Notes under the pieces: generated by a model
What the model saw: only the letters and a program-made list of their open reading frames with translations
What the model was told of the DNA's origin: nothing
The model's database searches: none
Translations under genes and position numbers: made by a program
Assembly: GCA_020536535.1 (NCBI GenBank)
Contig: JAHLWZ010000455.1
Span: 62,001-126,000, forward strand
Source: Pelomyxa schiedti
Taxonomy: Eukaryota; Protista; Evosea
Reading direction: 5' to 3'
Length of the DNA: 64,000 bases
In this document: positions 1 through 64,000 of the stretch, piece by piece
How the letters are laid out: every line of letters begins with the position of its first letter
Numbering within the stretch: position 1 is the stretch's first letter

Positions 1-63
1 CTCGAAAACTCCAGTATCTCTTGTATCTGCAGACCATAGCCAGATCAAGCGGCACTGCGACAA

Positions 64-2412
64 ATGAGAGTGAAGACACTGTTGGTGACGTGGCACGACC
101 GGCAGGCTGTGTGGTCTGTTGACTTTTCTCGTGTGGCAAACATTATGGCAACTTCGGGCGCCGATAATTGCGTGAGGGTGAGTTTTTATCCTTGACAAAC
201 TTTGGGTCATTTTTAAGTTTGTCTTTTTTCCTTCTCTTTCTTTTTCCCCCTAGTTGTGGCAATTCGACAGAGAAAGTTTGACAGTAACATATTTATGCTC
301 GTTGGGGAGGCACGTGAGGTCTGTTAATGTGATAAGATTTTCGAATAATGGTATAGGTCTCTTTACCTTAGTATTGTATGGTTTAATTTTTTTTCCTCAG
401 GCACATATCTTGCTTCAGCTGGTGATGGTGCGTTTTTTGTTGGGCTTGTAACACAAGAAACAACGAACTCATCAATAATCTTAGATGGATTTATCTTTAT
501 CTGGAAAAAAGATGAGCAGTGGTCCCCTCCTGCCGATTCAGAGGACAAGGAGTGTTGGAAAACTATTGCTAGCTTTCAGTACCTTCCACTATCTCGATTA
601 TCATGCCTCCAGTTAATCCAATCCAGAGCTGCATCAGCGGAATTTTATGATGTAAGTTGGTCTCCAGATTCGCAGTTTATTGCCGCAGGTGCCACGGACA
701 ATGCTGTGTATATTGGGGGACTGAAACCTAACAGATGGGTGGATATGAAAAGAGATCATACTCACTTTGTCCAAGGAGTAGCCTGGGATCCTCAAAATCT
801 GTATGGCCCTATCTTGAGTGATGTTTGACGGCATATTAATAATAGATGTTAATAGTTATTCAAAATGCAAATTCACTCTAAAGGTTATTGGCCTCCTTAG
901 GGAATGACAAGACATGCAGAATTTACTCAAGGAATGGCACTACTCATAAGCACCACTTTACCTTAAAAAAGAACATATCTTCCCGTGGAATAGCAAGATC
1001 ATCTGTGGTCAGTCACAGTACCTCTCAGTATAAGTAACGGTTTCTTAGATCACCCAAGCTGTAACTCAAGAAAATAAGCCAAGTAAGTCAGATCCTAACA
1101 CTGTGGAACACTCTCCTCCCCCTGTCCCTCAAATCGAAGCCAACATCGTCCAATTACTTCCAAGCAGCGAAGGATCTGCAAGCGGGAAATCTACCACAAC
1201 AGAAAAATCCCTTGCAGAAGCTCAACCCATAAATTTACCCACAAATCCACCCAGCACTGCGTCTACAACAGCTTCGTCTGCTCCTTCAGGTTTGGAGGAT
1301 AAAAGTGACTCCAAATACCGGCAAGCTTTATTTGCTGATGAGTCTGTAATTCTATCGTACGCATTCTTTTAATGCAGCACTCAACTGAGACCATTTTTCC
1401 AAGGTTCTTTCGTCGTCTTTCTTGGTCACCAGATGGAAAATTGCTGTGCACACCTTCAGCTGTATATATGGACATTCAAGGAGCCACGCCTTCATTTTCC
1501 ACTTACTTGTTTTCTCGGACTTCTTTGAAGTAACTCCTCTTTGATAAGGACTCTTACTCACTTTTTTAAGACCCCTTTTTCATTACCCCTCACCTCAATT
1601 TCCTTCACTCGTTAGCCGCTTCAACCCGAGGTTTTTTTCTAAAATAGGTTTCTTACTAACAGTGTGTAATGAATTTATTACAAAACTTACCTTCAATGCA
1701 GAGAACCCGTATATCCCAATACACCAGTACCGCATGATATTTGCCATAGCTTCCAGAAAAGCTGTATCTATTTTTGATACTGCGCACCCACACCCACTAG
1801 CTGTGGTTGAGAACTTACACTATGCTGATATAACTGATCTGTCATGGTGCTTACACAGTTTCACCTATTCAAGTCAGTACATAACGCTAAACAAGAATCA
1901 GGTCTCGTGATGGTTATACACTGGCCATCTCTTCAGCCGACGGATTCTGCAGCTTGATTGATTTCACTGTTGAGGACTTAGGAACTTTACTCCCTGAGTC
2001 AGGTACGAGGACTAAGGAGCTATCCATCTAAACATGCCCAGAGGTACCCAAATTTACAAACGATGCCGAGGGCGAGTCTGAGGAAGGGGCCGCAACACTG
2101 TCCAGTGGAGAGCAAGGTTCCCGCTCCTTTCCCCAATAAACATAGAAATCCTGATCCCATTTAGCAAAGCAGGGACCAAACAAGAAAAGAAAAGTGGAAG
2201 TGGCTAATAGCTCCAAAGAAACACCAATTAACCCACTTCCCACCCCTGTCACCTCAATCACAAACTTAATTCCTACAACCACCCAAGCACCAGCATCAAC
2301 ACAAACAACAATCCCACTACCAGTCTCAACCCCAGTCCCAATCCCAATCCCAGTCTCAACACCCAATCCCTTACCAACACATTCAAACCCAACAAATAGT
2401 CCGTCAAGTTGA
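64..2412 (+). CDS. CHAF1B: Chromatin assembly factor 1 subunit B (p60/Cac2), WD40 repeat protein; multi-exon
   Basis: Spliced translation MRVKTLLVTWHDRQAVWSVDF...HVRSVNVIRFS...YDVSWSPD...HTHFVQGVAWDP...FFRRLSWSPDG...NLHYADITDLSW matches the CAF-1 p60 motif order; first intron GT-AG at 178-253. Confidence 0.9.
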
Positions 2413-2491
2413 ACACCAAGCTCAAAAAAAGATTCACAAAAATTTTTCATTTTTTCGCCAACGCGTAAAACAGGCCTTATACCCATGGGTC

Positions 2492-2571
2492 AATAAAATA
2501 AACAACAGACCGGAACGCTGTCTGTTTCGTTGTCGTTGCCCAGGATAGGCGTCGGTCTGGTGTGTTTTATT
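2492..2571. repeat. ~80 bp hairpin with terminal inverted repeats (MITE-like), copy 1
   Basis: AATAAAATAAACAACAGACCG...CGGTCTGGTGTGTTTTATT; close homologue at 17812-17898. Confidence 0.7.
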
Positions 2572-2722
2572 TGTATCTGGGTCAACTCATTGTCTGATCG
2601 TTCTTCGTTTCCTTCGTTAAATTTTCAGATCTTCTCAAAAAAGAAAAAAAACAAACCCAAGGTGAAAACCGTGCACGTAAGTGAAACGGAAACGGAGGTG
2701 ACACGAGCGCGGTGTTGTGGCG

Positions 2723-5700
2723 ATGTCGGTGCGATTTTCGAAGGGATCTATCCGTGCAAATGAGATCTTCTTGCGAACCAGGATCGTTGATCTGCTGTAC
2801 GACCAAATATCGCCTTGCTGTTCGGACACCCCTGTCGTCGAGGTTTCGTCATCTCTGCTCACGTCTGGGTCTTCGTTGCAAAGCAGACGATGTGGCTATG
2901 AAGACGAAAACGTTTCTATGTGGTCTCTGCTTAAAGACGGGCATGACATTTGCCAGTTTGTTTCAATGAAAAAACCAACACCAAAACGACGCGAGAAAAT
3001 AAATAAAGCCAAGGCAGTTACACATTGCAGAATTTTGAATCTTATTTCGCCGGGGTCAATCAAGAAGATACATGTTTCCTCTCAGCCCTTTTTTCAAATG
3101 GTTTATAAACTACTCAGTCTTTTGTTAACATGCAATAGGCCAATATAGCACAATTTTTAGCATTGTGTGCACAACAGCGGCTTCTTCCTTCCAGTAAAAC
3201 CTTCTATCTTTCTGATTTATATGAAGCAAAAAACATCCCCAAGGTTAGTCAGAATATAATGACATCTGGCTCTCTCAAACATACCAAAGGTTTTAGATAG
3301 CCTGGTGTACCTTTTGAGGGATGAAATTTTTGATGTATGTGCCTCCTAGTAGAACTTGTGCCCACTCATCTCACTGGCCATGTATTTAACAGATTTTAAA
3401 ACGTCGTGTTGACGAAAAAGCAAGCAAGGTTTCGTCACACACTCACCCAGATCCAGCTCAATCTTCGAAATCTGCAACAGATGAAAGTTTTTCATCTCCC
3501 AGAGCAAATAGTGCCAAAGACCTTACACCTCCTCCATCACAGGCAATCCACCGTGAAATTTCACCCCTTCGTGTACAGCAGATACCCAACACACCAACCA
3601 TATCAATGGATGCAAGTCCCTCACCTAACACTTTGGCATTCTCCATTTCTGATAATGTGAATAACTCATCTCCCAACTCATCATGTTTAAATGAAACTTC
3701 ACAATCCAGCAGTAGGGACACTGTATGTACAGTAATTGAACAAACGCATATTACTGGAGATAATTCTTTTCTTTCACCACAATCAGAGGTGTATACAAAT
3801 AGCCCCTCCCTCTCACCTCCAGCAACATCTCCACCTTCATCTCCACCTACCTTATCCCCAACTTCATCTCCAACCCCACTCTCTCCTCTATTGTCCCCAC
3901 CACAGCCTCCTTTATCTTCTCCATTAGTAATCATAACACCACCTAAAACCGATGACAATAGTGTTGATGCGAACCCTTCCTTTACACCACAAGGAGAACC
4001 AGAAAATGTGCAAGTGATATCAAGTGAAGCGAACATGACATCACCCTTTGGTGACTCTGACTCAGTTGAACGATTTGACAGAGTTGAAATCACAAGTGGC
4101 ATTCCCAGTGAGGAAAGAAAGCACAAACATCGTAGACATAGGTCACACGAATCGCGACATAGTCGAAAAAATGACAATCACTCCAACAGAGGGGTTTCCC
4201 AAGAATCTACCGTTACTACAAGGAGTGAGGACTGTTCTACGATGTTGGTACTTCCTTCAAGCCATTTCATGTTGTAACCCAACCCTAGAACTTGCACCAC
4301 TTGCCAAGCAGTGTTAAGAGCTACAGCAAAATTCTGTGACCAGTGTGGGGCAAAAGTTTCAAATGAGGGTGTTGATGAGACGGTCACTACACCGAACTCA
4401 TCTCCTCCCCAATTACATCAGCCACAAGAAACAGTCCCCTCAATTCCCCCACAATTAACCTCTGAACCCAGTGAACATAAAGTACAGAAAGATGTTGAAT
4501 ACATGGGAGGAACTACAACAGAACCAATCCAGTGTACTCAAACAAATGAAAGCTCCCCTCTTCCCCATCAGTCACCACAGCCTTCGAGAAGCAGAGCTCT
4601 TCGGCAGACAATGCATCCACTACTCCTTGACTCCCAGACACTCATTTTGTCTATAACTGCCTCTGCTCTAAAGCGTACCAAAGTTGACATTAATTCAGAG
4701 ACACAATCTTCCAATCCCGAGTCTTTACATGCTTCAGCTGAATCTCCAACCAGCCCTTCACCACCATCTTCCGCGCGCTTTGACCAAGACAACATTGAAG
4801 AAAGCACGACACATTCAGAAGCTCCACCAAGTACACATAGTAATCCGACATCGAGTCCACCTCCTCCAAAACAGGGTCTCACAAGCAAAGGTGATCGAAA
4901 CAGGAATTCTCTGCACCATACAGTAAGTGTTCCAGCATTCAATATAAGAATGTCAACAGATTCTCTGAGTATTGCACAGGCGTATGCTCAAAGCAACAAC
5001 TTTTTTTTTTTTAACAGCAACAGAAACTGTCCAGATTTTTCTTGTTGTCTTGAATTTTCCCAGAATGCTGACCTTTTCGATTGGGTAAGTACTCCTTCTT
5101 TTATAAATATTCATTCAGTATTCTAAAACCCAAAGATGAATAACGAACTAACAAAAGTTGGCGAAGCCCCGGTTGTCCGCTGCCAAGAGCTGTACAATGG
5201 ATTAAAACTTATCAAACTTCTTGAGGTTGAACTTCCCTGTTATAACTTTCTCCTACTCTGTCATAGGCACTCTCTGGAACCCCGGTGGCTGTGCCTTATA
5301 ATGAAACACCCTCTACTTATATGGACTGCAGTGAAAATCTTCACACATTGATGCAGTGCATCAAAGAACGAACCGGCACAGAAGTGGGAGGGTGCACTGC
5401 TCAAGGTAAAATAACTGTGGTATAACGTTGGGTTTATTGTTTATCCACAGAGCTCCTCACTGGAAATAGCAAGTCTTATGCATTGCTCTTGACATTCCTC
5501 CGAGACACATTTGATTGGGACAGGGTGTTCTGGGAAGCCCTCAATAAGATTGGCTTAAATGGAACCCTGACATCACTTGTTCACAATGTTCTTGCAACAA
5601 AGAATGACGCAGAAGTTGGAAGGGAACTGAGGGAGCAAATTAAACTGCACAAGAGGAAACAAGATGAACAAGGCATACAACAAGGACATAAACACCGATT

Positions 5701-8552
5701 CTCTGAAAATTCAGCCTTAACAGCAGCAACTAAGAACCGGCAGAGTCCACTTTTAACAGCATCCTCAGATTCTGTTCATATCCCTGTTCACTTGGCCAAA
5801 CCGTTGAAGCCTAATATACAAATCCTAAGTGAAACTGCCCAACAAGGCTCCTCAATATCACAGGAGTCCTCCCTGGAAACAATTTCCGAGACAATTGTAA
5901 ATACCCATCCTCCCCCAACGAGTAATACGCCTCCACCTACCAGTGATATTGCTGTTGATTCCCCCCGTGAAACCGCCAGTCTTTCAGCCTTAGCCAATTC
6001 AACTGTAAACACAAGTGTAACCACAGGCACAACCGTAACCACAACCACAACCACAACCACTACAACAGCCACCACACCAAAAATTAGAAATGCAAAATTG
6101 GCTAGAAGAGAAGCCGTGTTTGACCTCCAAAGGCTTAAATACTCGCCAAGTCAGACAGTTTCATCCACTGTGCTGCAGGGACAACAAGCAACAATTAATC
6201 GGCGCCATGCGCATCACGTCTCACTCCCAGTATCTCCAAGTTCCTCTTTGACACACAACAGGTTTTTTTTTTTTTTTTTAACCTGCCGTCATTTACTTTT
6301 GCAGCCAAAGTACTGCCCCGCCATCACTTGTCGAAGTTCTCAAGACACCTCACCTTCTTGCAGGGTTTCGGAATTTCTTACAGCAACACCAAGTTTGTGC
6401 TTACATTGTAGTTTCCTTCACACTCACCAAACCAGTCCTCGGAAAATTTAGACTTTTACATAGATATTGTGAACTTCAGTCAGAACGTAACCTCCAAAGA
6501 GGTATTCCATTTTCCCCACTATTTCAACCTCACTGTCTTCAGGAGTTATGTGAAGAAGCCAGAAGAATTTACTCCAAGTATGTTGCAGAAAATGCACAAT
6601 GCGAGGTTAACATTTCTGGTGAAATCCGATCTGGGATCAAGAATATTGTGTTGCATTCTATGGATAAAATTTCTTCTTCCTTGTTCCATTCCGCTAGAGT
6701 ATGCTAACTAAATTTGAACGATATACCAATGATTTCCTATAAACTCAACCAGACTGAAGTTGAAACAATGTTGAGAGTAGACATGTTTCCACAATGGATA
6801 TCAACAAATATGTGGAACGCCAACAATAAAAATTCAACTCCAGTTAAAAAACAAGCTACTCGTATGCCAAACCTTCTCGAACACCCTTGCATGGCCTTGA
6901 CTTTTCCAAGAAGAAAGAGTGCTTTGTGCCCAGGCCCAAGTACGATGTCGTATTGTAATAGAACTCTTCAATGCGGAAAAAATCTATGTGGATGCTTTAA
7001 ATGCGGTGGTAGTTTGGATTATGTCACCAATAAAAATGTCTCCAAAAATGACATTATCCACTGCTAACTGATATTTAGGGCAAAGATAGATGGAAATCCT
7101 ATTATAGAAGAAGAGGTGTTCAACTCAATATTTTGCAATATCGAGTCGTTGTGGCAAAAGCACAAGTAGTACACAAAGTCGGTACTAGAGCTTTCATTGA
7201 CTTTGTTGACAGAAAATTGCTTGATGAACTTGAGCTGTGCATAACATCTTGGAATGAAAGTACAACTTTTGGAAATACCTTTCTTGTTCTCGTATGTGGA
7301 GTTACTCTTCCTTCCCTGCTCAATAGGCACTTTGCAGACACCATGGCTACGTGATGAATATTCGTGCTACTATAGTGGGTACAGTACCTCGAGGAAAGTG
7401 CTTGCTGAGTGCAAGGAAACCATTCCAAGATTTGCTGACTGTCTCAAAGTATCAAACAACTTGCACTTGTTTACCCTAAAGCAAAAAAGCGACTGGAAAA
7501 TGTTGATAGTAACCAGACAAAATGTGTACAAATTGAAGATTATATGGCCCTTCCCATTAACAGGTTTCTTTTTTCTTTCTTTTAAGATAACTTATTTTCT
7601 GAATGGTTACTAGGTTACCGCGCTACATTATCTCCCTCTCGAATATGTTGAAATATACTACCAAGATTAATAGTGACTATGCTCTTCTGACCTATGTCCG
7701 GGTATCAACTTTATTGATGGTTTTTCACCATTAGATAGGCTTTGAAACAAACCACGGAGGTTGTAGAATTTGTTTCTCAGCATGCAACTGAAGATTTGGA
7801 AAATACACGCAAGCTGATAGAAATATCTCTGTCTGTTGATGGGCATGAGGGTGGTGTAAGTCTACCCACATACAGTGCGTTTCTCACCACCTTTAGTTGG
7901 TTGTTCCCGGGCGGCATCTCCTTGAGGAGGGACCCTTACTGCAAGTCGAAATGGAAGGCAAGTCAAAACGTACTGTAAATAGAGTATGCTCCCATTTCCA
8001 AGTTTTCACCTTATCCTTCTGCTTCTCATCCCCAAACAGGCCTACTGCTTCCTTTTCACTGATATCTTGCTCTGCTGCCAACATAACACAAAACCCTCTC
8101 CCACCAGCAGCAGACCTCTGCTATTTGTATCAGAACTGAGCCTCTCAGATGTTATTTCAGTCCACGTTCCAGCACAACGTCAGCTGGTAATCAAAGTAGC
8201 AAGCACAGCCGCGAGTGCCAAACCCTGCACTCAGTGGAGACTACACGTGCTATCAGACAAAGAACACCTCTCCTGGGAAACCAGCCTCAGCACAGCCTTG
8301 GGCGAGTACCAGCAGTACCAGGAATCACACAACACAATCGCAGCAGCCGGCCCTCCCCCCCTCACCTCTTCAATCAACACCGAGCGCAGCCCACACTCCA
8401 TCAGCCCCCCAATACCCCTATCGTCATCAAGCACAGAGGAACCCAGCAGAACCCGGTCTCAATCCAGTGCACCCAGTATCTCACTGAGTACATCACCACC
8501 CCCACATAGACACAAGCACTGTGCCAGTGAGGCAAGCAACAGACGGTGGTAA
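2723..8552 (+). CDS. Multidomain RhoGEF: CH - low complexity - zinc ribbon - CH - RGS - DH - PH; multi-exon
   Basis: CH1 (LLKDGHDICQILNLISPGSIKKI...MANIAQFL...DLYEAKNIPKV), CTTC..CDQC ribbon at ~4290-4350, CH2 (LFDWMNNEL...LYNGLKLIKLLE), RGS (FRNFLQQHQSSENLDFYIDI...MLRVDMFPQW), DH (ELFNAEKIYVDAL...IFCNIESL...LPRY), PH (RHLLEEGPL...YCFLFTDILLCC). Confidence 0.85.
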
Positions 8553-8657
8553 TTTTCCCATCAACACACCACCATGCCACACTATCAGTTTTTTTTTGGT
8601 TTCGTTTCTTGTAGACATAAATAAGTGTATTTAAATCCTTGTGTTGTTCCCTTTCTT

Positions 8658-10436
8658 TTACAAGACAAAGGTGTCATACAACAGGTTGAACAGTTCCACT
8701 TCAACAGACAAGAAGTCCCCTGTGTACTGCAGAGTAGCACCACTGATTTCCTCAATGAGACCCCAGAGCGAGTCGAGCTGGAAGTAGAAGATGCCATGGA
8801 AGCCCGATTTGTCTCCTGTGTGGCCGGTCATTGTTTGTTCAGTGATTGTAAATCCATTGGTGATTTCTTGGTAGAGGCCATACCTGTTGATTTTTTGGGT
8901 GTCAATGGGGAAAAACTTAGTCTCTGCTACTTACTTAGTAACAGCATCAAATTCACTTTGCACGGTGTGCATTAAGTCAATACTCTCCTTGGAGAGAATC
9001 CTTCGACTTGAATCACTTGGGAGAGCACCCCCATTCAAATGGGCAAGCTTCAATTGGATCAAGTCGCGCAAGCAGCTACGCATCCCACCCTGGAAAATAA
9101 TAAACACCAGGAAATACCCAGAGAAGGAAAATACCTGTGGTGCGAATAAACCTCCATTGGTTCCAATGACGTAAACTGAGTAATCAATTGGATTTACAAC
9201 TCTTGAAGCATAGGTGGCTTGGTCGTCCATGCCAGCACTAGCAATATAGTAATCTAACGATGGTACTTGATCGAAAAGTAGTTAATGCTAAATGTTTACC
9301 TGATTTTGGGTAGAAGTAATTGTAGAGTGGTGAGAGTTGCTTGGAAGTTGCTTTATCGAAACTCTGCAAATTAAAACTTGTCGTATTCATCTAAAATTTC
9401 AAATGAGGCGGAGGAAAATGGTTGTATGGTTTCTGCACCAATAACACATCAAAAACATGTGCTTTAGTATAGAGGTCGAAACGCTCCCCTGAGAGCCACT
9501 CCACTGCAGTGGCGACTACCATTGGATTTACGTTACTATAGTGATACCCTGCTTGATCACCAGGAGGGTACCTGTCGGGGAAGCTCAATTGGTTTTTTGG
9601 CTTGAGTGGGGCGTACTCTGTGTTCCAAAGTGTTGTGGGGTTGTAGTATGCACCTCCAGGGAGTAACAGATCTTGAATTGATAGAGTGGGTCCAATTGCG
9701 CTGTCACAAGCATTTGCAAAGGCTTATTTCATTATTAAACAACGAAGTAACAAATGAAATATTGGCATACTGTCGTAATCATCCCCCATGATAGATGACG
9801 TGTGATCAAGCAACTAAAGAGAGTTTACGAGAGAGGCAGAGTAATAACGAGTTTACTTGTCGGAGGGTTATGGGGACATCGGGGAAAGAAGGATTTCGTA
9901 ATGTGAATCCAATATAGTTGCTTATATCTGTATCGAGCTAGCTCATATTAGGTAATTCAAACAAAGGGATTGGATACATCACATCGACCCAACTCATACT
10001 GCTGCAGAATGGAAATAGCGGAAACTTGTTTACTTATACTTGCTTCTCGAATAAGGCTGTTGACTGCGAAGCTTGAGAAAGATCAGAAATGGATCCTAGG
10101 AAATGCCGGACCAAACCTTGTTTTTTCAGAGATATTCAGCCAACCATACGCACCGACCCATTGAAATTCACCATTGCTAGTTATAGTGGCAAGGCCAAGA
10201 CCTTGGAATCAGTCCATAGGAAATCCCACGCAAACAAGAAAAAGTAAAAAAAAAGAAACAGAAATACCAGCCACTTCGTATTTTTTCATAATGGAGAGAA
10301 CACTGTTGTCAAGCGTCGTGGGGTTGGAGATTGGTGGGTACTGATACGGCAACGAGTACTTCACGTCTTGATTTAACGGGATTCCCGCCACCCAACAAGC
10401 CATCGCCACTACAACCAGCCACAACAACGTCCCCAT
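8658..10436 (-). CDS. Secreted beta-lactamase-family (class C/PBP-like) serine hydrolase; multi-exon
   Basis: Signal peptide MGTLLWLVVVAMACWVAG; catalytic motifs SISK (SxxK), YHYSN (YxN) and GHTG; ITLRQ/LLDHTS segment. Confidence 0.85.
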
Positions 10437-10688
10437 CTCTGCGATTTTTTTTTTTTTCAAATGAAGTGCATCATCGCCTGGATGATACTAGCTGGGAGAT
10501 TCCGAACTGTCCTACTGATGGTCTAAGACAAAAGAACGGGAAGTTGGAGCAAGGAAGGAAAAAACAAAGCACAGGGGAGGGGCACTTTTTGGTCTGACGA
10601 CGTGAAAAACCACAAAAATTGACAGGCCAAAAGAGAAATGCTGGTTGTTTGTACATATGTGTCCTGATGGAATTCACTTCCGACTTAT

Positions 10689-11824
10689 CTATTCACCACC
10701 CTCAGTAGCACTGTGGTCCATTTCGACCTCTGATGCATCTGCAGCAGCTTCACGGTCGCGCTTCTCTTGCTTTTCTCGCCGCTTGAATTGCTCTAGCTTC
10801 CTCTCACGCCACCATCTTGCGGTCATCATGAAGGCATTTCCCAGGCACACCACCATCATGCACACAAAAAACCAATAAAACATCTTCTTGGTGGAATAGC
10901 ACCCCCAGTAGAGGAATCTATTTGTCAGTTTAGGCAATTTGAAAGGTTACTGTTATATCAGGTTCTCTACAGTGTTAAAGTGATGCGTAACATTATTATT
11001 ACATACAGCATTCCAACGTAGCATGCACAGACAATGGTTTGTGCCAAGAATAGTAGAACAAAGAACAATCTCTTTGTGGAATTCCTCGTGATTCTCTTTG
11101 CAGAAATTTCCATTGTTCCGCACAATACAGCGACACAAGTTCCCCCAAATCCACCTCCCAACGACGGATCCGCCCTCGTAATGCCATCGTCTTTGTCTGG
11201 CTTCACACTGGGCATATAGACAACAAGGCCTGTTTACTCATTATAAGATGAAACTGGAAAGCGGCAGTCTCACCAAAAAATAATTGCAACAACACAAAGA
11301 TTCCTGTTACTGTAGTACCCAAGACTTGAAATTGACAACTAGTAGCAAAGTCATAGTCATCTTGCTGATCATCAAGAGACTGTGCAAATCCCGCACAAAC
11401 AGATGAGAAGGTCGCTCCAAATACACCGGATAGTACATCCTCAGAATATTGAATTATTGCCGCACTCAGTGTTTCATTATTAAGAATGGCGTCAGCATCA
11501 CCTTTGTTGTCGTAGGGTCACGCAAGGTCGGTTTTGGTTATTTTTTTTTAAAAAAAGAAAACTCACTGCAATAAAGAGGGAAGTAAGGTTCTACCCTTAT
11601 CCCGCAGATTTCATTCCAAGTTCCACACCTGTTCAATCGTCAAAAACCAAAAAAAAAAAAAAAAAAAAACTTTCGCACCAATCACTTACAACAGCCTGCA
11701 TCACGTTTTCATTGTCGTTCATTGGGTCAGCCAAATCGTTGTAGTTCAACAGCAATACAGTGCCCACCAACAAGCACACGAAGTTCACGAGCTGCCTCTG
11801 CCTGTCGTGCAGTGCCGACGGCAT
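10689..11824 (-). CDS. Multi-pass membrane protein of unknown function; multi-exon
   Basis: Several hydrophobic segments across exons (LVNFVCLLVGTVLLL, LFFVLLFLAQTIVCACYVG, FYWFFVCMMVVCLGNAFMM) and a charged C-terminal tail. No family recognised. Confidence 0.55.
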
Positions 11825-12411
11825 GTTGTCCCGCTAGCCGTTGTCGTGCGTGCTGTAATTATGGGTACGTAGGCTGGGTTTTCGGTTGGTGCCAACCTCT
11901 GTCGTCGTTGTGTTCTGGGCCTTGTGAATGGTGGGACGTTGCAGGTGGTTTCTGCACTTGTGTGTAATTTACTTTTTTTATCTCCAATCCGACAGTGGAA
12001 TTGGTCCTTCATCTAACTCAACAGAAGAAGCAAGTCCGGACTTCAGTAAGATCTAGGTTTTCAGAAGCTCCACATGAGCACAACAAAGGGAAGGGATGGA
12101 TCGGATGGGTTTCCTCCCAATTGGGGGGGAAAAAAAGCCCAAGAGTTGGCCTGGCCTTGGGACTGGGAAACATCCACAGAACTGCAAATGGAGTATCTTT
12201 GGCAAAACGGACTTCCTGTAAACGGAAAGTGGGAACATCACCGTGACTCTAAGGAAATCAAAGAGAGGAATCATGAGCGGTGGAATCCGCGAAGATGCTA
12301 ATAAACAATACACAAAACCAAACTGTAAGAACCACCGTACGGTACGTTGTAGCGGATACCATACTTGTAGCTGTCGGGCGTCGTTAGTTTCTAGTCACTG
12401 TGGCCAGTAAA

Positions 12412-15230
12412 ATGAGCAGAAACAAGATCTACCCTGTGGTGAGTGATGTGGGGGTTGAATCTGCAACAGCGGCGGGATCTACGAGCACTGCTGTTGCTGT
12501 ACCACCAATCTTGCAGTTTTGGCAGCGATCTGCACCAACATCGAAGAACCACACACCCTCACAGACTCCAAAATCTTCCTCTACACTGTGGACATCGTCG
12601 GGTGGATCAACGCACAGAGCGAACGCGGAGATCATGGCAAGATCAAGGAGAAGGAGAGCAACTGCCCCACTATGTGTAGTTTTTGTTTCACTCATGGCTA
12701 TCTGTGGTCTAATCATCGCTGCTATTGCCATTGGGCCCTTCTTGGCGGCGTGGATATCCACAACTCAAACCACCCACGACATAGCCCTGGCCTCTGTCGA
12801 ATCGGCGGCAGAAAAAGCTAGGAGTGTCCTTGTTGATAGTTCTACGACTTATATTAAATCGTAACTCTTCTCTCCTCCCAAATCACATTGTCTTACTCTC
12901 AGGGTAGATATCTTGGGACTGCCCCTAGCACTCTGAAATTACTTAAAACTAATTGTAATCAGTCCTTCTTCGAGGATACACCCAATTGGACGAATGTTCT
13001 ACCTGAACTTCATGCCTGCTTCCGACCAATATCAATCAGCTTTCCCATAATCAACGATCTGGTCAATAACTGTGAGAAAGTTAGCTAAGTTAACCCCCAA
13101 TTAGGTTTTCGCTTGGCAAAATGAATACGGGCAGCACTCCATGCACAATAAGGCGGGTTCTTGGGCAGTTTGGGATTGTACTCCAAACACCTCAAATATT
13201 GGGGTCACCAACACATTTTACTACTACAATGGGATGACACCAACCTACACTCCATTTACCAAAATCGATAATTATACACTTGCTGCACGAGATTTCTGGA
13301 AAGTCGGTTACATAGCAGGAAGAAACAATGTGTGGCTGGCTCCCTTCTTTGCCTCAACCCAGGGTTTCTTTTTATCCTATTGGGTAGAGCAGGTTTGCTT
13401 TTCTTTCTTAGCCTCTTCAATAACCTCTGGATTCTTTAGGTTTACCACCTCCAAACAGGTAAACTTATTGGAATTGCTGCATCTTCTATCTCTTTGAAGC
13501 AAATGGCGGAAACATTTAAAAGTTTCCCTGTTACAGACAATGGGGCAGCATTCTTATTGAATGTTGACTTGCTGACTATAGCTGCAACGCCTGTAAATTT
13601 CCAGTGTTGAAAATACCCCGTAAGTTCCTTCAGGGATTCGTAGTCTGGAACCAGACATCGCGTGTTCTTTACTCTGCTCTCAATCATCCAAATAAGACTA
13701 TTCAAGAAACAGTATCGCTGTGGTTGAACTTTACAGGTTTTGCAGATTACCCTCACTTTAGGCCAACTCTCTAACAGGGGGACAACAAATAAGCTTCAAC
13801 TGGACGTACAAAGAAACCTGGTACGACGTGAGAGAAGTAAATCCGACAAATGGAACCCAGAAGTGGTGGATAATTATGCTCACACCGAAGGCGGATTATA
13901 TTGGTGACTTACTACATAAAAATTCCGTGGTTGAGCAAGAAACTGGGAAGATTACTGCCCTTGTAACATGTAAGTAATTGTTCTCTTTGGTCTTCTCTCA
14001 TCCTGGAAGGTTTGACCTTATTCATGGTAATATTGACGGTTGCTTTGATTGCCTTCCTTGCAAGATATATAACTCGACCCCTTGCTGAAGTGTCAGAAAA
14101 ACTTTATGCTATATCTCAAATGGACTTCAGTGACGAGAGACTCAGTTCAAATCAGAATTTCAACGGGTCCATGTTACGGGAAGTGCATGATCTTAGTACT
14201 CATGCGAACAGTATGAAAGTTGCTCTCAATTGCTTTGGTAAATACGTACCCCACAATATAGTTCAATGGGTATGTCGAATCTCTCTTCAATTTTCCTGAT
14301 TCCACATTCAAGCTTATCCGAAACCAAGTTGAACCTCACATTGGAGTCCGGCAAGGAATTTCAACTGTGATGTTTCTTGATATTTCGAATTTCACGAATA
14401 TGATGGAAGTGCATGGCTGCGAGATGATGTTTAGTGTGCTAGAAGCACTGTTCGAGCCTTTTTCTTCTGCACTGGCAACGAACTTTGCTGTCATAGACAA
14501 ATTCATAGGTGATGCAATAATGGCCTTCTGGAATATCCCAGATCCTTCTCCGGTATCACATGAACTACTGGCATGCAGAAGTGCGGAGATGATATTAGCA
14601 GCCCTGGACAGGATGAATGATGTCTTCAAAGAAAAATACGGGATCACAGTTGGACTACGAATTGGCATCCACTCAGGCCCCGTTTATGCTGGAAATGTTG
14701 GCAGTAGCACTAGGATGGTATACTTTCTTGGGACGGCTGTGTATTAAGTTTGACTAGAATTTTACTGTTATTGGAGATACTGTGAACCTTGCGGCAAGGC
14801 TTGAGCCACTGGGGAAAGAACTGAAGGCTACTGTCTTAGTATCCGATGCTGTGCGTCGCTCTACATCCTCGGAGTTTTCTTTCAGATGCCTTGGCTTCTT
14901 CAGAGTAATTCCCATCGCCGAAAAAATCACTGTGTAACAAACTCTTAGATTAAAGGCTTTGGTGAAGCTGTGCGCGTTCATGAATTCATTGGAAGGAGTG
15001 AGACCCTCCCAAAAACAAATGAGCAACTCCTCCTACAGTACAAGCCAGTGGACGACCTCTTCATGTCACGCGCTTACACTGAAGGCTTCATCGCCAAATC
15101 TGTAAGTAGAACCCCACTTCTAGCAGAGCACCACCCAGAGGCACTGCCAGAAATTCTTCAAGAATATCTACGCAATGCACCAGAGGACGAAGTAGCCAGG
15201 GAGGCAAGCAAAATTATGGTGTTCCTATGA
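12412..15230 (+). CDS. Receptor-type class III adenylyl cyclase (TM - Cache-like extracellular domain - TM - HAMP - cyclase); multi-exon
   Basis: Two TM helices; HAMP (YITRPLAEVSEKLYAISQMDFS...REVHDLS); cyclase motifs MFLDISNFT, DKFIGDAIMAFW, LRIGIHSGPVYAGNVG, FTVIGDTVNLAARLE all intact. Confidence 0.9.
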
Positions 15231-15530
15231 GGAATCGGAATCCCATTTACGCTTCTTTAATTTTTGAAGTCCTCCGTTGTACAACACAGACACAGGCGTA
15301 CCACAGTTCCTGCGACAACCCATAATAATCGCGAACCTCCTGGTGAGGCTGCTTCCATGATTTCAAGGAAAATTAGCAACATGCACACCGCAGGGACCTT
15401 TTTTTTTTGCCCCCCTGTACTTTTCTTGCATCCAACGACATGGTGGCAGTGTGCCTTTTTCAGTGCTGTGCCCGGGCACCTGGTTGAGGGTGATGGGTAG
15501 TCGAACCCCACAAGAAAAACAAAAAAGGAA

Positions 15531-16744
15531 ATGAGCATCACACGGGTTGGTGAAGGTGTTTTGTACCCACTAAGAGTGATGGTTGGTGTCAAGAGGTCTC
15601 AAAGAAGTGTTGCCGTAGCCAATTTACACAAACAAACGCCCCAACTGTATCGCCGTGGTTAACAACAACAAAACAAAAAAAAAACCCCCGCCCCTCAACA
15701 GAGTGATCGACACAACCGTCAAAGTTCGAGTCAACCGAGAGCGCACAGCCGTGGATGCCAACGCCAAAACGAGCACCAACCCGTTCGACGAAGTGGCGAT
15801 CGAGGAGAGCCTGAGGCTGAGGCAGCGAGGCCACGCTGCCGACGTCGTGGCCGTCGGCGTTGGCGGGAAAAAGACTAGCGAGGGGCTGAGGGCGGCTCTG
15901 GCGATGGGCGTGGACAGGGCAATTTTGGTGGAGGGGCTGGGCGAATCTCCAGAGCCATTATGGGTGGCAAAGGTTATCTTGCTTGCTTGCCTTGTGGTGG
16001 TTATGTTACAGTTAGTTTTTTATTTTTGATAAGTTGCACTTGTATTTAAGTAATCTGTAATGGGTGCCGCACTTGCCCAATGCACACTCGTAACACTAAA
16101 TTTGTGCTATCGCGTCATTTATGCATTAAAACTGCGATTTACTTTGTACCTGAAGGTTTTGCACAAAATAATGACAAGGGAACGCATATCTCTGGCTATG
16201 CTAGGGCGTTCTGCCTCAGATACTGATGATAGTCAGACTGGCCCTATGCTGGCTGCATTGGCAAATTGGCCTCAGGCAACTTTTGCATCAAAAATTGAGT
16301 GGACTTTTCCGGAAAATAAAGCGAGTTCTGCCGGCACTCCTGGACAAACGCCAGGATCCACCCAAGGAGACCCGCCAAGTAGAGTGCAGATAAAAGTGTC
16401 TAGACCTGTTGAGGATGGCAAGGTTGAAACAATGATACTTTCTTTACCAGCTGGTGTGCTTACAACATTCAGCTTCCCCTTATTTACATTCAACAGTAAT
16501 AACATGTGACCTGAGACTGAACCAACCACGCACTGTCAGGCTTCAGGATGTAATGAAATCACAGCACAAGAAGCTGGAAACAATCAATGCCAGCTCATTG
16601 CTAGGGATACCACCAGGAACTATTACACAACACACACGAACTCTCTGCATATCTGATCCACCAAGTCGCCGTCTTTCCCCTGTTACTGTGAGCTCTGTCA
16701 GTGAACTGATAACAAAACTAAAGGCTGATGGAATCCTTCCCTAA
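15531..16744 (+). CDS. ETFB: Electron transfer flavoprotein beta subunit; multi-exon
   Basis: VMVGVKR/VIDTTVKVRV...NPFDEVAIEESLRL...LRAALAMGVDRAILV...DTDDSQTGPMLAALANWPQATFASKI...VITCDLRLNQPR. Confidence 0.92.
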
Positions 16745-17074
16745 AATTATGTTTCCTTGTGTGCTTTCCAGGCATCGTCTCCACAGTGAGTCCCAAGCTT
16801 CCTCTTTTTTTTCTTTTTCAAAGCTCCAAGTTGGGTTCATCATGATGGCAGAATTGGTTCCAAACTTAAACCTACTACTGCACACCGTGCCTACTACGAA
16901 AATAGAACCGCACGGGTCATTTCGAACAACCAGACGGCGGTCATCCCAGGTACCAAAAGTTTGCGCTCAAAAATTTTGGACTTTTTAAGGGAAAATGTTT
17001 TAAAAAATAAAAAAAACAATAAAAAAAGACCAAGGAAGACTACCGGCAAAGAAGATACCGCATACAGAGAGCAC

Positions 17075-17330
17075 GCAGTTTGGAGTGGGGGATTTGGGAG
17101 ATACACCAGGTGCACAGTATCTGGAGTGCAGCAGTGCATTTTGGGAGCAGCGGTGGTGCATTTGGAGAGTGGGGGTTGCAGTTTGGGAGCATTTGGGAGC
17201 AGCAAGCAAGGCGCATTTGGGAGCATTTGGGAGCAAAGAGTGGTTGTGCAGTTTGGGAGCAGCCAAGGCGCATTTGGGAGCACAGAGCAGTTTGGGAGCA
17301 TTTGGGTGGTGCATGCATCATTTTGGGGAT
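17075..17330. repeat. Degenerate minisatellite built on TTTGGGAGCA
   Basis: Eight exact TTTGGGAGCA copies plus variants within ~250 bp of intergenic DNA. Confidence 0.8.
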
Positions 17331-17811
17331 AGTGGGGTGGGATACATAATAATAACACATCAGCCATTAGCAAACATGCGTTGCATGTTTGGAACAAAAC
17401 AGATTTTTTTTTTGCCCTCCATGGCATGTATGCTGTTGGTGTTTTGGTGCCGGTTCAGCACTGAACCGCCATCACTATGTGTTTTGATTTTACACGGTGT
17501 CAGGCCCAAAAAATTCGGAGTATTGTTTTTAGTTGTGGCCAAAGAGTGGCTCAGAAAATGTGCCGGGTGGTGCAGCAGTCCTGGTGTCTGGAAGGGAGAA
17601 AGGGGTTTTTGTTGAAAAATCTTGCAGATGGAGGACTTATTCCAGGGGGTGCCAAAATCCATAGAAAAAGGCACCCCAACAGGGGTTCTGCCAATGGCAT
17701 GCCTTGACAAGGAGTTCTGTGTGCCTTGCAGAGGTAATAGCTCTGCAAATGACTTCAACACAAGCAGGCACATACACAATTCGGTACGGCTCGCAATTCT
17801 GTGGTCACTTG

Positions 17812-17898
17812 GCTGAATAAAATAATCAACAGACCGGAACGCTGTACTTTTCGTTATCGTTGCTCAGGATCGGCGGTCTGGTGTTTTTTTTATTCAGC
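17812..17898. repeat. ~87 bp hairpin with terminal inverted repeats (MITE-like), copy 2
   Basis: GCTGAATAAAATAATCAACAGACCG...CGGTCTGGTGTTTTTTTTATTCAGC; interior closely similar to 2492-2571. Confidence 0.7.
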
Positions 17899-17935
17899 TT
17901 TAGTGAGCCAAAACATTTGGCTACAACAAAAAGAA

Positions 17936-20234
17936 ATGGCGGACGACGCTGCCACAGCGGCAGCGGCCACAGTAGGAGCCACCTGCACCGTGGTTGTGGA
18001 AGTGGTAGACGACGACCACGACGACGACGAGTGCCCGAAGGGAGCGGGGAAGGGGAAGGGGAAGGGGCCGGGGAAGGTAAGGGACAGGTCAGTGGTGTTC
18101 AGAGTGGGACCAAGGGCAAGGGGCAGGAGTAGTGGTGGTGGTGGTGGGGGTGGAGCAGGGGAAGGGGAAGCGGTAAAGGTGGGCAGGGGGTGTTTCGGCG
18201 TGAAGGACAAGAAGTGCAGCAGGGCTCAGTTGTCTCTGTTGCCTGTGTGGGACTCGGCTACCGCCACTTGTAGTGTTAAAGTGACTGTGGTATCGTTTTT
18301 TTTTTTTTTCCCCTTTTTCTTTTTCTCCCCATTCCCCTCTTCCTTGGTGTGTGCTTATGTGTGTCCTAGGTGAAGTGCTGCTGGTTTTTGTGGCTTGAGT
18401 TTTGTACTAAATTGTGGGAAAGATAGGCATGAACCCAATTTATGTATTGAGGAAAGATTCTTTATCGAAGGAGAACGTGCAGCGTGGAGAGACTTGCTTG
18501 GTTAATGACGGAGATGTAAATCCTTCCTCCTTCTAATTAAGAGTGACGATTTCTTTTCAGGAGTTCTCCCTCTTTACAACACAAGTGCCTATGAGGGTAA
18601 TTGTAAAAGACCTCAGAACTATCGAGGTAAACAAAGATGTGACAAGCTGTTCTTCGCAGATGCCTCCATCCCTTCCACCCTCTTTACTTCAACCACCCAG
18701 TGTTCAATTACATAAGGACACCCCACAACGAACCGAAACAACCAAGCCCAGTATATTAGCTACTGTTCCTCTACCTTCCACAGTTCCACACCCTTCCACT
18801 ATGCACACTGCCCAGATCGCCGCCACTGATTCTTAGCACGCTTGATCTACCCCCTACTACCGCAAGCAACACACTTGATATGGATATTCCAGACACGAGA
18901 CCTCGTTGCATATATGGGAAAGAATGCTATAGGAAGAACCCTGAACACCTGAAACAATATTGGCACCCCCCTCAACAGCAAATAGACTCGCCATTAAAAC
19001 AAAAAGCACCGGAACCACTTTCAGAAACTGCAAAGGTACCAAAGGACTTGGGCACCCAGGATCCAGCTGACCCGGGCTTTGATGTATTCTTGTCATTATT
19101 GCACCAAAAGGACGTTCCATCTGCAAGTAAAAGAACTCCGCAAACAGAATCTACACCAGCAGTGAGTCCACATGATTCCACAAAACCCAAGACAACCTCA
19201 GTCATCTCCGATCCTGCCTCCTCTGTTTTTGCCCCAAAGTTAACTTCCACGGCTGCATCCACACCTACCTCTACCTCCACACTTACATCAAAGCAACGGC
19301 AGTTGCCTGCATCCCCAAGTCATGCAGCTGAAACAGTCAGAGCACTCAGTTCAATTAAGCCAAAATCTGTATCAACTGTGAACGCTGTAGCTCCCCTGCC
19401 CCTGCCACTTAATACAGATGAAGGCTGCAAGTGTGTTGTATTTCCTTCATTTGGGACTTCATCCCTAAAATTTGATCCTGCCAAGGCTGCCACTATAGCA
19501 TGCTCTGTACCATAAAATAAGAGTTTCTGCCCCACTAATCTCCCATAGGAAATCAGTTCTACTCTAGAAAGAATTGCCGACCCTTTATTGAGATTACTCT
19601 TGTATGAAAAAGATCCAGTTGTTCAAAGAGCATTTCATGCAGTAAGCATTCGCGGTATTTGACTGCTCCTCTTACTTACTCAGTGCAGACCAAAAGATTC
19701 CCGCTTTGTGATTATCCCCGGAGGAATTTCTGATGTCACTGATGCAGGCTACGACTGCAAGTACTTTCCCTGCGGTGACAAAAACACTCACTTTTACTCA
19801 GATCACTAGCCTGTGAGGTTACATGGAGATGGAAGCCAGTAACCGCAAGTGGTGCCCGTGAAATTTTTGAATCTGCTCTACCCCAGAACTTACAACCATT
19901 GATGAAATCCAAGTAATGCACTCCAGACAAACACATCACATTTCACAATATTCCATCCAAGCTCACCCATAACAGGTTCCATACACCCGCGGCGATTGGC
20001 AAGGCCTACCAAATGTCAATTGACTGGGACTGTGACCTTCACACCATGCACAAGACTGACACAGTCTTCATGTGTGTTGCACCAAACGCAGGAAACCCCA
20101 ACAAGCCAGACTACATCGAGTCCAGTAGCACAACAGACCCACTGGTGTCACAGGAGGAAATAGCAGGGAGCCTACTGGCTCAGACTTACAAGGCTGTTCT
20201 TTCTTCAATGTGCCAGGTCAATGGCCTGAGGTAA
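17936..20234 (+). CDS. APL/APLF-like protein: FHA - PBZ zinc finger - circularly permuted macrodomain; multi-exon
   Basis: FHA of aprataxin/PNKP/APLF type (VGRGCFGVKDKKCSRAQL...GMNP); PBZ (RPRCIYGKECYRKNPEHLKQYWHP); macro elements VVFPSFGTSSLKFD followed later by IIPGGISD, VFMCVAPN and LLAQTYKAVL. Confidence 0.8.
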
Positions 20235-20310
20235 AAAGAAGGAAATAAACAAAGCTTAGTTTTATTAAAGGGAGCTTGTCTCCTACAGAATTACATTTCT
20301 CTATGTTTAT

Positions 20311-22475
20311 TTAGTGTGAGTGTGTGTTCCACAGGGGGTGTTTGCCCCATGGACTTACAAAATAGGAGGTGGGTGGGGTGTAATAATACAAGGACTGACG
20401 CGGTTGTTGGCTTGGAAAAGAGGAGGGAGAAGGAGAAGGCATCATTGGTACATATTGATAATAAGGTGGGCACCTCGGGATGTAGTGAGCACTAGGATTG
20501 TAGACAGGTGCTGATGAAAGCATGTTTGGAGGAAATTGGGTTGCAGACTGCTGGAAGGATGGGCTGTAATTCATTGGGGATTGTGGAAGGGATGATGTTA
20601 GGGGTACTTGGGTGGGTTGTGGATACCCTCCTGTAAGCATGAATACTCCCTGTGGTTGTTGGGCTTGTCCTCTTTTTATTTCCTTGTAACACTTCTCACA
20701 AAATTGCAAGTCAGAAATTTCTAGTGGTGCCAGGCAAATGCTACATTTGGGGGTTTCTTCGGTAGTGACACTGGGAGTATTGGTACCCAGTTGAGGGGTG
20801 AAATTGGCTGGTATGACAGTAATAGAAGCAGTAAAATTGGAAGAAGCTGTTTCGGGGATTGGTTGCTCAGGGGTGTTGATTGCCAAGGATTGGTCAGGGG
20901 ATGGAAGCGGTACACATGGAATTGATGGTGGCTGTGGCGGTATGTTTTCCAACAGCGTACATTCTTTGGTTGTACCTGGAGGAACTGCAGTGCATGTGGT
21001 TGTGAAAACTGTGGTATCATTTTTAGGTAAAGTCAACTCCGCTGGTGGCGTTGATGGACTAGTTGTGGCTTCGGCATTTTCAATTAACTTGTTGGAGGCA
21101 GCTGGTTGATGTGGAGAGCTGATGTGGAAAGAGAAATTTAATAATTTGCTTGGCTTTGGTGGATTTCCGAACTGCTGCACTGTGGCAGGGTTGTCCGAAC
21201 TTGGATCCCAAATTACAAACCCGCAGTGCGAATCTCTTGTGCGAGAGGAGATAGTGGGGATACTTATTCTGGCTAGGAAATCAGTGGCTGTGGGAAAAAG
21301 TAGAATATCAAAAACCTATAAATAGGCTGTTTTGTGAATGGTAAAATTTCCCTCTGGAACTCGAATCTGGAAGTTTGGGTGTTAGCAATATCATTAGGAG
21401 AACTGAATTCTTGCCTGTGATTGTGGCCATTGATAACAGAAAAGAATCGAAATGGACCAAGTAAAACTTTCTCAAGTCTATTCCTGCCATCCATGTGACG
21501 ATGGTAATCCTTCGGATCGCTCCAGATACAGTGGTGTGTCACTAGGTGGAGCCGAACGTATTTTGAAGCTTTGGGTTCGACAGAGCCTTCATCACAGCTG
21601 AAAGATGTTGGAGTTGCCATGGCAGTAGGGGAGACTGAAGTATTTCCGTCATCACCTTCAGCCGAACTACAATGACCAGGATCGCAGTCATCGGTTATTG
21701 GTTCATTATCGATTTGGTTCACTTCACTGGTGCTTTCACAGCTCGGAGGGCTGCACGGGAAATGTCCATCATCAATGTTGCTCAACGGAATTTCACTTGC
21801 TGTCGGGGTGTTTGAGGGATTGGAAGCACCTCTCACGTTGGGGTTTAAAGCACTTGGACCCCGCAAACCCAGGGCTGTCAAAGTACCAGCGGTCCACAGG
21901 AGTTGCTCTTCAGTCACTTTGGAAAACTGACTTCCGTTCAGTTGAGGTCAAATCGGAATGAATGAGGGAGTACCAACCAATCCATGGTGGCTGCACAAAG
22001 CCACGAACACGTCATCGCCAATTCTCGTTATGGTATCGTGGGTGAGTTCATTGTGCGCCAAAACGGAGGGCCTCTTCACAATCAACTCGAATAGCTGCCC
22101 CAAGTGGGCCCTCGCGACGTCGGATTTGTCCGACACGCGCAAGGCATTTGCTCCCTCACTGATCAAACCTCCGAGATCTAGGCAGGAAAACAAGCAAACT
22201 CAAAGGTAAAAAAAAAAGTCTGCAGGAAGACCATATGAGGGGGAAACCCAACCGTGGTTGCCTATGGTGAGTACAATCTCGATCTCAGGAGCCGTGTCGA
22301 CGAGCTCCTTCAGGAATAAATAGGCCCTCTCGTACTCGCAGTCCTTGGCGGTCTGCACGATGTCGCCGGCAATTACAATGACACGCTCCCCCTGGCGTGC
22401 AATTGCGGCCGCCAATTCCGCAGGCGGCGTGCCCTGTGGCCGCCCAAAGTGCATGTCCGACACAAGCAGCACCAT
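20311..22475 (-). CDS. Calcineurin-like metallophosphoesterase (CpdA/Icc/GpdQ-like) with Pro/Ser/Thr-rich C-terminus and CxxC-CxxC ribbon; multi-exon
   Basis: All five superfamily motifs: SDMH, AGDIV, GNH/D, THH, GHNH; C-terminal CSIC...CEKC. Confidence 0.8.
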
Positions 22476-22731
22476 CAAAACGAAACGGTTTCGGTTTTCG
22501 CTGTTTTTTTTTGTTTCCAGAAACCGGTGTTGATTTGGAGACTGATCGTTGTCTGGGTGAACACTGGTTGTGTTCTTTCTTAAAGGCAGGAGGGGGCCTG
22601 GCATTGGATTGTTGTTGGAAGATCCATTTTGCAAAAGAAGTAAAGACATAAAGCTCTATTTTTGTCTGTTTTTTTTAAGTGGTAGGTGCTTGTGGTTGGT
22701 GTGGTGTCTATTATTGCAAAGTGGTACAGTC

Positions 22732-24499
22732 TTACTGTCTGATACCTCGAACCAAGATTCCGTAAATGAAGTGAACCCCATACCTTGGGGTGTACCATTC
22801 CATGGCGTTTGCGTCAATACATGGATCAGTCGGAGTGTTAGTACAAGTTGTTTGTCCCACAGTGTAGGACCCTGTGTTGGAGTTTGAGCTACAGGGTGGA
22901 GGAGGAGTAATAACCTGGAAGGATGCGTAGCTGAAGTACAACTTGCATAGCATGGCCCTGAAAGCGGTTTCTAGTTTCCACATAAGCTGGGTGACCAACA
23001 TAGAGCAAGGATGGGGAGGTGAAAATTTGATTTGGCTGAAAGAGCTTTTTTGTGGTCAAAAAAAAAAAAAATTCTAAAGTTTACTTGCCTCAACTCTTTC
23101 ACGAGGAGTATCTCTTGGAAATTTACCCTCAATATGACCACTTCTGACAATCAGTTGTTGACCGTTAGGAAGGTATGATCCCGGACAAATCTACAGAGTA
23201 TTAATTATAACATTGAAAATCACCCACAGACCAAATGCCCGGTTTTCAGAATTCCGGGTAAAGATTCTGCCTTTGTTGCATGATAGCAGAGCTCCCAGTC
23301 AGTCCAGAGGTTTTTTGCAATGGCCCCAGCTTCATTTACATGTAGACCAAAGCGAGTCCACCCTTCTATTCTTGAATACTTCTTCAAGCCTTGACCTCTG
23401 TAGAAAAAAGGGGGCACTTTATCTCGATTTCTTGCATTACATTCCGCACAGAAACACCAATCATACTGGTGGTTGAAGAAGGTGGGACTCAGACCAGTAA
23501 TACTAGATAGAAACCTTTTTTTTTTTATTTTGATTAAGTTTTTACACATTGTTAAGATAAAGAGAGCGTACGTCCAACATAGCCTTGCTTTAGGGCACGT
23601 CATAGAGAAATTTGTTATAGGCTCTGGTATTGTGAAGACTTGTGGTGGAGTAAACGGCAGTGGCGCAAGTCCTGAGCTGAGGCACTTAACAAGAACACCA
23701 TACAAGAGATGTACTCCATGTCTGCGAGTAAACCACTCAATTTTATTGACATCATACTTCTCACACCCTGGAGGAAGCTCCAAAAGGGTAGATCTTCCAA
23801 CCTCAAAGGAACCTTTCTATTTTAGAAAAGCTCAAAGTAGAATGAATGAACCTGGTTGAATTCGCAACATTAGAGCAACCACAAATTCCTTTCCATGAAA
23901 AATAACTCTCTCGGCATGTACTGAGCTTGTGGCGTATTCAATGGAGGGAGAAGTAAATATCATATTCGGATTAATATTGGTATTCGGAATGCGCAGAGAA
24001 GCACGGGAGCCGTCAGTGCTGAATAAAGAGATAAAAATATTAGGGGAAAAACTTCAGTGAATTTGGGAAATAACCTGTCACGAAGACAAACCGGTTCTCC
24101 ATTGGCCAAGGTTTCGCCTGGGACCACCAAAAATCCAGTGTCCAGAATTCCCCTGAGCGACATTGATGTTGTTCCGTGGTAACAAACCGGCCACTTTGCC
24201 CACGCTTCCATGGCATTGACTCGCGCAGTGTCGATAGCCAGAGAGAATTTCATCCAGCCTTTCGGAATGAAGTAGTTGCTTCCGCCCCTTATGTAGATCT
24301 CTTTGTCGGAGCGACCGTCGTGGCAGCCAGGGCAATAGCAGAGATCGAAGTTGTGGTTGAAGTACGGCTGCGGCAGATGCAAGTAGTCCACAACGAACTG
24401 CCAACAAGTCCGCGCGTAGTTGCAAGTCGCGAGCGGGTTGGCGTGCCAATGCTTGGATCTCGGCGTTCCTGGGTCGATTGACGCAGTGCTTGCTGCCAT
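22732..24499 (-). CDS. Protein made of two tandem NEURL4-C-terminal-type ADP-ribosyltransferase-like domains; multi-exon
   Basis: Repeat 1: CYCPGCH...RG...PKGWMKFSL...WPVCYHGT...FTSPSIEY...LRIQPGSF...IEWF...LYGVLV. Repeat 2: CFCAEC...RG...GWTRFGL...WELCYHAT...FTSPSLLY...LRILPGSY...MEWY...IYGILV. Confidence 0.85.
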
Positions 24500-24850
24500 T
24501 TATCTATCTGGTGTTTGTTGTATCGGTCGGTCTGTTTTTGTTGTTGTATGACTGCACACTTCTTTTTTTTTCTTTTTCAGTACAAGAGTCGAAAGTTGGC
24601 AGCGCCCGCATTGGCAACAAAACAAACAACTTGCACACACAATTTGGGTTGGTGTTTTTCGTCGAAATCAGAGGTTCACTGATAACGTGCTTTTTTCCCA
24701 GGCTGGCCTGAGGATTCGGCCAGTACCATTGCTGCTAGCTCCTCTACGACTGAATCACTATTTTATTTCACTCATCTCACTTGGACCCATTTCTCATATA
24801 ACCCATTTAAAGACATGGCTAAAAATATTTATTGTGATGGATAAGATAGG

Positions 24851-26336
24851 CTAGGTATTTTTGGTCCTTGTTGTTGTGGTGGTTGTGGTAGTTGTGGGTG
24901 GCGTGGGGGTTGTTGTGGAGTGGGGCTCAGGCGGTGGGAGGGGGGTGCTGGAGTCTGGTGTGGTTGGTTTTGTGGGTTTTGCAGGATGTTGGTGGTGATG
25001 CTGATGCTGGTGCTGGTGCAGGTTGTGTGGTTTGATGTGCTTCCTCTTCTCACCTGGGGGTTTGTTTGTGACTAGTGCCGGCTTCTCTTGCACTGGAATG
25101 TGTGCTTTCACGACTGTGCCGACAGGTGACCCTGGCGGCCTCACATCAAGTGTGCCAGTGGCCCCACTTTGAGTGCTGCTCCTGGCTCGATGCTCTTCAN
25201 NNNNNNNNNNNNNNNNNNNNNNNNNNNNNNNNNNNNNNNNNNNNNNNNNNNNNNNNNNNNNNNNNNNNNNNNNNNNNNNNNNNNNNNNNNNNNNNNNNNC
25301 GGCTTCTCTTGCACTGGAATGTGTGCTTTCACGACTGTGCCGACAGGTGACCCTGGCGGCCTCACATCAAGTGTGCCAGTGGCCCCACTTTGAGTGCTGC
25401 TCCTGGCTCGATGCTCTTCATGAGAGACAAGTTCAACTGATGGCTTAAATGCACTCTTTCTCCGATTGTGCTGTGGGGATGATTGAGGTACGGGTATTGA
25501 AGCCGCGACATCTCCCGTATCGCCAGGTGTAGGGGAAAGGAAGTTGTTGATTGTTACTTGAGATTTTGCTGTAGCTACTGCTCCACCCGGTCCAACACTA
25601 GTAGCAACATCAGATGTAGAGTTACGTACTGGCACAGGTTGCAAGTGTGCATCCTTGGACTTGGGTATGAGGACCCCAGATTCTATCTATGATTGACGTG
25701 AATATTTAGATTCCCACATCAACAGTACCTTTTTTTGCCTTGGATGGAACGTACAAATATCAACTACACTGAACACCATACATGGAACCTGAAGACAAAT
25801 GAGCAAAAGTTACTAGAATGAACCCGTACACAGAAGATGGCCATAAACCCCAGAGCTGCACCAAAATACACAGGCCCCACAGCGAATTTCCACTTTAGCA
25901 AACCCCCAAAGTTGGTACCATCTCGGGTGCTCACGAAGTTAGCATCGACGACTCCAACAATATTAACAACAAGTGCAATGAAGTTAACAAGAGCCAGTGC
26001 AAGGACATACTGTAAGTTTATTGGTAACAGGGTAAATGAATAAAATTATACCATTCCAGATAACGCTTTCCTTCTGATAGCAGATGCCGCTAAGCCAACA
26101 ATGCCAGCGAGAATATATCTTTGTTATAGGTGTCAAAATTAGGAACAAAGAAAGGGAAACAAACAAAAGTCCAATGCAAATCGAAAAGTATCCCGTAACG
26201 GCACCCATAGCTAATGCATAAAGCGAACCACCAATCTTGAAACACAAGTTAAAAGACTGCAGAGGAAGAAAAAAACAAAGTAACATACCACAACACTTGT
26301 CGTCACCGGTACCATAACGAACTTAGGTATCGTCAT
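24851..26336 (-). CDS. Membrane protein (about 4 TM) with low-complexity C-terminal tail, unknown function; spans assembly gap
   Basis: Hydrophobic exons at 25750-26336 (e.g. YFSICIGLLFVSLSLFLIL, LALALVNFIALVVNIVGVV) then a P/T/H/Q-rich tail; the frame is continuous once the duplicated gap flanks are collapsed. Confidence 0.55.
25200..25299. other. 100-N scaffold gap with duplicated flanks
   Basis: 25079-25199 is repeated at 25300-25420, as expected from unmerged overlapping contig ends. Confidence 0.9.
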
Positions 26337-26653
26337 CGTAGATCTTGTACTAGTACTCAACTCACCACGTGATGGTTTTCCACGACAAGTGCGGTGCACA
26401 ACATTTTTCCCACCACGGCTCTTATTTTTGCGTGGAAAATGGGCCCAATTAAATTGCCGTTCTAAGTTCTGGAGGGAAGACAACAAAGTCTGGGGATAAC
26501 AGTTTATTTATAAAATACACGAGGAAGAGCTTATTGGGTTACAAGGGGTGAGGGGTGAGATTGTCGACAAGTGATGGCAATTTCACTTTTCCGTTAACTG
26601 CCTCAGCTCTCTTTTCGCTCTTCCAATTAAAGGCGGGGATTGTACAACACGGC

Positions 26654-29600
26654 ATGTCGTTCGCGCCCAAAGGTACCATTATTTGATGTACTTTTTTTCG
26701 TTTGGCATAATTACATAGTAATCCCCCGCTGTTGGTGCCTTTGGCTGTGGCCGAAACACTCAAACTATTTATTAAACGCACGTGCATTGTGCACGTGTAC
26801 TTGAACAGCCTTAGCGCATTTTGACAAGGCGATCAACGACTATCGGGATCGACTCGAGAAACAACCGCACAAGGAGAACGAGACTGGGGAGGGCATCGTA
26901 ATATGTGCGAGAAAAAGGCCCCTCAATGACACAGAACGGGATCAGAGAATGATGGATACGGTAAGCTGCTGTGCATTATGTTTGTTTTTGTTTGCTGGGA
27001 ATTCCTGTTTCGAAGGACATAATTTAATGAGGTTACCAGGTCACAGCCAGAAATCCCATCATCACAATACATGACTGTAAATTGAAAGTTGACAACTCTC
27101 CCATGGTAGAGAACAACGAATTTTGCCTTGACCACACGTTTGATGAAGGTGAATTCCCCTTGATTCTTTCTCGGAGGCACTTTGAAGGCAAATAAAGGAA
27201 TACACTGAAACAATACAGGTGCTTCAACAGATGAAGTATATTGTTCGGTTATCAGACCCCTTGTCAGGTTATGTGTAAATGATGGCATAGGCACTTGTTT
27301 TGCCTACGGTTGAAGCTTTTCATAATGCTGCTCTTGTTAATAATAGTAGGTCAGACTGGAAGTGGAAAAACCTTCACAATTACTGGTATCGAGGAACGTG
27401 CAGCTACTGATGTGAGCCTCGTTATTGCCTAAACATGACATCGCAATTCACCACTTTTTCCAGCTTTTTGCATTTTTGGAAGGTAAAGGTCTTCTTCAGG
27501 CCAGAAGGTACAGAAGATTGCTTTTATATTTTTTTTCTCAATATTCCTTATGTAGTGTGCACATCGGATTTTTCGAGCTTGCAGGAGAACGGAGCTACGA
27601 CCTTCTACACAATCGTGTAGAATGTTTTATTCGTGAAGATGAGCTGGGTGACATACATGTTCAAAATCTGGAAACTATCCAAGTACACAACGGTCAGTCT
27701 TCAGTGTTGCAATTTCAATCTAATATGCGGTATAGCACAAGAATTACTTCATTGGGTATCTGTTGGCAGTGAGCACAGATGCACCAGAGCAACAGCTAAA
27801 AATGAAGCATCTTCACGGACACATGCAATATGTCAGATAACATTGCGGGATCATGCAAGCAAAGATAAAGGAAAATTGATATTGGTCGATTTAGCTGGAA
27901 GTGAGCGCTCGAGGTCTCTTATTCATACACTGTTGTTTTTTAACTTTGTACCAAGTGACTCTGCTGCTCATGACCAAGAACGACAACGGGAATCCATTGC
28001 AATCAATAAATCATTAATGGCTCTCAAGGAATGCATAAGGTATTCACTCACTATTACTATCTTTTAGTCAACTTAATAACAAGGTACCGAGTGATGGAAA
28101 TGAAGAATAGTTCTGTGTTTGTCCCTTTCAGGGGGAGCAAGCTCACCATGCTTCTGAAAGAGAGTTTCACACGTAGAGACGTTGGAACTGTAGTGATCGT
28201 TACAGTCTCTCCAATCATTGCTGATGCTAATCACTCATTGAATACATGTTGGTTTGCAGACCGGATAAAAGTTGCTCTTCTCCTTTCCTATCACAATGTA
28301 ACTTTTTCAAGGAAAAAGCAACCAACGGAGGCAACACACCAACCGACCCGGATGATCCCCATAACTGGGGTAAGAAAGAAGTGGCCGACTGGGTTCGTAG
28401 CGTAGTTGGTCCTGGAAGGAAAACAGAGCGCCTTTTTACGCCGATGACAGGTATTACTTGCTCTTACATAATGAATTTTCATGTGATCCTAGGGAAGAGG
28501 CTATGTAACTTGACAATTGAGGAATTCGCTGCTAACTGCAGTATTGAAACTGCTGGAAGATTGTGTGCTAAATTTTCTATTTCCAGCTTTAACAGTTCAC
28601 AGATTATATGACGAACTGCACAAGTTGATACAAAACGCTAAAGCTAGAGAGCAAGCCCGTCTATTGAAGAAAAAAGCAGGTATCATTGACGTAGACTGTC
28701 CTACTTCCATTTTTTCTAAGTCTATTTCAAAGAAAAGTCCGCAGCAGTCGAAACTACCCCTACACCACAACCCCATGCATTATCTCCACCATTACCTTCA
28801 GCATCTACGAATCTCCCCTCATCATCCACAACATCAACAAAACCCGCAATTGCTCCAAGAACAAGCCTCGCACCAGCACATAACACAAGACTTAAAAGGC
28901 GAAGATCTGTCAACCCAGAGGACGGTATGGCCATGCTCTATTTTAAACGGATGGCTAAGTCAAGAAATCTCCAACCACCAAAAAAACAGCAGCGAAAGCC
29001 GTGGCAGAAACAGATAACGTGCCGCACCACAGCAAATCTAGACAATCTCTGATTCCTCTTCCCCGGAAGTCCGATGCATTTCAAGCACCTCCCCCACCTC
29101 CACAGCTACCTACACAATCACAACCTCACCCTGGGGCTTCATTGCAGCTCCATACACACACATCGCCCCCACTCCAGTCACTTCCTCCGCTACCGTCACA
29201 CCCAGAGGCTCCCCAACAGCCTCCACAACAACCAACTTTACTTCATAGACCACACACAACCACAAATACCACAAATACCACGACGATCACTGTATCACAA
29301 CCCACAGTCGCACCCCCTGTAACAGCACCCTGCCGAATAACCCACAACAAAGCCGAATTTGAGCACTTGTATGAAACCCTTAAGCAGTCTGTGAATGATG
29401 AACTTATTGTTGGGCATGCTGGATTTGCGTCACCCCTGAAACTGGATGGAGTCTCATTTCCGCTGAATGATTTGGTGTGTGCTTGTCCCTCCAACTCAAA
29501 TCTAAATTATAAGGAGATAAATTCCAATCCTTAACCTTCTAATTTTCTTTCAGAGCCGGCTACAACAATGGGTAGGCTATGCCGCGGATACCTATCGATC

Positions 29601-29979
29601 ATTTATTGCCGCTTCAAACAGGCTTCTGGTTAGTGTGGTTGCCCGTGTTGGAGAAGCCCGCGGAAACTTCATGGCACAACTCCACGAAGGCACAGACAGA
29701 GAGCGAGAAGAAGCGTGGCTGGAATTCTACTCACAACTCCGCATGGGGCTCAGCTACCATGAAGTCTGTGACTTGGCCGGAGTCTGCCAGTTAGCCAGCG
29801 AGTACCCGCGGTTGTTCTATACCCACGTTCCATTTGCCATGCTGGCTCCGTTCTGCAGCCTTCTGAGGGTGAGGTTCGCCAATGAGCGGGACTTTTGGTC
29901 TCACTTTGGCTTCTGTGAGACCACGCACTCCTACAGCCTCGGGGAAATGGAGTTCGTGGACGATTCAAGCAAGCCTTGA
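26654..29979 (+). CDS. Kinesin-13 (microtubule depolymerase) followed by SAM-like domain, Pro-rich linker and unknown C-terminal domain; multi-exon, start uncertain
   Basis: ICARKRPLN, KLKVD finger, FAYGQTGSGKT P-loop, NEASSRTHA, VDLAGSER, INKSLMALKECIR, PFRGSKLT; then PHNWGKKEVADWV...MTGKRLCNLTIEEF. Confidence 0.88.
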
Positions 29980-30372
29980 ACAGAAAACATGCAAAAAACC
30001 ATTTGAACAAAGAACAGTTGAACAGGGAAAAAATCAAACGAAACGATTTCCACCCCACTTCACGGCGATTTCAATGCGCGGGGAGAAAAAAAAGAAGCAG
30101 CACGGGTATTCAAGAAATCAACAAAAAAAAGTTCGCTTAGAGGAAATCAGATTTCGCGTGGCCGTTTTGTGCGATGACTTTCCTCATTTGGCTAGCGAAG
30201 GTTGCAAAATCGCCGGGGCAGCACAAAAACCACCCTTCGGCAAAGGCCCTTTTTATACGCACCTTTGGCTCTTTTTCATTTTAAATTAAATAAAAAAGAA
30301 ACTAGTACAAGACAGCACAAAGAGGGTGAGCAGAACCTGACACTACTACAACACAACAACAAGAACCACAAA

Positions 30373-31326
30373 ATGAGTGACAACATGGCAACAATGGAAG
30401 GAGCCAAGGACGTTCCAAAAACCACCAACGAAACAGCACAACAACAACCCGCAGCAACTACAGCATCAGATGTAACATCGTTCCCAGTACTTGAGACCAC
30501 ACCCCCTGGCCAGGCACACGTGGCCTCCGCCGTGGCTCTCCTCCTCTCGACCCTGGTCAGGTGCACGGCCGAGGCCCAGTCCCGAGGCCGATCCAAGTTG
30601 GACGCGGCAACTTGCGCCCAATTCTCGGGCCCAGGGGGCCAGCCACCGGCCATTGGAATTGAAGACTATCTCATCCGGTAGGCTTTTATTTACCTAATTC
30701 AGAGATAGTCATTGGCTTTCTTACTTACATATTTTGTAGAATTGAGACACATTCTGGGTGCACCAGATCGGCGTTGGTGGCTGCCCTTGTTTATGTTGAC
30801 AGAGTGCTACATCTCAACCCTCTGTTCGCAGTCACCGAAGGAAACGTCCACAGACTCATCCTCACTTGTATAGTCTTGGCAATCAAGCATCACGAGGACA
30901 CATTCTACACAAACGCGTACTACTCCAAGGTCGGTGGAGTTTCTCTTGCGGAAATGAATGTTCTGGAAGTCCGCCTTCTCAACTTGCTCCACTTTGAACT
31001 GTACATCAGTGACAAGCAGTTCGCGGTGTATGAGGCTGCCTTGAAGGCCGCTCTCGATGCCGGTAATTCAGCTTTCCGATGCCACTTTGGTCTTCCTAAC
31101 TCCTTCCCTAGTCGAACAATCAGAGTCAGAGAGTGATTCTGACGACGAACCTTCAGAAGCGGCACACAAGGCAGAACAAGAACCAGTAGCAGTGATCACA
31201 CCCATACCAAGGGCAGTCACACCAGTCGCAAGGAGATGCAGAAGTGCTTCCATCGGCGCCTCAAAAATGCGCGGCGATGTGGAAGCCATATCTCCAATAC
31301 GAACTGAACTGGCGTGTGCATCTTAA
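30373..31326 (+). CDS. Pho80/P/U-type cyclin; multi-exon
   Basis: PAIGIEDYLIR...ALVYVDRV...NVHRLILTCIVLAIKHHEDTFYTNAYYSKVGGVSLAEMNVLE. Confidence 0.92.
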
Positions 31327-31632
31327 CTGCTGTACACGCTTATGTCGACGTCTGCATTTCGCAGACAGAGCAGCACCTCAAAATCAACAAATCACCTATG
31401 TACAAGCCCAGCTAGTGAGTGTTGTGTATTTGTAAAAGTGATGTAAATTGCAGCAATAAAGACTCAATTATGGAAGAATGCACTATGAAATTTCTTTGTT
31501 TCTTATCCGGTTCTCATTTTAGGGTGTTTTGTGCCACTGGCACTGTATCCCTTCTACAACCTTTTACTGTAAAAATTGTACAGTGATGAGAGAAAATGGA
31601 GAGGTGACTGCTCTGTGGTGTATTGACATCAT

Positions 31633-33959
31633 TCATTCATTTGCGGCCCGTCCGTTTTGGTTGGAGAAAGTGAATGTCCTCCAATTGAAGTTGAAGGTGT
31701 CCGGCTGTCCGAGATGTGAATGGCCGGACCACAGTGGGTCCAACCAGCTGAACGGGGGGCACTGTGAATTGACTGGGGGACCGCTTATGCCTCTTAATGT
31801 GACGGACCAGGGTTCCTGCTGGCCGGAGACGCCTGAAGCACACACAACTTTTCCGTCTGTAGCACCGTGTGTGCCTTGCTCCCACCAACTGTCATACCTG
31901 TGCACAAAAGTTACTTGACAAATATTGAAACTGATAATAATACGGGGAGTCTAGTGTTGGGCCACCAAGAATGTCAAATCTAGCTGCAATGGCATTACCA
32001 GGGTACCCTTGAGACAGGGGATCGGTCTGGTAGTTGTTGCCTTTTCGTGTAAGTGATGTTGTATCCAAACAAATTTTGGAATACTGAGTATGAAAGTTTC
32101 CACGTCATCCCTTGATGCAATCGAACCTATTGTCTAGTCAATTAACCCTTTGAAAATATACAGAGGAGTTTTCTAACTGGCATCTCTATCGAAGATCTGC
32201 GCACGAGGGCACTTACTCCAAGAGAACATATCACCATAATATGCAGTAGCATTTGCATAACCCATTTCTGAATTAGATAAGCTTCCAGGAATGAGAAGCA
32301 ATGTCATACCGACAAAAACTCTTTTGTAGAATGGCCGGTTGTAAGATTGCCAATATCCATGTTCAGAAAGCCACTGGGTTTGATCTTGGGAAACATGTGC
32401 ATTTCCTGGCATACCTTCCATAACCCAAAAGGTGCCAGGTTTTAAATCATAGCCACTCAAAAATAATTTCAAGTCTGAAAATGTGATCAACTTGGGCATT
32501 TTTGGGTGCAGAAGAAACCTAAAATCATCCACTGACTGGGGTGAAAACGATGTTGGCCGAGGGGAAATTTTTTATTACCTGGTTATTATAGGTGCCACTA
32601 TCCTGAGTTGCAACTAGTTGGGCCCAGTGGCTGGCATTCTGAGCTACTCTGTTGGCAGTGATTGCCCGAACCCAGTATAACACACTCTGTGGGACAATTA
32701 AAGAAAAAAGTTCATCTCGGCATATGTCATTTGTTGTCTCGGTTATTGCGAGCCGTGTGCCCTCTTGAGGTAGGAAAGCATATTATTAAATTAATTTAGC
32801 TTTCTAACTTAAAGATTACCTGTGACATAGAAGTCGTCATGCGACACAAGAATCCCAGGGTATCCAGCAAATACTACACCTTCGGACGCGGCACCAGGCA
32901 AGTTGGGGATATGGTAGTACTTCATGGTACGGAGCATTGTTTCAAAGCTCGTCCACGTGTTGTGTGCCATGTATATATCAGAGTTCCCTGGTAAGACACC
33001 AACGATTGCAGTGCAACGGCCCTGGAATGTGTATCAGTGATTCTACAAATACTTGGAGTGAAATAACCCTCAGGGACAGATAGCGGTGAAGTTGGGCAGC
33101 TGTCATGTGGGAAATCCGGTGAGTGTGCTCCGTGTCAACAGCTGAAAGGATGTCTCCCATGTCGCCAATTGAATTAAGTAAGAGGAAGTCCATAACAGAG
33201 AGTAATTCTGTGGTGTTTGTCTGCACTTAGTGTGAGGACAATAGAAAGACTTTTTTTTGCTTCGGAATACCGTGGCATTAGTGTATCCTTCTTGAAGACC
33301 ATAAAGTTGTTGATACACGAGATTTACTTGATCCCAGAATATTCGATTGGTTTCACTGGTTTCAATCTGTTCTTCAACCCATTTCACGTTTTCTTGCATC
33401 CATGTTAGTACCTGAGGAGGAGGCACTCCCCCAGTTTGCGAGAATGTGTCAGAAAAAGAATTCACCTGATCTAAGATTACGACATTCACTGTTAACAGGA
33501 AGGAAACACTTTTGTCTGGTAAATTCTAGTTCTCGTCAACCATCCTTCAAGAAATCCGCAAGCACGCATAGTAAGTGAAGGCTGAGTAGAGGCAAGTGTA
33601 TCATTGGAATACAGTTCGAGCACCGACCACCCATCATCAGCTATCGTGTCCTTTTGCAGACATACTGGATTAATGCTCACTTGGAGTGAATGCCACACAT
33701 TTAATTGCCAATGAAAAAGATCACAGAAGTAGACACCTGGAAGTAGCCCCAGCAAACAGAGTCCTTCTCAGGCAAACCAGGAAGCACAACAAAGGTATTA
33801 TGGGTAACGACGCAATGGTAACACGAAGGAGCAGATCTGACGTTGCTGAGAATGATACAAACGCCGCGACAACACACTCACGTACAAAGATGAGATCTCG
33901 CCCAACAACAACGAAAGCACGATAAGCCCCAAAGTGGCAACGACGCTCCCCGCCATCAT
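31633..33959 (-). CDS. Phospholipase B-like (PLBD, Ntn-hydrolase) precursor; multi-exon
   Basis: Signal peptide; GWSVLEL...GFLEGWLT; nucleophile site GRCTAIV...AHNTW; SHDDFY; WQSYNRPFY; PRAQIFDRD; GATDGKV; HLGQPDTFNFNW. Confidence 0.9.
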
Positions 33960-34099
33960 TTTTTCGAAAAAAATAAAAAAAAAGGTGAACAAACGGGCTG
34001 CAGGAACTTGGTGCGAAAAAAATCTTAATCACCCGGCGCGTGTTGGCAGGAGTTTTCCTGCAGTTTGTTGATTCATTTTTTTAAAAAACAACAGGAACG

Positions 34100-36904
34100 A
34101 TGGCTGCAAACCAACAAGGACCACAGCGAGGAGGCCAGGCAGAACAAGTGTTGGTTCACCCCCTGATGTTCCCGTTAACTGGGCACGGGGGCAGATCTGT
34201 GGCCTCCGCGACGCCGGCAGTGACAACGGCTTCGACTACGCCTTCGGCGCCCAGAGACAACACTGCTGCACGCGCGGAACTTTGGTCAAATTGTGTGAAT
34301 GAGGCGTGTAGGGACCCAAACGGCGTAACGGGCGGCATCCAGATGCAACCGCTCACCCACGACCGACAATTGAAGGCGCAGTTGCAACAACAACAACAGC
34401 AACAATTACTCCATTTGCCTGCACTGCCGAGAACCCAACCTGTGCAAGTTGTTGTTCATGAACAGCACAACTCTCTTGTTTCGACTACTTGTCACTCAAA
34501 CACAAATCGTACAGCTGCAACTGGAGCCAAATTGTTAATAAACCAGGACCACCAATTGCCGTCGGCCTCTAACAAAACTGCAAATCCTCTGTCAAAAACT
34601 GTACTGAGTTATACACATTCTGGGACCACACCATCAGTTCTATTGATGTCTTCCCCCCCAACTCCCTTCAATAATACCGGAGCTATCCATCCCGATTCCT
34701 TGCCCCCTCCGCCCACCCGTTTTCCTCCGTTAACCACATCCCCACCTACAACACCTCTACTTTTAACTAGTATCCCTCGCACAACTCGCCCCTTACCACA
34801 GCCTCCAATAACTTGTACAAAGCAGCCCGCAATTCTACAAGGCCCAATTCTGAATGACTGGGAGCAAACTACTCCCTCTCCAACACCCCCTTCACCAGTT
34901 AGTTCACCTCAGATTGATGGTTTTATGACCTTCGGTTATCTTACATTAATGGAGTTAATCAGGTCCCAAAGTGGTTACCGTTGCTGGTGAAGAATGGAAT
35001 CTCATAAGCAGATCGCCACAAGCATCAAATAGGACTCCGCCTACTTCAACTCCCTCTCCATCACTCCCTCCCACATTGGGTGGTTCTCACAGCGATTTTG
35101 ACTTTATTTTCCCACCACCTCACCAAGAACCTGCATCAGAACAAGCAACTGCACCTTCCAACCCACAACTACGGAATACACCACATTCACCGCACGGATC
35201 TCCTCCACCTTCACCGACAATGGAACCAAAAAAGCCCAAAGGAGTAGGAAATTGGAGGAGCAAAACTGTTGCTCTTGTATACAATTTTTACCGAGCTCGT
35301 ACATTCTCAATTACATCTTCAAAGTAAATAACATGTATACAGAACCTACTGCGCCCCCTCAATTTTCAACCTCCACTATTTGGCTACTGGGCCACTATTT
35401 TGAGTGCGTCCGCTCTGACGGCGAGTTATATGTAAACCCTAAGTTCTTTGACGACTTTGCTCGTCTCATTTGGATCACGTACGTTCCATGTAATGGTTGA
35501 CCTTTTAAAAACTTATTGTATGGTTTTATAGCTACCGACGGGATTTCCCACCAATTCCTTTAACATCAGTCACATCTGACATGGGGTGGGGATGCATGAT
35601 TCGAACAGGTTTGAGCGAATATGATTATTTCTCTAACACTTTTGAAGGCCAGATGTTGCTTGCCAGAGCTATTGTCTGTAAATATATTTGTAACAGTATG
35701 AAATATTGAATGTAATTATCTTTTATGCAACAAGAAGGATGCAACTTTAGACAAACAGACCTTATTCCTTTTTCATTTACCAACTTGGATGAAACTGAGG
35801 TTTCTTCTCGGTCTTCCTTCTTCAATTAAAGAATACAGATAATACGACTTTTTGCTGATTTCCCTCATCTGTCTTGTCCTTTCTCGATTCACAACATTGT
35901 CATGCGTAACAGTACAATTAAGCGAGAAAACGGGGAAGAAGATAGCCCCTCCGTAGAATGGTTTGGACCCTCTAAAACTGCTCAAATTTTGAAGTACGCT
36001 CCATTTACAATGTTGGATATACAAACTCTTAGCAGATACCTTGTCCATCAACACCCACAAACTAATATGGCTGTATATGTACATGATCAGGGTGTTATAT
36101 ACCGGGATCAAGTTGAAGCACTGTGCACTGCTCCTGCCTTGAACCTTCCTCAACAAGCAATGAGTTTTTTACTGGTCCCTGATGACCCCACAGCAGCTTC
36201 TGCCCTCCGCATAATGCAATCTCAAGAGGGTAACTTAGCTACAAGGGAGACAGTTAGATTTGGAGAGTGGAGGCCATGCTTACTTCTCCTACCCCTGAGG
36301 CTTGGAGTTGACCACATAAATGAGGTATTGTCTCTTTGCAGTTGACGGAAAGTGCTTAAGTACTCTTATTCATTACCAAGATGTATGTAGAAGGTTTGAG
36401 GCAGCTCATGCAACTTCCTCAAATTGTTGGTATCATAGGTGGAAAGCCGAGCCAATCACTTTATTTTGTTGGCTGCCAAGGTACAATCTCTCGATCAAGC
36501 ATCCAAAATAACCAAAAAAAAGATGACAATTTTATCTATCTGGACCCCCACATTGTCCAAGCAGCAGCTCCCACTGCGAGCAATATTGATATCGATGTAA
36601 TTATCCCCTACAATCACGCTTAACGCAAATAATTTTTCACTAGACGTACCACTGCCAAATGCCACAAATGATGAGAATAATGGATATAGACCCCTCTCTT
36701 GCAATCGGCATATATTGTCACAATGAAGCAATGTTCAATAACGTGTGCTCCTTCATTGTGTCAATATCCTCGCACTTGCCTATCAGTGTTGAGGCAACAA
36801 CGCCACCAGACTCTGAGGTATTTAGTAGCGTTCTGTCATCATTCAGCGAGCACATGATGACACAGTCACAAGACTTCACTGTAGTATTACCTGACCAACA
36901 CTGA
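34100..36904 (+). CDS. ATG4: Autophagy cysteine protease ATG4 with long low-complexity N-terminal extension; multi-exon
   Basis: IWITYRRDFP...TSDMGWGCMIRTGQMLLARA (catalytic Cys), WFGPS, LPLRLG, GIIGGKPSQSLYFVG, YLDPH (Asp/His), IDPSLAIG; C-terminal LIR-like DFTVV. Confidence 0.93.
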
Positions 36905-36998
36905 AACAACCACCAGTACCATTTCAGTATTCCAATAAAAATACGCGTATTTTTTTTTGCACTTTGTCTACATTTACAAAGAAGCCCTTTGGTAGTAC

Positions 36999-38863
36999 TT
37001 ATGTACTTTTCGGTGTTCTTTTGGATGCGGAGGGAACAGGAGAATAGGTATGTGACTGGTTCTCCAGTAGACGTGACTGCGTGTCAGTGTGTTCTGGGTA
37101 GTCCAGGCCACTGATTTGTATCATTCCTTGGTAGACAAAGATGCCAAGGACTAGCAATGTGAAGCCGCACTTGTGGAGTGGTGTGAGGAAAGGATGGGGG
37201 AAGAGGAGGTAAGTACCAGCTGCAGAAAGCTCCATTCTGTCCAGCGTTCCCCGAACTCCGGACTTTGGGGTACAAGTACGTAATGAATCAACAAGTCTCC
37301 TAGCCACACAACGCCGGCAATCAGTGTGTCTAATACAACGCGCACCCTACTGCTGGTCAAGGTAACAACTAGAGTGTGTTTAGTTTTAATTGTTTTGGAG
37401 TCGTTAACAAACCAAAAACGCCAGCAAAATAATAGAAGAAGACACATAAGGCATAGACAAAAATAGTGACAATTAGCGTAGGATTGTCTGCAAGCATGTG
37501 GAAAGTTTCAATAGTATCCTCACCATAGGGTTCTTTCCTCAATTTCAGGAATCGTTAAATCAGGAAGTGAGTGGTACTCCCTCTTCAAGGAAGCAGTATA
37601 GAACCTACCAGGAATAAAATAGATAATAACCAGTAAAAAAGTGCATGCTACGAAACCATATAGGCCTTCTAATGCAAATATCAATAAAGGATTTGACTAG
37701 AAGGAAGGGTTAGTCAGAGACCATAATGTCAAGGGAGGTTACAGTGAGAAGTTCAAGTGTATGAGCTGGTGTAATAACAAGCTGTGCCGCTTGAATGCAC
37801 TGCCTATCAGATACAATAAGACTAGCAAGACAAGAATAAGTAGTATACGCAATGATGACAAATGCTACACCAATCCCCTCTTCCGCCAGAGAGACATTGG
37901 ACTAGTCCTCCAAATAAGCTTAGTTGGTAGCTTAGAGAGAATAACCTCACAAGAGAGAATCAATGAAGAACAGCATATGACAATGAGACCTAAAACAACA
38001 AAAGCGACTCCAATCCATCTAAATACCAACATAGGAGTCTTAAGAAAGAACTTGCTAAACAGGGCCCCAATAACTAGCATACTGCATTTAAGCATCTGAA
38101 AAGATATAACTATACACACATTACGTGAGAAAGTACCTGCCAAAGGGAAGCACTTATCCAGAGTAGGGCATAAAAACATAAAATCGTGGAAACCAAGTCG
38201 CACATTGAAGGGATCAAATACAGCAGCAACTTCTAAATTTCTTTTTTTTTGGCATACTATGACATCAGAAAGTGTCCCAACCTTCCACATAGACTTCATT
38301 TCTGGAGTTTGATTCCCCACGCCAAAGACTTCCAATCTTCTGCTGTCACGCATCCAGCTAGATTGAAGTTGTACTGCTTGTTGAGTTGTTGGAGCATAGT
38401 GCATGTGCTTTCGTTTGGCTCTTGAATTAAACCGCTGACCAAGGTTGGAAGCAGCATATGACAATATAAATCCAATACACAGACTGGAGAAATTGTCAAT
38501 AACAAAATAAGGAATAAGGTGTAACCTCAAAAACATCACATCAGTCTGAAACCTACCCACTGCATCAGAAAAATGATATAGAGAGGGAACAAACCAAGGT
38601 TTCTCAAAACGATGCAACAAGTCATCATCCCCTTTGACTAACCAGGAAGAAAGAGTGCAGAAGAAAGGGGAGAAAAAAAAAAAGTAAATGCCAAGGCCTT
38701 TTTTTTTTTTGTTTGTTTGTGCGACGAGCATGCACCTACCTTGTATAGTGAAGGAGCACTTTAGAAACACCACGTACCAAGATCCGAAACTAACCAAGCC
38801 GATGCACGCCGCGCCGCGTCCCACGCTCCTCCCCTCACACCCTTCACACCATCCCCACCACAT
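36999..38863 (-). CDS. SLC35F6-like drug/metabolite (nucleotide-sugar) transporter; multi-exon
   Basis: HRFEKPWFQTDVMF motif, FQMLKCSMLVIGALFSKFFL, WIGVAFVVLGLIV, C-terminal GFTLLVLGIFVYQ; many TM segments. Confidence 0.7.
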
Positions 38864-39039
38864 GTCAATGTGTCAATGTGTCGGTGTGCCAAAAAAAGGT
38901 CCGTACAAAAGGCGATTCACCCTGCTGTTGTTCTTGTTAATATTTTGGCAGATCAATCGAATAAATGGGGGTTCTCAGCCCTTTTAGTTGTATGGTATTA
39001 AACAATGAGTTGGTAGTTGGACTAGTGGAAACAAGAGGA

Positions 39040-39988
39040 CTACAGAGCCCCGCTTTCTTTCATAATTCTGTGGTGAGCTGTTTGATACCACTTGTTTAGA
39101 ACTGAGGCCGGAATATCTGGTGGTTCGCGTTATTATTTGTTTATTTTGTATGGGTGGGAACTTACAATCTTGTCCAGGAGCGTTGACTATTTGGGGATTC
39201 TTGGTTGAAAATGACATAGCGAAATTATAGAAGTTCTCCAGCAATTTCAGTGGCATGTTTGTGGAGTCTTCAACTGAGCTGGAGCGTGCGGTGGCATTAT
39301 TACTTTGAGTGAACTGCCATCTTTCCTGAATTGATGTCATTGACTCCACACTTATCCCAAGCTGAACAGGAGGAAGCTGTGTGGGTGGCTGTGATGCGTC
39401 GACCATTTCCCCGGAAGTTGGTGATGAATTTGAGACTCTGAACACTGCACTTGGCTTGTCATTGCTAATGAACCCATGAAAGTCCCATTTGGTATAATCC
39501 GGTGGCCAAGCCAAAAAGAGGGCAGCTCCGTAACCTGGGGCTGTAATTCCAAAGGGGCCTTAGTTGGAACTTCGGGATTTCTAAATAGGAAGACAAACGT
39601 AGCGGAGCCACTCCGGTGAGGAACACCACAATGTGATTGATAGGATGAGCTGTATCATGCTGCAGTGTAAAAACACACTTGGCTCTTTTTGAAGTGGTGG
39701 TTTCTGTTAGTTAATTAAAAACACATTGATATAACAAGTTGGAAATACAGAAAAAAAAAAAAAGATAGAACTTCGGAGGTGGGGCCCTTACACATCAACC
39801 TGCACAGCGGTGGTATTGACCATGCGACCGGCAACAATGCACCCAAAAAGGTTGGTGGTCTGAGCCCCAGTCTGAGGCGTGAATTGCAACTGCGCCGACG
39901 GTGTGGCAGTTGGCATTGTGGTCGTCGACAATCCTGGCTGCTGCATCATTGTGTCGTTTGGGGGTGTTTGAAGAGTGATGGGTGCCAC
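39040..39988 (-). CDS. HIKESHI: Hikeshi/OPI10 family Hsp70 nuclear import carrier; multi-exon
   Basis: LFGCIVAGRMV, INHIVVFLTG, GFISNDKPSAVFRV, QLGISVE, KLLENFYNFAMSF, IPASVLNKWY. Confidence 0.9.
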
Positions 39989-40066
39989 CCGCTTTTTTTC
40001 GTTGTTTATTAATCAACCCGCCGCAGATTCGGGTTGAAATCCTAACGACATTCCAGTAAAAAACCG

Positions 40067-42176
40067 ATGTTTGTTGGGTTAGTTTTAGGTTTGGCGTTGC
40101 TGTGTGCAACGTACACAAGTAACCTCCCCTGCTAGTTAAGTCTTGGTTTTTCTTTTTGTGACTTTTCTTGTTTTCAGCATCGGCGTATACTTCTGATTGG
40201 GAGTCGATTGACAGTCGCCCTTTGCCTTCGTGGTACGACGAAGCCAAGTTCGGGGTACTTTTCTTTTCTCCTCCTTTTCCCTTATTTGAATAACACTTTC
40301 ACAGATTTTCATACATTGGGGATTATATGCTGTGCCATCCTACGGATGCACTGAGTTTGGTGGTGCTTCTGGTGAATGGTGTGTCTCACTTTATTGCACT
40401 CTTAATCGGCGCGAAGGTATTGGTACGAATTGGACACTGAAAAAGAACCTTGTCTCGTTTCGTGGCACAGGAATACCTATGGAGACGATTTTACTTATGA
40501 AGGCACTCTACTCTATACAAATGCACAAAAATAACTTTCTATCAAGATTTTGCCAATCAGTGGAAGACAAGCATGTTCGACCCTGACGACTGGGCTGACA
40601 TTTTTGCTGGGTCTGGTGCCAAATACGTTGTTATGACATCCAAGGTCCCTATCTCGTTGGGACCTTTTTTTTTCTAAGACAAGAACGTAGCATCACGAAG
40701 GATTCTGCAACTGGAAGAGTGCACAAGTACTTCCTTGTACATTTCAAACAAGAGCTTATGACTTAACAGTCTTGGAACTGGAACTCTGTTGATTGTGAAC
40801 CACATCAAGACAACATGGCAATGGTTTCTAAAGCTGTTAAAAGGGCAGGACTACGCATGGGATATTATCACAGGTATCCCATTAAAAACTTACATAATTT
40901 TTTGATGAGTCTTGTAAAGTTTATATGAGTGGTACAATCCTCTCTATTTGGAGGATAAAGAGGTCAATGGGAACACAACTTACTACATTGACGAAGTACT
41001 TGTACCTCAAATGCACGATGTTGTGAACAACTATCAACCCGATATCTGGTGGTCTGATGGAGGCAAGTGTTTCCTGTAAAATGAATGGCAACTAACCCCC
41101 ACTCAAGATTGGGAGGTGGTCTTCTTTTCTTTACTTTATATCTGTTTCACAAATCCATCCACTTAGATGTATGACTCTTATTGGAGATCCACCGATTTCC
41201 TTGCATGGCTTTATAATGACAGCCCTGTTAAAGTTTGTTACCGCTGCTTTACAACAGAACAGCTTTTCCTAAAAAGACGCTCATAGGACACTGTTGTTGT
41301 AAACGACCGCTGGGGCATTAATGACAGCTGCGAGCATGGTGGATTTTACACGTGCTCTGATAGATATGACCCTGGAGTGCTGCAGCCTCACAAATGGGAG
41401 AATTGTTTAACTTTGGACAAACAATCCTGGGGGTGCGCATCAAAGAGGGACTTAAGATTTCTAACAAATGTCATAGGTACAGGCGAAATATGAAACTGGA
41501 AGATGTTATGACAATTGAGGAGCTTTTGGGCCACCTTGCATCTACTGTTGCTTGCAACGGAAACTTACTGTGAGTGTACTTCATCACAATCTTCCAGTCC
41601 TGACACACGTTAGGCTCAATGTAGGTCCGACAAGTGAAGGAATGATTGTACCAATATTCGAGGAGAGGTGTGTAACTTCCCATCTATACCAGGATGACCC
41701 TCCCTTCTAGGTTATCACAAATTGGAGAATGGCTGGAAGGTACTCCCAGAATCTATGAAACAACTTACTTGACTGAACTCTTTTTACAGTAAACAGTGAA
41801 TCCATTTTCGGAAGCTCACCATGGCGTGCCCAAAACGACACAGCCGCAAGTGTCTGGTATACCACACAACTCTCCACAGGCTATGTATATGCTATCTTCC
41901 TCTCGTGGCCTGCAAGCAATACAATTGTGCTGACTGAGCCAATCCCAACAGAGGTAAGTTTAAGTTTACCTTTAACCCACCCTTGGCTTCTGCTGTATCC
42001 CGGCAACCACACAACTAACAACATCACAGGACGTGACCACAGTGGAGCTCATTGGGTGGGGTACCCTTGATTGGCAACCCAGTGGCGGCTCCATGTCCGT
42101 CACTCTCCCTACCCTTACTGAGTCTCAGCTTCCCTCCAAATACGCCTGGGTTCTCAAGATCGCCAATGTCAAGTGA
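40067..42176 (+). CDS. Alpha-L-fucosidase (GH29), secreted/lysosomal; many short exons
   Basis: Signal peptide; [53 protein letters not shown] (nucleophile Asp), [24 protein letters not shown]. Confidence 0.93.
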
Positions 42177-42253
42177 AACCGACAACAAGGAAACAACAAC
42201 AAAACAAAAAAAAAAAAAAACCGAGAAAGGCATCAATTCGTTGAAACAGGGAG

Positions 42254-45185
42254 ATGACTGCACATGGCAACGACGGTGTGTCTGAGTGGCCCGACTTTGA
42301 AGCGATAGAGGAAGAGATACAAGAGGAGGTGGCCGTGGCGGAGGAACTAGGGAGTAACGGAAAGGCGTACAGTACTAGCAGCAGCCGGCAAGCAGAGCAT
42401 GAGCAAGAGCAACAGCATGAGCAAAAGGAGCAGGAGCAGGAGCAGGAGCACGAGCCGAGCCAGGAGGGCATCGTGGCAGCGCAGGACGACGAGGCAGAGG
42501 AGAACCAGTACGAGTACGAGTACGAGTACGAGCTGGAGGATGTGGACGTTGGAGAGGACAACGACCACGTGCCCCGCCTGGAGGGAGAAGGAGAAGGAGA
42601 TGGAGATGGAGATGTAGATGGAAATGCCGAAGAAGAAGAAGAAGGAGAAGAAGAAGAAGAAAGGGAAGGAGGCGAAGAAGAAGAAGAAGCAGAAGAAGAA
42701 GAAGTTGAGGAGGAGGAGGAAGAAGAAGAACAACTGGGGGAGCTGGGCTACGACGAAGCACCGGATGTGGAGGAGGTGTTGGAGTTACTCGACGAAGGCG
42801 CGGAGGTGGGCCAGCCAGCCGAGTACGAGTACGAGTACGAGTATGAGGAGGCCGCGGTGGAGCCGAGGGACTCGCACGGAGACGACGACGCGGCCGGCAC
42901 AGCAAGCGCGAGCACCACAGGGGCTGGGACTGAGGACGTGGCGAAGGGGACCGCCGCACCGGACGGCGCTGGGGAAGATCGCAGGGAGGAAGTCGCTATC
43001 TGGGACCCGGCGTACGGCGACGAGGAGGTGGAAACATGGCAAGACTTCGAGGAGGAGGAGTACGGCGAAGGCGCCTTTGCAAGTAGCGCGACCCACGCCA
43101 CCACCAGCGGTGGAACTGATAAGGGAGAGGACCAGGTCGGTGGCGAAGCAGTACGAGGTGAGGATGATGATGGTGTTGGTGTTGGTGTTGGTGATGGCGA
43201 TGGAGATGGAGATGGAGTGGCAGTTCATTCAGGGGGAAGTGATGACTTTGACTCTGCTTTGGAAGCAGATATAGTCAACGAACCACTGGGCACGGCTACT
43301 TCAGCTCTACATAACGAGTCCTCGGACTCAGAGGACAGGATGTGTGAAATATGCTGCAAACCGTTTCACCTATCTCGTTTTATCAAAGAATGGTACGCTT
43401 CCCGTTCGATCCCTTACCCGAATTCTTGTGTAGAATGTGATCAAGAAACCTTCAATCAACATTCTAGTCGCAAGCACACCCATAAGCATCCACTCCATCA
43501 TCCCCAATATAAAAATAGACAGAATGTCAACAAACCCAAATTTCTTCGTCACTCCAAGCATCACTTGCACAACTTGGAATCTAACAACTTGCCATCCCAT
43601 GGTAACACTGCAGCAAGCTCTGAACAATTAAACCATACCACACCCGACTTGCAAACAAATACACACAACCGCACCTCACCATTTCCCTCTTCTCGCACTC
43701 GTTCTTCAAATTATGGATCCAGCTTCAACTCTGTGCCTGTACAACTAACACCATTCACATCAGAACTCAAGTCAAGTATACCACTACCTCCCTCAAACAC
43801 TTCACTCGACATTGAATCCAACTCTCGTGACATAACTACTTGTACAGCACAGTCTTCTACAAGTGCATCTCAGCCAATTTCCCCCTCCCACACCATAAAT
43901 GACCTAGAGGTATTCTCCACTCTGGTTTCTTTACTGCCTAAACTCTCACTCCAGGATGGTATCAATGGTTGCCCGATATGCATGGAAAAGTGGCATGCCC
44001 CAATTTTCTTACTTCCGTGTGCACATTCACTTTGTGGGTCATGTGCTGATTCCATTCTACAAAAATCCCCTCAGGTTATCACACTGAAAACTTTTTTGTG
44101 GTAACTTGTTTTCATTATACAGTGTCCCCTATGCCGCACTCTAATCCCAGCGAAATCCACAAGCGATTTAAAGAGAAATTACCAGCTTGAGACCTTTTGT
44201 GAATACGTTCATGTACCCTCCCCTCCCACGGAATAATAGCGCACCCAAATATATCTTAAGCAAAGTCCAAGACCATCTACGAAAATTAAGCCAAGGAAGT
44301 CGTTATGTTCCGCACACAAAAAACCACTGAAGTATTACTGTGCGAACAGTACTTGCAGGTTGGATTACCGATAAAGGAGTCGCAAGTCCATTAAACGATG
44401 GCTTCCAGAATTCCAGTTTGTGTTGATTGTTTATTATATGGAGAACATAAATCACATCAAGCACAAGATCTCAAAAAAGCCGCCCAAGGTCATTCCCCTA
44501 ATATACGGTTTTTTAACTGAAATTCTGACTTAGATCAACAACCCCTGTTAAAAGATTTGTACACCCAATTGGCGGCAAGGAAAACCGAGGTTTCACTTCC
44601 ATTCAGCTATCTTTCCTTACCAAACAAAAACTAAAATGTATAACACAGCTCAGACAGTTGCAGCTTAAACTCGAAAGTCAAATATCAACACTACAGAAAA
44701 AGAAGCTTCAAACCGCCACGGCAGCAAATAGAGCAGAACGCCTTATCTACGATTCACTGGCAAGCAAATTCGCTGAAATGAGAGATGAACTGGATAATGC
44801 ATTCACCTCCGCCACCTTACAGTGCCAGCGATCAATTCGCGAAACTGATGAGATGATATCGCTGGTTACATGTGCGTTCCCGATGACAGGTTCTGTCCCA
44901 GATAGAACGGAGGACGATCCGGTTTCAGTTGTGAGTTCTGTTCAGGCCATTATTGATGCCCTTGAGACAAGCAATCTCGTGAAGCAACGCGGTTCTGAGG
45001 TGTCATCCCCAGATATTCTCCAGATGCCTGGTGTACAACAGCCTTCCCAGAAGAGTCGAAATTCAAACAGTGAGGATATTGCCTTGAAAGTACTGTCTAC
45101 ACAAATTCTCACACTTGGATCACACGTGATTAATCTGGGAGACATAGTGAAGGACTTGTTATCCTCAACCACAAACAAACCCTAA
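42254..45185 (+). CDS. RING - B-box - coiled-coil (TRIM-like) E3 ligase with very acidic N-terminus and extra zinc ribbon; multi-exon
   Basis: RING CPICMEKWHAPIFLLPCAHSLCGSC...CPLC; B-box CSAHKKPLKYYCANSTCRIPVCVDCLLYGEHKSH; coiled coil at 44530-44860. Confidence 0.85.
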
Positions 45186-45291
45186 ATGACAAGGGGAAAA
45201 AATTACTGTTTTTGCTTCCACTGCATTGAACTTTGTGAGAAATACTCCTTGTCATAGCGGACCACCTAAACCCGGTAACGGCAGTTAAAAA

Positions 45292-45831
45292 AAAAAAGAT
45301 GAGAAGATTGTGAGATGTGCAACCCAAAGGAGACCCACCAGCACCCCGAAACCCTTCCAATTGTCATGGGGCACAGATCCGACCACCCCACCCCCGCCAA
45401 GAGACCACCCCCACCCACCCAGCTCCCTGTCCCAAGAAATCTCGGGCACAGAGAGCACAAACGGGGGGGGGGAGATCCCACGGGGGAGGGGAATCGAACC
45501 CACAAATTTGCCGCAGAGGACAGAATTGGGAGAGAATTTCAGAGGCACCGGCTTGAGATGAGCCCCCTGGAGGAAAATCAAGGCCTCGGAAAATTCGATG
45601 GAAGTCAAGTTGTTCGAGGCCAAAATTCGAAGGATTTGAAAATCAATTTATTTCAGGTAAATTATTCTGTTGTTGTTGTTGGGGTGTCAACGTTCACAAC
45701 GATTGGACAAAGCTGTCTTTTTCCAAGTAATTACGAAGTAGCACACCTCTTTCGCTTCCCACCATTTGTTTGCCCCGAGTAACATTCTTTTCGTCTCTAA
45801 AATTTACCCTCACCGGTACTTATGGGTGTTC
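45292..45831 (-). repeat. ~540 bp dispersed repeat with Pol III B-box and tRNA-like core, copy A
   Basis: Reverse complement nearly identical to 58371-58907; GGTTCGATTCC on the minus strand at 45490-45500; T-run at the 3' end. Confidence 0.85.
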
Positions 45832-46041
45832 CAGCCTTCTTTTCTCTGTCCGAAAATTCATTACCCTACAATACCACTGGGCAAATGTGGTGGTATGGAG
45901 ATTATTTATTGCGCCACTGGTTCTTTGGTTTCGCCTGTGGGTTGCAGTTGCCCCGCTTTCTTCTGTATTCTGTTGTGTTTCTTTGTTGGTGTTGCTGTGG
46001 GTATTACTGTGTCTGGAGAAGTGTGTTGTTCATGAAACTGC

Positions 46042-47646
46042 TCAGAGTCTGTATGCAACTTCCAACCTTGCTCTTTGTGAAAGGATGTTACTGGCTTGTG
46101 ATGTGGAATCCCTCCAATGAGAGGTTGTTGGTTCTTCCACAACTTTATTTGTAAGGGTACCCAGTTTCTCTGATTTAAGCACCACAGTGTCCTGTAGGTG
46201 CATTTTATTCAGTTGATGGCGAAGTGCATATATCTTAGTAGGAGGAAATAACCTGTGGGTGAAGTCTTTTATTGACTTCAATTCCTGCGCAGTTGTACAT
46301 TGTGCCCATACCAATAACTTCTCCTATTTGGTGTGAAACTCACATATGTTGAAGAGTTTATGTTCTACCTGGAAGTATGTTCTCACCAACAGAAATGAAA
46401 GCAAGCAATTCTTCTGGAGTATAAGCCATGGGGAAATAGCCTCCCGTGCCATAGACTTCATTGTTCACCAGTACAGCTCCATGTAAATCCACGATAGGTC
46501 CCACTTCATCTGGGTCACTGGTTAAGTGTTGTGAGATTGAAAATATTCAAGAGAAGGCAAACCAGGTGTTACAACAACTGAGCCTAAGGAAGTGGCAAAT
46601 GACTTGGTTTTGACAAAACCAAATCCAGATGCACCCTCAGATATCTGCAAAGTGCGAGCAGTGAAGTCATTTAACAAAGTATATCCACCAATAGCATCCC
46701 GGGCAGAGCCAGCAGTAAAATTTCTTCCTGGACGAGATACAACAATTGCAACTTCAAGCTCATAGTCGAGGTATTCCCAGGCGAACTTAGGGATGGGAAT
46801 TACATCACTGTCAGTGTACATGTTGGTGTGGCTTCCCTGGTAATACAACGGCCTCTGCTGGTGTAATTTATGAGGGTACAGTGGCGGAAAAGCTTTCCCA
46901 CTCCACCTTATGTGTACAACATGAAATAAATGGTTTTGAATGCAACCAAAAGGGGACAGGGATTGGGAAGGTGAGGAATGTAATAACAAGAAAGGGAGGA
47001 GTTAAAGTGTAACTCAAGCCATAAAAAAAATAAATAAATAAAAAGGATGATACCATCCCACAAGAGTGTTCCAGGTCCACATGGCAGCCTTTGCAGGGAA
47101 TCCCATCATTTGCCATACCATACCTTCTGATGCTTGCACATAATGCCTGTTACATAACAGTGCGTCTCTAAGCGAAACTGGCTCGAACGGCATCAACGTA
47201 ACCGCGGCGGGTTCCTCTTGTTCCGGCAGGCGATTATGGGAAGTGGCAGCGGCGGTTGTCGTTGTGGTGCATCCCATAATACGGGGTTCGTCCGTGCTGT
47301 TCCTCACCACCGCTTCGAGTTCAGGCGATTCCAATAGGTTTAAGAGCACTTTCCCGTTGTCAGAATAATACCGCAGGCATTCGATCACACTCGTAAGGCA
47401 CCCAACAGGCAAAATGCTAATTGCCGCCGCACTAGTCGTCGTAGTCGTCGTAGTCGTCGTCATTGCTGTGCTATCTGCCGTGGGGTTTTTCGCGGCCGCA
47501 AGCGCGTCGCGGATCGCGATCCACGAGTTTGAGCGATGGGACCACGCCAATACGTCAACGTCGTCGGTTGTGGCAATGCCGCGACCTGCTCCGACGATTT
47601 CGGCCGATCGCTCGGTTGTCCCCCGGGGTGCACGCTTGAACCGCAT
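46042..47646 (-). CDS. Fumarylacetoacetate hydrolase (FAH) family protein; multi-exon, 3' end approximate
   Basis: PFEPVSLRDA, PLYYQGS, LDYELEVAIVV, IGGYTLLNDFTARTLQ, VKTKSFATSLGSVVVTP, LGTLTNKV. Confidence 0.85.
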
Positions 47647-47780
47647 TTCCTGGAAGAAAATTGGGTTTTCTCCAGCGGAAATTGAACCCCGGTTCTAAGA
47701 AACACATTTTGTTTTGTATTGTGTGCTACAGGCTCGCGTGTTGCTCGACTAGCACGAGAGCAGGGGAACCAATTAGAAAA

Positions 47781-48877
47781 ATGGCTGATTTGGAACAGCA
47801 ACAACGTTTGGCTCTTGAATCTGAGGGCTAGTGCGTTTGCAATTTTCTTTTTTTTTTCCCCCATGTGTTGCAGGGGTAGTGTTTCTTATTCCTTCTATTA
47901 CCATGACAGTGACATGGAGATGAAAATTCTTCTTGTTGGAGATGCTGGAGTTGGGAAAACGTCACTACTCACTCGATTCGTGGTATTTTGGCCGCTTTTG
48001 TTTTCCTTTTTGTGTTTTGACTCCTCTTTTCTTTTGTAGAGTGACACGTTTTATGATGACACTCTGGGGGATGAATTTAGCTTCGATTTTGTATTTCCCC
48101 TTCTTTTAGAGTGACCAGTATCATTGGTGACACCTCAACTCAGAAAATGAAACCAATTGATTATCGGGGGAAAAAAATCAAGCTATACATTGTGAGCATG
48201 TTATCTTATTTTTCATTTACGCTTATCTGACTCTCTTTTAAGTGGGATACAGCCGGCCAAGAAAGGTAACCTCAAAAAATTCAGTGATGTACGAAGTAAC
48301 TTACAAACCTTTCAGGTTTCGAACTATCACCAGTTCATGTACATTCCTAGTTATTGCCGAACCTGTTATTTACTTGTACAGATTATAGAGGAGTTCACGG
48401 TGTTTTTATTGTTTATGCTGTTGATGATCTGGTATTAAAAAAAAACCCCCACAACAGATTGACTTCTAATATTGCACACAGCCATCATTCAACCACGTAC
48501 AACAGTGGATACAAGAGGTTCATCGCTATGCCCAGAATCCAACTTTACAACGGGTCCTTGTTGGTAACAAAACTGATAGCACCAGGACCCTTGATGAAGA
48601 GCGAGGAAAGGTAAAGGTTCATTGGAAGCAGACCGTTCACTAACCTTAAGTTAGGCTTTTGCACAAGCCAATTCTATGCCTTTCTTTGAAACCAGTGCCA
48701 AAACAAACACCAAAGTAACTGAGGTAAAATCACTTGTTCTATCCTTTCTACTAATCGTCGCTTTAGGCATTCCAATCGCTTGTTGAAGCAATAGCAACTG
48801 CAGGCAGTGGTGTTGATCCCAGTACTGACGTAGGCCCAAAGCCGGGATCCAAGAAGGGCTGCTGTATTTTACTCTAA
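47781..48877 (+). CDS. Rab-family GTPase (Rab1-like core, divergent switch I); many micro-exons
   Basis: KILLVGDAGVGKTSLL, WDTAGQERFRTITSSYYRG, VGNKTD, FFETSAK; ends KKGCCILL. Confidence 0.9.
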
Positions 48878-49045
48878 GTAATTTGTAGAGAAACACATGA
48901 AGGGAGCACCTACTACCACTGTAAATTTGTTTTCACAAGACAATAGCTATTATTTACCACTTTCCTGAAAGTAGAAACGAAGAAAAGGAACACTTCTTTT
49001 TCTTGCTTTGAGTGTGGTGTAATAACTTGCTTTATTTTTTTTCTT

Positions 49046-52000
49046 TCAAGTGCGCCAGGCAAAGTCAGTCCCACAGAGCGGGCAAGCTGTTTTGTGACTT
49101 GTTGTGAACCACTTGTACATACAGGCATGATGGAACTTGTTATGGCAGGTTCTGCAGTCCAGGTTCGGAACAGCACCATTGGGTGCGAACAGAGAGTAGC
49201 AAATAGGGCACGCCTCGACGCCGGTGAAGTGCCTGTCCAGCTGCGACCTCCACAGCATGCACGCGTCAAGAAGAGAGGCGTCCTGGGTGACCAGCATCGC
49301 GCTCATCGAGAGCTGCCACTTGCGCCACGTGGCCTCGCTCACTCCGTTGCGGGCGCTTGTGTTGGCCACGTCCACGGTCCGGAGTGGGTAGATGTCCGGC
49401 ATGGTGAATGTGACTTCAAGCTTAAGTTCATCTTTTTCGTAGATGGCTACAACCTAGGGGTGGGTTTTTAGTTGGGTGGTTTTGTTTTTTGGTTTTTGGA
49501 AGTGACTGTATTGTTTGGGGGGGGGGGGAGTGAAGAAGATAAGGTACCTGTTTTGTGGTTATATCACCGTGAACGTGGAAGTCCTCTCGGTCAGGCTTGT
49601 AGGCTGCTACGGTGTCCATCTCCCGTTGTACAATCAGCGGTGTTACTAGTTTGGTGTACTCGTTGACCAAGTGAAAGATGTGCCTTTTTTGTGTGGTTGC
49701 CCATTGGCGTGCGACGTAGGGCAGGTGATGCAGAGACTGAAGATAAAGGAATGCACTCAACAGAGAGCAATCTGGAAGTTCTTCCAGGTCTGGGACAATG
49801 GGTGATTCCTGCAAGAAAGTCAGGGTTCCTCATGTTGATCGATATGACTTACCAAAGGTGGAAAAATCTTTTTCTCCATAACTTGAGAAACAACAAGGTC
49901 TAAGAGACTGCAAAGGACATTGGTGCGTCTTATCCAACCAACTAAGGGTATTTTGCTGTCTGTGGAGGGGGCTGATGAAAGAACATGCATTATCACAGCC
50001 CACAAAGATAAAAAGGGAAATGAATTGGCCTCTGTTTCCAAGGTCGTATTTCCGTTGTGTTTGAGAGAACGACTAGATTCAAGAACCGGTGTCCAGGTTG
50101 TCAGGGCTTCAACAAAGGAGGAAGGCAACCAATTTGGGGGTGGAGCGGAATCCGCATCTATTAGAGACTTACGGAACTCGTCCTCTGAGAGATGTGGATG
50201 CTTAGCGTGGTCAGGTGTCTGTGGTGAAACTTTGGAAGGGGAATTTGGAGTGGTAGTTGGTGGACGCTGATTTGTTTTGGAAACTTTCTGGATCTTGCCT
50301 CGCAGTAAGGCAGCTAAGCTAAAGAAGGCTAGAAGCTGAAGCTTGGGAGGGCCATTGTGTATTACATTCATAAGACTCTCACAGTTGGCTTCAACTGAGT
50401 CTTGTATTGTTTGTTCATGGAGCTGGGATTGAACTAAAAGTATTGCAGAACGCACTGCCTCAGAGTGACCAGGAGAAAAAACTGCACACCATTTGGAAGC
50501 ACACTGGAGAAGGGAAACGAACACGTCTGGAAGGGTAACACTGACACAGGTCTTGTACTTAGAAAGAAGTGATTGTAAAACCTGGCAGGCCTGGTATGAG
50601 GGCAGCTTAGATATTGTGAGGGACTGAGATGAGTCGTCATCAGGGCCAATAGAGAGACCTGCAATACACAAACGGGCCAGTGCAACACAAAACCCAGGAA
50701 GTAAACTTGGTGTGGGTACTGCTATGATACAGTTGGCGAGACGAAGTATTGCAAATAATGCAACTGGGTTTGCAGAGAGTAAAGTAAGAGGCAATTTCTC
50801 CAAGAATTGGCAAGACACCGAAAAGAATTGGGGGTCTTCAAATGTGTTACATAACTTGTTCAGGCAAATAATTGACTCCACAGATCGCCGTAAGGTGTCA
50901 AGCCTGGCAGCTGAAATAGGTGGAGCAGTTGCTGCAGTACCTGTGGAGGAGCCCGCACCTGCTAATTCAGAGAACAGTAAGGTACCTAGTGAAGACAGTA
51001 CTGCAGGAATCTTTTCCGTGGAAGGAATTTTTGCCTGGTGGCAAATTGCTTGTAAGGTGGAAAGTGCCGGGTCCGAGTATTGCAGAAGCTGAGGTATGTT
51101 TCCAAGTAGGATATTTGTTTTCAATAAATCCCATGCTGTCAGTGCATCTTCTGCTGTTAGAAGCGAATCTAGTACCATGGCGTAACTTGCCCCTGTTTCT
51201 TGAGACAGTAGCAAAGCACTGCGAACCAGTACAGGAAGCCTGCCACTTTCTCTCATCAAACGAATGCCTTTAGAACACGCTTCATCAAGTTCACTTTTAA
51301 GCCAAGCAAAGTTTCCACATGATGTTTCAGTCCAATAGTCAGTTTGAAGACTAGTAATATGGAGCGAAGCCACCAACAAATGGATGAGAACCCACTCTCT
51401 TCCATTACTTACGACTGTTTCAATCCCGAAGGCGGTGAACAGGCTCAGAACTAGCCTACAACAACTGATATAATCATGCAGTGCAGCAGAGTTGAGAAGT
51501 GGAGGCTGAGTAAGAATAGGGGGAGTTACATGAGAACTTGTGTAGCCCACACGCTGTGTGTACGTTGTGACGATTAGTTTTGAAGCTCTGTCGAGCTGAA
51601 GTACCGCCAAAGCTTTTTCAATCAGTGGTGTCTTTGGGGCAGACTGTGTGGAAACGAAGTTGGCCAGTACTTGCAATACATCCGAAATAGATGTGGTGAG
51701 TTTTGTGTGCGTTGTAATTGAGGGATGCTTGCGAAGTGTTTCGATGACACATGTCTGCAATGTGTCAATATCAAAATTCTGGTGAAGGGCAGCCTTGGGG
51801 AGAATTGATTTCCAACATCCCAAAGCTTTGTTTCTGAAATCCCCTCCAATAAACCATATGTATGACACTAGCATAGCGCAAAGCTGAGTGAAAGGAATTT
51901 TGCTTATTGCAACCGCCGTTACTACTTCTGTAAGGTGGGACAATTGATCGAATATAGTCTCAGAGAGTTCTTCTCTGGCCGCTTCAGTCAGCGTGGCGCA

Positions 52001-54599
52001 CAGTACATTGCTTAAGGTGGATAGTGTACTATCATCGAGAACTGTTGCAAATTCTTGTTGTAAGCTGTCTTTGAATTCCCCCAGCAGAACTAACAAGAAA
52101 TTTGAATTAACATGGAATTGGTCATCATCAACATCCAGTAACCCTCCGGCGCATTCCAGGGCCTTTGAGTCAAGCAAACTACAAGTGCACTTCATGCCAC
52201 CGGACTTTAGAATGCTGCTTATAATTGATGTTGTAAGTGCTAGAGGTATGTCAGGGACCAATATGGCTTTGACTAGGGAACCGAAAACACTTGCGTGCCT
52301 CTCAGTGCCAAGTTCTTCAGCTTTTTGCAGAAGGCAAGTAGCTGTGGAGCAAAGGTAGGAAACGGAGCTGGAACCATATTTTATCAGAGAACGGGGAAGT
52401 AAGTCCATTATCTCCATTTCAAAGTCCAGAGGGCTTCGCCCACACATTCCAATGAGAGCCAATAAAAGCTTAAGGTGTTGTAAAGACAGGTGCTCAATGG
52501 CAAATGCCATTGAGAGGGGTATAAGTTCCGCGCAGAACTGTTGCACCACTGGTAACCTAGTGGTTGAAAAGTGGTTCTTCCATTTTTGCAGGAAATGTGC
52601 AAGCCTGTCAGACACAACATTTGGTGTTGTGCGTAGAATAGGCTGTGCTGCTGGAGTTGTTGAGGAAGCACCTTCACCTTCCACAGCTGGTTGTTGCTCA
52701 GTAGGAGGCTTAGGTGGAGGAAGAAATGTATCTCTTACTAAAGCTTCACGCATCACACCCAGCCAGTGGACCCAGAGTTCTTCCAGATTAAGCTTCGAGT
52801 CAACTTTCTTAACCAACTCAGAAATGCTGCCAATTGAAGTAACAAGATCAATAGTTGAGACTTCAAAAAGAACAAGAGATTCCACTGCCACTGAAAGCGT
52901 GTCAATAACCACCTTGACACTTGCTGCTTGGCTGGTGTTGATGTTTGTAGTAACGTAGGAAACGCATTCACTGAAAGCTGCTATACCAGCAGTAGATGTT
53001 GGGCCAGGGTTCTTAAGTTCACGCAACAGGCCACACCACAGAGATGGGAAGAATTCTCCATAGAATCGGCAAAACATGTCCTCATCAGTGAAAGTCACAA
53101 CAGTAGGCGGTAACAAAAGCAGGAAAGGTAAAAGCGTAGGATATGAAGATGATCCAGAACCATAGGTTGATGCCCTAAGAAAGGCCCAGAGTCTTGGCAG
53201 CACAACTTTTCTGAAGTTCACCTGCTCCCAGGAGGTAGGGAAGTACTTCATCCACATAAGTAAACACTCCCACATGGCATTATGCAAAGACCACTCTTTT
53301 TCATTGAAACAGCCAAGCACCAACCCTGCCACAACTGGGACATGTGGTTCCACAAGTTCTTTCATCCCAGCAGAAAGCATACTTGTAACAAAGGAGTACA
53401 TGCTGCGCCGAATGGGTACACTCTTTGAGCCTAGCATTTTCCAAAATGGCTCATCTGCAATCTGCAAGTATTCTGCCAGAAGAGTTCTGTTGTTGTCACT
53501 GCCAATCTGTGATATCACAGACGAAAAACACCCAATTGCACCGCTTACGACTCTGTCATAGCGATCTTGTATGACACTTGGCTCTTCTTTTCGAGAATGG
53601 TCGGCCAGTGTCTGTGGGGTATGTCGAATATTATCGCGTATATGTATGAGGAGCTCTTCCTTACAAAACATCAGTGCTTTGCTGCGGTTTGCTTCAGGGA
53701 TTTCCTGGGCACTAATAAAAAAAAAATTGATCTAAATCAAGAGGACAACAGAAGTACCTTCCAAGCTTGCATTGCAGCTGATGCGACCTCTCTAGCACAA
53801 TAAGAAAAAAGAAAAGTCATTAAGGAGGAAAGAAAACCTTCGAAGGTCATGTGAGCTGCAGAGCCAAGGTCCAATCAGATCTTTGAAGTATTTGAGGAGA
53901 CACTTCTTGACAACTGGGTGCGTGACTAACACGGTCAAAGTGTGGTTGCTCTTTTCCCTCACTTGGGCATCACCGTCTGCAATAACAAAAGAACCAAGAG
54001 GGGAGGGAAAGTTGGGTATACATGGTGAAAGACTGTTTAATGCACCAATTAAACAACATTTACGAAACTGATAGGGAAGGAGAGAAACCTGTGCTTAGCC
54101 GAGGGTAAGCCAGACACCAGCAAGAAAGCACACCGTCGACCGTCGTGGCGTCCAGCGCCGCCACCAATGCACCGAATTCATCCAGTGCCTTCATCTTTGT
54201 AATACTTTTATGTAGTGTACTGGTAAGAACAAGGGAAAAGGACCACGAGCTTCTTCAAGGGGGAGAGAGAGCATAAGAAGAAAAAAATACCTGCTGGACT
54301 TGAACATCTTCTTTATCACAAGTTGCATCTCTGGGGGCAAATTCGAAGTTGGGTCCGAAAGAGAGGACAGGCCAGTCAGTCCCGTAAAACCAGTGAATCC
54401 TGGCGAAAATTAAAAAAACCGTGCTAGTGCCCTGGCAGGGAAACACCGAATTTAGAGGGAAAAACCTACCCGAGGAAGCGTAGGAGGTCGTTGTGGACCA
54501 CGCGTGGTGGCCGCCGGAAGAAGACGACCCGCCGGTGGTCAACAACGACGCAGCTTGCTTGGAGCTGGCCGGCTTTGTCTTGGCGCGATCTTTGCCCAT
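49046..54599 (-). CDS. LTN1: E3 ubiquitin ligase Listerin (ribosome quality control); multi-exon
   Basis: N-terminal PASSKQAASLL and KMKALDEF; long HEAT-like body; RWD (IYPLRTVDV...WRKWQL) and C-terminal RING VEACPICYS...CRTCHNKFHHACMYKWF...CPLC. Confidence 0.93.
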
Positions 54600-54980
54600 G
54601 CTCACGGCGCACCTACTACGAGGTTTAATTAATTTGTCTGTTTCCGAGCAAGGAAAATCGAGCGAAACAATTGCGGCTTACCCTGGTGCTCCAGATTCGG
54701 TTCTTCCCCCAGATTCTTTGGTATTATCCAAGGACAATGTCTTGGTGGTGTCCAGTTTCCAATCCTTTGTGGGGTCCTTTTTCTTCTTTGAAAAAAACAG
54801 TTTGTTCTAATTTTTCCTCTAGCAGTGAGAGTTCTATCAATGGAGTTTGGTACCCACTCCCTCAGTGTACCGTATGAAACCAAACAGGGCCGGCTCGCCC
54901 CTGAGTCACCGAGGTACCAGCATCCCGGAGATCAAATCCCAGAAGCCCGATTTTGACTGATAGATCAATTCGTTTTTAAC

Positions 54981-57191
54981 ATGGACTCAACGAATCGGTA
55001 CGGGTACGAGGAGCCGAGTAAGGAGAAACAGCACAAACACCACAGGCATAAGCAGGAAGAAGCCGGGAGAAGTGACAGCAGTGGCAGCGTGACCAGCGGG
55101 ACGAGTGACGTCACGGGTGCGGCCAGCGGGGGTGATTGCACACAGATCTCCCCTTCATTTCCTACGTCACCACCACCTACACCTACACCTACACCTACAC
55201 CTACACCTACACCTACATCTACATCTACATCTACATCTACCTCGACGGTTCCATCCACCGCTGCGTCTGCATCGGCATCGGCAACGGCATCGGCGTCCCT
55301 TGTTTCCTCTGCATCTTGTGTCCAGTTGGCACCTTCCTCCATGTTACTTGATGATGTAATTCCTGGAGAAAGATTAGGCGGTATTTTTCTTTTCTTTTTC
55401 TTCTTCTTTTTCTTTTTCCTTTTCCTTTGTACTAACTACTGGACAAGAGGGTGCCTTTGGAATGGTCTTCCAAGGTTTGTTACTCTAAAAAAGCTTCCTA
55501 CTTTTCTCTGAAGCCTTTTTTTTTTTATTATTGTATTTCAAATCCAGGAATTTGGGCTGATAGTACTTCAGTGGCCATGAAGCTTATAGCTGGAGAAGAC
55601 GCAAATACCGAAGCTGAGGCAACAGTCCTCAGCCAGTTGCATCACCCAAACATTGTCCAAGTATCACAGCTTACACAGTTTCTTTAGAATTCTTAATTTC
55701 TATCTAAGTTTTTTGGTCTTAGTCGGTATCAAAGTAAATTGTACATAGTCACAGAGCTTGCAGAAGGCTCACTGCTAGATTTACTGAGGTATGATGACTC
55801 AATCCCATTCAAGACATTACTTGACATGATATTGCAGGTATGGATATTTTAGTTTTATTTCCATCTTACTGAGTTTTAGGCTCTGTCAGGAATGATTTAT
55901 TTAGCCAATAAAAATATTATACATCGAGACCTTGCTTGCAGGTGGTTTGCATCTTTCCCTACATTTTTATCTCTTGACCTTGGTAGAAATCTACTTTATC
56001 AGCGAGAGCACCAAAAGATACGAATAAAGGTTATTGTACTGGTAAGTTGACAACTTCCAATTAACATTTTTCTATTCAGATCTCTGACTTTGGTCTTAGT
56101 CGGTTCTCAGACTGTATTTTGAATCACTTATCAAATTAAATCTCATTTAAAACGCATCAAGCACTGTACACCTCCAGAACAGGAGAATTGCCAATAAGGT
56201 ATGCCTTCATCTATTAGTTCTCTGCCTTCATCTTCCTTTTTTTTCTTAGATGGTCTGCACTTGGTAAGACAAAGGAGGGATTTTGGCTCTGACACTCACT
56301 TTACACAGAGGCGCTTCTCTACCACCAGTTCAGCACGAAGAGTGATGTCTGGAGCATGGGTACTCCGCCTCTTCCTGTTTTCAGCCTATTTAAAACCCTA
56401 TCTTTCAACCAGGGATTACAATGTGGGAGGTTACATTTGAATGGTGATCAGTGATTTGTTTATAGTTATTAGATACTATCACGAGGAATAGTACCATACA
56501 CTGAGTTGTCCAACAAAGAAGTCATAGAATACTTAAAAAAGGGAGGGCGCCTGTCTCCCCCCACAGATGACACGCCACCTGAAGTTTTCCAGTTAATGAG
56601 TGACAGTTGGGATAAAAATCCAAACAACAGGCCATCCTTCTCCATAATGCATAGCAAAATGAAAGAGTACATTTCAAACCATGCAGACACACCCAATAAC
56701 ACCCAACCAATTCCACTGCCACCAAAAAGCACATCAAATTCCTCTAACAGTAAAGACTCACCAAATACATCTGCTTCTCCTACCTCAGTTCCATTGCCAT
56801 CTCTTTCCCCTGTAACAACGTCTGCAACCATAATTCCTTCATTTAGTCCTACACCAACAGCTTACAGTACTGGACTACAAACTTCACAAGAACGCACCCC
56901 AAACAGCGCAGTGTTATCCAACAAAGGGTGTGGGATACAGTTAACACCCGACTCCCAATGTGGAGAAGCAAATAAATACTGTTGGTCTTGCAAGTATTGT
57001 CCAGTTAGTAAATATTCAACTGAATTTGCCATAGAATCCGCTCTCTAAGGAATGAATACGACTGCTCAGTGAAGTCCTTCCCACTTAAGTCGAAATTATT
57101 TGATGATGCCTTTGCGAATTTTATCCACAAGTTACCTAAAAGCAACCGAGTACAAACAACAAACAATAATAAGCAAACAAAGATGGATTAA
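54981..57191 (+). CDS. Cytoplasmic tyrosine kinase; multi-exon, 3' end uncertain
   Basis: GEGAFG, VAMK, HPNIVQ, HRDLACRN, DFGLSR, LPIRWSALE, SDVWSMG, RPSF; no signal peptide or TM segment. Confidence 0.88.
55175..55241 (+). repeat. Coding hexamer microsatellite (CCTACA)n switching to (TCTACA)n
   Basis: Encodes PTPTPT...STSTST in the kinase N-terminus. Confidence 0.85.
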
Positions 57192-57338
57192 TACTTCATT
57201 AGAATGAAATGTGCCTTCCAAGTTGTTGACCCACCTGCGTCATCTGCATGGTTACACATAACCGAGCCACTTGCAACTGGTATGTTGCACTCTGGTGGAG
57301 AATGGCAATTGGTGGTTGGCTGCTGTGCTTTACTGGCT

Positions 57339-58298
57339 ATGGTTGAAGGCTACTTTTCTTTCCCTCCACAAGTTGGAGGCTCATCTGAAAGTAGAGTCAA
57401 AGTGTGGATATTCTTGTTTCCTGCATTTGCCTCTTTATTAATGTGCGCTTAGTTGCTCAGTATCACTGATGATATAATAGACAGATTACTCTCATATTGC
57501 TTGAGCACTGAGTATTCACAAATTCTACCAAGTTGTTTTTCGATGTCACCCTAATTCTAATGACATGTAGTTATACGACAATTTTTTGTGGTAAGCAAAG
57601 AAAAGGGAATGCTATCTCGAAGACAACTTGCAGTTGTGAGAGCCAAACTCTTATTTGAGTCCTCAAAATACTCCGGGGATTCCCTTGTCAATAATGTCTG
57701 GTTCAGGGGTTGAACTGTTACTGTTTCCTCACACTTACCATTAGGTTCCTTGGCGAAAACTACTACTGAAGGGACTTCCCACACATCTTGTCGTGGGGAA
57801 TGAATATAAATATGTAGGCGTGTGTAATATTCCATATAAAATGGTACCTACCCTTCGCACACCCGTCTTTATTGATGTTTTCCGGAAGGAGATACACAAT
57901 TGGACAGTATACGTTCGGTGTTTGGAGGGAAATATATCCGATCTAATTGAATATGTAGTATTTTTCTTGCATCCCACTTTTATGCCAAAGAGAGTCACAA
58001 TAGAGCAGGTGTGCCAAAATAAAGGGAATCTCACTGGTGTCGTAAATATGAATACTAAGTAATCTTTAGGCACCATTCCAACTCGCCCGAAGGGGATGGG
58101 GGACATTTACTGTCAAAATGGAAATCCACTTCATTCCCGAACTTTGTCAGACACCCCTCAAGTGAGTAAACTTCTCCAGATATATTAACTCACACCAAAC
58201 TAACCAAGAAACTCAACAGACTACAACACACACTCGTTTTTGAGGAAGGCGGTGCGTCATCTACCCATGTATGGTTCAAAGAAAAATTTAGATACTAG
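57339..58298 (+). CDS. YEATS-domain protein with possible N-terminal F-box-like motif; multi-exon, ends approximate
   Basis: YEATS: LVVGNEY...HNWTVYVR...IEYVVFFLHPTF...APFQLARRGWGTFTVKMEIHF...HTLVF; upstream exon LLSITDDIIDRLLSYCL. Confidence 0.75.
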
Positions 58299-58370
58299 AA
58301 ACCAAGAGATTCACGAAAAGGCACAACAATCATGCAACGCAGAAAACAAATTGGGAAGACAAGGAGAAGC

Positions 58371-58907
58371 GAACACCCATAAGTACCGGTGAGGATAATT
58401 TTTAGAGACGAAAAGAATGTTACTCGGGGCAAACAAATGGTGGGAAGCGAAAGAGGTGTGCTACTTCGTAATTAACTCGACAAGCTTCGTCGTATTGCTG
58501 TGAACGTTGACACCCCAACAACAACAACAGAATAATTTACCTGAAATAAATTGATTTTCAAATCCTTCGAATTTTGGCCTCGAACAACTTGACTTCCATC
58601 GAATTTTCCGAGGCCTTGATTTTCCTCCAGGGGGCTCATCTCAAGCCGGTGCCTCTGAAATTCTCTGCCAATTCTGTCCTCTGCGGCAAATTTGTGGGTT
58701 CGATTCCCCTCCCCCGTGGGATCTCCCCCCCCCCGTTCGTGCTCTCTGTGCCCGAGATTTCTTGGGACAGGGAGCTGGGTGGGTGGGGGTGGTCTCTTGG
58801 CGGGGGTGGGGTGGTCGGATCTGTGCCCCACGACAATTGGAAGAGGTTGCGGGGGTGCTGGTGGGTCTCCTTGGGGTTGCACATCTCACAATCTTCTCAT
58901 CTTTTTT
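58371..58907 (+). repeat. ~540 bp dispersed repeat with Pol III B-box and tRNA-like core, copy B
   Basis: Inverted relative to 45292-45831; GGTTCGATTCC at 58697-58707; ends in CTTTTTT. Confidence 0.85.
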
Positions 58908-59416
58908 CTTTCTGATCGAGTCCTGGTTTTGTGTGTAAAAATGTAAAGCTTCCTAGACTCCATGTTGTTCCCAAGTCACTTCAAAATGAGGGTAGATGTT
59001 CCTTTGAAAAAATGGTGATGCAGGTCAGACAAGGAAAAGAGGTATTTCTCACGAAGTTCAACAATAGGTGCCTCAACTGTGGTACTGGTGACTACAGGTT
59101 GTCCACATGCCAGAGTTACAGGCATACACCTGACCCATACTGGAAACTGCAACTTCCAAAATTTTATGAGCCTAGTTGCCGGGAGCAGATTAGCGTCGTT
59201 TTTGACATCATGCTTTCTGACTTTTGTAATTTGTGGAGTGTTTGTTGAATTTGGGATTCTGGTGTGGTGCATGTGCCACTTTGGACCCATCAGGCCCCTG
59301 GCTTCCTTGGCGTGTTACTTGATTCTCTCACACGTGGCTGAGTCACGCTTGCACGGTGCATCCAAACAGTTTTGGTTTGTCTTCCACGAAATATCCTTTT
59401 GATTGCTTGCTGTTCT

Positions 59417-62400
59417 ATGTGGAACAAAAAGCGAGTTGATTGCGGACGGGCTGCGTTTGTTGACGTGGGAGTGGCGTTGTTGTTTTCAGTGGGTGCAGGC
59501 TTCATTCTGATCATTTTTTTATTGGCGTTCACTTTCAGCCAAAAAATGTAAAGCTACTGCTCACTCATGGGATTCTCTGTCACCCATCTTAACCCTCTCA
59601 CGGTTTTCCTTTTCAAGGTATTCTTCCCTGGTGGAAATTACAAACGAAGCTATTGAAAGGGCAACAATGAAAGCTACCGCAAACCTTGAGACACAGCACC
59701 GGGGAATCCATTTTGCCCTGGATACATACTCTTCCATGTTCGTCAATGCACTGGAAACCCCACGTGTGCCGGCAACGGGGGCGGAATTGGCTTCGTACTC
59801 CCTGAGGAACGCTAGCTTTCCACAGTGGAATGGCTCTATTTATGCCTCATTTGAGGACTTTGGCGGACCTGCAACTGTGCTATGGCATGCAGAAAGGTTT
59901 GTTGTGACTCCTCCCTGCCAACTTACTTTTTTTTTTGTTTCCCTTCCTCAACTTGATTGAAGATACAACCAATCACAGTTGGACAAGCTAATAGATGTGC
60001 TATTTTGGCGCACAGGGGGACTTGGCCCTATAATGTCCGGCCTCATGGAAACGTGGAGTAGTACTGTTTCTCAGATGTATTCAGTTGTTGGGACCTATAC
60101 CCTCATGTATCCATATTACCCGATGTTTGAGTTCTATGTAGACCTCGAAAACAATCCCAGGGTAATGGCCTTAGATCCTCTACACAACCCCTCGCGAGCA
60201 TTCCTTTTAACTCCAGCTTACCTTGACCAACACGGACTCTGGACTGTTACACTCGCTACTCCAATGTACAGCAGTGATGATTCATATATTGGCCTTGCTG
60301 GATTCGACATCCGTCTGACTCGATTTCTGGACTGCATCGAGCATGCCGGTGGTTTTATTCCATTTGATGCATATGTAGTTATCCTTTCCACCACGGGCAC
60401 CCTCCTTTTCGTACCACCGAAAGGTGCAAGCGATTGGGCTCCTGGTCTTTCCAACTTCTCATTTGATAGAATCAGTGGAGATGCAAAATTCAATGAAACG
60501 TATTGGAACATTCTCACAAACCCCCTCTACGCTGAGGTTGCACAGTCCGTTTGCGACTCATCGTATAGCAACAAATGTGTGGCCACCGAAACAGGACACA
60601 ATGAGGTCCACTTGTGTGGAAACAAGCGCCTCATTTCGTGGCAGGCTCTCCTTGATTATTGGATCGTCATTTGTGTTGCAGATAGAGACAAAGCTGTGGC
60701 AGTGCAAAGAAAAGCCAAGTGGATCAATCTTGTAGTATCTTCAACTCTTGGGCTAGTTGTTGCTCTTGCTGCAGTGGCATGTATTTTCGACATATTTTTA
60801 CTCGTTTATATCTAACATCCTTGCTCAACCAAAACAGAGTATTGCCGCCTATGTGATTAAAAGAATGCAAAACCGAAGTATGTCCAATAAAATAAATGAC
60901 CTGCATGCACAACTGGACAAAGAAAGGCACAGTCACCTCCTCGTTTCAGACAACAACGGGGAAAAGGATACAAAGGGCTTAACTGGTAACATACACAATG
61001 TATGGAAGAAACCATTTCGTCGTAAGTCTTAGCAATGAACACAGATAGTTGAGACACTTAAAGGCCTCTGTGGCCAACTGGATGATGAGGACAGTTCCAT
61101 TGTTCAGGAGGCCATAGCACTTCTTGTTCACAGGGATTTTTCTGGTATCATCCCCCCAGCGTACACCGAAGTTATTTAAACTCACAATTGCTGCTAGTTG
61201 TGCACCCCCGCGCTCCATTGAATGAGACTCAAAAGCGATTCATCCATGATTGTGGAATCGATGTGCAGGAAAGTGGAAAAGAACCCCCACGTTCGGCGTC
61301 AGGTCCCCCGACTCACCGAGAACTAAGTCACGGTAACAAGGAAAACCTTGCGGCTGTTTTCTATATTGCTCGCAGTGCAGATATCAACAAGTGGGACTTC
61401 AGTGTTTTTGAGTATGAGGTAGAGAAATTCGTAATAATATTTTTTTCACTGGTCATTTAATTCAATATGTAGAAAGAAACTAAGAAGACTGGTTTGTGTT
61501 CTAGCAGTCCTGGGCTTTTACCTTGCCTTCTTTTTGCAATATTGAAGCAGTGGAAACTGTTCAAGTGTCTTGATATCGACAAACATAAGCTTCTTAATTT
61601 CGCCCATGCTCTGGATTCGGCCTACTGCTATGGCCAGGAGCATGGTGCTGAAGAGAATCCTTATCACAACCGCCTTCATGCCGCTGATGTGATGCACTCC
61701 ATGTTTTACATGCTCAATGTAGCTCGGCGTTGCTCACAGCCTCTGGACGAGGTTATCACGCCTCTGGATTTGCTTGCTTGTACTATTGCCGCACTCATTC
61801 ACGATTTCAAACACCCTGGCAGGAACAATAATTTTCTCAAAGTTACATTACATAAAATACACACATCGTATGGGGATTCAGTATTGGAAAGGCATCATCT
61901 CAACATGGCATTTGGCCTTCTTTTTGATGAAAGCAAAAACTGCAATGCACTTGCAGGGATGCCTATATCTCAGCAGATAGAATTTCATTCTCTCGTAATG
62001 GAACTTGTATTAGCAACAGATATGGCCAAGTACGTCTCCAGCCTGTGCAAATTAATTCTCACCACTTTTTTTTATTTTATTATTCTTATAATAATACCCA
62101 CAGGCATGTTGAAATTCTCGACTCTTTCCGGTCCTGGTTCAGCACACAGTCAAGGCCACCTTCTTCTGGTGATCCAGAGATCCCCCCTTCGCCACTCATA
62201 CCTTTTATCGACGGAAGAGGGAAGCTTCTTGTATTGCAAGTACTCATAAAAGCGGCGGACTTGTGCAACGTATTTAGAAAGTGGCAAGACTGTAAAACGT
62301 GGACGATGATGCTCGCCAGAGAGCTGTTGCAGCAAGGACAAGATGAAGCAAGAATAGGGCTTCCTGTTTCTCAGTTTATGGATGGGTCTCTTCCCCCGGC

Positions 62401-62597
62401 TGAAGTGCAGGTAAAAAATAGAAAGTACTTCCTTCAAACCAACATAACCACAGATAACGTTCATTCCACTAATGGTTCTACCACTACTGCACTCCATTGT
62501 GGCCCTCTTCCCAGATCTTAAAGATCTTGAGAAAGAAGCATGTGCAAACTTGAGGGAGTGGCGAAACGTACTCAGTGGGAAGCCTGGTGCACCATGA
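59417..62597 (+). CDS. Transmembrane class I cyclic nucleotide phosphodiesterase with extracellular dCache-like domain; multi-exon
   Basis: TM1 (VALLFSVGAGFILIIFLLAF); Cache motif TPAYLDQHGLWTVTLATPMY...YIGLAGFDIRL...YVVILSTTGTLLFVP; TM2; PDE motifs NPYHNRLHAADV, HDFKHPGRNN, VLERHH, LATDM, KAADLCN, EVQ. Confidence 0.88.
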
Positions 62598-62889
62598 CAT
62601 TTGTAAAAAACCAAAAAAAATGATATTGTACAAGATGGCCCCTGCTTGTGGTGTAAAAAGAATAGAGAAAAAGAACGGAAGATTTACGTGCCTTTAGTAG
62701 ACACGAGTTTTATTTAACGTTTAAATAAGCGCTACATAGATCAGGGGGTTAGTGGTGTCAAAAGGGTGATGTAATTAGCAGGTGTCAAATCCAGATTTGG
62801 ATCAGTTGTAGTTGTCTTTCAGTTAAGACGTTTTGGCAGATCTCAAAAAAAAAGTGAAGATCTCAAAGCGGTGCTCACTGCTCGCGAGT

Positions 62890-64000
62890 ATGAACGGGGA
62901 GCTGTTAAGGATTGTGGCGTGTATAATTGTGCTGTGGACTGGAGCCACATGCGGATCTAAGAGTAAAGGAGCGTGCCAATTTGGGCTGTGCTATACTTTG
63001 AACAAGGCCGACTGCTTAAACGATCAAGAGTGCGCTTGGAATGCAGAATGGGAATGTGAAGTGGACAACTGCTTGGCATCTTTGTCAAAAACTGAATGTC
63101 ACTGGGATCCAAGGTTTGTACAAAGTGTTGGCTTTTCTTTTAATCTTTTTTTCCGTTAGATGCTTCTGGGGTACCTGCTTATTGTGAGTGGTAAAGGCGA
63201 ATCTTACCGGGTTTTAGATTCTGGTATTTGTCGTTCAACGTGTTTGCATCATGCAAAATCGCGTCAAGAGTGTGAGATGTATAATGAATGTAAGTGGTCT
63301 GCTTCCACAAAGGACAAAAAAGAAGACAAGGCCGCCTGTATCCAGAAGAGGTTAGAGAGATTGTTCTTACCTATTTCTAATGCAGCTTTTTAAGCTATGG
63401 CAATGCATCTTGTCTCAAGTCTGCCTCTTAGTGCTTAGTTCTACTATTTTTGTAAAGAAATTTCCAGATTCAAGTCGGCAGAAACATGTTTGGCAGATTT
63501 TTGCTATTGGGACTATTTCACAAATACCTGTATGAGGATTTATTTCGTGGTGGTTTTGGCTCCCCATCATGAATAGGTAGAAAGCCCGGGACTACGGACA
63601 GGAAATGCGAGAATAAAAACTATACTGTATGAATTCTCCTTCAGGAAGTCTGTGGATAACAAGAATGCGTGTAGGAATGTCTTGATAATAAAAAATGCAT
63701 GTGGGTTCCATCTGATGGAGTACTCGCAATTGGTATGTTACCTTAATTCCGTTCTTGGGATAAAACTGTTGCACAGAAAAGTGCACTCCTGATCAGTGTG
63801 CACTTCTGAGTAAAAGTCGGTGTCGAAAGGCTTGGTCAGTGTGCTCATGGAATGCAACATCGAGGACTTGCAGGTGAGACTGAGGTGTTCTGATTAGTTT
63901 GACTAAAAATGTCAAAGGAACTTATGTGCCGGAAATGATATCAATATTTGTTCCAAGAATCCCCAGTGTGTATGGGTTCAACCATATGATGACATACAGG
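62890..64000 (+). CDS. Secreted/surface cysteine-rich repeat protein (partial, runs off window)
   Basis: Signal peptide MNGELLRIVACIIVLWTGATCG then repeated C-x7/8-C-x5-C-x-W units split by short introns. Confidence 0.7.

Follow-up and report, generated by a model that had tools for sequence, protein, structure and literature searches.

A gene on the forward strand of a 64,000-nucleotide stretch of Pelomyxa schiedti DNA (contig JAHLWZ010000455.1, positions 62,001 to 126,000; the window) appears to encode a membrane receptor in which a dCache sensor is joined, through a transmembrane (TM) helix and a coiled coil, to a class I cyclic-nucleotide phosphodiesterase (PDE). The reading preferred here, with a probability of roughly 0.58, is that the product is a one-component and likely dimeric receptor through which a small ligand would control cAMP breakdown, provided that a GC splice donor at position 60777 is partly used. 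The dCache-PDE architecture itself is real and repeated; the case for it is strong for the family but uncertain for this copy. Outside chemical signals usually reach the cAMP PDEs of eukaryotes indirectly, by way of G proteins, kinases or phosphorelays, and the directly gated membrane PDE that we know of, RhoPDE, senses light.

Sequence and cDNA together reveal a spliced eukaryotic gene in this region, with introns of 43-74 nt. A nine-exon model runs on the + strand from the ATG at 59417 to the TGA at 62597 and encodes about 904 aa in the order TM1, dCache, TM2, coiled coil and class I PDE. Two hydrophobic segments, TM1 (aa ~12-45) and TM2 (aa ~390-416), flank an ectodomain of 342 aa; a coiled-coil-like helix with a heptad-like pattern (aa ~417-440) follows directly after TM2, and then come a conserved helical linker (aa 461-516), a variable stretch and the PDE domain (aa ~554-895). 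When the GC donor is used in the model, the 904 codons contain no internal stop or frameshift outside the question of the intron 3 donor. The parts of the gene are as follows:

59394..59416, + strand: 23-nt leader free of upstream ATGs, starting at the 5' end of the cDNA (template-switch end in run X4; sequence)
59417..59547, + strand: exon 1, basic N-terminal tail and TM1 as putative signal anchor, aa ~12-45 (model, cDNA, topology)
59618..59896, + strand: exon 2, N-terminal portion of the dCache ectodomain with its long first helix (model, cDNA; helix 11-95 in the model of paralogue P0007)
59963..60776, + strand: exon 3 in its in-frame form, with both Cache modules (distal and proximal), the pocket residues Y223/D225/D252 and the first part of TM2 (AlphaFold pLDDT 91.8, folded to 60773; structure matches to dCache)
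60777..60786, + strand: tandem donors with an offset of 4 nt, the predicted in-frame GC 60777 and the out-of-frame GT 60781 used in one cDNA contig (cDNA, donor scoring)
60777..60837, + strand: intron 3, 61 nt and GC-AG as predicted, or 57 nt and GT-AG from 60781 as observed (model, cDNA)
60838..60999, + strand: exon 4, rest of TM2 followed by the coiled-coil-like helix, aa ~417-440 (splice model, family alignment)
61045..61144, + strand: exon 5, helical linker conserved in the family, a portion of aa 461-516 (family alignment)
61198..61418, + strand: exon 6, end of the linker, disordered stretch and start of the PDE domain at ~61371 (model, cDNA, family alignment)
61473..62029, + strand: exon 7, PDE core with YHN, HAAD, HD, H-loop, E708/H711 and T751 (Pfam PDEase_I, family alignment)
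62104..62410, + strand: exon 8, D752, D807, N810 and the invariant Gln857 (Pfam, family alignment)
62454..62597, + strand: exon 9, closing helices of the PDE and the TGA stop; the cDNA runs on to 62626 (model, cDNA)

The breaks in two probable intron-retaining forms from Mastigella (P0020; P0011 with P0012) fall where the model has introns 4 and 8. These coincidences support the gene model; none of them bears on intron 3.

The fusion is not peculiar to this locus. An HMMER search with exon 3 gave 171 matches, of which 150 clusters were listed, and the same combination of ectodomain, linker and PDE was found in 17 of these 150: five from Pelomyxa schiedti, seven transcript ORFs from Mastigella eilhardi and five other ENA or JGI proteins. 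Pfam places the PDE in the single ORF of the representative in 15 of the 17; one of the other two is cut at the PDE start, and one has its PDE in a longer member of the cluster. The model is 27-40% identical to the 17 family members, with P0007 the closest among the matches listed. NCBI names the Pelomyxa schiedti members as PDE4, 7A or 1C only, and the sensor is therefore missing from the public annotation. Outside the family, the family PDE profile matched none of the 133 other listed clusters, all 12 homologues scanned with Pfam proved to be dCache_1 histidine kinases, and the four kinase clusters looked up all bore bacterial names. In a quick, unrooted tree of the ectodomain (15 of the 18 family rows, P0017-P0019 having been dropped by a length filter, and 60 non-family rows), a branch with SH-aLRT 98 sets the family apart. 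This fits a single acquisition, the unrooted tree giving neither donor nor direction. Metagenome scans were negative for the fusion: none of 47 candidates found with P0008 belonged to it, and none of the 49 loci found with the PDE exon carried the family ectodomain or linker. Kinase domains dominated the profile of alignment A1, and it was not informative.

The PDE half of the model is matched by Pfam PDEase_I (PF00233) in two PDE-bearing reading frames, with E 4e-35 and 3e-13 (122 and 50 bits; cut-off 24.8). It had been claimed that the metal-ligand motifs (YHN, HAAD, HDxxHxGxxN and ADLCN) and the invariant Gln are intact, and the sequence bears this out, with TDM present as well. The expected residue occurs at 17 of the 17 catalytic or pocket positions checked, most of them invariant in the family; H634, H638, H679, D680 and D807 (the set of metal ligands and catalytic His), Q857 and F860 (clamp) are all in place, the roles being those of the corresponding PDE4 residues. 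The closest solved matches of a paralogue's catalytic domain are PDE4- and PDE8-type enzymes, and the catalytic domain is also matched by PDB entries 5vyd and 7d7p, which we take to be RhoPDE structures. These best PDB matches and N810, which by the usual rule for PDEs goes with cAMP, suggest that cAMP would be the preferred substrate. A Pfam scan of 17 family members gave no match to PDE4_UCR. The idea that the conserved linker is a homologue of the pre-catalytic helices of other PDEs found no support, since its hhalign score of 8.4, obtained with five poorly alignable PDEs, falls inside the shuffled range of 5.5-14.1.

Whether the two halves are made as one protein from this copy depends on the splicing of intron 3. 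The region is covered in four runs of one sample; runs X1-X3 are unspliced, and X4, taken as cDNA from its joints and its template-switch adaptor, contains one spliced contig. This contig (record 16) spans 59394-62626, with the template-switch oligo at 59394. Because the single contig covers the whole gene, the sensor and PDE exons lie on the same assembled transcript and not on those of separate genes. The contig agrees with seven of the eight modelled introns (six are listed joints; intron 7, whose joint was passed over at a repeat, is read from the table of pieces). At intron 3, however, it removes 60781-60837 (57 nt, GT-AG), shifting the frame to a TAG at codon 410. Across 60770-61500, where the first-pass annotation had asked for joined exons, one contig connects the two exon sets, with an out-of-frame joint at intron 3. 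The product of the observed transcript would be 409 aa with a shortened TM2 and no PDE, the TAG being formed across the junction near the end of TM2. The whole PDE lies in a second ORF, of 487 aa, which starts at the ATG at 60865, 25 nt past the stop.

The GC donor at 60777, 4 nt upstream of the GT donor, would define a 61-nt GC-AG intron that keeps the frame, and it is absent from the single observed cDNA contig. The resulting protein aligns without gaps to 17 of 17 homologues over aa 380-440, which include TM2 and the coiled coil. With the dinucleotide itself ignored, GC 60777 scores 3.54 bits and GT 60781 scores 3.64 bits under a matrix built from 21 cDNA-confirmed donors, namely those of the seven other introns of the gene and 14 of 15 displayed joints (27 further joints were not displayed). 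One of the 21 is itself a GC donor, in a GC-AG intron of a neighbouring gene (40503-40546) across which the frame stays open. Other in-frame donors at 60756, 60759, 60771, 60774 and 60804 were rejected; they score -1.4 to -5.3 bits and would change the length of TM2. Stop-codon read-through or a variant genetic code for TAG is ruled out, because the frame, too, changes at the observed junction. Around the intron 3 donor, no alternative letter occurs in runs X2 and X3, which have variant letters elsewhere in the gene. Frame, gap-free alignment, donor score and the GC precedent make the in-frame GC form of this copy a well-motivated prediction. The GT form is probably the commoner in run X4, a single run whose contigs would drop rare variants. 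Among alternative 5' sites the most frequent are tandem GYNNGY donors, mostly noise or coupled to decay, those that are regulated tending towards two similar donors (PMC4267661).

The strongest alternative accepts the receptor PDE family but holds that this copy is largely disabled: the original donor was weakened or the GT donor took over, and nearly all of the mRNA is frameshifted and either degraded or translated into a useless fragment. The sole observed transcript is indeed out of frame, and the mostly noisy character of GYNNGY splicing is as this explanation would have it. GC is a weaker donor dinucleotide than GT, the flanking scores here are equal, and several paralogues could compensate for a lost copy. 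Against this, the 904 codons are otherwise open, all the catalytic residues checked are in place, the gene is transcribed with proper splicing of its seven other introns, no variant letter appears near the donor in X2 or X3, and GC donors are functional in this organism (intron 40503-40546). Loss of function in this copy is a serious but rather unlikely explanation, and the claim that TM, dCache, TM, coiled coil and PDE form one protein stands on the nine-exon model, the fold and the family, whereas the only transcript of the copy encodes 409 aa without the PDE.

That the ectodomain is dCache-like was proposed from the letters alone and is now borne out by structure prediction, Pfam by itself staying under its cut-off. 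The AlphaFold model of exon 3 (113-row alignment) finds the dCache sensor PctC in Foldseek at E 1e-9. Structure comparison (VIA) gives PscC at Z 13.8 and rmsd 2.8 over 193 residues, several other dCache domains tie with it, and most of the top 30 structure-match rows are Cache-type sensor domains. In an ESM Atlas feature search, dCache clusters scored 0.94-0.96, below two unnamed clusters at 0.96-0.97. Exon 3 alone reaches E 0.02 and 14.7 bits with dCache_1, against a curated cut-off of 45 bits, and E 3e-4 with MCP-like_PDC_1, also under its curated cut-off; family members reach at most 23.3 bits with dCache_1. A sequence search of the PDB with exon 3 gave no match. Word-based protein searches with exon 3, at longer or near lengths, returned nothing, which is weak evidence because the HMMER search with the same exon was so productive. 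The models clearly point to a divergent dCache domain that lies between two TM helices and has a long helix followed by two Cache modules in tandem.

Three residues of the presumptive pocket are widely conserved in the family (Y223 in 14 of 18 rows, D225 in 17 and D252 in 14), and identity across the distal pocket is 27%. The motif YxxxxRxW[YF]...Y...D defines the amino-acid-binding class dCache_1AA (PMC8915833), and it is incomplete in the ectodomain, which has no RxW and keeps only the Y and D half that binds the amine, with equivalence judged by sequence and not by superposition. Of the purine motif dCache_1PU (Y, R, W, F, D/N), in which McpH has Gly at the position of the final Asp (PMC11245519), this one position was compared, and D252 occupies it. 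The amine sensor dCache_1AM has an aromatic cage and a final Asp (PMC10589655); in a partial comparison of motifs, the final Asp and one aromatic residue are kept and the equivalent of the central W is Arg. These residues suggest a ligand that probably has an amino group, is not a canonical ligand of the amino-acid motif and differs between paralogues.

The sensor and the enzyme had been expected on opposite sides of a membrane, and the predicted topology agrees. Basic residues lie before TM1 and after TM2, and N-glycosylation sequons across 18 rows number 71 in 6,120 ectodomain residues versus 38 in 8,802 cytosolic residues, a 2.7-fold higher density in the ectodomain. On this basis TM1 is likely a signal anchor, with a glycosylated sensor outside the cell or in the lumen of a vacuole or organelle and the PDE in the cytosol. 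TM1 was found in 13 of the 18 rows, the five without it probably being incomplete ORFs, and TM2 of P0015 falls under the hydrophobicity cut-off used.

Several features of the connecting region bear on how a signal might cross. In the model of P0007 (pTM 0.44, with a low-confidence linker), TM1 is continuous with the first dCache helix, and TM2 continues as one helix into the coiled coil. The spacing from TM2 to the coiled coil is constant in 18 of 18 rows, and mean identity is 36% in the coiled coil and 40% in the PDE. Conservation is poor (10%) over about 35 residues ahead of the PDE, and because of this stretch and the low-confidence linker the sensor could be uncoupled from the enzyme. A homodimer prediction for the cytosolic part of P0014 scored 0.62 versus 0.00 for the best control, with contact agreement between runs of at least 79% and partner pLDDT of at least 71. 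The interface maps to aa 692-745 of the gene model, just after the HD-HPG-N motif, in what we take to be the H-loop region; confident contacts occur only in the catalytic domain and not in the coiled coil. Of 29 eukaryotic solved pairs, 17 reached the mark for a dimer, as did none of 30 single chains; of the seven pairs without an older solved relative only one did so, and given this and the H-loop-region contacts the P0014 result may reflect likeness to solved PDE dimers.

The variable, partly disordered linker raises the question of whether the ectodomain controls the enzyme at all. It might instead be a membrane anchor, a dimerization scaffold or a partner-binding surface, the PDE being constitutive or controlled from the cytosol with no ligand gating, and the lack of a complete known ligand motif and the low identity of the distal pocket are compatible with such a role. 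Against this, the amine-side pocket residues are kept in most paralogues, the register between TM2 and the coiled coil is fixed, and all 12 of the nearest homologues outside the family that were scanned prove to be dCache sensor kinases. A purely structural ectodomain is accordingly considered improbable, and ligand gating remains part of the preferred reading.

The receptor resembles several known systems in part. Bacterial one-component receptors with dCache_1 domains (histidine kinases, cyclases and EAL or HD-GYP proteins; PctA/PctC, PscC and mmHK1S-Z2) have the same layout of TM, dCache, TM, helix and output and the same fold, and coupling of dCache to c-di-GMP phosphodiesterases is documented (PMC8915833). 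EAL or HD-GYP domains are among the outputs of the bacterial receptors, whereas the amoebal family has a eukaryotic class I PDE (PF00233), a spliced gene and an incomplete amino-acid motif. RhoPDE of choanoflagellates is likewise a membrane sensor fused to a cyclic-nucleotide PDE, which it gates without a G protein (PMC7590022); its sensor is an 8-TM rhodopsin for light, whereas the amoebal sensor is of the soluble ligand-binding type, lies between two helices and is only proposed to gate its PDE. The alpha2delta subunits, CACHD1 and their protist relatives have the dCache fold in common with the family (8s7c, Z 9.7). All eukaryotic dCache_1 proteins found in PMC8915833 are said there to carry a VWA insertion. 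The amoebal family differs from the alpha2delta/CACHD1 group in having an enzyme output and no VWA insertion: among the matches listed for 17 family members there is none to VWA, and the 342-aa ectodomain gives a continuous dCache match. With mammalian PDE4, PDE8, PDE7 and PDE2 and amoebozoan RegA, the family shares the class I catalytic domain; the control modules of those enzymes are cytosolic, namely UCR, GAF, PAS or receiver domains.

The first-pass view of class I PDEs as enzymes without Cache-type sensors should be toned down. In the ESM Atlas, a cluster of 151 eukaryotic PDEs (score 0.90; commonest phylum Chlorophyta) has PDEase_I in 100% of its members and CHASE, a domain of the Cache superfamily, in 17%. 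According to the cluster-level figures from which it is known, these proteins have about 1,200 aa and their CHASE is not dCache_1-like; the algal CHASE-PDE is probably a separate fusion. In published surveys, as far as their available text goes, eukaryotic Cache domains are reported in calcium-channel subunits, histidine kinases and one Excavate adenylate cyclase, and not in PDEs (PMC4822843); protist PDEs are counted with no mention of Cache (PMC4758236, PMC5804921, PMC5447177); and only kinases are covered for CHASE (PMC7700396). No PDEase term turned up in the supplements of PMC8915833 and PMC4822843. A literature search in open-access full texts, with PMC4758236 and PMC5804921 covered apart from their supplementary figures of PDE architectures, found no description of Cache or CHASE with a class I PDE. 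The dCache-class I PDE architecture is thus apparently undescribed, its near precedents being CHASE with PDE, RhoPDE and bacterial Cache-EAL/HD-GYP proteins. The Excavate cyclase mentioned above is presumably of the Naegleria type.

The preferred reading suggests a mechanism. By analogy with bacterial dCache receptors, a small ligand outside the cytosol would bind the dCache domain and shift TM2 together with the continuous helix and coiled coil. This movement would loosen a catalytic dimer paired at the H-loop region and raise cAMP hydrolysis, much as happens with the coiled-coil linker of PDE2A (PMC7590022). Lower cAMP and PKA activity might then favour feeding over encystation, the job of RegA in other amoebae (PMC3906536, PMC4758236, PMC4037983). 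The sign of control, the substrate and the link to encystation are all inferred only. Paralogues with divergent pockets would make up a small repertoire of chemoreceptors, and the out-of-frame transcript would reflect leakage at the tandem donors or dose control by mRNA decay. A regulated choice between the two similar donors, as is typical of regulated GYNNGY sites, could instead yield a PDE-less TM-dCache-TM subunit that acts as a decoy or dampener in dimers, possibly beside a separate soluble PDE from the second ORF, and the self-contained sensor left by a stop near the end of TM2, with the 487-aa ORF so close behind, would suit this; it is nonetheless very improbable, because a stop upstream of several exon junctions (here five more) is a typical target of mRNA decay, TM2 is shortened, re-initiation downstream of a long ORF is inefficient, no Mastigella isoform among those examined stops at the same place and a search of 148-473 aa proteins, which is weak evidence, gave no similar stand-alone form.

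A broader proposal, for which the odds seem about even, is that pelobionts grafted a horizontally acquired dCache domain of the bacterial kinase type onto a eukaryotic cAMP PDE, and so gained a repertoire of ligand-gated receptor PDEs that could read metabolites of prey or endosymbionts directly into cAMP. If this is true, these proteins do for chemicals what rhodopsin-PDE does for light, and they mirror the receptor cyclases.

The dCache-PDE family would be a chemically gated equivalent of RhoPDE and a clear example of how a bacterial sensing module is rewired to a eukaryotic second messenger. Screening dCache domains for ligands is routine, and a PDE under ligand control would be of use as a chemogenetic part; bench work would more safely begin with an intact paralogue, such as KAH3745332.1 or KAH3762352.1, than with the copy described here. 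For the organisms themselves, the family would offer a testable entry into how anaerobic amoebae sense food or symbionts.

Runs of the same sample differ from one another at three positions within the dCache-PDE gene (+ strand):

62034: intron 7 donor, +5 position changed
62196: Leu786Pro, within a Pro/Ser-rich loop
62594: silent change

Both exonic variants (62196 and 62594) are present in the cDNA of the gene, and the variant letters at all three positions probably represent a second haplotype. Small indels also distinguish the runs in repeat stretches at window 42188-42740 and vicinity, which were skipped in read mapping.

Directly downstream of the gene, at 62827-63393 (+), lie Cys-rich reading frames with short C-x-W repeats, possibly encoding a secreted or surface protein. 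A reading frame at about 57745-58400, covered by cDNA of run X4, resembles that of a YEATS-domain protein in its motif. In the cDNA of a tyrosine-kinase-like gene (about 55880-57050), on a contig whose first position is 56332, a microexon some 14-16 nt long lies between 56360 and 56471. A multi-exon gene on the + strand, starting near 40056, contains a cDNA-confirmed GC-AG intron (40503-40546), across which its reading frame remains open.

The closest paralogue, P0007 (KAH3744580.1), departs from the rest of the family in its PDE domain, where the Asp of HAAD is replaced by Ala, the Asn following ADL is replaced by Asp, and the M-loop is altered; its linker also diverges. P0007 may be a weaker enzyme or one of altered specificity. 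In one ESM Atlas search, the first-ranked cluster is a eukaryotic PDE cluster of 151 members, most commonly from Chlorophyta, with CHASE in 17%. It is possible that this CHASE-bearing cluster constitutes a second, independent family of receptor PDEs.
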